Shown: piece after piece, positions 1 to 64,000 of the stretch
Numbering within the stretch: the first letter of the stretch is position 1
Layout of the letters: each line of letters starts with the position of its first letter
Assembly: GCA_951406725.2 (NCBI GenBank)
Contig: OX597816.1
Coordinates: 72,664,001 to 72,728,000 of the forward strand
DNA: 64,000 nucleotides
Direction of reading: 5' to 3'
Origin: Octopus vulgaris
Lineage: Eukaryota
Program-made: the position numbers and the translations under genes
Notes under the pieces: generated by a model
The model's input: the letters and a program-made list of their open reading frames with translations, nothing else
What the model was told of the DNA's origin: nothing
Databases searched by the model: none

Positions 1-284
1 GGTAAAATGGGACATGTTGGGGGAAAAGGTAACAAGATAGACTGGAAGGAAGAGAGAAATGTAGGGAGTTGGGAGGGAAAGAGAGTGACTGGGAGAGCTT
101 AGGAGAAATGGAGACGATGGAAGAAAGAAAGAAAGAAAGAAAGGGGGTTTGTGTATGAAAACGAGGAGGTGGGGGAGAGACGTATGAGGTAGGGAAGAGG
201 TGTTCGGAATAAGGTGGATAGAAAGGTAATCTGTTTCGGATCCTTGCATTTTAGGCAATTCAAGATGTGAAAGTTTATTTGTTT

Positions 285-285
285 A

Positions 286-330
<45 letters not shown>

Positions 331-435
331 TTCGAGCGTATATATTTGGTGTTTGCTTGTGAAATGCATATGTATGCCTGTGCGTTCGTTTGCACGTTTG
401 TGTATGCACGGGGTAGTTTTTGCATGCTATGCGGA

Positions 436-481
<46 letters not shown>

Positions 482-1038
482 TGTAAGTATGTACGTGGAT
501 GTGTGTTGCAAAGTATTCGTGTCTGTATGAGTGTGTGTGTGTGTGTGTGTGTGTGTAATGTGGTGTGTGAGAGTGTTGTGTATGCATGTGACGAACATTT
601 GTATGAGATTCGGTGCATTTGGTCTGTGTGTGAGCTATATATATATATATATACAAACACACATATATATCTGTATATATATATGTATATATGTATATAT
701 ATGTGTAAATATATATGTATATATGTATATATATATGTATATATATATGTATATATGTATATATATATGTATATATGTATATATATATGTATATATATAT
801 GTATATATGTATATATATATGTATATATATATGTATATGTATATTATTTGTGTGTGTGTGTGTGTGTGTGTGAGTGGCATGAATGATGTGTGCGTGCATG
901 TGCGTATATACACGAGCTACTCCTGTAATGGTTTTTTTTTCTCTTTCGCACGCGCTTGTGGTTTGAGTCTGGTGATGTTTGCATGTTGCGTGATTGCATG
1001 TGTGGGCGTGTAAATTTGTAATGAGCATGTGCGTGCGA

Positions 1039-1094
<56 letters not shown>

Positions 1095-1098
1095 GTGT
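285..1098. repeat. Compound (TG)n/(TA)n/(TATG)n microsatellite tract
   Basis: Direct reading; explains the overlapping low-complexity ORFs. Confidence 0.95.
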
Positions 1099-1199
1099 TA
1101 AGGCATATCGTGTAACAAAAAGTTATATCAAGTTATAAAAGTATGAAAGCGAAAATATATATGGAAGAAGAAGTCAACACGAAAATGAAACAGCACTTA

Positions 1200-1323
1200 T
1201 ATCACCACTAACACAACAATCACCGAAACCCTCTCAGTTACCCCCACCAAGCACTACTACCATCACCAGCTCCATCATCACCACCAACGCCGCCACCACC
1301 ACAAGCCCACTGCCACTACTACT

Positions 1324-1415
<92 letters not shown>

Positions 1416-1464
1416 TGATGATAATAATCATTAAAGATGGTGATGATACTGCTGCTGCTACGAG

Positions 1465-1501
<37 letters not shown>

Positions 1502-1543
1502 GCTGCTTCTGCTACTGCAACTACTACTACTAATAATAATTGA

Positions 1544-1613
<70 letters not shown>

Positions 1614-1725
1614 TAAATATGGTGATGGTAGTGTTACTACTTCTACTACTACTACTACTACTACTACAACTACTATTACTGCTACTACTACCACTACCAC
1701 TACTACTACTACTACTATTACTAAG
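1200..1725. repeat. Trinucleotide arrays (CAC/CTA/TAA)n
   Basis: Direct reading. Confidence 0.95.
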
Positions 1726-2123
1726 GGAAGCTGAAGGAACATTTACACTGACGTCACTGATGTTATACTAAACAAGGTGAGAGGGAAAAGTACACTGAGA
1801 AGAAAAAATATCATCGTTAACTTCGTTGTCATCATCATCAGCAGCATCAATAGCAACAACATCAGCATCACCATGAACAACATCGTCGACGACGATAACA
1901 ACAACAACAACAACGAAGCGATTGAAAGAACTTCCAAAAAGATCCCCAAACTAGGAATAAACAACTCAAAAACAATGAGTTAACCACCAATGTAAGAAAT
2001 AAAATATCTTTGCGATCTGTTATGAGATGGAGTGAAAACAAGAATATAAATACACAATCACACAGTCACACACACACACACACACACAGAAAGATTATAT
2101 GCAATGATACGTGTACACTCATT

Positions 2124-2127
<4 letters not shown>

Positions 2128-2165
<38 letters not shown>

Positions 2166-2186
2166 GAAGGTTATATACAAAGATAC

Positions 2187-2232
<46 letters not shown>

Positions 2233-2325
2233 GAAGGTTATATACAAAGATACGTGTGTATATAAATATATATATATATATACAGGAAGATTATACGCAA
2301 AGATACGTGTATATATATATATGTA
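2128..2325. repeat. Minisatellite: three copies of tacaggaaggttatatacaaagatacgtg separated by (TA)n
   Basis: Copies start near 2161, 2228 and 2281. Confidence 0.9.
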
Positions 2326-2377
2326 TATATGTATACTTACATACATATATGCATATATATATACACACATATGCACT

Positions 2378-2416
<39 letters not shown>

Positions 2417-3098
2417 GTGTGTGTGTGTGTGTTGGTATTCTTGCGTGTGTGTATATACACACATTTATATTTCCTTTTGTATGCTTGTGCTATATACGTG
2501 TGTGTGTTGTTGTTGTTGTTGTGTGTATGTGTCTGGATGTACTTATAATGTTCCAAGACGCATGGAACGAAATAAACTTAGATTGCAAGCACGTGTATGC
2601 GTGTTTGTTACGCAGAATCGAAAAAAGGAAAAAAAATAATCAACTGATGGCAACCACGACGACCAGATGGCATCGGTGACGATCAAGACGACAATGATAT
2701 TGATGATGATGGTGGTGGTGGTGGTGGTGGTGAAGGTAATGACAACGACGACGACGACGGCGTCGATGTTGATAACGTTATTGAAAGAAAATGGAAGCTC
2801 AACAAAATGCAACGATGACATATGTTCATTTTATGTAGCGCACACATACTCGCACATTTTCGCAAGCAAACACATTGACACCATCACGCACACATACACA
2901 CATATACACACAGAAGAGAGTATTCACCACTGAAAGTCATAAACATATGCACGAATGTATATGGCGAAAGAAAAAAAAAACACTTAAAAAAACAATCACA
3001 CCTGAAAGAACCGAGAGAAAGGAGGCGGAGGAGGAAACAAAAAGTTTCGGGTAGCAACAAGAGGTGAAAAATAATAAGTATATCACTGTATAAATAAA

Positions 3099-4022
3099 TC
3101 TACTACATATGTGGGAAATTCTGTCTGTGGGTGTGTTTGTGGAGTTGTTAGCTAACTCCTCCTACATCGTTTTATCGATTTTGATGAAACTTGACACGTG
3201 GATATAACTCATGTCGCGAAACCTCATGGCATACTCATATTGTTGAAAATAAATCGATAATAGGGCCCCTGGAAGGGATCCTTATATATATATCTAATAT
3301 ATTTTATTTTAAAAACCAAGGGAAATAACCCATTCGTCCCTGGAAGGAATCATTATATATAGCCAACGGAGGTAACCCAAAAATTTTCCTAAATTATTTG
3401 GTAAAAATGAAATTGAGTATGCTTATTTCTTAGTATTTGAACTGTTAGAGCTATTTTCGTAATATATCTAGTACAACCTTTAAACATGTAAATAGTTTTT
3501 TTTCCCTAAACAATAGATTTATTTATTTCGGTTAGTGATTTATTCATGAATATACCAAAAGTAGCGCCCCTGAAAGTAATATTTGCTGGGAGCGCACAAA
3601 AGCCTTTTTCAAAGCTATTTACTTTGAATTGTTACCATTTCATATCTGATTAGCCTGTTAGTACGTAGCATGTTTTCGTGATTTTAGTATACCTACCATA
3701 TTAGTATTTCCTCCTAAGTTCTATATACTCTGAGAATGCATTAAAGCCCTTTTCGGATCTACTTTATTTGAATTATTACTATCGGATAACTAATTTCATG
3801 TTATTACATAACTGACATCACAATTTGCGCATTCATAACTTATTGGAAATTCCTAAAAACAAGATCCTGCGTAAGACAGTTCGGTATTTTCTGTAAATGC
3901 ACAAAAAACGTTTTAAGAGCTACATACTTTGTACTGTTATTATTGGATTAGCAAAACAATTTTGAGAACAGAACCAAGGGATAAACCCTGCTTTCCAGGG
4001 AATTAGCGGGTACGTCAGATAG
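3099..4022 (+). mobile_element. Degenerate non-autonomous Helitron-like element
   Basis: Starts TC after A (tctactacatatgtggg...ctgtctgt), contains tcgattttgatgaaacttg, ends with a GC hairpin-like segment then gcgggtacgtcagATAG before T (CTAG variant). Confidence 0.55.
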
Positions 4023-4077
4023 TATATGAATATATAAAAAGTAATGTAAGATACGACAAAAAAGTTTAATATAATAA

Positions 4078-4265
4078 TCCTTTCTATTATGGTCGCAAGG
4101 CCTGAGATTTGGGGAGATGGGACTAGTCGATTACATCGACCCCAGAGGCTCGACTGGTACTTAATTTCTTGACTCCTAAAGGATGAAAGGCAATGTCGAC
4201 CTCGACCTCGACGGAATTTGAACTCAGAATGTAAACACAGAGGAATTCTCCCAGCTCACCGCCCT
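4078..4265 (-). mobile_element. SINE family A (tRNA-derived head, central gtcgactttgcctttcatcctttcggggtcg domain)
   Basis: Matches more than 10 other copies in the window; AAT-rich flanks. Confidence 0.85.
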
Positions 4266-4287
4266 CTGGTTAATGTAATAATAATAT

Positions 4288-4488
4288 TTTCTAATAAAGG
4301 CACAAGGCCTGAAATTTGCGGGGAGGGGACTAGTCGATTACATCATCGATCCAGTGCTTCACTAGTACTTAATTTATCAACCCCGAAAGGATGAAAGGTA
4401 AAATCGACCTCGGCGGAATTTGAACACAGAACCTAAAGACAGGCGAAATACCGCTAAGAATTCTGCCCGGTGTGTCAACCATTCTGCC

Positions 4489-4490
<2 letters not shown>
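4288..4490 (-). mobile_element. SINE family A
   Basis: Reverse complement of B-box-like gttcaaattcc and the central domain; tail gccttgtgcctttattagaaa. Confidence 0.9.
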
Positions 4491-4551
<61 letters not shown>

Positions 4552-4712
4552 GTGTGAAAAAGCAATATAATGCATATACATGTATATGTGGATAAATGTA
4601 TGTAAACTTGTGAAGAAGGAAAAAAAAAGAAAACAACAGCAACGAGAAAAGAATATTATAGAAAGCAAAGCAGATGTGCAGAAATTACATGAATATATGA
4701 GTGTGCATGCGC

Positions 4713-4761
<49 letters not shown>

Positions 4762-5038
4762 TGTGTGCGTGTGTGCCTGTGTGTGTGTGTGCGTGAGTTT
4801 ATGCGTGTGTGTCTGTGCATTTATGAATCTGTTTATATGTCTGTGTGGTCTCTACAATGTAACTTGGTATACATATATATATATATATATACATACACAC
4901 ACACACATATATATACTTACATATATATGTATACATGCATATACAAATATATATATATATATACTTGTATATGTATACATACATATACAAATATATATCT
5001 ATATATACATACATACAGATATATGCATATATATGTAA

Positions 5039-5069
<31 letters not shown>

Positions 5070-5944
5070 CATACATATATATGCATATGCATATATATAA
5101 ATACATACATATATATATATATATATATGTATACATGCATACACACACACACACACATATATATATGCAAATATATATATATATATATATATATATGAAT
5201 GTATGCATGTATCTAGAAGCAAGATCTGTGCAACATGGCGAAACGAAAGCAAGGACAGAGTAGTACACTTTTAAGACAAATCTTGAAATGTCCGACTGTT
5301 TGTCGACAAGAATAGGGAAAAAAGAACCGCATAAAAAATAAAGACAAAAGAAAGAAAGAAAGAAAGTGAGAAAGAAGGAAAGGAGAAAGAAAGAGAAAGT
5401 AAGTGAGAAAAAAAGCAGAATGGAATGAAATATAGAAACTCATTTTTTTGTTTTTTCTTTTCTTTTTTCACACGCACTCTCATATGTCAAGATCTTTGGA
5501 ATAAAGAACGTTTGCCATTTCTAAGACGCTTCATTTTGTGGTATCTTAGATTATTTTTTATTTTCTTTTGCATGTTTTTTTCTTGTGTGTGTGTGTGTCT
5601 GTGTGTGTGGTAAGTGATTTTGTGAAAAGTGATTTTCTTTTTTTATGCTGAGGCATTTTATTTTAAGGAATTATATTTAGTCAGTGCGTATTTGAAAACG
5701 TCCGTTTTTTTTTCTCTATATTTCGTTGCTTCCTTTATACAACACGTAAGATGGTTTTGTAGTGTTTCAATAGAAAAAACTATCATGGTAATGAGTCAGT
5801 GTATATTTGTGCTTGGGTGTATGTGAGCGCGTATGTGCGTGTGCATGAGCATGTGTGTGTGTGTATGTGGGTATATATATATGCGTGTGTGTGTAATTCT
5901 TTTATTCTTTCACTTGTTTCAATCGTATATATATGTGTGTGCGT

Positions 5945-6130
5945 GTGTTTGCTCCCCCTCACCATCCATAGACAACTGATGCTGGCGTGTTTACGTCCCC
6001 GTAACTTAGCGGTTCCACAAAAGAAACCGATTGAGTAAGTACTGGGCTTACAGAGAATAAGTCCTGCAGTCGATTTATTCGACTACAGGTAGCGCTCCAG
6101 CATGTCCGCAGTCAACAATGAAAAGAATAA
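5945..6130 (+). mobile_element. SINE family B 3' half
   Basis: gtttacgtccccgtaacttagcggtt...gctccagcatgtccgcagtc matches the full copy at 42111-42523. Confidence 0.85.
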
Positions 6131-6169
6131 AAGAATATATGTACACACACACACAATATAAAATTAACG

Positions 6170-6672
6170 GCGGAACTCGAAGCAATCCAACGAAGCTACA
6201 CAAAGAAAATCGTCTCAAGCAACGTATCAGCTACTGGGAAAGACTGAAAGAGCTAAAATTCTTCTCCCTAGAACGAAGGCGGGAAAGATATGCAGTGATA
6301 TACATCTGGAACTTTGGCCTTGAAAGTTACACAAACAGCAAAACGTGGCGCCACTGCTCCCAGCATCTCCATCAAAATACAGGACCAGTTACAGCAACAG
6401 CTTGAGTCTCAAGGACCCACAGCTCTGCAGTATCCTTCCAAATAGCATGTGAGACCTGCATTGTGTGGATGTAGGTGTCTTCAAAATAAAATTCGATCTT
6501 CTATCAAGGGTTCCAAATGAGCCTGCCTCACAGCAGGAAACACAGATGAGTGCAGCGCCATCAAACTCCCTCGTTCACCAAATGTCACATGTCAGAGCAG
6601 GTATCAAATAATGTTGTACCACAGCCAACGGTGGTGTCCCAGCATGACCGCACCTTTACAGATGAAACACTT
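6170..6672 (+). mobile_element. CR1-group LINE 3' fragment (ORF2 C-terminus and tail)
   Basis: YWERLKELKFFSLERRRERYAVIYIW is homologous to [26 protein letters not shown] in the ORF at 24055-25946. Confidence 0.85.
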
Positions 6673-6730
6673 TAAAGATATATATACATACATACATTCA
6701 TACACACACACTCACACATATATATGAATG

Positions 6731-6784
<54 letters not shown>

Positions 6785-7149
6785 GGTATATGCTTAGTCA
6801 AACATGGGATTCCACATCAAAATAATATACACCCCGCTTTAATTACTCAGCTGAACACAAAATGAAAATAAATGAAATACTTAGACATACCCACGGAAAA
6901 GCAGATGCAATGTCATGTATATATTTAAGCACCCCAAATATATCCAAATAGAAATTCCGTAGCAAGTCTCGACACAAATGAAAATATTCTATGTGGTCAG
7001 ACGATTTAGCGTCTATTTTTCAAAGGAAAGGTTTTTTTCTTTTTGCCATTATTTATTGTTGAATTTATAAGCTTCACCTTAAGAGGTATTTTTCATATGC
7101 TGGCCACTGAAAAAAATTTTTGATAAACTTTTAATCCCTATATTAGAAG

Positions 7150-7361
<212 letters not shown>

Positions 7362-7385
7362 TTGCATATACATATAGATATAGCC

Positions 7386-9620
7386 ATACTTTATTTCATA
7401 ACATTTGCCATAAAGGCAGTACATAGAGTAAGTTAGCTTTGCGGGCTGGACGAGGACATTAATGAAATGAATGATAATGAAAGAAAGATGATGGGGATGG
7501 GAGAAGACAAGAAGTGCCCGCCGACTTCTGCTTCTCTAAAACATTGTTCTTTTAAAAACAAACACAAATCGAGGTATTAAACCTCTTACAATTTTTACAA
7601 CTTTTCAATTTTTGGACTTAACAGTCCATTACTAACAACAACATAGTTCATATGATATAAATACAATACACAAAGCTCCTCCTCCCAGACCTGGCTTACA
7701 CTTCCCTTAGGAATGCGCCAGCTCTAGGTCGGGGCCCCTCAAGTTGTATCACAATTTATGACTCGTCCTCAAAATAACTTGAGCCCGCACCCTCCGCCAT
7801 CCACCACGCATCCCTCAGAATGTAATCGAGTTCCGTGTTAGCGTCGCCCGGGACCAAGCTATAATCTTCATTGAGCTCCTTCAGCCCAAGCGTCACGTCG
7901 AACGCCACGGCCTCCACAGCTACCTGCGGAGGCCATTCGGGGTCCTGTGTGAAGGCTAAAGGCTCTCCCTTATGGTGCTTTTCCATCACCTTTTCAATCT
8001 CTCCGCCCCTATGGAAGAGGATCAATACATCGTTTTTCCTCGGGTGCGGGATATTCAATTCTTTCGTTGGCGGCACAGTTCCCGCCAACAATGTTTCTTC
8101 TCCTGTCGGTGACACAATCCCAACAGACGTAGTTCCAGGACATTCCGGTACTATGTCACCGACTGCCGGTAATGTCCCGTTTCGCTTCCTCTTTTTCTTT
8201 TTTTTCTTTTCAACTGAGGGAGGGTGCGTCTCCTCCGTGGCCGGAAGATTCGCCTTTCCCTCCTCATCTCTAGTATCCTTTGGTGAGCACCCATTGTTGC
8301 TCACCTTCCTTTTTCGGCTCTGTTTGAGGAGTCCTCCGCTTCTTCGGCCGTTTTCATTCCCTCTTCTACAGGGGTTTCACTTAACTGCTTCGGGATCCTA
8401 TTTTGTTCCCGGGGACAGTTTTTCTTTATATGGCCGGACTCCAAGCACCGATGACACCTAGTGGGGTGACCCTCAAGTATCAACGGGGCACCTGCACCCG
8501 GCCATTTTCAAAAAATCTGGAAGAACCAGATTGGCTGATTGGGTCCAAAGGGTCAAAATTGCTTTTGACCCAACCCAAACAGCCGCAGGAAGAACTTTCA
8601 CATTAAGAAGCTTAGTTCCGCTGCTACCCAGACCACGGCGGATAGTCTCCTCTATCCACTCGGGTTTTATCCCGGGTGGCAGCCCGCAGATCCAAGCTTT
8701 CGTCAGTCTCTTTTTTTGGTACGTGGGCAGAAATAAAATTTCCTTACCCTCCAGGGGTTTACTAGCAAATTTGCAAGCCTATTCAGGGGTGTCAAATAGC
8801 AACCACACCGTTGCATATCTGACACCCCTGGAAATGAATTTAATTTTTGGCAAATACTCTGCCAACTCCTTTTCAATTGCCGTCTTTTCGAATAGGGCGA
8901 TGGTGTCGAGTGCCTTGGAGTAGGTTCTCAACACCACCGTCCTATCTTCACGGTCTTTTAACCACTTTTTAGGCGGTATAATCTCCCATTCCAAAATTTT
9001 GTCATTTTTCATTGCCATGTTTTTTTGTTTTGAAATATATTCAAAATAAACTTAAAAAGCGAGAAGAAAAAAGTTCAAAAGTCCAAAAGTCCAAATAAAA
9101 TTCGATAGATTTTTTGAAAAAACAAAAAGGAGAAAGCACACACAGAAAGGAAGAAATCAACGGAAAGTTTTAAAAAAGTCAATAAACAGCAAAACACAGC
9201 CAAAATCTTCTGGCCTTACGGTACTCCCGGCCTGAGTTGAACCTGGAACGCCGCAACTGGAATACAACCTCCACAAAAATTGGTCCAAAAGGTAATCCAA
9301 AAGTGGCTTATTCTTATAATTTTCTTGCGAGATACGCCCACAAGAAGAATTCTCAATTCACCGTTACGGCCAAAATTTAACACTATTTTCAAACGAAAGT
9401 TTGGCAGGATACGCCCACCAAACCAATAATTTTCACAATTAACTGAATTTTCACTCAACCTCAGGTAGACCAGAGTCTAGTGAGGACTTCTTGCTTGTAA
9501 AAATAATTTGCAACATACAACAGGTCCCCACTAGACCCCCAAAATTCTTACCTTACGACTGAGTATTCAAAAGTCTTCAATTTAAGACAGCTTTCTAAAA
9601 CACGTCTTACATCTACGGTG
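7386..9620 (-). mobile_element. ORF1-only Tx1/L1-clade non-autonomous retrotransposon
   Basis: About 600 bp of 5' UTR, a gag-like ORF1, then a 3' UTR ending tgcctttatggcaaatgttatgaaataaagt that matches Tx1 tails at 36410-36440 and 38010-38040. No RT sequence. Confidence 0.75.
7756..9018 (-). pseudogene. Tx1-type ORF1 (gag-like, CCHC zinc knuckle), one stop and two frameshifts
   Basis: Joins ORFs 8779-9018, 8301-8483 (CHRCLESGHIKKNCP = CX2CX4HX4C) and 7756-8304 (basic tract KKKKKKRKR). RTVVLRTY...IKFISRGVRYATV matches RTVVFKTY...IKYIARSRTYGTV near 37310-37445. Confidence 0.8.
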
Positions 9621-10109
9621 TATATACTTGCCTATATTTATATGCATACTTATGTATCTATGTATATGCATTTGTATGTGTTTGTGAGTGTGTGAATTTT
9701 TGTAATCGACTTCAAGATTTGTCTTTATAAACCTCTTTCCGGTTCTATTTACTTTGAGCTATTTTCATGAATATGCTTGCATTGTTTGCTACACGAAAAT
9801 GCACCAATGAAATTAACAATTTTAAATTACATTTCATTCCCTACCGAAGTAAGTCCATGTTGGTGCTCTGAAGCAATTAGGCGGACCTGCAGGCATTTTT
9901 TTCAGTTTATGTAGAGAAGTATACATGCGTCCTGATAATTCGTATGCAATCTCGATTCTACTCGTAAGAATATGTATATAGAAGCCAGTGAATGTCCCTT
10001 ACGTATTGCTAAGTGTAGTTGCTGCCAGAATGAAGTTTGTGTTGAAAGAAATGCATTGCGTTTCGCATTTCCTACGTTTCATTTAGATGTGAAGAATGCA
10101 ACGATGCCA

Positions 10110-10255
10110 GCTGTTTCAGTCATTAGACTGCGGTCATGCTGTGGCACCAACTTGAAGAATCAATCCCAGTACTTAGTTTTCTTCAATACTGGTTCCTATT
10201 CTATCGGTTTCTTTTGCGCGGCCTCTAATTTACGGAGACGTAATCATACCAACAT
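10110..10255 (-). mobile_element. SINE family B tail, degenerate
   Basis: tgtttcagtcattagactgcggtcatgctg. Confidence 0.75.
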
Positions 10256-10309
10256 CTTTATTTCAACTGAAATACCAACATATTAAAAGTGCTCATTTTC
10301 TTCCTTATT

Positions 10310-10610
10310 TCAGATTGAAGATAACAGCACTTTGAACGGACCTTACTAAGCCCTGCTTGTCACAGCTGAACATTTTACAGAATGCAGCGGGGACATGAAG
10401 ACAATATGGAAGCACGTCAAGCAATAAAGAAACTTATGAAATGATCCAGAATGCTTATGAAAGAACTTGTATGAGTCAAGCACCATTTTTATTTTCGCTT
10501 GTCCAAGAGGCCAATTTCGAAGAGGACACCTGATGAAGGCTGGAGGGTATATCAACAAACAAGATGAGGACAAATATCCGTCAAATGTAAATAATGTAAA
10601 TAATGTTATA
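10310..10610 (+). mobile_element. Possible Penelope-like terminal (pLTR) fragment with truncated hammerhead core
   Basis: ctgatga+aggctg at 10530 with no stem II partner or GAAA; ends in (aatgtaaat) repeats next to (TA)n. Confidence 0.35.
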
Positions 10611-10665
10611 TATATTTATCTTTCAAATATATATAATACTGTACACAAGAATTTTCTCTTTATTC

Positions 10666-10719
<54 letters not shown>

Positions 10720-10839
10720 ACAATCAAGGAACGGCCATAATAGGCCATTCACCCACTAGAAATAACAGCCAAAGCTTCAACCGCAAATAAAAGTTAATTC
10801 TGTAAACCAGGAGAAAATTTAAAAAACATTTACCCTGTA

Positions 10840-10946
10840 ATTTCTTATACGATATACCGTTTCATCTGCTGATTAATGGTAAACTAACCTGATTAAATTA
10901 AATCAAGCCAATCTTCCACAGGCCCTCAGATTCTTCAGTAAGAAAT
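10840..10946 (-). ncRNA. Type I hammerhead ribozyme (copy 1)
   Basis: Reverse complement of 11657-11763. Confidence 0.8.
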
Positions 10947-11656
10947 AGCCCAAGTCGGAACAGATATTTTCACGAGGCATTTCCGACCTTGCCAAGTTTA
11001 TATCTGACCTAAAATTTTCAAATCGTCGCACTCGCGCCAAATTTATCGGCAGCAAATAAATATAAGCCGTCGATTCCATTACGGAATTAACCAGAAAATT
11101 CATAATTAATCAATATAGGGTGGCAAAAAAATTTTGTAGAATTCTTTTGCCACCAGCGGCCTAGTAGGAAAAAATTAAATAGTCATAGACCATTTTTAAG
11201 TTCAACATCAACAATCAAGGAACGGCCATAATAGGCCATTCACCCACTAGAAATAACAGCCAAAGCTTCAACCGCAAATAAAAGTTAATTCTGTAAACCA
11301 GGAGAAAATTTAAAAAACATTTACCCTGTAATTTCTTATACGATATACCGTTTCATCTGCTGATTAATGGTAAACGTTCCTTGATTGTTGATGTTGAACT
11401 TAAAAATGGTCTATGACTATTTAATTTTTTCCTACTAGGCCGCTGGTGGCAAAAGAATTCTACAAAATTTTTTTTTTTGCCACCCTATATTGATTAATTA
11501 TGAATTTTCTGGTTAATTCCGTAATGGAATCGACGGCTTATATTTATTTGCTGCCGATAAATTTGGCGCGAGTGCGACGATTTGAAAATTTTAGGTCAGA
11601 TATAAACTTGGCAAGGTCGGAAATGCCTCGTGAAAATATCTGTTCCGACTTGGGCT

Positions 11657-11763
11657 ATTTCTTACTGAAGAATCTGAGGGCCTGTGGAAGATTGGCTTGA
11701 TTTAATTTAATCAGGTTAGTTTACCATTAATCAGCAGATGAAACGGTATATCGTATAAGAAAT
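11657..11763 (+). ncRNA. Type I hammerhead ribozyme (copy 2)
   Basis: Stem I AUUUCUUA/UAAGAAAU; core CUGAAGA 11665-11671; stem II AUCUG...CAGAU; GAAA 11740-11743; stem III CGG-UAUA-UCG; GUA cleavage triplet 11753-11755. Confidence 0.85.
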
Positions 11764-12147
11764 TACAGGGTAAATGTTTTTTAAATTTTCTCCTGGTTTA
11801 CAGAATTAACTTTTATTTGCGGTTGAAGCTTTGGCTGTTATTTCTAGTGGGTGAATGGCCTATTATGGCCGTTCCTTGATTGTTGATGTTGAACTTAAAA
11901 ATGGTCTATGACTATTTAATTTTTTCCTACTAGGCCGCTGGTGGCAAAGAATTCTACAAAATTTTTTTTGCCACCCTATATTGATTAATTATGAATTTTC
12001 TGGTTAATTCCGTAATGGAATCGACGGCTTATATTTATTTGCTGCCGATAAATTTGGCGCGAGTGCGACGATTTGAAAATTTTAGGTCAGATATAAACTT
12101 GGCAAGGTCGGAAATGCCTCGTGAAAATATCTGTTCCGACTTGGGCT

Positions 12148-12254
12148 ATTTCTTACTGAAGAATCTGAGGGCCTGTGGAAGATTGGCTTGATTTAATTTA
12201 ATCAGGTTAGTTTACCATTAATCAGCAGATGAAACGGTATATCGTATAAGAAAT
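12148..12254 (+). ncRNA. Type I hammerhead ribozyme (copy 3)
   Basis: Identical to copy 2, 491 nt downstream; GUA at 12244-12246. Confidence 0.85.
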
Positions 12255-12478
12255 TACAGGGTAAATGTTTTTTAAATTTTCTCCTGGTTTACAGAATTAA
12301 CTTTTATTTGCGGTTGAAGCTTTGGCTGTTATTTCTAGTGGGTGAATGGCCTATTATGGCCGTTCCTTGATTGTTGATGTTGAACTTAAAAATGGTCTAT
12401 GACTATTTAATTTTTTCCTACTAGGCCGCTGGTGGCAAAGAATTCTACAAAATTTTTTTTGCCACCCTATATTGATTA

Positions 12479-12528
<50 letters not shown>

Positions 12529-12530
<2 letters not shown>

Positions 12531-12697
12531 CGGAGATGTACTTGCATAGCAAGTGACCTGATCTGAGATCATGGGCTGGAACGAAAACAATTGCAGCATG
12601 GAAGGTGTTTCTACACCATTTAAGAAACACACAAAATCCGTTAGATTCACTTCAACATTTAAATGGCTTATAAACACCTTCCACGCTGCAATTGTTT
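12529..12697. repeat. (TA)n-flanked element with imperfect inverted repeat of about 39 bp
   Basis: aaacaattgcagcatggaaggtgttt (12585) pairs with aaacaccttccacgctgcaattgttt (ends 12697). Confidence 0.75.
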
Positions 12698-12709
12698 ATA
12701 TATATATAC

Positions 12710-12850
12710 ATATAATACTTTAAGAGAAATAGTATTAACAGTGACTCTGATATTTCGGCCAGCTAAGCCGTAATTAGACGGTCCGATGATGGCCTACCCG
12801 GCCGAAATTTTGTAGTCATAATCAATACTATTTTTGTTAAAGAATAATCT
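12710..12850. repeat. Imperfect inverted repeat with hammerhead-like remnant
   Basis: gaaatagtatt...atttcggcc pairs with ggccgaaatt...aatactattt; cCgatga-t-GGCC-taccc-GGCC-GAAA at 12783-12807. Confidence 0.55.
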
Positions 12851-12904
12851 AAATTTACATTAAAATTGCTTTTATTATAACTTAACGGAAAACAGACATT
12901 AATA

Positions 12905-12929
12905 AAACACACACGCACACACACACACA

Positions 12930-12964
<35 letters not shown>

Positions 12965-13063
12965 TCTCTCTCACTCACACACACGCACGCACAAACTCTC
13001 TCACTCACACACACGCACGCACAAACTCTCTCACTCACACACACTATCATACACACACACTCA

Positions 13064-13105
<42 letters not shown>

Positions 13106-13371
13106 TACTTCCTCTCTCTTTCACTCACACACACGTGCACACACACACACACACTCTCTCTCATTCACACACACACACACACACACACTCTCTCAATCTC
13201 ACTCACACACACGCACACACACACACACACTCTCTCACTCACACACACACACAAATACTTCCTCTCTCTTTCACTCACACACACGTGCACACACACACAC
13301 ACTCTCTCTCTCATTCACGCACACACTCTCTCAATCTCACTCACACACACGCACACAAACACACACACAGA

Positions 13372-13423
<52 letters not shown>

Positions 13424-13450
13424 CACTTACACACACACACACGCACACAT
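12905..13450. repeat. Compound (CA)n/(CT)n tract with internal duplication
   Basis: caaatacttcctctctctttcactcacacacacgtgc occurs twice (about 13102 and 13252). Confidence 0.9.
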
Positions 13451-14066
13451 TTTCGTAGTTGTTAAGAAATAACAAAATGCAACACGGATATGTCACAACA
13501 CACATAAACATGGATTCACATGCAACTAAAATTTCACGACGTCTCTTTCCTTTCTCTTCTCTTCTTCTTCTCCTAGCTGTTGCTGCTAACACAGCCACCA
13601 GGCGTCACTCTTGATCGATCAGATTCTATGATAAAAGAATCATTACAGAAAATGCATTATTTTTGTTTTTGTCCTGAGTATCTAAAACAAAATTATCCAA
13701 GGTGTCCTTGCCATCTTGAAGATGCTAAAGTATGATAATGAAGGAGATTTGGGTTGATAATTTTAGTAGTTTGAGCGGTAATACAACTTTAGAATAATAT
13801 ATTTAGGCTTTTCTTTGGGTGATTAGATCGAGTCTGTTACTTGATCGGTCTCGAAGGAATGGAAGATAAAGATGATTCCAGTAAGATTTAGAATCACAGC
13901 GAAAATAGATTTGGTGTTTTACGTTCTGGCATTATCCCAAATCTGTACCTTCGAACGTAGGTTCAGAAATTCATGTCTTAATTCATAAAGGAATGTCCTA
14001 TAAAATATATACGTATATATATATATATGACATTTTCTAATATGTATGTAGGAGTAAAATAAATAA

Positions 14067-14101
<35 letters not shown>

Positions 14102-14242
14102 CATACATATATATATATATAACACACACACACACATATATATACATATATGTATATATATATGTATATATATACATGTATATATATATACATATATACA
14201 TATGCATATAGATACATATACATGCATATACATATATACATA

Positions 14243-14278
<36 letters not shown>

Positions 14279-14858
14279 TATATACACATACATATATATA
14301 TATAATGTGCCGGTGAAGATCATATATATAAATATATATTTATATCATCTTCACCGACACATTCGCCGCTTCTAAGTTATTTTAGAATTTGTGTTTACAA
14401 TGTGCGTGTGGTGTGTGTGTGTAAAAGTTAAAACCAAATGGCAAATGTCCAGTAGAAATTCTTGACTCATTCGTATATCTGTACAACTGGCGCACGAAGT
14501 CTATTATGAACACCAATTCCATCATCTCACGAAAATCATATTATATCGCAGAGATATTTACTACGAACCACCGACATCCGGAGCTAAAGATTCTTATCTG
14601 GTCAACTGGCCGCTAGCTTTGCTGCTTTGTTGCGGCTGTGGATAATATATTCTGTCATACTTTTATGCATAAATGAGGATTCGTTAAATTTGAATCGTAG
14701 GTATCTTGAAGCAGGAATAACAAGAATTTCTCGCGAAAAGTGTTTTGCAGTACAAAACTTACCTAATCTTGCATCTCAAAAATTCGAACTGACAATTGTA
14801 GTTCAACCAAACAGCCAACCATTAAGGATGAAATATATGCATGCATACATACATACAT

Positions 14859-15568
14859 GAAGCAATTTTCAATGCCATCCGCAAAAAAGAATGTCCTGAA
14901 ATAAACTTAGAAAATCCCTATGCTATGGAATACATTCATAAACACCAACTCAAGGAATACTGGTGGAATATTCCCATCAACAATTCTGTCAAATGTAAAA
15001 ATAACCAGCCGGATATTGTTTGTTTGGGACAGAGGGGCAAAGGTATGTGCTTTCATAGGGGTCATCTGCCCTGCAGCTGTAAATACCGCTTTAAGAATCA
15101 AAGAAAAAGAGGATGTCCATGGCAACTGTTTCGAAACCTGCATCTTCTGAGTACCGGACTATGAATTCATATTCATACCAGTAATAATTGGAACACTAGG
15201 TTTTGTTAGTAAATGCTTAAAGGAGAATCTGGATAAACCGGGATTTTAAGAAAGAGAAATCGACTGCTAATTCGTACATTACAAGTGCAATCTGTGAGTG
15301 GAACGGTAAAAATATGCAAGACTTTTCTCAAGTTCCAAATGTGAATTTGTCTCTTAACTACATCCCAAAGATGGAGCCTTGTATCTTTATTGGAAACCGG
15401 CTCCCTCCTTCAGTGGAAAATTCATAACATTTAAAAAATAGAATAGATATACAAACAATCGTACATATTTGTTTGTGTTAACTACATTCCAAAGGTAGAG
15501 CCTTGTATCTTTTTTGGAAACTGGTTTCCTCCTCGGTGGAAGATTTATGATAATTAAGAAATAGAATT
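14859..15568 (+). mobile_element. R4/Dong-type non-LTR retrotransposon 3' fragment (restriction-like endonuclease), frameshifted
   Basis: EYWWNIPI...CKNNQPDIV / VWDRGAKVCAFIGVICP / FIPVIIGTLG...ICKTFLKFQM* (stop 15342-15344) fits the PD-(D/E)xK RLE C-terminus. Duplicated 3' UTR block; (CATA)n on both sides. Confidence 0.75.
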
Positions 15569-15832
15569 TACATACATACATACATACACAAATACCTACA
15601 TACATACACACATACACATACATACACACACACATACATACATACACACGCACGCATACATACATACATATACACACACGCACGCATACATACATACATA
15701 CATACATACATACATACATACATGCATGCATACATACATACATACACACATACACACATACATACACACACATACATACATACATACATGCATACACACA
15801 TACATACCTACATACATATATGCATACATACA
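15569..15832. repeat. (TACA)n/(CA)n microsatellite
   Basis: Direct reading. Confidence 0.95.
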
Positions 15833-16004
15833 TTTCGCCCGGCGTGCTAATGATTCTGCCAGCTCACCACATTTATTTAATAATAAAAAGAACAAGTTGA
15901 TATCCTTATGAAGGATAGGCTTTCCAGATTAAAACTTGAGGTACCATTATAATATAGACTGTGCACATTTTAATCAAGAAGGTGTTATACAAATATCGCC
16001 ACTA

Positions 16005-16740
16005 GCTTCGTCATCACCGACTACACCATTATTTACACTGTCATCATTCTCATCATCAACATCGTCATCACTATCACCGTCAACAGCACCACTACTTCAG
16101 TCGCCACCACCACCACCAACCATCGTCGTCATGATCCTCGCCATCTTCATCATCGTCGTCTTCATCATCATGGCCCATCATCGTCACCGTCATCACTATC
16201 CTCATCATCACCTGGGTCACGAGTCCACTGCCACTCACGCCCCTCCACCCACCACCCACCATTACCACCACCGTCGTCATCACCACCAACACAACCACTA
16301 CCACCATCAACTGCATGCCCACTACCACCAAGACTACCATTCTCACCACCATTTCTACCACCACCATCACCACCACCACTATCACCACCATTATCACCAC
16401 TATCATCATCGTCATCTTCATCACCATGGACATCATCCCTATCGCCATCATTATCCTCATCGCCTTTATCACCATCCCACCGCCACACCACGCCTCCCAC
16501 CTACCACGGCACCACCATCCCACCACTACCACCACCGACGTCGCCGCTGCCATCACCACCACCAACACAACCACTACCACCATCAACAGCATACAAGCAA
16601 GACTACCATTGCCACCACCACCACCACCGCCGCCGCCACTATCACCGCCGCCGCTACAATCACCACCACCGCCGCCGCCACCATCACCACCGCCGTCACC
16701 ACCACCGCCATCACTAGCAGCGCCACCCCTCCCCCCAAAC
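16005..16740. repeat. Degenerate (CAC/CAT)n trinucleotide region
   Basis: Low complexity with an internal duplicated block. Confidence 0.9.
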
Positions 16741-17192
16741 ATAGACCACAAAGCAGAGAAATACAAATAACTTCGACTGGAATAAATTAACTTTTCCTTT
16801 ACTATATTTTTTTGTCTTGCATTTGTCATGACAAACTTTAACAAATTGAAGTTTAAAACGCGAGTTTCCTAGAGGAATTAAAAGAAGACAAAAAAAAAAT
16901 GATGCCATCCTATGCAAGAAGGCATTAAGTATTCATGAACAACGACCAAAGATAGAACTGATCGTCTTCATTTTGTTTTGTTTCACATGTTTGTATGTAT
17001 GTGCATGTGTGTGTATGTGTGTGTATGCCTGTGTGTGTGTGAATGTGCATGTATATGTGTGTTTCTGTTAGCGTTTGAGAGTGAAGATGTGACAACCGTG
17101 AGAGGCAGAGAAGTGTATGTGTGTGTGTCTGAATGTATGTGTGCGTGTTTGTGTGTGTGTCTGTGTGTGTGTCTGTGTGTGTGAGAGAGAGG

Positions 17193-17246
<54 letters not shown>

Positions 17247-17357
17247 AAGACAGAGATTACAAGAGCAATCATTTGATTCATGGAAGTTAGTATTGATGGT
17301 TTGTACTGATTTTGGTGAAGGTGGTGGTGGTGGTGGTGGTTGTGGCGGTGGTGGCAG

Positions 17358-17530
17358 TGGCGTATTTCGTCCGTCTTCACGTTCTGAGTTCAAATTCTGC
17401 CGAGGTCGACTTTGCCTTTCATCCTTCCGGGGTCGATAAATTAAGTACCAGTTGCGTACTGGGGTTGAACTAAACGACTGACCACACTCCCCTAAAATTT
17501 CGGGCCTTATGCTTCGAGCAGACAAGGAAT
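17358..17530 (+). mobile_element. SINE family A, 5'-truncated
   Basis: cgtatttcgtccgtcttcacgttctgagttcaaattctgccgaggtcgactttgcc. Confidence 0.9.
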
Positions 17531-17551
17531 ACATATCGTTGCTATTACGAT

Positions 17552-17901
17552 AAACTGCCGTACGTCCAAATTTCGCTAAAAGCGTTTTTTCCAATATTTA
17601 ATTTCGCTTGCAATAACCGGTTCTTTTAGTCAAACTATCGTATCTCCAGCTACTTCAGATAAAAATTGTCAAAGTTTAGTACAACGTTTTAGCATTTTCC
17701 ATAATGTAGTAAGCCCCACATACGACAGTTTTGCAAAAATATGTCTGACTGAAAATATCATACATGCAAGGAGTTACGATTTTATGCACTCAAAAAATCA
17801 TTTTGGCGGAGCTGAAACTGTTTCTAATGTAAAAAGAAAAGGAATGGTGAAACTATTTTTTGGTTTTCTGAAAAAGCAACATTTTGGACTTACGACACTT
17901 T
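17552..17901. mobile_element. MITE-like element with about 20-bp imperfect terminal inverted repeats
   Basis: aaactgccgtacgtccaaat versus reverse complement of the right end, aaagtgtcgtaagtccaaaat. Confidence 0.6.
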
Positions 17902-18334
17902 TGCATAATAGCAACGATGTAGAAATTATAATTGTGCTTTTAAACAAAGAAAAGGGAGATGATGGACGCTGAGTATATTATGCTTACGTCAAAATAATAA
18001 AGATCACCTATTTTTCTGTCTGTTTTCATTATATATGTAAAATGGTACCATGAGCGTTTCGAAACGCGGAGTAGACGAAACAGGAACAACTGAAGAAGGG
18101 GAATATTCCTTGTGTTGTATGTCTTGTACTCTGTTTTTTCGTTGTTTGAAAAAAAAGTCCGTTTCCATGTTTTTGTTTTTATGTTTTCGTTTCTCATTGT
18201 GTTCAACGTTTTTTTTTGTGTGTCCTGTACCCATATATGCATGTATATATACATATAGATGTAGGTATGCACATATATGTATGTATATATGCATATGTTT
18301 ATATATTATTTTGTTATTATATAGGTAAATATCT

Positions 18335-18578
18335 ATGTGTGTGTCTTTGTCTCTGTGTCTGCAGCTCAATCCGCACCACCGCTTGACAATCGGTGTTGGT
18401 GTGTTTGCGACTCCGAAACCTAGCGGTTCGGCAAAAGTGACCAATAGAACAAGTACTAGACTTAAAAAAAAACAAGCCCTGGGGTTGATTTGTTCGACTA
18501 GGAAACCCTGCAAGGCAGTGCTCCAACATGGTCGCAGTCAAATGACTGAAACAAGTAAATGAATAAAAGAATTAAAAG
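18335..18578 (+). mobile_element. SINE family B 3' half
   Basis: Ends gtgctccaacatggtcgcagtcaaatgactgaaacaagtaaa. Confidence 0.9.
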
Positions 18579-18597
18579 ACTAGATAGATAGATAGAT

Positions 18598-18677
<80 letters not shown>

Positions 18678-19011
18678 TGTTTCTTTATTAGCCACACAGG
18701 GCTGCACACAGACAGGACAAATTACAAGGTAGAGCTTTTCTTTTGGGGGTAAAAAAAGGGGGTTTGGTTTTTTCGATCAAAAGGGATCGTAAAAGGAAAG
18801 AAAACGGACAAAAGGAGGGGGGGGGAATAAATTTAAAAAAAAGGGGGGAAAAGGAAGGGAAAAAAAAGGGAAAGGAAAAAATTGATCAATAAGGATCGTT
18901 ATCACAGAAATGTCAATATAAAGTGTAAAGGGGAGGACAGGTGAGGTTTACCCGTGGAAAGAAAAGCTTACGGAAAAGAAAACGGTAATCTCGGTCAATG
19001 AAGTCACATGC

Positions 19012-19045
<34 letters not shown>

Positions 19046-21442
19046 GCAAATAAGCAACTCTCTGTATTAATTTTTACGGTTCATAGGATCATAGTCAAGG
19101 TGGCTTCGTCATTCATACGTGTCATCCTTGCTACATTCACCCATCTTTTTTTAAAACATTCACTAGACAAAACTTGCCTCTCTACTCTCACTTTCCTCTT
19201 CAAGTGATACTTGAAGAAGTTGATGAAGATTGACCAGAGAGGAAAGTGTTTGTCTCTAATCCTTTCAGGCGCGTCCACCAGATACATTCTTTCGCCATAG
19301 CCACAAGTATGATAAAAATAGCTATTCCTTCCCGTTTGAAGGAAGGAGGCGTGACAATATTAACGATAGACTCGGCTGATAAACCGACACGTCCCACAGG
19401 TGACAGCAGTCGTCCGTCATAAGCCCACAGGTCGGAGATTGTTGGACACTGCACGATTGCGTGCAGAACGGTTTCGTCGCTCTGCCCGCATCTCGGGCAG
19501 GTCGGCCCCGTGTTTCTCGAGCCATGCCTATAGAGCTTATCCCGAACGGGTAGCGCTTCTCGGTAGCACCGCCAGGCCGGGGATCTCTGGAAGTTGTCCA
19601 TAGGTCCCGGCCCGAAAGTCGTTTCAAACAGGCGGGTCAGGTATTCCTCGTCGACGCCCAGGTTTGCATCAAGATCGTCGTCGTACCTCCCCTCCACTAA
19701 TCCCCATATAGAATGCTTTGGTTGTGTTGAAGTCACTCAAGGTCCCCCCGAGACGGCAGAGTTGCTTGGGAGCAACGCGACACTCGCGGTGCCATTCGCC
19801 CTTCCTCGGCCTCTTTTTGATCCACGACTGCAGTTCGGTCATGGAGACGAGCTGCGGGAACGCGTGCCTCAAACGGCGACCACACCTGTTCACCGTCGTC
19901 TACATAGAGCCGGAGATGTCGCAGACTCAGCGCGTGTCTGCGCATCATCAACCACGGCATGCCCAGCCCTCCTTTTAACGGGTGTTGACAGCAAATGGAT
20001 CGCCTGACCATCGGGACGCATCCTTTCCACAAGAAGCGGAAGAGAATGCGTTCTAGTTTGGTACGACGGTAACGACGGTCAGGCGGTAGTAGATGATGGA
20101 CGCGATGTACGTGTTCGCCACCTCCGCCCGACCTTTTAGGGACAGTTTCCTCTCGTCCCATTGCCGGGCGAGAGTGACTACCCTACTCGTTATCTCGTTC
20201 CAGTTCTTCTCCATTTAGAAGTCCGGACCGAAACAGACCCCGAGCAACTCAACCGGGCCGTCCGTCCAGCGTCCCACGACGGAGGTACTGGTGGACGGCA
20301 TGGGCTTGCTTCTCCAGATGCCGAGCCGCAAGCCCACTGACTTTTCCCGGTTGATTTTTGCTCCTGTCACCGCTTCGTAGTCTTTCAGTGTCTATCGCCG
20401 ACGAGCTCGATATGCTCGTGGCTTGACACTATGACGGTGACGTCGTCCGCGTATGCAGACACGCTTGTCCCGCATCCCAATTCTCCCGGGATGCCCCTCA
20501 GAGTCGCCAGCTTCCGCAGTAGTGGCTCGAGAGTCAATACGTATAGAAGCGACGAGAGGGGGCATCCCTGACGGACCGAACGTGCAATGTCGAAAGGTCT
20601 CGATAGATGTCCATTTACGCGAACTACCGAACGGATGCCTCTGTACAAGACAGCCATCCAGCCGCGGAAGACGGGACCGAAACCAGCCGCTCTCAGGACT
20701 GCCTCCAAGTATCGATGGTCTACCCTATCGAAGGCTTTCGATTGATCCAAATTGATCAGGGCCCCACCCATGCCAGGTTCGTTAACTACTCTGTCTATGA
20801 TGTAACGCATCAGATGGAGGTTATCATGGATGCTCCGGCCCGGCACGGCACACGTTTGTGCGTTGTCGACCAGTTTCTCAATGACAAGCGCCAACCCCTT
20901 GGCTAACACCTTGGTCAAAATTTTCAGGTCTGCATTGAGCAGGGTGATTGGTCTAAAGTTATCTATAATGTCCCCCTTGTTTGGATCTTTCTTCAGCAGC
21001 GTTACGGCTCCTCGACTCACAAAACCGGGTATGCTCCCGTTTTGCTGCCAGTTGCAGTATACCGCTGCCAAGACGTCTCCAAACAAGTCTGGCATTCAAT
21101 TGTAAAACTGGTAGGGCAGACCATCCAAACCCGGCGATTTGTCTCTGGAGCATTCTGCCATTGCGTTCCGCACATCCGCCGCCGTGATGGCACCCTCGCA
21201 GCACTCTGCCTCTCTTGCCGAGAGTCGTGGTAGGCTGTGCAGGTAGGCACTGAAGTCCACCCTGCGTTCACGCTCGCCACTCGTCCCGTACAGTCGGGCA
21301 AAGTGCCGCTGAAATGCCTCGCACATCTTGCTGGGCTCGAGCAATTCGCGCCCTTGTTCATCTACCAGAGACCGAATGGTGGCTTTGTTGCCCTGCTGCG
21401 CCTCCGCCACCCGGGCCTCCCTCGCGGCTCCAATACCTTCCC
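18678..21442 (-). mobile_element. 5'-truncated Tx1/L1-clade LINE (ORF2 RT, C-terminal zinc motif, 3' UTR) within (GATA)n
   Basis: [71 protein letters not shown]; several frameshifts; AATAAA at the 3' end; (GATA)n on both flanks. Confidence 0.92.
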
Positions 21443-21517
<75 letters not shown>

Positions 21518-21869
21518 TCACTTCGTGCACATTGCATTTGAATAAGAGCTATTTGTAGTTTTATGCCTTGGAGACACGATAATTCAGGAGGTTCATAGAA
21601 GGCGCATTATGCCACTAACCAATCATTCAAACTTAGGCTCTACTTGAATCCTGTGACATTGAATGATATTTATCTCTCACTGGATACAATACATACTTTC
21701 TTGTTGATTACACCTCTAACGGAACAGTAGTCTATGTACTGTATTATATATATGCATGTATTTTGTACAGTGCGCTTACGATTTTTGCCAGCTCGTCGCC
21801 TTAAGAAATCTATATGTAATAGCATGTAAATACTGCGTTAGAAAACCTCGATGATAGTAAAACTCGAAG

Positions 21870-21915
21870 GTTTCCCGTAGGACTCGAACCAACATCTCCT
21901 CTAGATATGCCAGTC
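21870..21915 (-). mobile_element. tRNA-derived head fragment (B-box)
   Basis: Minus strand ggttcgagtcctacggga; no full cloverleaf. Confidence 0.4.
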
Positions 21916-22241
21916 GTTCTTCCGAAGTATCTATATGTGTTTGTGAGTGGGGAAACAAAGATGAATAACATAGATCCGAGAGCCCTGGGCTACGCAAATA
22001 TCAAGCATTGATAACATTTATTTTGTTACTCACGAACGTATGAATAATTTAAATAATTTAAATGAAATAATGAGACATAGGATTGGGTGAATCGTAATTT
22101 TGCTTCTCTTCAATGTAGAAGGAAACAAACAAAAAAAAAACAAAAAACTATACTATTCACAGATTTAAACTAAGGGAGAGATACTAACCTACGAATGTAT
22201 GGAATTAATTGAAATTATGTATGTAGGAAGATGTATGTATG

Positions 22242-22307
<66 letters not shown>

Positions 22308-22508
22308 CACATGCATACATCTTGCTACATACATATATATATATATATTTCGCGGTATCAATGAAAATTTCTATACATGTATGTATATATATAATGCAAA
22401 TATGACAATGTATATCTGTGCGTATATTTATTATGTATGACGATGTCATAGATTCATTCTAGTGTGTGAAAGACTATGAATTCCGTTCAAGCGTACGTAT
22501 ACGTAAAT

Positions 22509-22541
<33 letters not shown>

Positions 22542-22730
22542 TATATGTATGGTGAGAGGGAAACAGACAAGGCCACGTGCACATTGTATAATGATATATA
22601 TATATATATATATATATAGATACACACACACGCACACACAATTATAAAGTATTATATCTATTGCATATATATGAATTATATGAAGATGTAATCTATTATA
22701 TGCTTATATATGTGTACATTTTTGTATATG

Positions 22731-22768
<38 letters not shown>

Positions 22769-22938
22769 GTGTGTGTATGTGTTTATATATACGGACACAC
22801 ACACACACACATATATATATACATATTATTGATGTTGTTTATTATTATTATTATTATTCAATGAAATCATTCCCATACATTAGGAAAAAATGTAATAAAG
22901 TAATGAACAGATAAAGGAAAATAAGTAGCTAAAGGCCT

Positions 22939-23962
<1,024 letters not shown>

Positions 23963-25946
23963 TACTTTGATACTTTGATACTTTGATAGGTTTCGGCCAT
24001 TATTGGCCCAGGCCATGTCTAACTTAATAGCACCACCTGGTGAAGTCTTTCAAGTCAGAATTTGGGCACTATGGCCCACTCAAGTAGAGAGTTATTGTTT
24101 ACAGAGACATATCCGGGTGTAGGGGGTTTATCCGGGATTTCTTGAAGGAATCTGTCGAAAGACTTCTTGAACCCTATAGGGTCAGTTTCTGTTTTAATGT
24201 GTTTTGGTGTAATGTTAAAGAGAGCGGGGCCAATTGAGGTGAAATAATTGTGCCGTATTGTTGTTATGAGATGAGAGTGCGATTTTTGTTTTGGGCGGAT
24301 GGCACGGGGCCCAAGCCTTGGATGTACCTTAAAGGTGATGCCAACATCATTTGGGCAATGCTGATGGAATATTTTCCACATCATGAGGATGATGTAGCGC
24401 TCACGACGACGTTGGAGAGAATAGAGTTTTAGCTTTTCTAGTCGACCCCAATAGTCGAGGCCTGTCATGCCATCTATCTTTTTTGTGATTGCCCTTTGAG
24501 GTGCTTCGACTTTTATGATACCTTGTATTGTGTGGGGAGACCACAGTGGACAACAGTATTCAAGGTGGGGTTGGGCAAAAGTGGAGAAGAGAAGGATAAT
24601 GGTGTGGATATCTCTCGACTGGAAAGTTCTGAGAATCCAGGAACACATTCTGCGGGCCATGTCAACTTTGGTGTTTATATGAGTGGCCCAGCTTACGTTG
24701 TTGTCCACAATTACTCCCAAGTCTCTGATGTTGTTGGACGCCGCGAGAGTTTCACCTGAAGGAAGGGAGTATGGGAGTTTCAGGGCATCCTCTTTTCCAA
24801 AGTGGATTAGCTCAAATTTATCCTCGTTCAGCAGCATATTGTTTTTTTCTGCCCATTGGATAACAGCCAGTAGATCTGACTGAAGGCATGTCCGGTCACT
24901 CGCCTCATTTATGACCTTCTGTAGCTTGGAGTCATCTGCAAAGATTTTTATGTTGCTGTGCTTGATGATGTCATTAATGTCATTAATGTAAATGATGAAA
25001 AGAAGTGGGCCCAGCACAGTGCCTTGCGGAACGCCACTACTGACTTTGGCTGGGCTTGATTTTACCCCTTCAACTACAACATGTTGAGATCTGTCTGTCA
25101 GGAAACACTTAATCCATTTCAGTAACTTTCCAGAGACACCAATGTTGGATAGTTTTTTCAATAGGATCTTGTGATCGACCCTGTCGAAGGCCTTACTGAA
25201 ATCAAGGTAGATGACATCGGTGTTGGAGCCCTCTCCCAAAGCTCTCAAAATGTCCTCAAAGTGATGCAGGAGCTGCGTTAGGCAGTCCCTTCCATTACGG
25301 AACCCATGTTGGTTGGAGATCAGCCGTCTGTTGCTTTCCAGAAATTGGGTTATTTGAGATCTCACCACCCTCTCAAATACCTTGATGATATGAGAGGTGA
25401 GTGAGATCGGACGGTAATTCACTGCAAGGGACTTGTTTCCCTTTTTGAAAACTGGGACAACAGACTGGGACAGAAGGTTTTTTGGAATATAGCCAGCATC
25501 CAGTGAGTTTCTCCACAGATTAGCAAGGGGAGATGCAAGTTGGTGTCGACACACCTTCAGGACACAAGCAGGGAACCTATCGGGGCCTACTGCTGAATTG
25601 TGTTTTATTTCGTTTATCGCCGCTAAGACATCAGGGGCACTAAACGTTATGTCCGATATAGTGTGTTGGGGGTTGACATCACTGATACAGCCCAGATCGG
25701 CCATATCAGGATTGCTGAAAACAGAGCAGTATTGTTTCTGCAGTATCTCGGCCATGGATTTGGCATTATCTTGGAGAGTGCCAGTTTCGTCAATTAGAGG
25801 GCCTACAGTGGAGACAGTGACCCTGCGTTTCCTCGCAAATGAAAAGAACACTTTGGGGTTGAGTTTGATTTTTTCAATGGCCCACTTCTCCTCAGCTGAT
25901 CTTTGGTTATTGATGAGGGACTTCATGCATTGATGAGGGACTTCAT
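23963..25946 (-). mobile_element. 5'-truncated CR1-group LINE with uninterrupted RT frame and (TCAAAGTA)3 tail
   Basis: Short 3' UTR with a GGCC hairpin plus GAAAC, tandem 8-mer tail, TA-rich microsatellite on both flanks. Confidence 0.92.
24055..25946 (-). CDS. LINE ORF2 reverse transcriptase, partial (no endonuclease, no genuine start)
   Basis: About 630 stop-free codons: [60 protein letters not shown]. The N-terminus in the ORF track is microsatellite. Confidence 0.9.
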
Positions 25947-26647
25947 ACATATATATATATATATACATATATATACACACATATATACATATGTATATAT
26001 ACACATATATATACATACATATATATACATATGTATACATACATATCTATATATATACATACATACATATATATACATACATATATACATACATACATAC
26101 ATATATATACATACATATATACATACATATGTATATACATACATATATACATACATATACATATATACACACACACACAGACACACCTATTTGAATTAGT
26201 TGTTAAATACGTCATTTTTCCAATATACAAAAGAAAATTCGATAGTAATGAATAAACATAAATACATCGTATATCTTCGCATATTCCACGATGTTCGTTT
26301 TATCTCCCTGATGATTCTGCGCGAATTTAATTCTTTCTTATTTCAATATACATGTATGTATGCGTGCATGCATATATGGATGTATGTATGTACGCATGAA
26401 TGTGTGTGTGTGTGTGTATGCATGTATAAAATGGCGTATATATGAACAAACACACAAACATACATGTGCCTGTATGTATCTTGGGTATATCGTATGATAT
26501 TCTAATCCATGCAACATTGTAGGTTTTGGCTATATCAAGAAATTTGAAGAATTTATGTAAATATGCATGCAGGTTCACATTTAAATATGCCATACTGCTA
26601 CATGTAGATATTATATTCCGTATCTATTCATATTTCTTCTAATTCAA

Positions 26648-26768
26648 GGGGCGAGCTGGCAGAAACGTTAGCACGCTGGGCGAAATGCGTAGCCGTATTT
26701 CGTCTGCCGTTACGTTCTAAGTTCAAATTCCGCCGAGGTCGACTTTGCCTTTCATCCTTTCGGGGTTG
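26648..26768 (+). mobile_element. SINE family A head and central domain
   Basis: ggcgagctggcagaaacgttagcacg (A-box-like) ... gttcaaattcc (B-box-like). Confidence 0.9.
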
Positions 26769-26837
26769 AATATAATGCGTACAAAAACGTATGCAATAGG
26801 TGTACGTACGTACGTGTATGTGTGTGTGTTTTTCCCA

Positions 26838-26839
<2 letters not shown>

Positions 26840-26912
<73 letters not shown>

Positions 26913-27040
26913 ATATAAACCAAATTCAACGGATTTCGCCCAAATTTGACGTCGATGTTACTTAGTTTGGTTTGAAATATAAAACTTGATTAGCTTAATA
27001 ATCCAAACTTAATCCCCGACAAAGCCAGGTTATACTGCTA

Positions 27041-27041
<1 letters not shown>
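26840..27041 (+). mobile_element. Short Helitron-like element
   Basis: TC start in (TCTA)n; 3' imperfect hairpin ccccgacaaagccagg, then CTAG followed by T. Confidence 0.5.
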
Positions 27042-27092
<51 letters not shown>

Positions 27093-27846
27093 GGGAGCTA
27101 GTGAGAGAGAAGAAAGAGAGGGAGAGAGTCTGTGTGCAGGAATCCTTCTGGTAACGAGTGCAATACATTCCTGAAAACCTTTCCGTAATGCTAAATTAAT
27201 TTTTCCTAGGATATTCATATTCCGAAATGAAAATGTGTTTCAACGGCTTTTTCTTCTTCTGAAGAAGAAGAACACAAGAAAAGTAAACAGGGAGCTCGAT
27301 CACTTGTACGCATAAAAATAACACATTTTAAAATATACGCAGTACATTATGTATACATAATGACATTTTGAAGAGAAATGCGTTAAAGAATGGAAAAGAA
27401 TCGTATTGTAGTAATAGGGTACGTTCTTAGCACAAAAGTGTTGATTATTGCGTAAGAGTCAGTGGTAGTTGTTAAAAGTTTTACCGGGAAGATATATATT
27501 CTATCTTATAGTTCATGAACATTAAGATCTAATTGAGCGGCAAAAAAACAACTTGAAATTCTTTGATGTTTACGGCGCATCATTTCATTGTTCAGTTCAG
27601 TGCTGGAACTGACGGCATTCTAAATTCTTCTAAATTTTATATTGCGTTCAATAACATTTATGTTACGAGTTGGGACCAAAATGGCAGAAAAACAATTGGA
27701 AACAATACTACTGCACATACTAGGGTTGTTATCAGTGAAAACATGCAGGCCTTCCTCTGTAAGTGCTAACGATTTTTCTATGCTCTTTATAGACACTCTA
27801 AGTGGAATTGGAGGGTATTTCTGTATTCTCTGTTCTTGTTCTAACA

Positions 27847-27887
<41 letters not shown>

Positions 27888-27889
<2 letters not shown>

Positions 27890-28010
27890 AGCTAAGTCGA
27901 TTACATCGATTCCGGTGTTCAACTGGTACATGCTTTATCGACCCTGAAAAGGATGGAAATCAAAGTCGACATCGGCAACAGTTGAACTCAAATTGTCGAG
28001 ACGCACGAAA
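27888..28010 (-). mobile_element. SINE family A, degenerate
   Basis: gtcgattacatcga...aaggatggaaatcaaagtcgac. Confidence 0.75.
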
Positions 28011-28186
28011 TGGTGGTCATCATCAGTTAATTATGATTTTATTCAACATATTCCCTTCTCAGATTCACATACTTATAGCAGCGGTTCTTCAGTTTTTCTC
28101 AGCTCTGTAAAAGAGCTCAAAGGCTGGGCCTCCAACCAGGCCTTTCGCGATACCCTTAGAGCCATTAACTTTTCAAAACCCCGTCG

Positions 28187-28251
<65 letters not shown>

Positions 28252-28277
28252 ACACAAACACACACAACGAGGTAAAG

Positions 28278-28534
28278 CTCCTGAGAATGCGGAAATTTTT
28301 ATAAGACCTTTATATTTCAGGCCCATCTTCAGAAGAGTAACACTGTGGGAAATGTCCAGTTATGCAGATTCCGTTAACCAATTCAAATCCTGTTGCGTTA
28401 TGAATCTCCTTCAAAATCTTCGATAACAACAGGAGATTTGAATGGGACCTGCATAACTGGACATTTTTTTTCTTAAGATAGGCCTTTGCACCTGAAATAT
28501 AAAGACTTTATAAAAACTTGCGCATTATCAGAAG
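28278..28534. mobile_element. Fold-back (palindromic MITE-like) element
   Basis: Nested complementary blocks: tttatatttcagg/cctgaaatataaa, aaatgtccagttatgcag/ctgcataactggacattt, attcaaatc..tgttg/caaca..gatttgaat. Confidence 0.8.
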
Positions 28535-28780
28535 ATTTCTATTATCCTTCTGTTTATATTCATCGATATTATAATGATTCAAGCGAACCACGGGGCCTTA
28601 TACATACATACATACGTACGTACGTACATGCATAAATACATATATACATACATACACATATATACATATATATGCATATATACACATATACCCATACATA
28701 TACTTATATATGTATATATATATATATACATACATATATATATACCTATATATGCATGTATATATATGTATACATATATA

Positions 28781-28818
<38 letters not shown>

Positions 28819-28908
28819 TATACATATATATACATATATATTCATATACATATATATACATATATATTCATATATATATATATATATATATTATATACAT
28901 ATATATAC

Positions 28909-28940
<32 letters not shown>

Positions 28941-29111
28941 TCATATACATATATATATATATATATTCATATACATATATATACATATATATTCATATAT
29001 ATATACATATATATATATATTCATATACATATATATATATATATATATATATGTATACATATATATTATATACATGTATATATATGTATACATATATATT
29101 CATATATATAT

Positions 29112-29158
29112 ATGGCTCAGTGGTTAGAGCGTCGAGCTTACGATCGTGAGGTTGTGAG
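29112..29158 (+). mobile_element. tRNA-derived SINE head fragment
   Basis: tggctcagtggttagagc (A-box), truncated before the B-box. Confidence 0.6.
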
Positions 29159-29576
29159 ATCTCTATATACATAAATATATATAAATGCGACATATGCATG
29201 CCTACACACATACACACATGCACACAGATAACACACACATACATGTAGGAGGGATAAAGCTGAAAACGCCTTTAATGGTAGACCTGTCCATGGCGGCGAG
29301 CTGACAAAAACATTAGCACGCTGGGCGAAATGCGTCGCCGTATTTCGTCCGCCGTTACGTTCTGAGTTGAAATTCCGCCGAGGTCGACTTTGCCTTTCAT
29401 CCTTTCGGGGTACCCCGATTAAATTTCAAGTACCAGTTAAGTCTGTGAGGTCGATGTAATCGACATGAGTTGATCCGTTTGTCTGTCCTTGTGTGTCCCT
29501 TCTGTGTTTAGCCCTTGTGGGTAGTAAAGAACTAGGTAGGCCTGTTAGTCTTGGCTGGCATGTGTGCCAAACAACA
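29159..29576 (+). repeat. Local direct duplication of 30855-31262 (includes SINE A with Tx1-like tail)
   Basis: Near-identical, including the unique flanks. Confidence 0.9.
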
Positions 29577-29940
29577 ATGCTAGAATGCTAGAACGGGACG
29601 ACACTGCATAGTGCCAAAGATCCCAGCAATGCCATCACGCTTCAGGACCAGCTTCTGCAACAGCCTGGGTTTCAAAGGGCCCACAGCTTTTTAATATTCT
29701 CCCAAAGAGTCTGAGGAACTTGCACAAAGTAGATGTAGCGGTTTTTAAATCAAAGCTGGACATCTTCCTGTCAGGAGGCCCAGATGAGCCTACCTCACGG
29801 CAAGAGGTACAAATGAGAGTAGCTGTATCAAACTCCATTCTTCACCAAGTGCCACATATTAGACGAGGTTCGTTGTAATAACAGTGTAGCACAAAATGGC
29901 GGGGCATCAGCATGGCCGCAGCTCTGAGCTGAAACTAGAG
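29577..29940 (+). mobile_element. CR1-group LINE 3' end fragment
   Basis: Homologous to 6340-6670 and 55150-55560; tail agcatggccgcagctctgagctgaaac. Confidence 0.8.
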
Positions 29941-29965
29941 AAAAAAAAAAATATATATATATATA

Positions 29966-30006
<41 letters not shown>

Positions 30007-30013
30007 ACACACA

Positions 30014-30048
<35 letters not shown>

Positions 30049-30050
<2 letters not shown>

Positions 30051-30281
30051 CAATCAAGGAATATATAGGCCATTCACCCACTAGAAATAACAGCCAAAGC
30101 TTCAACCGCAAATAAAAATTAATTCCGTAAACCAGGAGAAAATTTATACCCTGTATATACGATATACCGTTTCATCTGCTGATTAATGGTAAATAACCTG
30201 ATTAAATTAAATCAAGCCAATCTTCCAAAGGCCCTCAGATTCTTATAAGAAATAGTCGGAACAGATATTATATTGATTAAT
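30049..30281 (-). repeat. Degenerate partial copy of the 491-bp hammerhead unit inside (TA)n
   Basis: Matches 10719-10966 with deletions; catalytic core and stem I are broken. Confidence 0.9.
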
Positions 30282-30357
30282 ATATATATATATATATAGA
30301 TATATATATATATATCTACGTATATATATAAAATATATATATATATATATATATACG

Positions 30358-30399
<42 letters not shown>

Positions 30400-30402
30400 T
30401 AC

Positions 30403-30458
<56 letters not shown>

Positions 30459-30515
30459 GTATATATATAAATATATATATATATATACGTATATATATAT
30501 ATATATATATATATA

Positions 30516-30561
<46 letters not shown>

Positions 30562-30580
30562 GTATATATATATATATATA

Positions 30581-30618
<38 letters not shown>

Positions 30619-30988
30619 ACGTATATATATAAATATATATATATATATACGCATATATACATATACATACCTACTTCCATACATATATACAAAGATACGT
30701 ATGAATATATGTATGTACATATATATGTGTGTGTACGTATATAGTAATCGGGAGAAATTACATAGGAGTTACATCACAGTTTAGTAAATGCCAATGCACG
30801 AACATTAAGACTCACTTCTGCTGATTAATAACATATACCTATCTCTCTGTCTCTATCTCTATATACATAAATATATATAAATGCACATATGCATGCCTAC
30901 ACACATACACACATGCACACAGATACACACACACACATACATGTAGGAGGGATAAAGCTGAAAACGCCTTTAATGGTAGACCTGTCCA

Positions 30989-31220
30989 TGGCGGCGAGCT
31001 GACAAAAACATTAGCACGCTGGGCGAAATGCGTCGCCGTATTTCGTCCGCCGTTACGTTCTGAGTTGAAATTCCGCCGAGGTCGACTTTGCCTTTCATCC
31101 TTTCGGGGTCGATTAAATAAGTACCAGTTAAGCACTGGGGTCGATGTAATCGACTTGATCCGTTTGTCTGTCCTTGTGTGTCCCTTCTGTGTTTAGCCCC
31201 TTGTGGGTAGTAAAGAACTA
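30989..31220 (+). mobile_element. Full SINE family A with Tx1-like tail
   Basis: Family A head and central domain; tail ...tttagccccttgtgggtagtaaagaa. Confidence 0.9.
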
Positions 31221-31519
31221 GGTAGGCCTGTTAGTCTTGGCTGGCATGTGTGCCAAACAACAGAAAGCGACTTTGGGAACCTACACTACATTGATTACTA
31301 ATGAAATTGCAAATACGTTTGCAGTGGTTATTGAATTTCTTAAACGCCCTGATCAATCAATCAATGTCGCATTTGGAATCGTAATCAACAATAGATAGCT
31401 GTGATGTTTAAAGGTTATTGGAAATGATGAAAATAGGAAAACAAGACACCTATATATATATATATATATATTACGTATGTAGGTAAGTATACATACACAC
31501 ATACATACATATATATATA

Positions 31520-31551
<32 letters not shown>

Positions 31552-31642
31552 CATACATGAATGGATGCATTTATAGAAAGGAAAAAGATGCGTTTACGGC
31601 ACTTAGACATGTGAGTGACGGTGTGTGTGCCTTAGAACGTGA

Positions 31643-31714
<72 letters not shown>

Positions 31715-31889
31715 CATATATACATGTATATATGTATATATTTATAAAAACATAGATAAATGCATGCATATATACATACCTATATACATACTTATATTTA
31801 CTGCAAAGCCATAGGCGAGAAACAAAATTATATATATATATATAAATGTGTGTTACATGGAAAAGCATACAAATACGCACGCACCCACC

Positions 31890-31930
<41 letters not shown>

Positions 31931-32650
31931 ACACACACACACACAAATGATAGCCGAATACAAAGTCTGTAAAAAAGAGGCATACAGGCATTTGGATTTG
32001 TAAATTCTATGTCGACGAATAGAATTCTTTACACGGAATAAATTAACGAGAAACGAAAGCATTGACATAAATAGTGACATTCGCCATTCACAATACATGT
32101 TCGTGCTAAGGCACGTAAACTTTAAAGAGGCACACACACACACACACACACACACAAATATACGCACATATACATATATATATATACGTTGGTATCTGTA
32201 CATATATACAAACATGTATATATATATGTATAGTTTTATATATTTATATATATACAGAAACAGGCATATAGGAAAATACGTACATATAACACTCGTACGT
32301 ACGGAGATCTTAGCATACATCATACGTTTATATTGGTATGAATGCATTTATTTAATTCATGTTTATATACAAGAATGAGAATTTTCTTTAGGCTTTTGAT
32401 GGTAAGCAATGACGAATAAAGGACGATTTCGGTTCAACAAAAGCCAACGCAATGTAAATTTTAGCTGTGAAAATTGCTCCAAAATTTACTGTAATGGCTT
32501 GGTAGAAAGCTCTGATGGGTAAGCATTTATATTCCTAAAAGCCGTTCCGATAATGGTCACATGTGGCATTTATTTATTTGATGTCGTGTTATTATGTACG
32601 TGTGTACATGTCCAACATCAAATCAGCTTGATTTTCTAACATGCCTAATG

Positions 32651-32690
<40 letters not shown>

Positions 32691-33261
32691 GCACACACAC
32701 ACACACACACTCTCTCTCTACCGTTCTCACAAACGATTCTCTCTCACTTCCTCTTACTTTCCCCCTCTCTCACTCCCTCATGACATGGCGCTCTCTTGTA
32801 CACATATGTACACGTATATATGGGAAGTTAATCATTCATGTGCAAACTGGAATGCAATCACGTATACAGAGGTGGATATGTGTGTCTGTGTGCGTGCGTG
32901 CGTGCGTGTGTGTGTATGTGTGTACACATATATGTATGAACGATTATATATGTATGTGTGTATATAATTATACATATGTACGAATATAAATATACATATA
33001 TACACAAACACACACACATATGTATATATATATGTATATATATATACATATATAGATATAATTATATGTATATGTACTCATATACATGTATTCATATCAA
33101 CAAATATATACAGGATATGCAATATAGATGTGTTTCTCTGTGTGTGTGTACTTTTATGTGCGTGTGCATGTGTAGCTGAGTATATACGCACATATATTTA
33201 TATATATATATATTTATCCACCTCTACCTATCTATCAGTCTATTTATCTCTCAAGCTAAAG

Positions 33262-33321
<60 letters not shown>

Positions 33322-33402
33322 CTCAAGCTAAAGATCTATCTATCTATCTATCTCTCAAGCTAAAGATCTATCTATCTATCTATCTATCTATATCAGTCTG
33401 TC

Positions 33403-33590
33403 CATTTGGACAGACAAACGGATTTAGTCGATTACATCGACCCCAGTGCGTAACTGGTACTTATTTAATCGACCCCGAAAGGATGAAAGGTTAAGTCGAC
33501 CTCGGCGGAATTTGAACTTAGTACGTAACGGCAGACGAAATACGGCTACGCATTTCGCCTGGCGTGCTAACGTTTCTACCAGCTCGCCTC
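33403..33590 (-). mobile_element. SINE family A (Tx1-tail subfamily, 3'-truncated)
   Basis: ggacagacaaacggat adjoins the central domain as in 31158-31173. Confidence 0.85.
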
Positions 33591-33638
33591 TGGCACTCTC
33601 TCCATCTCGTTCATACATATAAGAATATGTTTGAATAT

Positions 33639-33691
<53 letters not shown>

Positions 33692-33720
33692 AGATACATA
33701 CATACATACATACATATATA

Positions 33721-34165
33721 TATAGGGTAGCGAATATTCGTTATAAAATATCACCACCAGTGGCCTGGCATGCATAAATAGTCAATAGACAACATATTCA
33801 TATTTTAAAATAGAGTACATTTAAACACAAAAGAAAATTACCTTTTAACAGGTAATTTTTACATGCTAGAAAAAGCAGCCAACACGGCCAAAACAACAAT
33901 TAAATAGCAATTTTCAAAGGAAATGAAAAATAAAAACTTTTACCTTGTTATTTTTATTTGCGGTTATACAATGATTTCAAATTTCTTTACAAATAAAATT
34001 ATCTGCCACCCTTTAATAGGTAATTTAACAAACAATATTATCCGCCACGCGAATTCTCGTCAGTAACCGACCTCAATAACTAACTTATAATTCAGAGACA
34101 AGATAACAGGTGCTCCATTATTATATGTTATAATTTTTCAAAATTCCGCGGAATTTTGTTCAAAC
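33721..34165 (-). mobile_element. Diverged relative of the 491-bp retrozyme-like unit
   Basis: Colinear shared motifs: tatagggt(a/g)gc, ccaccag(t/c)ggcct, aaatagtca(a)tagac, ctagaaa..cagccaa, then the hammerhead. Confidence 0.7.
33961..34069 (-). ncRNA. Type I hammerhead ribozyme, second variant
   Basis: Minus strand: stem I CGGUUA/UAACCG, core CUGACGA, stem II base GAAUU...AAUUU with long insert, GAAA, minimal stem III, GUA triplet. Confidence 0.65.
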
Positions 34166-34167
34166 AA

Positions 34168-34304
34168 GGCATAGGCATGACCGTGTAGTAAAAATATTGC
34201 TTCCCAACCTCATAGTTCCAGGTTCAGTACCACTGCGTGGCAGCTTAGGTAACAGTTTTCTAGTTTAGCTCCGGGCAAACTTTTATGAGTGGATTTGGGA
34301 AACG
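34168..34304 (+). mobile_element. SINE family B head, interrupted by a Tx1 LINE
   Basis: ggttcagtaccactgcgtggcagcttagg...gagtggatttgg. Confidence 0.8.
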
Positions 34305-36442
34305 GACCCGAGCAAGGAGGATGAAATAGGGAATTTCAGGCCCATAACTCTGCTGAACACAGAGTTAAAGATTTTGGCCAAGGTAGTAGCGAAAAGGTTG
34401 GCGTGGGTCGTGCACAGACTTGTAGGGGAAACGCAAACTTGCGCTATCCCGGGCAAGACGATCCACGACAATCTCCACGCTACTCCTTAGAGAGTGGTGA
34501 AGCTTTCTGGCACAGGGGGCACTGGAACATTTGATAGGGTCGACCATCGGTACTTGGCGGCGGTCCTCGAGAAGGCTGGCCTGGGCCCGACCTTCCGCGG
34601 TTGGATTGCTGCGTTGTACAGCGACATCGAGTCTGTCATAAAAGTGAATGGTTTCCTTTCGAAGCCATTCAGGATCGAGCGCTCAGTGCGTCAGGGATGT
34701 CCCCTGTATCCGCTCTTGCATGTGTGTTGGCTCTCGAGCCATTAATGCGAAAGTTGGAGGCAATAGGGGGCGCATCGCATGATGTATGGTGTGGAAGAGG
34801 AGCAACGGCATATGCGGATGACATCTCCATCATCGTAGCGGATGAGGGCCATTGGTGGAAGAAGCTATAAAATGTTACGAGGCGGTGGCAGGAGCAAAGG
34901 TTAACAAGGACAAGTCGGTCGGTTTGCAACTCGGCACCTGGAGGGGCGAGCCGATGCCGTCCAATAACGTCGTGGGGCGTTGGACGGAAGGTCCTGTTAA
35001 GCTGCTTGGAGTCTGGTTTGGGCCAGGCCTCCGGATAGAGAAAACTTGGAGTGAAGCAGCCAGCAAGGTGACTGCTCTAACCCAGACCTGGTCTGGGCGG
35101 GTGTTGTCCTTGCTAGGAAAGACGGATGTGGTGCAGATGTTTATTACCTACTGCCTGACCGTGGTTCCTTGCCCCGATTTGTGGCTGAACAAGTTGGAGA
35201 GAATCTTTTTCCGCTTTTTGTGGAAAGGAGGAAAGCCACTTGTGAAGCGCTCTGTCTGCTGCCAGAAACCGCAAAAGGGTGGGCTAGGGATACCTTGGCT
35301 GAGGATGAGAAAAATCGCGTTAAGGTTGAGGCACCTTTGGCTTTACCTGGATGGAGAGCAGATGTGGTCACCGCACGTCCGGTTCTACCTTCCACAGTTA
35401 ACGTCCTTAACGGACATTGGCAACTGGATCAAGCAGAGACCTAGGCTGGGGGACTGGCAATTGGAGTATCGTCAGGCACTTCAGCTACTCTCTCGGGCGG
35501 GCAATGCCGGCAATAGGAGCTCCGCCGCGGATTTTTATAGCGGGCTAGTGGAAATTATGTCCGAAGACGCCTTGGGAGAGACCCTAGGCTATGATGAAAA
35601 TCAGTTGATCGACCTGTTCAGGAGAACTTTCGAGCCGGGGTACCTGGATAATTACCAGAAATCTCTGGCTTGGCAGTGCTTCCGTGCGGCATTACCTGTT
35701 CGTGATAAACTGTCAAGGCATGGAAGTGCCGTCTCGCCGACATGTCCGAGATGCGGGCGGGACAGGGAAACGGTCTTGCACGTATTTATGGACTGTCCGG
35801 AATTAAAGGGACTGATAACTTTCACAGAACAACTGTTATCATCGATGGGAAGAGTGCAGCTATCAGCTGAGTCTATCATCGATATTGTTCCTCCTTCTTC
35901 CCTTAACAGGGAAAGGAAGGCTTGCTTTTTCTGCGTAGTAGCCATACTGACGAAACAGTATGGAAGACGAATGTGAGAGGCATAGTGACGGGTAACTTTG
36001 TATCTGGCCAGGGGTTGGTTAACTATTTTAGTTAGCACCTCAGTAGTAAGATCAGGCTGGAGAAGAGGTACCAGTCACGAGATAGATTCATGAAAAGATG
36101 GAAGCCTGTGGCAAGGAAGCTGGGAACAATTGCCTCCAGGTAAGTGGAGTCCAAAAAAAAAAAAAAAAAGAAATTGAAAGAGAAAGCAGGGGTTCTACCC
36201 TGGTGGTCGGATGCCTTTCCTTCAAGGAAGTCATTGCAAATCGCAATGAGTAACATGTTATCATGTAATTGGTAATTAGTAATTTGTAATTTGTAAATAG
36301 TAATTTGTAATTTTTAAATTGTATCATAAATTTATCATCATAAATTTTTAAACGTTATAGCAGCTACTACACCTTTTTATGTTTGTCCTTGTTCGTCCCC
36401 TCTTTGTAATGCCTTCTTGGTAAATTTTATGAAATAAAGTAG
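34305..36442 (+). mobile_element. 5'-truncated Tx1/L1-clade LINE (ORF2 and 3' UTR)
   Basis: NFRPITLLNTELKILAK, FDRVDHRYL, VRQGCPL, AYADDI, KGGLGIP, CPRCGRDRETVLHVFMDC; frameshifted; ends gaaataaagtag. Confidence 0.92.
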
Positions 36443-38042
36443 TTTGCTTACCTGTCTCATGGATAGACGTATTTCTTTGGCGGCGAGTCAAACGTTTTGT
36501 TGAACCTTGGATTATTTTTTCTGTTTATTTTGACTGTTTATTGTTGAACATTTTCGAACTGTTGAACATTGTTGAACTGTTAAACTTTGAAATTTTTTGT
36601 GCTTTTTCTCGGTGACACGTGGATGTAATTGTTTGTGTAAAGCCATTTTTGCAGTTGTGAATTGTTGAAATATTGAACTTATTAAATCCGTTGTAGGCTT
36701 TATCGTCGTGCCCGCCACCCCAGTGGGGGTGGGATTTTTACTGTTATCCTCATTAAGAGGAAAAAATATTATAGGTTTCCCGTTTTGGGGGATAATCAAT
36801 TTATTATTGTGTGAAAATTTAGTTTTAGCCGTTGTAGGCTTTATTGTGGCACCCCGCCCCTAGCGGGGGTGAGATTTGAACTGTTGTACTCGTTGTGAGG
36901 AAAAGGGGAAAAAAAAACATTATTGGTCTCCCGTTTTTTGATATACCGTATTTTTATTATTGTGTTAAAAATTTAATTTCGACCGTTGTAGGCTTTGTTA
37001 TTACGTCTCGTCCCCAGCGGGGTGGGATTTGAACTGTTGTCCTCGTTGAGAGGAAAAAATGTAAGAAATTATAGGTTTCCCATTTTCTGGGATTAAATTG
37101 TGTATAAATTTATTTTGAACGAATATGTCGGTCGAAATAATTTCAGAGAAAAATTCACTGGAAGAGCCAGTTAAGAAATTTTCAGCTACTGAAAACGTCG
37201 AACTACCAAAGGAAAAGCTTTCCGAGCCTTTTGAAAAAATGAAAGAAGAGGCGGGGGGGGGGGGTGATATAAAATATCAGCCTCACCTAGTGTTGAGAAA
37301 TTGAAAAGGACAGTTGTTTTCAAAACATACTGACCTTCGGCAAAGAAATTTAAGCACTTTGAGCAGTGCAAAATTGGAAAAATGTCTGGCTCCCATATGG
37401 GAAGACATAAAGTATATAGCGAGGAGCCGTACTTATGGCACAGTAGAGGCCAGATTTGAAACAAAAATATAAGCACAAGAGCACTCAGTGAGTCCCCTGA
37501 AAACGAAGTTCACTGGAAGAGCCAGTTCAGAAATTTTCAGCAGTTACCGCGGCTGCTACTGAAAACGTCGAACTACCAAAGGAAAAGCTCTCCGAGTTGT
37601 TTGAAAAAATGAAAGCAGAGTGGGGTGATATAAAAATATCACCCTCAACTAGGGTTGAAAAATTGAAAAGAAGTAGTAAGATCAGGCTGGAGGAGAGGTA
37701 CCTGTCACAAGATAGATTTATGAAATGATGGAAGCCTGTGGCAAGGTAGCTGGGAGCGATTGCCACCAGGTAAGTGGATTCCAAAAAAGAAAAGGAAAGA
37801 GAAAGCAGGGGTTCTACCCTGGTGGTCGGATGCCTTTCCTTCAGGGAAGTCATTGCAAATCCCAATGAGTAACATGTTATCATATAATTGGTAATTAGTA
37901 AATTGTAATTTTTAAATTGTATCAAATTTGTCCTCATAAATTTTTAAACGTTATAGCAACTACAACACCTTTTTATGTTTGTCTGTCTTTGTCCGTCCCC
38001 TCTTTGTAATGCCTTCATGGCAAATTTTATGAAGTAAAGTAG
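36443..38042 (+). mobile_element. Internally deleted Tx1 copy in head-to-tail tandem (5' UTR, ORF1 start, duplicated ORF1 piece, 3' end)
   Basis: Three subrepeats of about 145 bp (36688, 36829, 36983); ATG at 37125; 37154-37310 is repeated at 37509-37671; 37672-38042 repeats 36042-36442. Confidence 0.8.
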
Positions 38043-38044
38043 CT

Positions 38045-38278
38045 ACCAGCGTCCAAAACTGAATATTAAACTTGCAGGGTACACTTGTGTACAGGGGATT
38101 ACAATCCCAGACACTAAATCAGTGAGGGACCTGGGTATCGACATGAGTGATGGTACCTCTTTTCAGGTGCTCATTACCAGGATGGTGACAGAGTGCAGAC
38201 AACTGGCTGAGAACGTTTAGAACCAGAGAAAAGGAAACCATGATGGTCCTCTGGAGAACAATCTTCCTCAGCCGCGCC
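38045..38278 (+). mobile_element. CR1-group LINE internal fragment
   Basis: VRDLGIDMSD...RTFRTREKETM resembles [10 protein letters not shown]...[11 protein letters not shown]. Confidence 0.7.
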
Positions 38279-38279
38279 T

Positions 38280-38480
38280 TTGTGTTTGTTTCCTCCGACA
38301 ATCACTGCTGGTGTGTTCACGTCCCTATAACTTAGCGGTTCTACAAAAGAAACCGATAGAATAATTACCGGGTTTTAAAAAGTTATAAGCTCTGAGGTCG
38401 ATACATACGACTAAAAATTCTTCGAGCTGGTGCCCCAGTATGGCCGCAGTGAAATTACTGGAACAAGTAAAAGATAACAG
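38280..38480 (+). mobile_element. SINE family B 3' half
   Basis: gttcacgtccctataacttagcggtt...ccagtatggccgcagt. Confidence 0.85.
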
Positions 38481-39327
38481 ACGGTAAAAAAAAGGATGAC
38501 ATGCAGGGTTAGGTAACCCAATGTACCTGAGCCTCTTTACATCGTTGGGTATTATTTGATGAATATTTATTTCGCTGCTATTTTTAGCCTGATGATCGGG
38601 CGTCCGTTAAGAGACCCTGTCCATTCGTTCATATGCATAACCTTGTTTTCTCTTCTTCTTATTCATTGCTCGTTTCGCCATTTCGCTTTGCTTGTTTTCT
38701 TAATTTTTATCAGCCTTTTGTATTTTTTTTTTATATTCTTAATGTTTTATTTCTCTTCTTTAATTTTGATAACTTATTTATTTTAATGACTTGAGAATCA
38801 TTGTCACTTTCGATCTTTATGTTTCTTTTTTTTTTTTTTTGTCATCTCGAGATCTCGAGACCATTGCAAGAAATGAAAGACACCGAGGAAATGACACGTC
38901 GTGAGAGTGGGGGGTAGGAAAAAAAGAAAGAAAGCAATAAAGGAAATGAAATGGAGAAAAAATTTAAATTAAAAAAATAAATGAAGAGACTACTGGAGTG
39001 GAACTCGTGTGGTGTGAAGTAGAGGTGAGTGGGAGATTGGCCGGTTCGAAATTATCTTGAAAAAAAACAAAAATAGGCACAATTTTTTTGGCAAAAGAAC
39101 CTGGTTTTGTCTTTTATGCATTTTTCATAATATTACTACTACTAATGATAATAATAATGATGATGATCATAATAATAATGATGATAATAATGATGATGAT
39201 GATAATAATAATAATTATTATTAATGAAATAAAAATCAGTCAATTGTTTGTATTTCCCTTTGTATTCCTTTATTTTATGTATTTATTTATTTTATCTCCG
39301 TTTCTTTTCTTTCATTTTTCACGTTAC

Positions 39328-39360
<33 letters not shown>

Positions 39361-40971
39361 AGTTTTCTTACACTTTTTTTTTACGTTTTCCTACGTTACG
39401 TTAATATATTTTATATTATTTTCATCTTCATTCCTCTCATTCTCGTTCTCTCTCTTTCTCTCCTCTTTTCTCTTTCGCTCTCTTTCCTTTTCACGACTTC
39501 TTTTCTCCTACGTTTATCCTCTTTGTCTCTTTTCTTTGCCTCTCTAGATCCAATTTTTAGTTTCTCTCTCTCTCACTCTCTCTTTTATCTCCATCTTCTC
39601 CTTCATCCTCTTCTCCACCACCACCACCTCCTTTATCTCCCCTTCTTCATCATCACCTTCTTTCTCTACTACTACGTCTTTCCTCTCATCACTTTGTCAC
39701 TCCTTTAACATCTTTTCTCTCTCTACCTCCATACTGTCTTTCATCTCCTCTTCCTTCTCTCTCTCACCTCTTTCTCTCTCAACATTTTAAACCTTGCTTT
39801 AAGATACTTTTTTTCTTGTTTATTATTCACTCATATCAAATAAGTCTCTTTATTTTAATCAATATCACAGTCTCCAGTCATCTCTACGTGTTTCTCTTCA
39901 TCTCCTCTCTGCTCTCTATACCATTTATCTCTGTCAATTTCTACCTTCTTTCTCACACATTTAACTCGCAAACATTTGATCCACACACACACACTTATAT
40001 ACGCGCAGGTGAAATAAGCTTCGGAGATGCTTTGTCTCACGCAGAAACAAAGATATTGCAACCTCTTCTGAATCCATCGAAATTCGGAAACCTTCCAATA
40101 TCATCTGCAGATATTTCGGGGTCTAGTGTTCCACGCTTTATCGTGTACGCTTCGCTTGAGGGGACTAAATTATTCTTCGCCAGCGGAAGAGTTCCATAAT
40201 ATACGTGTCCGGTTTCTTCACGGTTGCAAAGATGACCGGCACGAATATTAAAATAACTGCCCAGTTTCTGGCGACCCAGTTTCATTCACGAGGCATGGAG
40301 CAACCCGAGGCCAAAGGCAAAAGATACGTATCCAAACGCGTAATAATGGGAACGAATCCGAGACTTAATCATTATGTGCATGTGTGTGTTTGCGAGAGAA
40401 TATATGTGTGTATGCGTGTCTCTGTTTATGTGTATCTGTGGGAGTGACGTGTGACTGCGCGTGTATGTAACATTGTCATTTGAGATTGAGGTGGAGGTCA
40501 CACGGCAGATATGACGAGATTTGTTGATACTTCTCGCCGTTTACAGACCAGAACTCACTGACCGGAAGTCCCGGAATGAAAGTCTGGTTTGTGTGGAAGA
40601 AGTAAGAGGGTTAGAAACAACAGCAAAAGGGCTACATCACGTTTCATACTTTGAAAAGGTCAATTCTTCCGTAACCTACTGAAAACAATATGGCCATTGC
40701 AACTGGGAACATACATATACACATGCATCGACGTACACGCAAAAGCACGCATAAAAGAGCACAAGTAAATACACACACACACACATATATATATATATAC
40801 GCACACATATATCAACGCACACATATATACGCACTTATTTATGAACATTGTTAAACTCATATGCAAATATTTATAGACATACATACATAAATTGACACCA
40901 AGTCACATTATGGATATCAAGGTAGTATCTAACATGAGAGATCTTTTTGTAAAGTAACCTCAGTTTGGGTA

Positions 40972-41100
40972 AGGAGCGGGATTTATGGTCTGCGGTTAAG
41001 AAGTTTGCTTCAAAATCATGTACTTAGGACAAGAAGCTTCTTTGAAATCTTCAAATCGACCAAAATTTTTGAATGAAATTTGATTGACAGAAACTAGAAC
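40972..41100 (+). mobile_element. SINE family B head, degenerate
   Basis: ggttaagaagtttgctt...gaatgaaatttgattgacagaaact. Confidence 0.55.
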
Positions 41101-41133
41101 ATCACCATGAACAACGAATGTATGTATATGTGG

Positions 41134-41178
<45 letters not shown>

Positions 41179-41399
41179 AAAGCTCGGGTTAATTGGAATT
41201 TCAAGTTTTGCCTATTTGCTCGTACACGCAGGTTGAATAAATTACGCGATACTTGAAGTCTTAACCAATACAAATTTTGCAATTACTGACTCATCTAATG
41301 AGAGTCATCCCAACTGCAAATACTCCGATATCATCCTTAAACTGGCTTAAAAATAATGAGCTTAATGACTTCCCACCAGCTAATGCCTTCTCTAATATC

Positions 41400-42583
41400 A
41401 AGCTTCACATTAGGATCACGTTAAAAAACTGATAAGAATGGAGCAAAGGAGCCACCATGGCTTTCTGTGACGATCGCTGAGTCTTGAACTTTTCAGGGCT
41501 TGAAGAAAGGATGTGATACATTTCACGAAGTGAGACTTCGTTTTCCGATCATAACGATATGCTTACGTTTCATCTCCTTTCACCAGACTGGAAAAGCACG
41601 TCTTCATACACTTTCAGTACATCAGAGCAGATTTCTACCTTTTTAGAAATCGAGTTACATCTGCCGAGGTATTTCCTTTGCACATACTTTCCGATACTCA
41701 AAATTGTTCGCCATCTTCTATAACGCATTGTGGTCACAATCAGTTCTGTAGCAAGCACATGGATCATGATCCGTCTGTATGCACGAATCAGTTGTCCAAT
41801 TGCTGGTGATTCGCGTCAGAGTTTGCAGTTTATGACCTTCCGCTAAGCGGTTTGTGCTCAATACTAGTTCCTCTTCTTCAGAACCCTTCATCCATCTGTG
41901 CTAATCACTTATGTCAATAGTATCGTCTCCGTAAACAAATTGTAGCTTTCTGCAGACGACGGACACTCTGTACTCCTCCTTCGTCAAGAACTCAATGACG
42001 GCTCGTTGCTTCTGCATGAAACATGTTATTCATCTCGAGTGAAAAAAGAACAGGAAAGCGAGGTACTCTGAAAGCCGAGTTACTCCACCAACATGTTTAA
42101 TTTGAACGACTTACTCTTTTACTCTTTTTTACTCATTTACTTGTTTCAGTCATTTGACTGCGGCCATGCTGGAGCACCGCCTTTAGTCGAGCAAATCCAC
42201 CCCAGGACTTATTCTTTGGAAGCCTAGTACTTGTTTTTTCGGTCTCTTTTGCCGAACCTCTCAGTTACGGGGACGTAAACACACCACCATCGTTTGTCAA
42301 GCGATGTTGGTGGGGAGGACAAACACAGACACACAAACACACACATACACACACATATATACGACGGGCTTCTTTCAGTTTCCGTCTACCAAATCCACTC
42401 ACAAGGCTTTGGTCGCCCCGAGGCTATAGTAGAAGACATTTGCCCAAGGTGCCACGCAGTGGGAATGAACCCGAAATAAGTAGTTGGTAAGCAAGCTACT
42501 TACCACACATCCACTCCTGCGCCTTGTCAGTAAATAAAAATACTTAGGCCCAATTTTGCATTACTTTTGGGACAACTCCCATA
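41400..42583 (-). mobile_element. Decayed Tc1/mariner transposon with nested SINE
   Basis: Minus strand MQKQRAVIEFL...VYGDDTIDIS...RW and GDET*AYRYD..TK...PEKFKTQRS, both mariner transposase-like; mariner-like end attacttttgggacaactcccata near 42560-42583. Confidence 0.7.
42111..42523 (-). mobile_element. Full-length SINE family B (tRNA head, CORE-like accttgggcaa, internal (TG)n, LINE-derived tail)
   Basis: Head ggcgcaggagtgg...gggttcattccc; tail ggcggtgctccagcatggccgcagtcaaatgactgaaacaagtaaa. Confidence 0.92.
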
Positions 42584-45134
42584 CATTAGTATTTTGCATG
42601 TCACGAAGTGTGTTGCAGCGTGATACAATGGATTACCTTAACTACGGAATGAAATGGAATTCAAAATTGGAATGATTATTACAGTCAAGAAGATTAACTA
42701 CGGAACAACATCTAAGACATAATCGAAAGTTTAACATGAATCGAGATTACCAAAATATATAATATTATGCATTCCGTATAGAAATAAGACCATTTATATA
42801 ACTTGGAACTTCGACAGGTTCTGTTAGAGTTTATAAATAGTCCAGAAAACGTTTAGAGAAAAGAGTAGGGTTATTTGGATGGCCCACCCTGAATAAAATG
42901 CTTTGAGATACATTTCTATAAATATAAGCGTGTACATGCACCCGTATGCACTGCAGGCGGTTTATAACAGAGACACACACACTAACTTACATAAACAGAC
43001 ACATTGACAGATAAACACACATACGCACACACACAGCATCACATAACATTACGTTCACTTACATATACATTGTCACGCACACATACTATGATGTTCTTCG
43101 ACTTTCAGGATAAAGAAGAAACAAAAGAAAAGGAAGAAGTTGATAGTGAAGGAAAGAATAAATAGAGAAGTAAAGAAGAATGGGAATAAGATCAAGAGAA
43201 TAAAAAAGAAAAAACAAATAAAGAAACAGAGGGAAAGGAAGTGAAGAAGGGGAAAAGAATAATAATGATAATAATAATAATGAGAAGAACAACAAGAACA
43301 AGAACAAGAAGGAGAAGAACAACAACAACAAAAACAAGGCAAAGAAGATCAAGAATAAGAACAACAACAAAAAACAAGAAGAACAACAACAACAACAACG
43401 AAAAGAAGAGTAGAAGAAGAAAGCAAAGAAAACAGATGCAGAGTTTCTACATAAGAGTCAAACCGCTGTATGCCTATGGAGTAGAATCAGGAGACGGCCG
43501 CCATTTTGACTGAGCGCGGCAAGAACGATCGGCCGTGAAGAACACCAGACATTGCCAAACATTGGCGTGAGCTGGTACACAACATCAATTTCCTTGTGGC
43601 TAAATGCGGAAATTACCAATGAATTCCACCAATTCTATGTGCAAATACGGCAAAACTTTTCGCTTCAACGTAACACAACTGACGGACGAAAAGATATTTA
43701 AATATTTCTATTTGCTGTTTATTTTTTCTTTTATTTATGCAAATATATCTTTTTATTTATTCTTATTTTGGTTTTCGTTTGATTCTCATTTAGTTTCCTT
43801 GTTTTTGTTGTTATTGTTGTTCCATTATTGTCCTTTCTTTCGTTCTACATTTTTTCTTTCCCATTTTCTTTCCCCCCTGACATATCACTTGAGACATTTC
43901 CTTTGTCTTTCTCGTAAGGCAGCCGCACATTTCTAATGAATGTCCAATGGTGGAATTGGTCACCGTGTTAGCGGTGGTGATGGTGGTGGTGGTTGTGTTG
44001 GCGGTGGTTGTGGTGGTGGTGGTAGCTGTTGTTTTAGTCTTGTTGTTGTTGCTGCTGTAGCTACAGATAATGGAGAGGCACAAAGAAAAATATGAAGGCG
44101 ATGATAATGATGATGATGACGAGGATGGCAACAACGACAGCAATAATGATGATGACGATGATGTTGGTGATGATGACGAAGGCGACGATAATGACGAGGA
44201 TGATGATGAGGTAGAAGGAGGAAGAAGGAAAGGAAGAAGTAGAAGAGGAGGAGGGCAAGAAAAAGGAGGAAGAGGACGAGAGCAACGAAGAAGAAGAAGA
44301 AGAAGAAGGTACTGATGATGATGATGATGATTACACGGAAACGATGAGATGCAAGCTAAACTGATGTAGAGAAATCGGTTGGTTGGCTGGTCGGTCGGTC
44401 GGTCGGTCGGCAAATCGGCTGAAAATGGTGGGAAACAAGGTGTGAGAGGAAGAGTGAAAGGAAAGAAATATATGGAAGCCGTGAAAGGTCACAATAAACA
44501 AACGAGTCGTGCTGATTTGCGCAAATTGTAAGGACAAGTTCATTACAAGATCATGTGACCTTTTGGTGCGATTATGGCGCCTCTTTATTGTCCTGAACGT
44601 TTATCCACATGTTTTCCGATCGAAGATAAACACGGCAGAAGAAATCTCCTTATTTCCTCCTTTCATCCTTTCAACATTTACTTCTTTCCTCACTCATCAT
44701 CGTTTTACTCTCTCTCTCACTCCCACATTTCTTTTTGCTATTAAGGCTCACCTTTTTCTTGTTTCCTTTTCTTCTTCCTTTTCTTTCTCCTCCTCCTCCT
44801 CCTCTCTCGTTTTATCAGTAAAATAAAAAAATAAAAAAACAATAAAAGTCGAGCCAACAAGAAATAAAAATACAAAATATGTATAGCTGTTTTTCTTTTC
44901 TTCTTGTTTTCTTAATTTTCCCCGCAATTATATCCCTTTCTTTCTCCTTCTTCCAACTTCGACATTTTCTTCCCCATCCTCAATTTTCTTCTTCTTCTTC
45001 TTCTTCTTCTTCTTCTTCTTCTTCACTCTTTCTTTTGCCTTTTTGATCTGTCTTCATTTTTCATCCTCCTTCATCGCTTTTCACCCTCATCATCACGACG
45101 ACCACCACCACCACCACCACAATCATCATTATCT

Positions 45135-45184
<50 letters not shown>

Positions 45185-45502
45185 TTTTTCTCCTACTTCT
45201 ACACTCTTCATCTTCCGTCCAATTACTTCGATAAGCTGTCGCAATTACACAGTAACCAAGAACACAACCAGCACCGCCACATGTATTGTACATTCGTATG
45301 TCACGTTTCAAATCTTCAAAAAACGAGAACAACATAACGAGAGTGAGAGGGAAAGAGAGAGAGAGAGAGAGTAGAAAGAGAAGGAGGAGAGGGAGATAGA
45401 GAGAAGAGGAAAAGCGGGGGAGAAAGGAATTCAATATCATCTTTCTAATGTTCACCAAATAGATATGAATAATGTTCCACACAGCTTAATAAATGCCAAG
45501 AT

Positions 45503-45964
45503 CAAGCATGGGCAACTTTTTTCTAGAAGCGGACCGCATGTGACATGAATCACCATCAAGTGGGTCGCACTACTAAAAGTATTCAAATTAATTTTTCGTT
45601 TAAGCATGCGTGGGGGATCTCAATGATATGTCAGAATTATTTTGATGATTATTAGCGACGGAAGCAGTATTTGTACAAAAAGACGATCTTTTTCTCCAAC
45701 TTAATGTTGATACTTTGTTATAACGCCAAATACTGCGGTATTAGCTTTGAGAGGTTCTCTCCTTTAGAAAAAAAACCCCAAAAAACACAGGCTTATATTG
45801 GAACGGGCAAGAATCATCAGCTGTGAACGCTGGAACTGACAGATCACGTGATTCCGGTAAGCATGCAGGTTATTTGCGACGTCAGGAAGTGAAAAGACAC
45901 TAGAATTCTATATATCGTGGCAGCGAGATCTGGCTAGTATGCGGTCACCGGATGCCTACTCCTG
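45503..45964. mobile_element. Degenerate hAT-like MITE
   Basis: Left end caagcatgggcaac, right end gatgcctactcctg, subterminal gcggaccgc-like motifs; no intact 8-bp TSD. Confidence 0.45.
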
Positions 45965-46074
45965 AGGAAGTCCAGTAGACTGAAATTAGGAAATCTGGCA
46001 GTTCCAGCGCCCACAACAGACGATTTTTGTCTGCAAATATGTATGTGTGTTCTTTAATACACGCTTAATCTAGA

Positions 46075-46188
46075 TGAGAAGACCCCTCAAGACTAATACT
46101 ACAATATTCAGCGCTCTAACAAAATGGTCAGCGGTGGTGCCCCAGCATGGCCGCGGCCTTCGGGCTAAAGCATTTTTAAGGATTTAAG
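46075..46188 (+). mobile_element. CR1-group LINE extreme 3' tail
   Basis: gatgag...ggtggtgccccagcatggccgcggccttcgggctaaa. Confidence 0.6.
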
Positions 46189-46247
46189 TTGAATATGAAG
46201 ATATTTTCATAGATATGTTTGATTTTTGTAATCTAATATAATAAGCG

Positions 46248-46288
<41 letters not shown>

Positions 46289-46854
46289 CTGTGTGTATGT
46301 TTGTCCAGAATCACACCAGACGCGGAGGAGGAGAGAAAATAATAATTCAGTGAAGGAGAAGTAGTGAGAGTAATAGCCCTGACTGAGAGGGAGTGAGAGA
46401 AAGTAATAGCAATGAGAGAAAGAAAGTGGTGAAAGATGAATAAGGAAGGGGTGAAGAAAATCAGCGTTTCAACTCTGTGTGAGTATATGTGTGTATGTGT
46501 GTGCGTGTACATGGAAAGTATGTGTGATTATTACGTATCTTATTTTGTATCTTATTTATATATAAAATAATACAATTAGCCGTCATTATTGCTGGCACAT
46601 GGTCTTGCAGATTGATTTCCGTGGGAAGAATTTGAGGAAAGAAAAAAATGATCGAGGCAAGCATTCAAGGAAGCCTTATGCAGCAGCTTGATCTGCGAGA
46701 AATAATAGAAAGATCTCGCCTAAATCAACCCAACTATTTAATTAGAATGATGGACTTATTAGTCTGCGTGGTTCCGGATATTAGAATGACAGAATGGTCA
46801 CCACTGGAACGTCTTTGAAACCTTTAAGTCTATTTGAAAATTTCTACCAAATGA

Positions 46855-47065
46855 TTTCTACTGGAAACACAAGGCCTGAAATTTGGGGGAAGGGATTAAG
46901 TCGATTACACCGACCCCAGTGCGTAACTGGTACTTATTTAATCGACCCCGAAAGGATGATAGGCAAAACTGACCTCGATGGTATTTGAACTCAGAACGTG
47001 AAGACGGACGAGAACCTGCAAAGCATTTTTCCCGGCATGCTAACGATTCTGCCAGCTCGCTGCCC
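46855..47065 (-). mobile_element. Full SINE family A
   Basis: Head, central domain and ggccttgtg tail. Confidence 0.9.
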
Positions 47066-47114
47066 TATATTTCTACCAAATATCACACAACCAACACATG
47101 GTTTATTTATCTTA

Positions 47115-47532
47115 ATGTATTTTATTTGTTTCGGTCATAGGACTGCGGTCATGCTGAGATACAACCTCGAAGGGTTTAGTTGAATAAATAGGTCCAGTAC
47201 GCATTCTATCGGTCTCTTTTATCAAACCGCTATGAACGCTATGGCAACGTAAACGTAAACAAAAACACACATATGCATACTACTACTACTACTACTACTA
47301 CATATATATATAGAAGCAGCAGAAGAAGAAGAAAAGGAAGAAGAAGAAGAAGAAATTATGAAGAAGAAGTAGAAGAAGATGTTGTTTCCGTCTGCTAGAT
47401 TCACTCACAAGGTACTGATCGACCCGGAGTTATAGTAGAAAACACTTCTCGAGGTACCACGCGGTGGAATTGAACCTGACACCACGTTGTTGCAAAACGA
47501 GCGTCTTAATAACATAGTCATGTCTATGCCTC
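47115..47532 (-). mobile_element. SINE family B, degenerate, with expanded internal microsatellite
   Basis: Tail near 47125-47260, head near 47380-47532. Confidence 0.75.
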
Positions 47533-47996
47533 AGTGATGCGGTTATCTTAAAGAATAATACAGCGTTTAAGATTTTAATAGTTACATCATTATTCCCGTG
47601 ATCCTTTGCTGCGCACAACAAAATGGGTTAACAATGGACCGCTTTCAAAATTTTCATTCAGAAGAAAACGCCGAGAAAGCTTCTTTGTCTTGTTTTGTTT
47701 TTGTTGGGTTTTTTTTTGTATTTTCTTTTTTCAAATGTAATGGACTTAGGAATGTTATTGTTCGGAAGGGAACATAAATATTAATGTTAAAATAAGAAAG
47801 ACCACAAATAAGAAAGACCACAATAAAATAAAATATAAAAAGATTAAGCACGAACTTAGTTGTCTTTTCAATAAAACACGTTTGAAAAGAAAATCCGGTC
47901 CCTTTACATGTGCGTGTGTGTGTGTGTGTGTGCATGTGCATGCATGCATGTGTGTGTGTGTGTGTCCGTGAGCCTGAGCTAGTGTGTGTCTGTGTA

Positions 47997-48042
<46 letters not shown>

Positions 48043-48047
48043 CAGAC

Positions 48048-48094
<47 letters not shown>

Positions 48095-48135
48095 TATGTA
48101 TGTGTATGTCTCTCTCTCTTTCTCTTTATATATCT

Positions 48136-48189
<54 letters not shown>

Positions 48190-48223
48190 CAAAGAAACTT
48201 GCAAACCAGATACAAAAACGAAG

Positions 48224-48309
<86 letters not shown>

Positions 48310-49171
48310 ATATATACTCAGCGAGAAAACAGATATATTTGTCAACCATTCAATAGTTCTTTCTGAGCAGAGATGTGTTTCTAACAGGGCATTAGAAAGA
48401 TTTGTCAATATAAAGTGCTTGTTGCTTCCCGTAATCGAATGGCGGCTTTATAAGAAAACTATTTGGCTATGTTATGGCCGTTTATGTTGAAGCTCGTGTT
48501 GGCTATAATGTGGATTCATCACTGACGCTTCGATACACTTTGATGTATGGCAATAAACACCGCTCGCTCAGACACATGTTCACACGTGCGCACACACGCG
48601 TACACACATACACACACACACTTACACACACACACACGCACACACACAAACAAGACACATGCACACACTCAAGTACATTCAAGTGGATGTTGCATAAACA
48701 GCCGCACATGTTTGTGTACGTAGAAGTAGCTACTGCTGCAAGTATGTGAGTAGGTGTGTGTGTATGTGGGTGTGCGTGTGTGCGTGTGTGTGTGTGTATG
48801 TGTATATATACATATATATATATATACAAACACATATGTATATGAAAATTCATGTGTGTAAGTGTATAAATGCAAGCATATATGAATGCGAACATATGCA
48901 TATATATAGATACGCATATACGTATACTGTAACGTGTATATTGTATATATACGTAAACATCCAACACAACTTCACACTTATAGATGCACACAAGCACACA
49001 TATTCATACAAATATATACATACATACGATTAATTCTTACAAACATACACTCATGCACTCATACGCACACACATACATGTACATATACATATATGCATGT
49101 CTATACTATATACATATATATATATATATACATGTGATATACTTATACATATGATATCTATCTATATATAT

Positions 49172-49203
<32 letters not shown>

Positions 49204-49942
49204 GTATATATATGCACATACATACATATATGTACACACACATATGTACACACACGTATACACACATTTGTGTGAGTGTGGATGTGTATAATTCCGAAAG
49301 AAAACGACTCTCAGCTCTTTACTTTTATAATGAAGCATTTGAAGGTGATTCAGTGAATGACAGAGGGAGACAGAAAGAGAGGCAGTGAGTGAGAGTGAGA
49401 GTGTGTGTGTGAGAGGGAGAAAGAAAGAGAGAGGGAGAGCTGCAAGCAGAAACCTCTTGAACAACATTAGATCTATTGGAGAGAGCATGACATTGGCGTT
49501 GAGATGTCATTTCTATGTGAATTCACATACGGACGCCATTTTACGAGATCACAGAAGTGTGAAATAGAATGTTTCACGTTCCAACAAACTTTGATGCTTC
49601 TTCGATGTGGAGAAGGTATTCGTAAGGTAGCTTAATATCACCGGCGCCGGAAATGACCGTAGAAAGAGGGTCAACACCGAAGACTTAAAATGATTTAACT
49701 TGCTGTGAACAGTAATTTCCTTATGCTGTCAAAATTTATTTGCTGTCCTGACATTCTCTTACATAGAGACACACTTACGTTAAAGATTTATACATATACA
49801 GAAACATTTTCTTCACCGCAAACACGTATTTGTAATATACATATATGTATGCACACACACTTATAATGCACGTATATATATAGGAATTATGAATATATAT
49901 ATATATATATGTATGTATCTAACTATCTACCTATCTCTCTAA

Positions 49943-49973
<31 letters not shown>

Positions 49974-50168
49974 GAATACATAGATATGCATATATGTATA
50001 AATATGTAGATTCTTACACAGAATTATATATGTATATATACTTGTATGCATAGTTATGTATAAGGTAATATACGTTATATATATTATGCATATATATGCA
50101 TATATTTATATGCATATATATATATGAGTATATATATATATATGCACACACACACATATATATATATA

Positions 50169-50232
<64 letters not shown>

Positions 50233-50717
50233 CATACACACACAAATACGCATTTAGCTTCCTCGTGCGTGTGCGTGTGCGGTGTGTCTGTATGTATATT
50301 TATGTGCATTATTGCATGTGCATCTGTATGCGTTTGAGTGTGTGCACGAGCAACATGTGTATGAGTGTAGACGTTATTCTGTAGATTAATTTGCTTGTGG
50401 CACCACTTGAACAATAGAGAAAGAAATCTTTGCGTATGTCCATGTTACATACGAAAATATTTAATCGTCTTCATACGTGTGAAAATCGTCCATATTCACA
50501 TGTAAGTGCGTCTGCAAATTGCTCGTACGTGAGCTTATATGCATGAATATATTATGGCGGACACAAATTATCTGTGAAAATATGGCGAAAGAACGGAATA
50601 CTCAGTCAACTAAGACAATACCTCGATGACTATTACTGACGATATTTCAATACAAACTTATTAAATGCCCCATGTCTTTCCTCCTCTGTAATTCTCTCAC
50701 ATTCTCTTTGTGCGTGT

Positions 50718-50763
<46 letters not shown>

Positions 50764-50909
50764 GTGTGCATACATACCTGTTTCGCTGTGTATCTTTTAT
50801 CATTCACAAATCCTTCTGTCTTTTTATTTCTATTCTTTCTTTCTCTCTCCCTTCCTCTATTCTCTCTCCCTTCTCTCTCCCTTCCATGTATGTAGGTAGG
50901 TACGAATGC

Positions 50910-51380
<471 letters not shown>

Positions 51381-51721
51381 TTCGTTTCTCCTTCCCCTGT
51401 CATTTACTAACCCTTTCTATCTTTCCGTTTTCATTATTCTCCCACTTCCTCCTCCTCTCTCTCCTACTCTTTGTTTCTCTCCCTCCACTTGCCTCTCTCC
51501 TCACCTCCCCCTCTCTCTCACTGCGTCTGTATCTCCCCTCTCTTCTCCTTCCCCCTCTTCACTCTCTACATATTTCTCTACAATACGCATTCTATTCTTT
51601 CCCCATTTCTTTCCTTTCTCTCTTAATATCATTCACAATAAGAATACAATTTCATCTTCTCCCTCTGTCTTTCCTTCTTCCTTCCTTCTTTCTCCCTCGA
51701 CTCCCTCTCTTTCGTGATCTT

Positions 51722-51755
<34 letters not shown>

Positions 51756-52072
51756 CTTGTCTCTTTCACACACACTGTCATTTGCTCTTTACATTTTCAG
51801 CACCCTTCTTTATCATTTGCACTTTCTTTTCCTTTCTCACCTCCTCCCGCTCTACACAGTTTGCATTTTAATTTTTCTTTCCTCCCTCGCTTCTTTATTC
51901 CTTCTCTCCATCCTCTCTCCGTCTCTTCTCGTCTCCTTCTCTATCATTCACATTCTCTCATTCTTATTCCCCAGTCTCTCTCTCTCTCTCTCTCTCTCTC
52001 CTTCTCTCTCTCTCCTTCTCTCTCTCTCTCTCTCCTTCTCTCTCTCTCTCTCTCTCTCCTTCTCTCTCTCTC

Positions 52073-52116
<44 letters not shown>

Positions 52117-52125
52117 TCTCTCTAA

Positions 52126-52335
52126 GGGCAGAAACATTACAGCGATGGACAAAATACTTTACGGTATTTCTTCAAGCTCTTGAAGATCTTAGTTCAAATC
52201 CCACCGCGGTCAACCTTGCCTTTTGTCCTTCCGAGGTCGATAAAATAAAGTATCAGTCAAGCATAAGATCCGATGGTATCGAATAACCGATTCGCCTCAG
52301 ATTTTCTAGTTTTGATCCTAAACTAGGAATCCTTT
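52126..52335 (+). mobile_element. SINE family A, degenerate
   Basis: gttcaaatcccaccgcggtcaaccttgccttttgtccttccgaggtcgataaaataaagta. Confidence 0.8.
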
Positions 52336-52362
52336 CCTTCTCACTTATTTCTTTCTGTATAC

Positions 52363-52968
52363 GGGCGCAGGTCTAGCTATGTGGTTAAGAATCTCGCTTT
52401 GCAACCACGTGATTTCGGGTTCAGTCCCACTGCGCAGCACCTTAGTTTAGTGTTTTATCCGATAGATACGGGCCAACTAATGCCTTGTAAGCAAATTTGG
52501 TAGTGGGAAGCTGTGGGGATGCCCATCGTGCATATACGTATGTGTGTATGTATACGTGCAAGTGAAGGCGCGTGGCCTAGTGGTTAAGCTGTTGCACTCA
52601 TGATCACTAGATCGTAGGTTCGATTCCCTGACTGGGCGGCACGTTGTTTTCTTCAGCAAAACGCTTCATTTCACATTTGCAGGCTAAAACAACGAAAAAA
52701 TGCATTGTGACCAGCGATGTGTAACAACATCCGATAGCCTGGTCGGTCGCGTGATCACATGATGTGTGTTTGTGTTTTTGCGTGTATGTGTGCCTTTGTA
52801 CCTGCGCTTGTCTTATCATCATCGTTTGACAAGCGGTGTTGGTTTGTTTACGTTTCTCTGAATTAACGGTTCGGCAAAAGAGCCTGATGCAATAAGATAA
52901 TTACTGGAGTCAGAACAGTGCTCCAGCATGACCGCAGTCCAATAACTACAACAAGTAGATGATAAAAG
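52363..52968 (+). mobile_element. SINE family B with a second tRNA-SINE (family C, 52566-52758) nested in its internal microsatellite
   Basis: B head 52363-52530; C head ggcgcgtggcctagtggttaag...ggttcgattcc; B tail 52800-52968. Confidence 0.8.
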
Positions 52969-53979
52969 ATATATTTTGCTTCCTTCATACGCTTCAATTG
53001 CTTATCGCCTTTTCTTTCTATCTCTCGTTCTGTTTCTCTTGTATTATTTCATTATCTCTTTTTCTCTCACACTCGCTTTCTTTCATTGTCTCTTACAGTG
53101 ACTCTTTCATTCAAGAGAGTTATTTCTCTCTCTCTCTCTCTCTCCCTCCTTCTCCTACTCTACCCCACCTCTCTCTCTCTCTCTCTGTTTTCCTTTCCCT
53201 ATCTTTGCTCCTTTCAATTAAACTCTTCCTTTCTGAAATTTCACTGTCTGTCTGTCTCTGTCTCTCTCTCGCTCTCTCCCCCTCTGACTCGTTCCCTTCC
53301 GGCTTTGTTTTTTCTCCTTACACTGCTGCTCTCTTGTTCTCTCTCTTTCTCAATAACTATCAACCTTTTTCTCCGCCTCCTCTCTTTTTACTGTGTGTCT
53401 CTCACTATCGTTTTGTCTAGCTTTCTGTCTCGTTTTCCCTTCCTCGCTTTCACTTTCATTTTCGTTTGCAAGCCTTCCTTACACACTTGTCTTTCCTTAA
53501 ACATCTTTCTCATCCACTCCTTCTTTTATTCTTTTCTCCTTTCCCTCTTTTTCTTTCCTCCTCTTCCGTCCCCTTCGATCCCTCCTCCTTCCAGCTTTCT
53601 GTTCTTCTTTCCTTTTATTCTGTCCTTCCTTCTTACCGCTCATCTTTTTCTCCATATCTATTCCTAGCTCTTCGTAGTTTTTCTCTTTCACGATGCATAT
53701 TCTAGATTGCTTTGTTGCAACAATTTAAATCACACGACAGAACTTTCTAGAAATTTAGCATCAGTTCTTACACATCATTACAGAAGCTATCATAGTATTC
53801 GATATTGCAAGAAAATCAAGATTTTCCAAACACCGACTGAGCTTGGAGCAATTTCACTCTAATCTACCGCAATATATTGACTTGTGGAACTAAAGGATTT
53901 CCAGAGCCCTATTTCAAGACCTGTTATTCTTCACTATTTCCATTTAAAGAATTCTATAACGTATGATTACCTCTGTCTT

Positions 53980-54290
53980 TTACTTTTGCAGTTATTGGAC
54001 TGCGGCCACGCTGGGGCACTGTCTTGAAGAGTTTAGTCGAATAAATCGACCCTAGAGCACACCTGGTGTTTAGTCTATCAGCTCTCCTTAGCTGAACTGC
54101 TAAGTTTCAGGGGATGTAAATTAGCCAAATCTGGTAGCCAAAGGGATGATGGGGTATAAGCAACAAACACCAAAATACACACACACACACAATATAAATA
54201 TATATGTATTCATGTGTGTATACATACACACACATATAAGCGATGGGCTTCCACACCACTTCCCATCTATCAAATTCATTCACAAGAATG
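53980..54290 (-). mobile_element. SINE family B, degenerate
   Basis: gactgcggccacgctggggcactg...tttagtcgaataaatcgaccc. Confidence 0.7.
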
Positions 54291-54494
54291 GTTCAGACGG
54301 ACCACACGCTATCTCATTCCTACAAGAAATGAAGGTTGGTTGAAAGGGAGTTAACAGCCTCTAATCATCATGCATGCGTCTAGCGTGCTGCAAAGAAATA
54401 CAAACAATCCAGAGACCGTGGTGGGCGTGGATGGAGCACTATGATATACAGCGTAGAATGGTTTTAAAAAATATTACATTCAAACTGGGAAAAC

Positions 54495-54755
54495 ACGTAG
54501 CTTAGTGATCAGTGTATTTTGCACATGATTGGATTGTAATGTCGTGAGTTCGTTTCTCTGCGGCGCGTTGTGCCCTTAAGTAATTCACTTTATTTCTACT
54601 CCAGTCTACTCAGCTGGCAAAAATGAGTAGTTCCTGTATTTCAAAGAGCCCGCCTTGTCACATTCTGTGTCACGCTGAATCTCCCTGAGAACTCTGTTAA
54701 GGATACACGTGCCTGTGGAGTACTTGGCCACTTGCACGTTAATTTAACTAGCAGT
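54495..54755 (+). mobile_element. SINE family C-like, degenerate
   Basis: gtagcttagtgatcag...gagttcg...gcgcgttgtgccct resembles the 52566 head. Confidence 0.55.
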
Positions 54756-54809
54756 GAGTGGGTACCACTTTCATCCAAACTGTTTAGAATTCAAATATAT
54801 TCAAACTCC

Positions 54810-54962
54810 ATCCATGGCTGTCAGGTTAAGAAGCACGCTTTCGAATCACGTGTTTTCAGGTTTAGTTCCACTCTGCGGTATCTTGAACAACCGTCTTCCA
54901 CTATAGCCCCGGGCAATACCTTATGAGTGAATTTGGTATACGGAAACTGCATCAAAGCCAAC
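54810..54962 (+). mobile_element. SINE family B head
   Basis: atggctgtcaggttaagaagc...gagtgaatttggtatacggaaactg. Confidence 0.75.
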
Positions 54963-55149
54963 TGTATACATACATATATAAACTATAAACATTATTACAG
55001 TAAAGTAGTGGTATTTTCTATACAATAGTATTATTTTCCAGCGTCATAAAGCACCATAAAAGTAGAGTTATAAAACTGGTACATTGTTGTGCCACTATTT
55101 CCTATTTATATATATAATTATATACAAACACCTTTAAAATTTTTTAATT

Positions 55150-55562
55150 GTTTCAGCTTCAAAGCTGCGGCCATGCTGGGACACTACCGTTGACTGTGCT
55201 ACACCATTATTTGAAACCTCCTCTGATATGTGGAATTTAGTGAATGAGGGAGATTGATGCCACTGCCCTCATCTGTGTTTCCTGCCGTGAGGTAGGCTCA
55301 TCTGGAACCGTTGGCAGGAAAAGAACCAGTTTTGTTTTGAAGATACCTAAATTCACACCATGCAGGTCTCTGAGGCATTTTCGAAGGATATTGAAGAGCT
55401 ATGGGCCCTTGAAATCCTTCCTACTGCAGAGTCTGTTCCTGCATTTTGATGGAGATGCTTGGATCTTTGGCATTATGCATTGGCACCCCGTCCTGCTGTT
55501 TGTGGAACTTTCAATGTCAAAGTTTGTTACCGGTTGTCCAGTGGTGATGGGGTGGGGAACAA
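55150..55562 (-). mobile_element. CR1-group LINE 3' end fragment
   Basis: Homologous to 29577-29940. Confidence 0.8.
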
Positions 55563-55736
55563 ACACAAACTAAAAGACACACTCTCACACACACACATAC
55601 ATGTATATATATTATACACATACATACATGTACATATATATTCATATATATACATCCATCCAAGGATTATATATATATACTCACACACAGACACATATAT
55701 ATATATATATACATACATACACACACACACATGCAC

Positions 55737-55904
55737 ACGATGAGCTTCATTTAGTTAGTTTTCGTCCACAAAATTTACTCGTAAGGCTTTGCTCGGCTAG
55801 AGGCTATAGTAGAAGACACTTGCCCAAGGTGCCACGCAGAAGGACTGAACTCTGAACCCTGTAAGTGGGAAGCAAACTTCTTACAACACAGCCACGCCTG
55901 CGTC
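55737..55904 (-). mobile_element. SINE family B head
   Basis: agaagacacttgcccaaggtgccacgcag...acacagccacgcctgcg. Confidence 0.85.
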
Positions 55905-55977
55905 TACATTTTATTCTGGCTGTGTTAAAGTTTGCGTAATGTTACTTTCAATGTACGAAAGGTAGTAAATAGAACTA

Positions 55978-56047
<70 letters not shown>

Positions 56048-56946
56048 GAGATAGAGAGAGAGAGAGAGAGAGAATACAGAAAAGAACCGACTGGTGTAAC
56101 TTTGACCAGTGGCTGGTTTAAAAGAAACACACTATGGAAAGAAAGAAGGAAAGAAATGGAGGTGTAAAACGATCGAAACTGAGAGAGATAGCGAGCGGTA
56201 GAGAATAAAAAGGCAAGGAAAGTACGGAAGACGAAACGGAGAAAAGAAGAAAAGAAACAGAGGAAGAAAGACATTGAGATAGAGAATAAACGGAAAGAAA
56301 TATACGGAAGAAGAAAAGGGAATAGATGGAAGAAAGGAAGATAGAAGTAAACAAAACAACGAGATTAGAAAAGAAATGGAAAAGAAAAGAAGGGGTTTCG
56401 GAATTGATTCAATTAAATTTGGGTCTCTTTGGGGTAAGGTTAAAAGGCTGGAGGTAAAAATTGGCATTATGGAACTCCTTGTTATTATTCTGAATGTAGA
56501 ATTTGAGGCGTTCAAAGCAACGAACTAGATCGCTGCCTTCCCTTTGTTAATTATTCATGACCCACAAGGCTTGTTTTGCTTTGTTTTTTTTTTTTTTTTT
56601 TTTTTTTTTCAGCAGCGAACCAAATTTGGAGGGGAGTTACCCCCAAATGTATTATTGGTTGTGTAGTGTTTGAAAAAAAAAAAAAAGAAAAGAAAGAAGA
56701 AAGAATTTACAAACGTGAACACATATTGGAATTTTTAGAGATTCTTCACAATAGGGAGGCTGACTTATTGAAAACGAACACAAATAAGAGGATAATGATG
56801 GTGAAAACGAAGTATGAGTAAGACGATGACGACAACGATGATAAGGAGCAGTAGTGCTGAAGGAGAATGAAACTGGGCGATGGTATGTCATTGGTTCTTT
56901 TATCAATTTGATGGCGATGATATGAAAATGATGATAATGATGATAA

Positions 56947-57012
<66 letters not shown>

Positions 57013-57014
<2 letters not shown>

Positions 57015-57508
57015 GCCCTGATGTAGTACCAGAAAGTGACTCTCATGGCTTCTTATCTTAACTGATTGGGAGTGTGATCATGCACATTATTTTGTCTCGG
57101 TATAAAAGATGGGCTACACCAAATATTCTGCTCAATACCACCGATTTGCTTGCTAGTTGCTTGACCATAACTAGTTGAGCATGTCCCTTAGTGATCACGA
57201 GCAGAGTTAGTGGGGGAGCATCAAAGCCATGTGTTGAGAGGGATTCTTAGGGGTTTGAATAATTCACCTCTGTAAACATCGGTGTTTCGTTGAGCGAGAT
57301 TGGTTACTCGACCAGAAGAAAATTCTAAGTGGGCCCCACCTGCATGGTCATGTGCTGTTTATCTTGATATAAGATCACCATGTCGCGCACATATGGTTGT
57401 GATGCATGTGCCTGGTGTACCCTTATCAGACGGGTAGTTCTGATGGGTATACTGAGGTTCGTATATTTTACCTCAGTGTCACTTTGATGGCATGCACCGC
57501 TCTCTTAC

Positions 57509-57509
<1 letters not shown>
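57013..57509. mobile_element. About 500-bp unique element embedded in (AAT)n
   Basis: Pure (AAT)n in the same orientation on both sides; no convincing ORF. Confidence 0.45.
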
Positions 57510-57555
<46 letters not shown>

Positions 57556-57556
57556 C

Positions 57557-57768
57557 GTTTCTACTATAGGCACAAGTATTGGATTTTGTGGGGGAGGGGA
57601 CAGTCCATCATATCAACCCCAGTACTCAAATGGTACTTGATTTACCGACCCAGAAGTATGAAAGGTAAAGTCGACCTCGGCGGAATTTGAACTCAGAACG
57701 TAGCGGCAGACGAAATATCGCTAAGCATTTTGCCCGAAGTGCTAAAGATTCTGACAGCTTACCGCCAT
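57557..57768 (-). mobile_element. Full SINE family A with AAT flanks
   Basis: Head, central domain and tail all present. Confidence 0.9.
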
Positions 57769-57789
57769 ATTAATGATAATAATAATCAT

Positions 57790-57940
57790 CTCTTTTATAG
57801 GCACAAGGCCTGGAAGTTTGAGGAAAGGGACTAGTCGATTGCGTCGAGCACAGTGTTCCCCTGCTCCTTATTTTATCGACCCCTAAATGATGAGAAGCAA
57901 GGTTGTCTGGCGTACTGACGGTTTTTCCAGCCAGCCGCCT
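57790..57940 (-). mobile_element. SINE family A, internally deleted
   Basis: ggcacaaggcctgg...gactagtcgatt...ccagccagccgcc. Confidence 0.75.
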
Positions 57941-58566
57941 TAAAAGTAATAATGATAATAATAATGACGATGATGATGATGATGATGATGATGATGATAA
58001 GAGTGTTGATAAGAGGAATTTAAATAAAAAGTAATGGCAACAGTAAGCTTGAGAAGGAAGAGGAGAGGAAGGCATAGATGCGCGTGTGCGCTCCACATAT
58101 TCACACTCACACAATTACACACAAATACACATATACGTGTGTATATATATGTATACATACATACATACATACATACATACATACATACATACATACACAC
58201 ACACACACTTATATATATATATATATATACGTGTAACTTTATCCGTTTTTCCGTCCTTGTTATTGTATACATTCACTGCTTTCTTCCAAGGAATCTAACG
58301 CTCTTAGCTTAGCTTTTCGTTGGGGCTGGCCAGATTGGAGCAATCTCAAGAATAATCAGCCGAAATTGCGGGGATAATCTGGTGCTTCACTGAGGAAAGA
58401 AAACTTCGAATGACCCGTCTTTGTTTTCTTTGTCTCGTCTATCTGGATGTTTTGTTGTCCCTTTTTGTATCATCAAGCTACCCGGATGTTTTGCGTTCTT
58501 GTCCCATTTTGTATTTTATATATATACATACACACATACATACATACATACATACATACATACATG

Positions 58567-58653
<87 letters not shown>

Positions 58654-59136
58654 TGCATACATGAACACAACATATATATGCTTGTATACATGCACACACA
58701 GACACACACATTTAGGGGAGAGAGAAAGTGAGGAAGAGAGAGATAGAGGGACAGAGAGAAGTAGTATAAATGGAGGAGATGAAAAATGGTAGATTGGGAG
58801 AGAAAAGGAAAAATTAGAAATATAAGTGATGTGTTTATCTGTGATTAAGTGTGTGTGTGTGTGTGTGTGTATGTGTGTGTGTGTGTGTGTGTGTGTTTGT
58901 TTGTTTATTTGTGTGTGTGCGTGTGTTGTAGAAATACAGTGAGAAAAGGGAGAGGCAGAAACAGAGGAAAGAATATGGAGGACATGTATCAGTGACATGA
59001 ATATAGCGAAGAAGAAAGAAATACAGGCAAAAGCGAGACGGGAGATATGTAAACAGAACGAAACGAAAGCAAAGGTAAATTCATAAGAAACCAGGGAAAA
59101 AGAACGAGATTGTACTGCATACAAAATTCTACTGAA

Positions 59137-59392
<256 letters not shown>

Positions 59393-60519
59393 ATCCGCTA
59401 AATATATACAAATACACATATGTATATATGCGTAAATGTGTGTATGTGTGTTCAAAGATCCGGCAAAATTCAAGTGCGTTTATGTATGTGTGTAACTTCT
59501 GTGTGTACTGAGAACTGAGAAGGAGAGAGAGAGAGAGAGAGAGATAAAAAGAAAGATTTATTGAGAGAGAGAAAGAAAGACCGAGGAGAAAGACAGAAGA
59601 AGAGAAAGAGGGGGAGAATTGAGTTGGGAAAGGAACTGGCTGAAGTAAGAAAAAAATAATATACCAAGAACGACAACAACAAATATAAAAAAGAAAAACA
59701 GAAATAAAGAATGAACTAAATGAAACATAAAAAAAATAACATAAAAAAAGCAGTTTTCAGCGTTCTTGGCATTGACCATTTTAAGTTAAGAATCGATTCA
59801 TTCGTTGCCCGAGATAAAGAAACATGTCTGTAAGAACAAGGAAGAAGCAAAGAGCGATTGGACACGATGGTGTATTTATGTGAAAATATCTTCACTGTGT
59901 GAATAATAGCGACCGTACCATATAACTATGGAAAGCCGTTCGTGCGAGAAAATTCTATGGATTGTAATGGCGACTACTTAGGTGCCTCTTCGTTTTTTCT
60001 TTAATATTTTTTGTTCCCTTTATTTTTATGCGTATGTGCTTTTGTAGTTTTTTGTGTTTTTTTTTGTGCGTATGTAACATTTATAATGTTTATGAGTATG
60101 TGTGTTTGCATGCGTTTCCATACATGCATGCCTATATGGACATACACATACACACATGTATATTCAAGTATCTATGTCTACACACACACACATATTTATA
60201 TATACATGTATATATATATACATACATATATGTATGTAAGTAGATATGTGCGTATGTATATGTTTATGTATATACTTATACATATATGCATATATATGCA
60301 TATATATATGTATGTATGTATGTATGTATATGTAAGCATGTGTGTGTATATACATATATATATATGTATTTATATATATATATATTGGTATATATTTATA
60401 CATATATATGTATGTATGTGTATATGTATGTGTGTATGTATGTATGTATGTATATATATATATACATATATATACATATATATATACATATATATATACA
60501 TATACATATATATATATAC

Positions 60520-60632
<113 letters not shown>

Positions 60633-61094
60633 GTGGTAATTTTTGCTTTGTTTCTCTTTCCTTATACTTTGCCATCGGAAGTAACTTCTATGAAGCAAAA
60701 AGAAAAAGACGAAAAAAAAAATACCAAAAACAGAAATAATCCCCCCCACCACCACCACCAAAAATAAGCAAAAAAAAAACAAACAAAAAACAAAAACAAC
60801 CACTAACAAAACAGAAGAAAAGAAACAAATTTTAAAGTTTCTTTTGAAGCTAACAAATGGTGGTTAACGTTATATTTTACCTTGTATTTTATTTTTGTGT
60901 TTTATTTATATATTATTTATTCTTATTTCTTTGTGTTTTATTTAATCTCTTGTTTTCTTTTCTTTTATTCCTTCCTTTTTGCAGCATTTCTTGTCGTATT
61001 TTCTTCTCCTTACTCCTGACTATTTTTTGCTCTCCCGTAAGATTTCCTTTATCTTTTGGCATTCGTTTTTTGGTCGGTACCATTATTGTTATTA

Positions 61095-61150
<56 letters not shown>

Positions 61151-61404
61151 TGGTGAAAGTTCTTTTATTGATTTATATTCTTCTATTTGTCCCTGATTCT
61201 TAATACCATTATGGTAAGTTGACGTTGGTCTTTGTTGTTGTTGCTGTGGTTGTAGTGGAGTTGAGGTGGAGTGCTTCTGGTGCTACTGGTGATGGTGGTA
61301 TTGGTAGTGGTGGTGGTGGTGGTGGTGGTGGTGGACGTAATAGTGTTAACTGCAGCTGTGTTACGCGTGGTGCTAAATGTTGTGTTGCTGACGTCGTCAA
61401 CGCC

Positions 61405-61408
61405 TCCG

Positions 61409-61486
<78 letters not shown>

Positions 61487-61505
61487 GTTGCTGTTGTTGT
61501 TGTAG
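61405..61505. repeat. (GTT)n microsatellite
   Basis: Direct reading. Confidence 0.97.
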
Positions 61506-61607
61506 TGGTGGAAACGGTGATTCGTATATGGATGGCAGAAATTGAATGTTAGAAGAAACATATACGGTGTATTCTCGTAAACGGATAAATAGAAAGGTAT
61601 TGATACA

Positions 61608-61655
<48 letters not shown>

Positions 61656-61793
61656 TGTGTATGTGTATGAGTGTGTGTGTGTAGTGATTGATTGATTTCG
61701 TTTGATTCCATTCATTCATTCATTGATACATAGATAGATAGCCTACTATATGAATAGACAAATCGTTTTTGATACATTGCATAAATATATATG

Positions 61794-61874
<81 letters not shown>

Positions 61875-62075
61875 GTATATATATATGTATATATATATAT
61901 ACATATAGACTGGTAGATAGATGAATAGAGATATACATAAATGAATAGATGGACAGTTAGATATGTACAAGGGTTAAATAGATGGCTAGGTATGTACATA
62001 GGTAGATAGACAGGCAGACAGGTAGATAGGTAGATAGATAGTTAGATAGATACATAGATAGATAGGTAGAAATAT

Positions 62076-62151
<76 letters not shown>

Positions 62152-62157
62152 GCAGAC

Positions 62158-62219
<62 letters not shown>

Positions 62220-62394
62220 ACAATGAGAAATTTACACAACTACATTAAAGCATATGATAGGTAGTGAGATGACAAAATTGCCGGCCGAATGGAAAGGTGT
62301 GTGTATATAAATATATATATATAGATATATATATACAGGTGTTTGTATACATACACACTCAATCACACCCACACACATACTCACATAATTATCT

Positions 62395-62439
<45 letters not shown>

Positions 62440-62927
62440 CGCGCATTCGTACATACATAGATGCAAATGTTATCGCACACACCTACACATGCATGTATGC
62501 AAATGTCCGAGCGCGTGTATATGCGAGCGAGCGAGCGTGCGTGGGCGCGTCTGGACACACAGCACTACTGCATGTGCGTACATCATTTTTGCTTTCCCAC
62601 CATTAAAGCATTACACTGCAGAATTCAAGCCAATCACCAATAGTTTGTCGAGGCTTCTTTCGTTGAAACAAGACAGTTCCTTTCGTATGTTCCGCATTCG
62701 AGACTCAACTGGAAGTTTGCAATCCTCAGACATATCTCTCATGGTCATTGAAACACGTTATCTCATCGCAATAAGTAATGGAACTTGTGGTGGATGTCTG
62801 TGTTAGTCATATACACATATTTCGTTGTATGTATATATTCACTCAAAGATACTTAACAGGAAAATCATTAGAATATCATAAGAATTTTCACTGTACCAAA
62901 AACCGCTTTGATTTAGGGGAATACGAA

Positions 62928-63029
62928 GCTGTAGTAGAAGAGACCTGCCCAAGGTGTCACGCAGTGGGACTGAACCAGGAACCATGTGGTTGGTAAGCAA
63001 GCTATTTACTACACAGTCACTCCTGCGCC
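62928..63029 (-). mobile_element. SINE family B head
   Basis: tgcccaaggtgtcacgcagtgggactgaaccaggaaccatgtggttggtaagc...ctcctgcgcc. Confidence 0.9.
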
Positions 63030-63698
63030 TCATATATATATATGGCTTATCAGTCCATTAAATGCTTCATAAAAATATATATGTAAAATAAATATTTCGA
63101 TATGAGAGGCAAACATACACATTGAAACAATACATGTTCAGCAATATTTAAATCGTACAAATTTACACATACAGGATCAATTCGTCGTATCAGTGGCTCT
63201 AATATTAAAACTCACGAAAATACATGGAGAGTTGGAAGGGAGAAGTCCAAATTAAAATCCAAATGTGGCGATTAACGTATACATCCTACGGCCGTTTCAG
63301 ATACATAATGGTTAGAGTAAATATCGATTTAAAATCCATTCCAGTATCGAAATTTCCTTCCTCGGGGACACTAATGTCTCATATGGATCACATTTGGTAC
63401 TTTTGTTCACAGACGTCGAAGTTCAGTTACATTATACAATTTCGTGTTTTATATAAAATCGATCGGATGAATTAGATAAAAGACGAGTTGAATAGAAATA
63501 AAACGATTAAGACGAATTCAGAATATATGATGGGGGTGGGGTGAAATTAAAAATACGGGTTTTCCCGAAAAATATTCTAGTGGTGAAATGGTTTTTCTTT
63601 TCCTTCTTTAAAATGTTTAAAATTTTTTATTTATTAGGGATTTATTGTTACTTAACGAAAGGATTTAAATATGGATAGGTATTTATGGTTATATAAGA

Positions 63699-63749
<51 letters not shown>

Positions 63750-63854
63750 GTATATATGTATGTATGTATGTATATTATATATATATGAATACATATACAT
63801 ATATGTATAGATATACATATATGTATCTGTATAAGTATATATGTATATATATGT

Positions 63855-63896
<42 letters not shown>

Positions 63897-64000
63897 ACAT
63901 ATATATGTATATATATATATATGTATATACATATATGTATGTATTATTATTACTCAGTCAGACACACATATATGGATAGACAGACAAATAGACGAACAAA

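What the first reader, a model, noticed from the sequence alone, without database searches (positions are those of the whole stretch)
33721..34165. Diverged second family keeps the hammerhead with compensatory stem I
Seen: a (TA)n-abutting segment shares only short colinear motifs with the 491-bp unit, yet has a hammerhead at the equivalent position and orientation. Stem I is CGGUUA/UAACCG (versus AUUUCUUA/UAAGAAAU), the core is CUGACGA (versus CUGAAGA, differing only at the variable position), GAAA and GUA are kept, and the long stem II insert is similar (109 versus 107 nt overall). Inference: changed stem sequence with retained pairing indicates selection on ribozyme structure, so there are at least two old lineages of the element. 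Stem III is minimal, as in Penelope-type hammerheads that may act as dimers.
Basis: partly seen in the sequence, partly recalled or inferred. Interest (0 to 1): 0.75.

Follow-up and report, generated by a model that had tools for sequence, protein, structure and literature searches.

The report
Decayed copy of pseudoknotted hammerhead retrozyme
This stretch is a worn, shortened copy of a 514-base protein-free repeat, one of over a dozen related families in this animal genome whose hammerhead-shaped RNA is predicted to cut itself in pairs with the help of a small knot between its two arms; the repeats are likely spread by Penelope-type jumping genes and belong to a known class (retrozymes).

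Summary
Confirmed in outline. The hammerhead at 34069-33961 (minus strand) is real (0 of 5000 shuffles), and the segment is homologous to the 491-bp unit (z 7.5). It is a 5'-truncated copy, 6% from its family majority, of a 514-bp non-coding repeat that ends in (TA)n and forms partial tandems and 5' inversions: a non-LTR retrozyme, likely mobilised by a Penelope-like element (partner not found). Corrections: the 'minimal' stem III is decay in this copy (the family has the palindrome ACCAUGGU); the 107/109-nt match is coincidental; and there are more than a dozen lineages, not two. Across them stems I and II covary, and stem III stays self-complementary through 12 different sequences (75 of 98 unselected hits), which supports dimer cleavage. 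New here: internal loops of stems I and II are predicted to form a 3-5 bp pseudoknot (GGC/GCC, changed to GGU/ACC in two separate clades) below a long stem II extension. Cleavage and expression are untested. The scan reported long-stem-II retrozymes elsewhere in this genome before (e1-9553813, e1-8667016); the short notes shown did not mention this pseudoknot.

The parts
33635..33724 (.). (TA)n/(TACA)n microsatellite at the element's 3' end (insertion target)
   Evidence: 23 of 30 family loci end in a TA-type repeat
33725..34150 (-). 5'-truncated copy (about 426 of 514 bp) of retrozyme family F2, 93.5% identical to the family majority
33725..33790 (-). 3'-terminal region with the motif shared by related families (UGACUA...CUAGGCCRCUGG...ACCC); main insertion end point
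33961..34069 (-). Type I hammerhead: stem Ia 34069-34064 / 33966-33961, core CUGACGA 34063-34057, stem IIa 34056-34052 / 33983-33979, GAAA 33978-33975, predicted cut after 33967
33968..33975 (-). Stem III; AUCAUUGU in this copy, palindrome ACCAUGGU in the family majority (self-duplex -0.3 vs -11.2 kcal/mol)
33984..34051 (-). Long stem II extension with an internal loop after the first 5 bp
34070..34073 (-). Loop-1 half of the predicted pseudoknot (AGGU here, AGGC in the majority)
34047..34050 (-). Loop-2 half of the predicted pseudoknot (GCGU here, GCCU in the majority)
34149..34158 (+). 10-nt fold-back at the 5' truncation point (20-nt palindrome 34139-34158), likely a micro 5' inversion
   Evidence: sequence; reading as an inversion is inferred
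10716..12481 (.). Young relative F1: 491-bp unit, 2.2 tandem copies on + with an inverted 660-bp arm, (TA)n on both sides; hammerheads at 11657-11763(+), 12148-12254(+), 10946-10840(-)
30049..30280 (-). Further decayed F1 fragment between (TA)n runs, with a deletion in the hammerhead core

Best explanation
The segment is a 5'-truncated, mutated genomic copy of a 514-bp protein-free repeat with one type I hammerhead motif per unit, likely a non-LTR retrozyme pasted into (TA)n repeats by the enzyme of a Penelope-like element, and its ribozyme is predicted to cut as a dimer with a pseudoknot between stems I and II. Shown: unit length, lack of an ORF, dispersed copies, partial tandems, 5' inversions, (TA)n ends, two preferred 3' end points, covarying stems, palindromic stem III, complementary loop motifs. 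Inferred: (1) tandem copies are transcribed; (2) two hammerheads exchange stem III strands (8-12 bp duplex) and cut after GUA/GUC, releasing unit-length RNA; (3) the loop 1-loop 2 pseudoknot holds stems I and II parallel, leaving the tip of stem II free to grow; (4) the unit RNA, probably circularised, is reverse-transcribed from two internal start sites by a PLE RT/GIY-YIG protein, most likely of the Neptune type found here. This copy itself is probably inactive.
For: 72 matches among the 40 scored of 1894 candidate places. Unit 514 bp, 32% GC, longest stop-free frame 57 aa. Of 30 top loci, 13 run continuously beyond one unit (>530 bp), 10 carry an inverted piece, 23 end in TA-type repeats. 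3' ends cluster at two points about 80 nt apart (23 and 11 of 41 pieces), like the two RT start sites of the anole PLE (PMC11167929, passages). In 11 hand-picked real copies, stem Ia is paired in 43 of 44 cells with double changes at all 4 pairs; shifted registers reach at most 22 of 44. Alignment A1: 28 cells with double change vs 9.9 shuffled, 0 of 500. A pattern that left the inside of stem III free gave 1404 hits vs 1 control; 75 of 98 inspected hits are perfect palindromes, and 12 of 32 distinct inner sequences are, vs 2.5 in shuffles. In that set, which did not select for the pseudoknot, 61 of the 68 with a core have GG in loop 1 and CC in loop 2; the next pair is C-G in 48 and U-A in 5, C-A and U-G once each, other 6. 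GGU/ACC occurs in two separate clades of a tree built without the hammerhead core and stems. PLEs with RT plus C-terminal GIY-YIG are present, 16 of 148 GIY-YIG matches in a 781-codon open frame, and several copies end in (TA)n.
Against: No cleavage assay. 5' ends of copies are not enriched at the predicted cut (1 of 41 pieces in the 20-nt bin ending at it). No autonomous partner sharing the 3' end was found: 292 loci screened by tblastn, the two closest juxtapositions were chance insertions, and a family profile found no consistent match in 80 PLE loci. The first stem II pair is often A.A (6 of 11). The minimum-energy fold of the F2 majority does not form the hammerhead. The pseudoknot's central GG/CC pairs are invariant, so they carry no covariation; the U-A switch rests on few copies, and Fisher's p (1e-5) counts copies, not events. 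Spacing correlation is weak in the unselected set (rho 0.37). In the anole PLE, hammerhead cleavage was not needed for insertion in vitro, and 8 of 9 Xenopus retrozyme dimers tested did not cleave.
Confidence: 0.8

Rival explanations
1. The unit is the pseudo-LTR (3' end) of an autonomous Penelope-like element not yet found, and the copies are its truncated ends rather than a free retrozyme.
For: Partial tandems, 5' inversions and (TA)n ends are typical of PLE insertions (PMC8557442, passages). Only part of the PLE diversity was sampled (150 scored of 6136 GIY-YIG candidates).
Against: In tandem loci the sequence upstream of a unit is the 3' end of the same unit, never coding sequence; F1 arrays reach 8-9 units. 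None of the followed-up PLE neighbours is continuous with the unit in other copies (0 of 29; 0 of 14). Neptune-type 3' ends carry a different, short U3-A8 hammerhead.
Confidence: 0.1
2. The element is a retrozyme-like PLE parasite, but the hammerhead fold is kept for something other than fast cleavage (for example protein binding or RNA packaging), and GGC/GCC forms an alternative hairpin or a protein-bound motif instead of a pseudoknot.
For: The fold program pairs AGGC with GCCU as a simple hairpin in the F2 majority. Minimal PLE hammerheads cleave poorly in vitro (PMC4209133). No 5'-end enrichment at the cut site.
Against: Core letters, GUH triplet, three covarying stems and a self-complementary stem III are kept together across many lineages. 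Stems Ia and IIa covary, so their strands are paired elsewhere, which makes the loop pairing a pseudoknot. Stem I-II pseudoknots are known to speed hammerheads (PMC3088659, passages).
Confidence: 0.07
3. A satellite or MITE-like DNA repeat amplified at DNA level, with a chance or fossil hammerhead.
For: Tandem arrays exist; some insertions have inverted arms.
Against: Copies are dispersed on many contigs with fixed 3' ends and variable 5' ends; inverted arms vary in length and are absent in 20 of 30 loci; structure covaries among lineages.
Confidence: 0.03

Closest known systems
Metazoan non-LTR retrozymes (Cervera and de la Pena 2020, PMC7229834, passages and section 14 read; Li, Clavereau and Pollet 2026, bioRxiv 10.64898/2026.07.22.740005, parts 1-3 of 5 read)
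   Same: Non-coding, low-GC tandem units with one type I hammerhead each; no LTR; co-occur with PLEs; mussel motifs also lack the usual loop 1-loop 2 contact letters.
   Different: Units of 465-514 bp are above the 150-450 bp of the 2020 paper (within the 51-972 bp of the preprint); stem II is 39-81 nt, not a short hairpin; predicted internal-loop pseudoknot; palindromes up to 12 nt; RNA circles not shown here.
PLE hammerheads (Cervera and de la Pena 2014, PMC4209133, parts 1-2 of 4 read)
   Same: Type I, palindromic helix III, predicted dimer cleavage, many sequence families per genome with compensatory changes.
   Different: Not in the pLTR of an ORF-bearing element; helix III is present; G10.1-C11.1 holds only in some lineages (F2, F4a), others have A-U or A.A; distal stem I and long stem II.
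Pseudoknotted hammerheads, including the human C10orf118 ribozyme (Perreault et al. 2011, PMC3088659, passages read)
   Same: Base pairing between the stem I and stem II regions is predicted to replace the non-canonical loop contacts.
   Different: Here both partners are internal loops, in a mobile repeat, combined with a dimer-type stem III.
EN+ Penelope-like elements: insertion structure (Craig et al. 2021, PMC8557442, passages) and internal RT start sites (Frangieh et al. 2024, PMC11167929, passages)
   Same: 5' truncation, partial tandems, inverted 5' copy, AT-rich or (TA)n targets, two preferred 3' end points.
   Different: No ORF; end points about 80 nt apart in F2, against a 30-40 bp tail.

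Membership tests
Hammerhead ribozyme, type I | Core CUGANGA, GAAA, UH with three helices, stem I open | tested here: met
   23 of 30 F2 copies keep all 11 core letters
Hammerhead ribozyme, type I | Helices supported by covariation | tested here: met
   (copies hand-picked for intact anchors; lineages are related)
Hammerhead ribozyme, type I | Match to an Rfam hammerhead model | tested here: not met
   0 hits at gathering score in the window; no hammerhead family at E up to 1 in 4 loci; likely due to the long stem II (inferred)
Hammerhead ribozyme, type I | Self-cleavage after UH | not testable with these tools
   needs an in vitro assay; copy 5' ends show no enrichment at the site
Non-LTR retrozyme | Short non-coding low-GC unit with one type I hammerhead | tested here: met
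   units 491, 514, 471, 465 bp; GC 0.30-0.36; longest stop-free frame 57-84 aa
Non-LTR retrozyme | Head-to-tail tandems with two consecutive complete hammerheads | tested here: met
   F1 arrays; F2 mostly partial tandems, two hammerhead-spanning units in L020; the window copy is a monomer fragment
Non-LTR retrozyme | Expressed as unit-length linear and circular RNA | not testable with these tools
   only contigs of runs not on record as RNA were available
Non-LTR retrozyme | Co-occurrence with autonomous PLEs | tested here: met
Non-LTR retrozyme | Homology to the pLTR of a PLE partner | tested here: inconclusive
   none found in 80 PLE loci; PLE sampling incomplete
Autonomous EN+ Penelope-like element | RT plus GIY-YIG ORF within the element | tested here: not met
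Autonomous EN+ Penelope-like element | Partial tandem, 5' inversion, microsatellite target | tested here: met
Minimal PLE hammerhead (min-HHR) | Helix III absent, no recognisable loop 1-loop 2 contact | tested here: not met
   palindromic 8-12 nt helix III and complementary loop motifs

The most novel reading that the evidence does not exclude
A whole radiation of animal retrozymes uses a hammerhead design not found in the papers searched: an internal-loop-to-internal-loop pseudoknot supplies the stem I-II contact, freeing stem II to carry a 40-80 nt cargo, while an obligate palindromic stem III restricts cutting to multimeric transcripts so that monomer circles survive. More than a dozen lineages form a natural mutational scan of this design, invisible to Rfam.
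Probability: 0.5. Interest if true: 0.58.

Novelty: new variant of a known kind. Interest (0 to 1): 0.42.

Why it matters
The class is known, so the copy itself is ordinary. The value lies in the family set. Twelve different palindromes at stem III are unusually clean genomic evidence that dimer cleavage is selected in these elements. The predicted pseudoknot suggests how a retrozyme hammerhead could work without the standard loop contacts, and gives a direct disrupt-and-rescue test. Rfam misses these motifs, so surveys undercount them. A young family (F1) and an intact-looking PLE in the same genome offer a pair for testing the still unproven idea that PLEs mobilise retrozymes.

Tried and rejected
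Rfam: nothing relevant. Autonomous partner: an F2 copy behind a GIY-YIG fragment (L017) and an F3 copy behind another (L135) looked like ORF-plus-pLTR, but 0 of 29 and 0 of 14 other copies of those PLEs continue into the unit; the other PLE fragments near 292 family loci were not followed one by one. A Pfam helix-turn-helix family I wanted for other PLE clades is not in the library. Expression: no RNA holder listed; contigs of runs guessed to be RNA cover both units, and one F1 contig goes back by 492 nt, which genomic tandems explain equally, so nothing is concluded. Selection on single copies: rare substitutions in the core vs the rest, F2 5/261 vs 321/10400 (p 0.36), F3 5/330 vs 405/11031 (p 0.035), not convincing. 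The GGY...GCCT pattern (8306 vs 1237 control) selects for the pseudoknot, so families found by it were not counted as support; one search was run as the unbiased test. The F3/F5 identities came from a faulty cut and were redone. F1 and F2 as sister lineages: not supported (39/85). A weak match at 55606-55666 is low-complexity sequence. Lunse et al. 2017 is not held; only its title was seen in a reference list.

Full report
Setting. The window is G000:C3:72664001-72728000 of a 2.8-Gb, 227-contig, microsatellite-rich animal genome; its look is octopus-like (my inference and earlier scan notes, not tested). Rfam finds nothing at gathering score in the window and no hammerhead at E up to 1 in four family loci.

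Observation. A descriptor scan finds the motif as described on the minus strand at 34069-33961 (109 nt) and three copies of the 107-nt motif in the 491-bp array at 10716-12481. The descriptor matched 0 of 5000 shuffles. The segment aligns to the 491-bp unit (F1) with z 7.5 in the same orientation only; the signal comes from the part 3' of the hammerhead, so the two hammerheads are homologous by position, independently of their own sequence. Identity is 64-66% over aligned columns.

What the segment is. It is a dispersed repeat: 72 matches among 40 scored of 1894 candidate places, main hits 85-92% identical. The unit (F2) is 514 bp, 32% GC, with no frame over 57 codons. In the 30 best loci, 13 run beyond one unit, 10 have an inverted piece and 23 end in TA-type repeats (these are the best-scoring loci, so long copies are favoured). 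3' ends cluster at two points about 80 nt apart (23 and 11 of 41 pieces) while 5' ends are scattered. The window copy covers unit positions 74-511, with a 10-nt fold-back at its 5' end. These are the insertion marks described for endonuclease-bearing Penelope-like elements (PMC8557442, passages; PMC11167929, passages), on a unit that fits the non-LTR retrozyme definition (PMC7229834, passages and section 14; bioRxiv 10.64898/2026.07.22.740005, parts 1-3 of 5; its supplements were not seen).

This copy is decayed. Copies are a median 6% from the majority, the window copy 6.1%. It keeps the 11 core letters but has changes at position 11.1, at two stem III positions and in both halves of the loop pairing described below. 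The family stem III is ACCAUGGU, which cannot close a good hairpin but forms an 8-bp self-duplex (-11.2 kcal/mol); the window's AUCAUUGU gives -0.3. Only 2 of 30 copies keep core, stems and loop motifs all intact, and rare substitutions are not clearly depleted in the core (F2 p 0.36, F3 p 0.035). Selection therefore acted on the source lineages, not on inserted copies. F1, in contrast, is a young burst: mostly 98-100% identical copies in arrays of up to 8-9 units.

Many lineages. A 3'-end motif shared by related families gave 399 exact hits with 0 in the control, leading to families F3-F6. Further patterns added more. A tree of 33 rows built from sequence 3' of the hammerhead (7 of 39 picked copies skipped, window added) resolves well over a dozen lineages; F1 and F2 are not supported as sisters (39/85). 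Stem II is 39-47 nt in most lineages, 55-68 in the F1 clade and 78-81 in F2, whose close relatives have about 40, so the long inserts of F1 and F2 likely arose separately.

Covariation. In 11 hand-picked real copies anchored on core motifs only, stem Ia is paired in 43 of 44 cells with double changes at all four pairs, and stem IIa in 45 of 55 with double changes at all five; shifted registers reach at most 22 of 44 and 23 of 55. The first stem II pair is A.A in 6 of 11. On a MAFFT alignment of 16 copies (F1 misaligned in its 3' half), 8 of 12 pairs show double change, 28 cells vs 9.9 in shuffles, 0 of 500 (related sequences can exceed this control).

Dimer signature. The pattern fixed only the two outer pairs of stem III and left 4-9 inner letters free: 1404 hits, 1 in the control. 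Among 98 distinct hits recovered from the first 100 listed (contig C1 only), 75 inner segments are perfect palindromes (a central unpaired base allowed when odd), and 12 of 32 distinct sequences are, against 2.5 (maximum 7) in 2000 shuffles. A monomer hairpin would not need a self-complementary loop; a strand-exchanged dimer does. Palindromic helix III and dimer cleavage are known (PMC4209133, parts 1-2 of 4; PMC3088659, passages).

Predicted pseudoknot. Stem I can continue after an internal loop whose 5' strand carries GGC, and stem II has an internal loop after 4-6 bp whose 5' strand carries GCC(U). In the unselected set, 61 of the 68 hits with a core have GG and CC at these places; the third pair is C-G in 48, U-A in 5, U-G and C-A once each, other 6, two of which are GGU/ACC misregistered by the script. 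GGU/ACC occurs in F1d, nested among GGC/GCC lineages, and in the F3b-F13 clade (99/98), and F3 has the wobble GGU/GCC. The distances from the core to the two motifs vary together (rho 0.87 in the first set, 0.37 in the unselected set, copies counted). Stem I-II pseudoknots are known to speed hammerheads, including a human one. I found no description of this internal-loop form in retrozymes, nor of cephalopod retrozymes, in five searches (listings, with passages read as cited); an octopus repeat-annotation paper has no mention of ribozymes in its main text (PMC13282606, passages). Supplementary figures of PMC7229834 and PMC4209133, which show mussel and other motifs, were not seen and could contain it.

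Partner. PLEs with RT and C-terminal GIY-YIG are abundant, one family with a 781-codon frame in 16 of 148 matches and (TA)n ends; the cysteine linker points to the Neptune type. No shared 3' sequence links them to the repeat, and two juxtapositions proved to be chance. Mobilisation in trans is therefore inferred from insertion marks only. Against the cleavage step: copy 5' ends are not enriched at the cut, cleavage was dispensable for the anole PLE in vitro, and most Xenopus retrozyme dimers tested were inactive.

Earlier scan notes. Similar long-stem-II retrozymes in this genome were reported before (e1-9553813, e1-8667016, e1-8670440), and e1-8801346 gave the lead to the two-start-site paper. 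They are unchecked AI notes and not independent support.

Verdict. Real feature, known class, new structural variant. Best explanation 0.8; pseudoknot-plus-dimer design about 0.5 until tested; interest 0.42.

Noticed in passing
L062:28-1794; L063, L065, L066, L069 3' ends: PLE with RT, a CxxxxCxxC linker and C-terminal GIY-YIG (Neptune-like); 16 matches lie in a 781-codon open frame; related copies carry a short hammerhead with the U3-A8 core variant and palindrome ACAUGU near a (TA)n end.
   Followed up: partly
L064:455 (+) and 208 (-): Another long-stem-II hammerhead (59 nt, stem III ACGAUCGU) as an inverted pair beside the (TA)n tail of a PLE; it does not show the 3' end or GGC/GCC loops of the families studied.
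   Followed up: no
L059, L063, L067, L130: Further unrelated type I hammerhead matches with palindromic stem III, in passing.
   Followed up: no
L186, L192, L210, L212: Several F4/F5 copies have UUGAUGA with G8 kept (U3.G8), recurring across copies.
   Followed up: no
F4b-F10 lineages, e.g. L192, L205, L255, L288: An A.A apposition stands at the first stem II position (10.1/11.1) in many lineages.
   Followed up: partly
window 34166-34300 and 34310-35976: A short interspersed repeat (looks like a SINE; label recalled, not tested) directly abuts the 5' end, followed by a broken LINE-type RT frame with a zf-RVT domain.
   Followed up: partly
window 30049-30280 (-): Decayed F1 fragment with a core deletion, flanked by (TA)n.
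   Followed up: yes
L012:1377-2450, L021:1331-1904: Copies of different retrozyme families sit next to each other in the same TA-rich spot.
   Followed up: no
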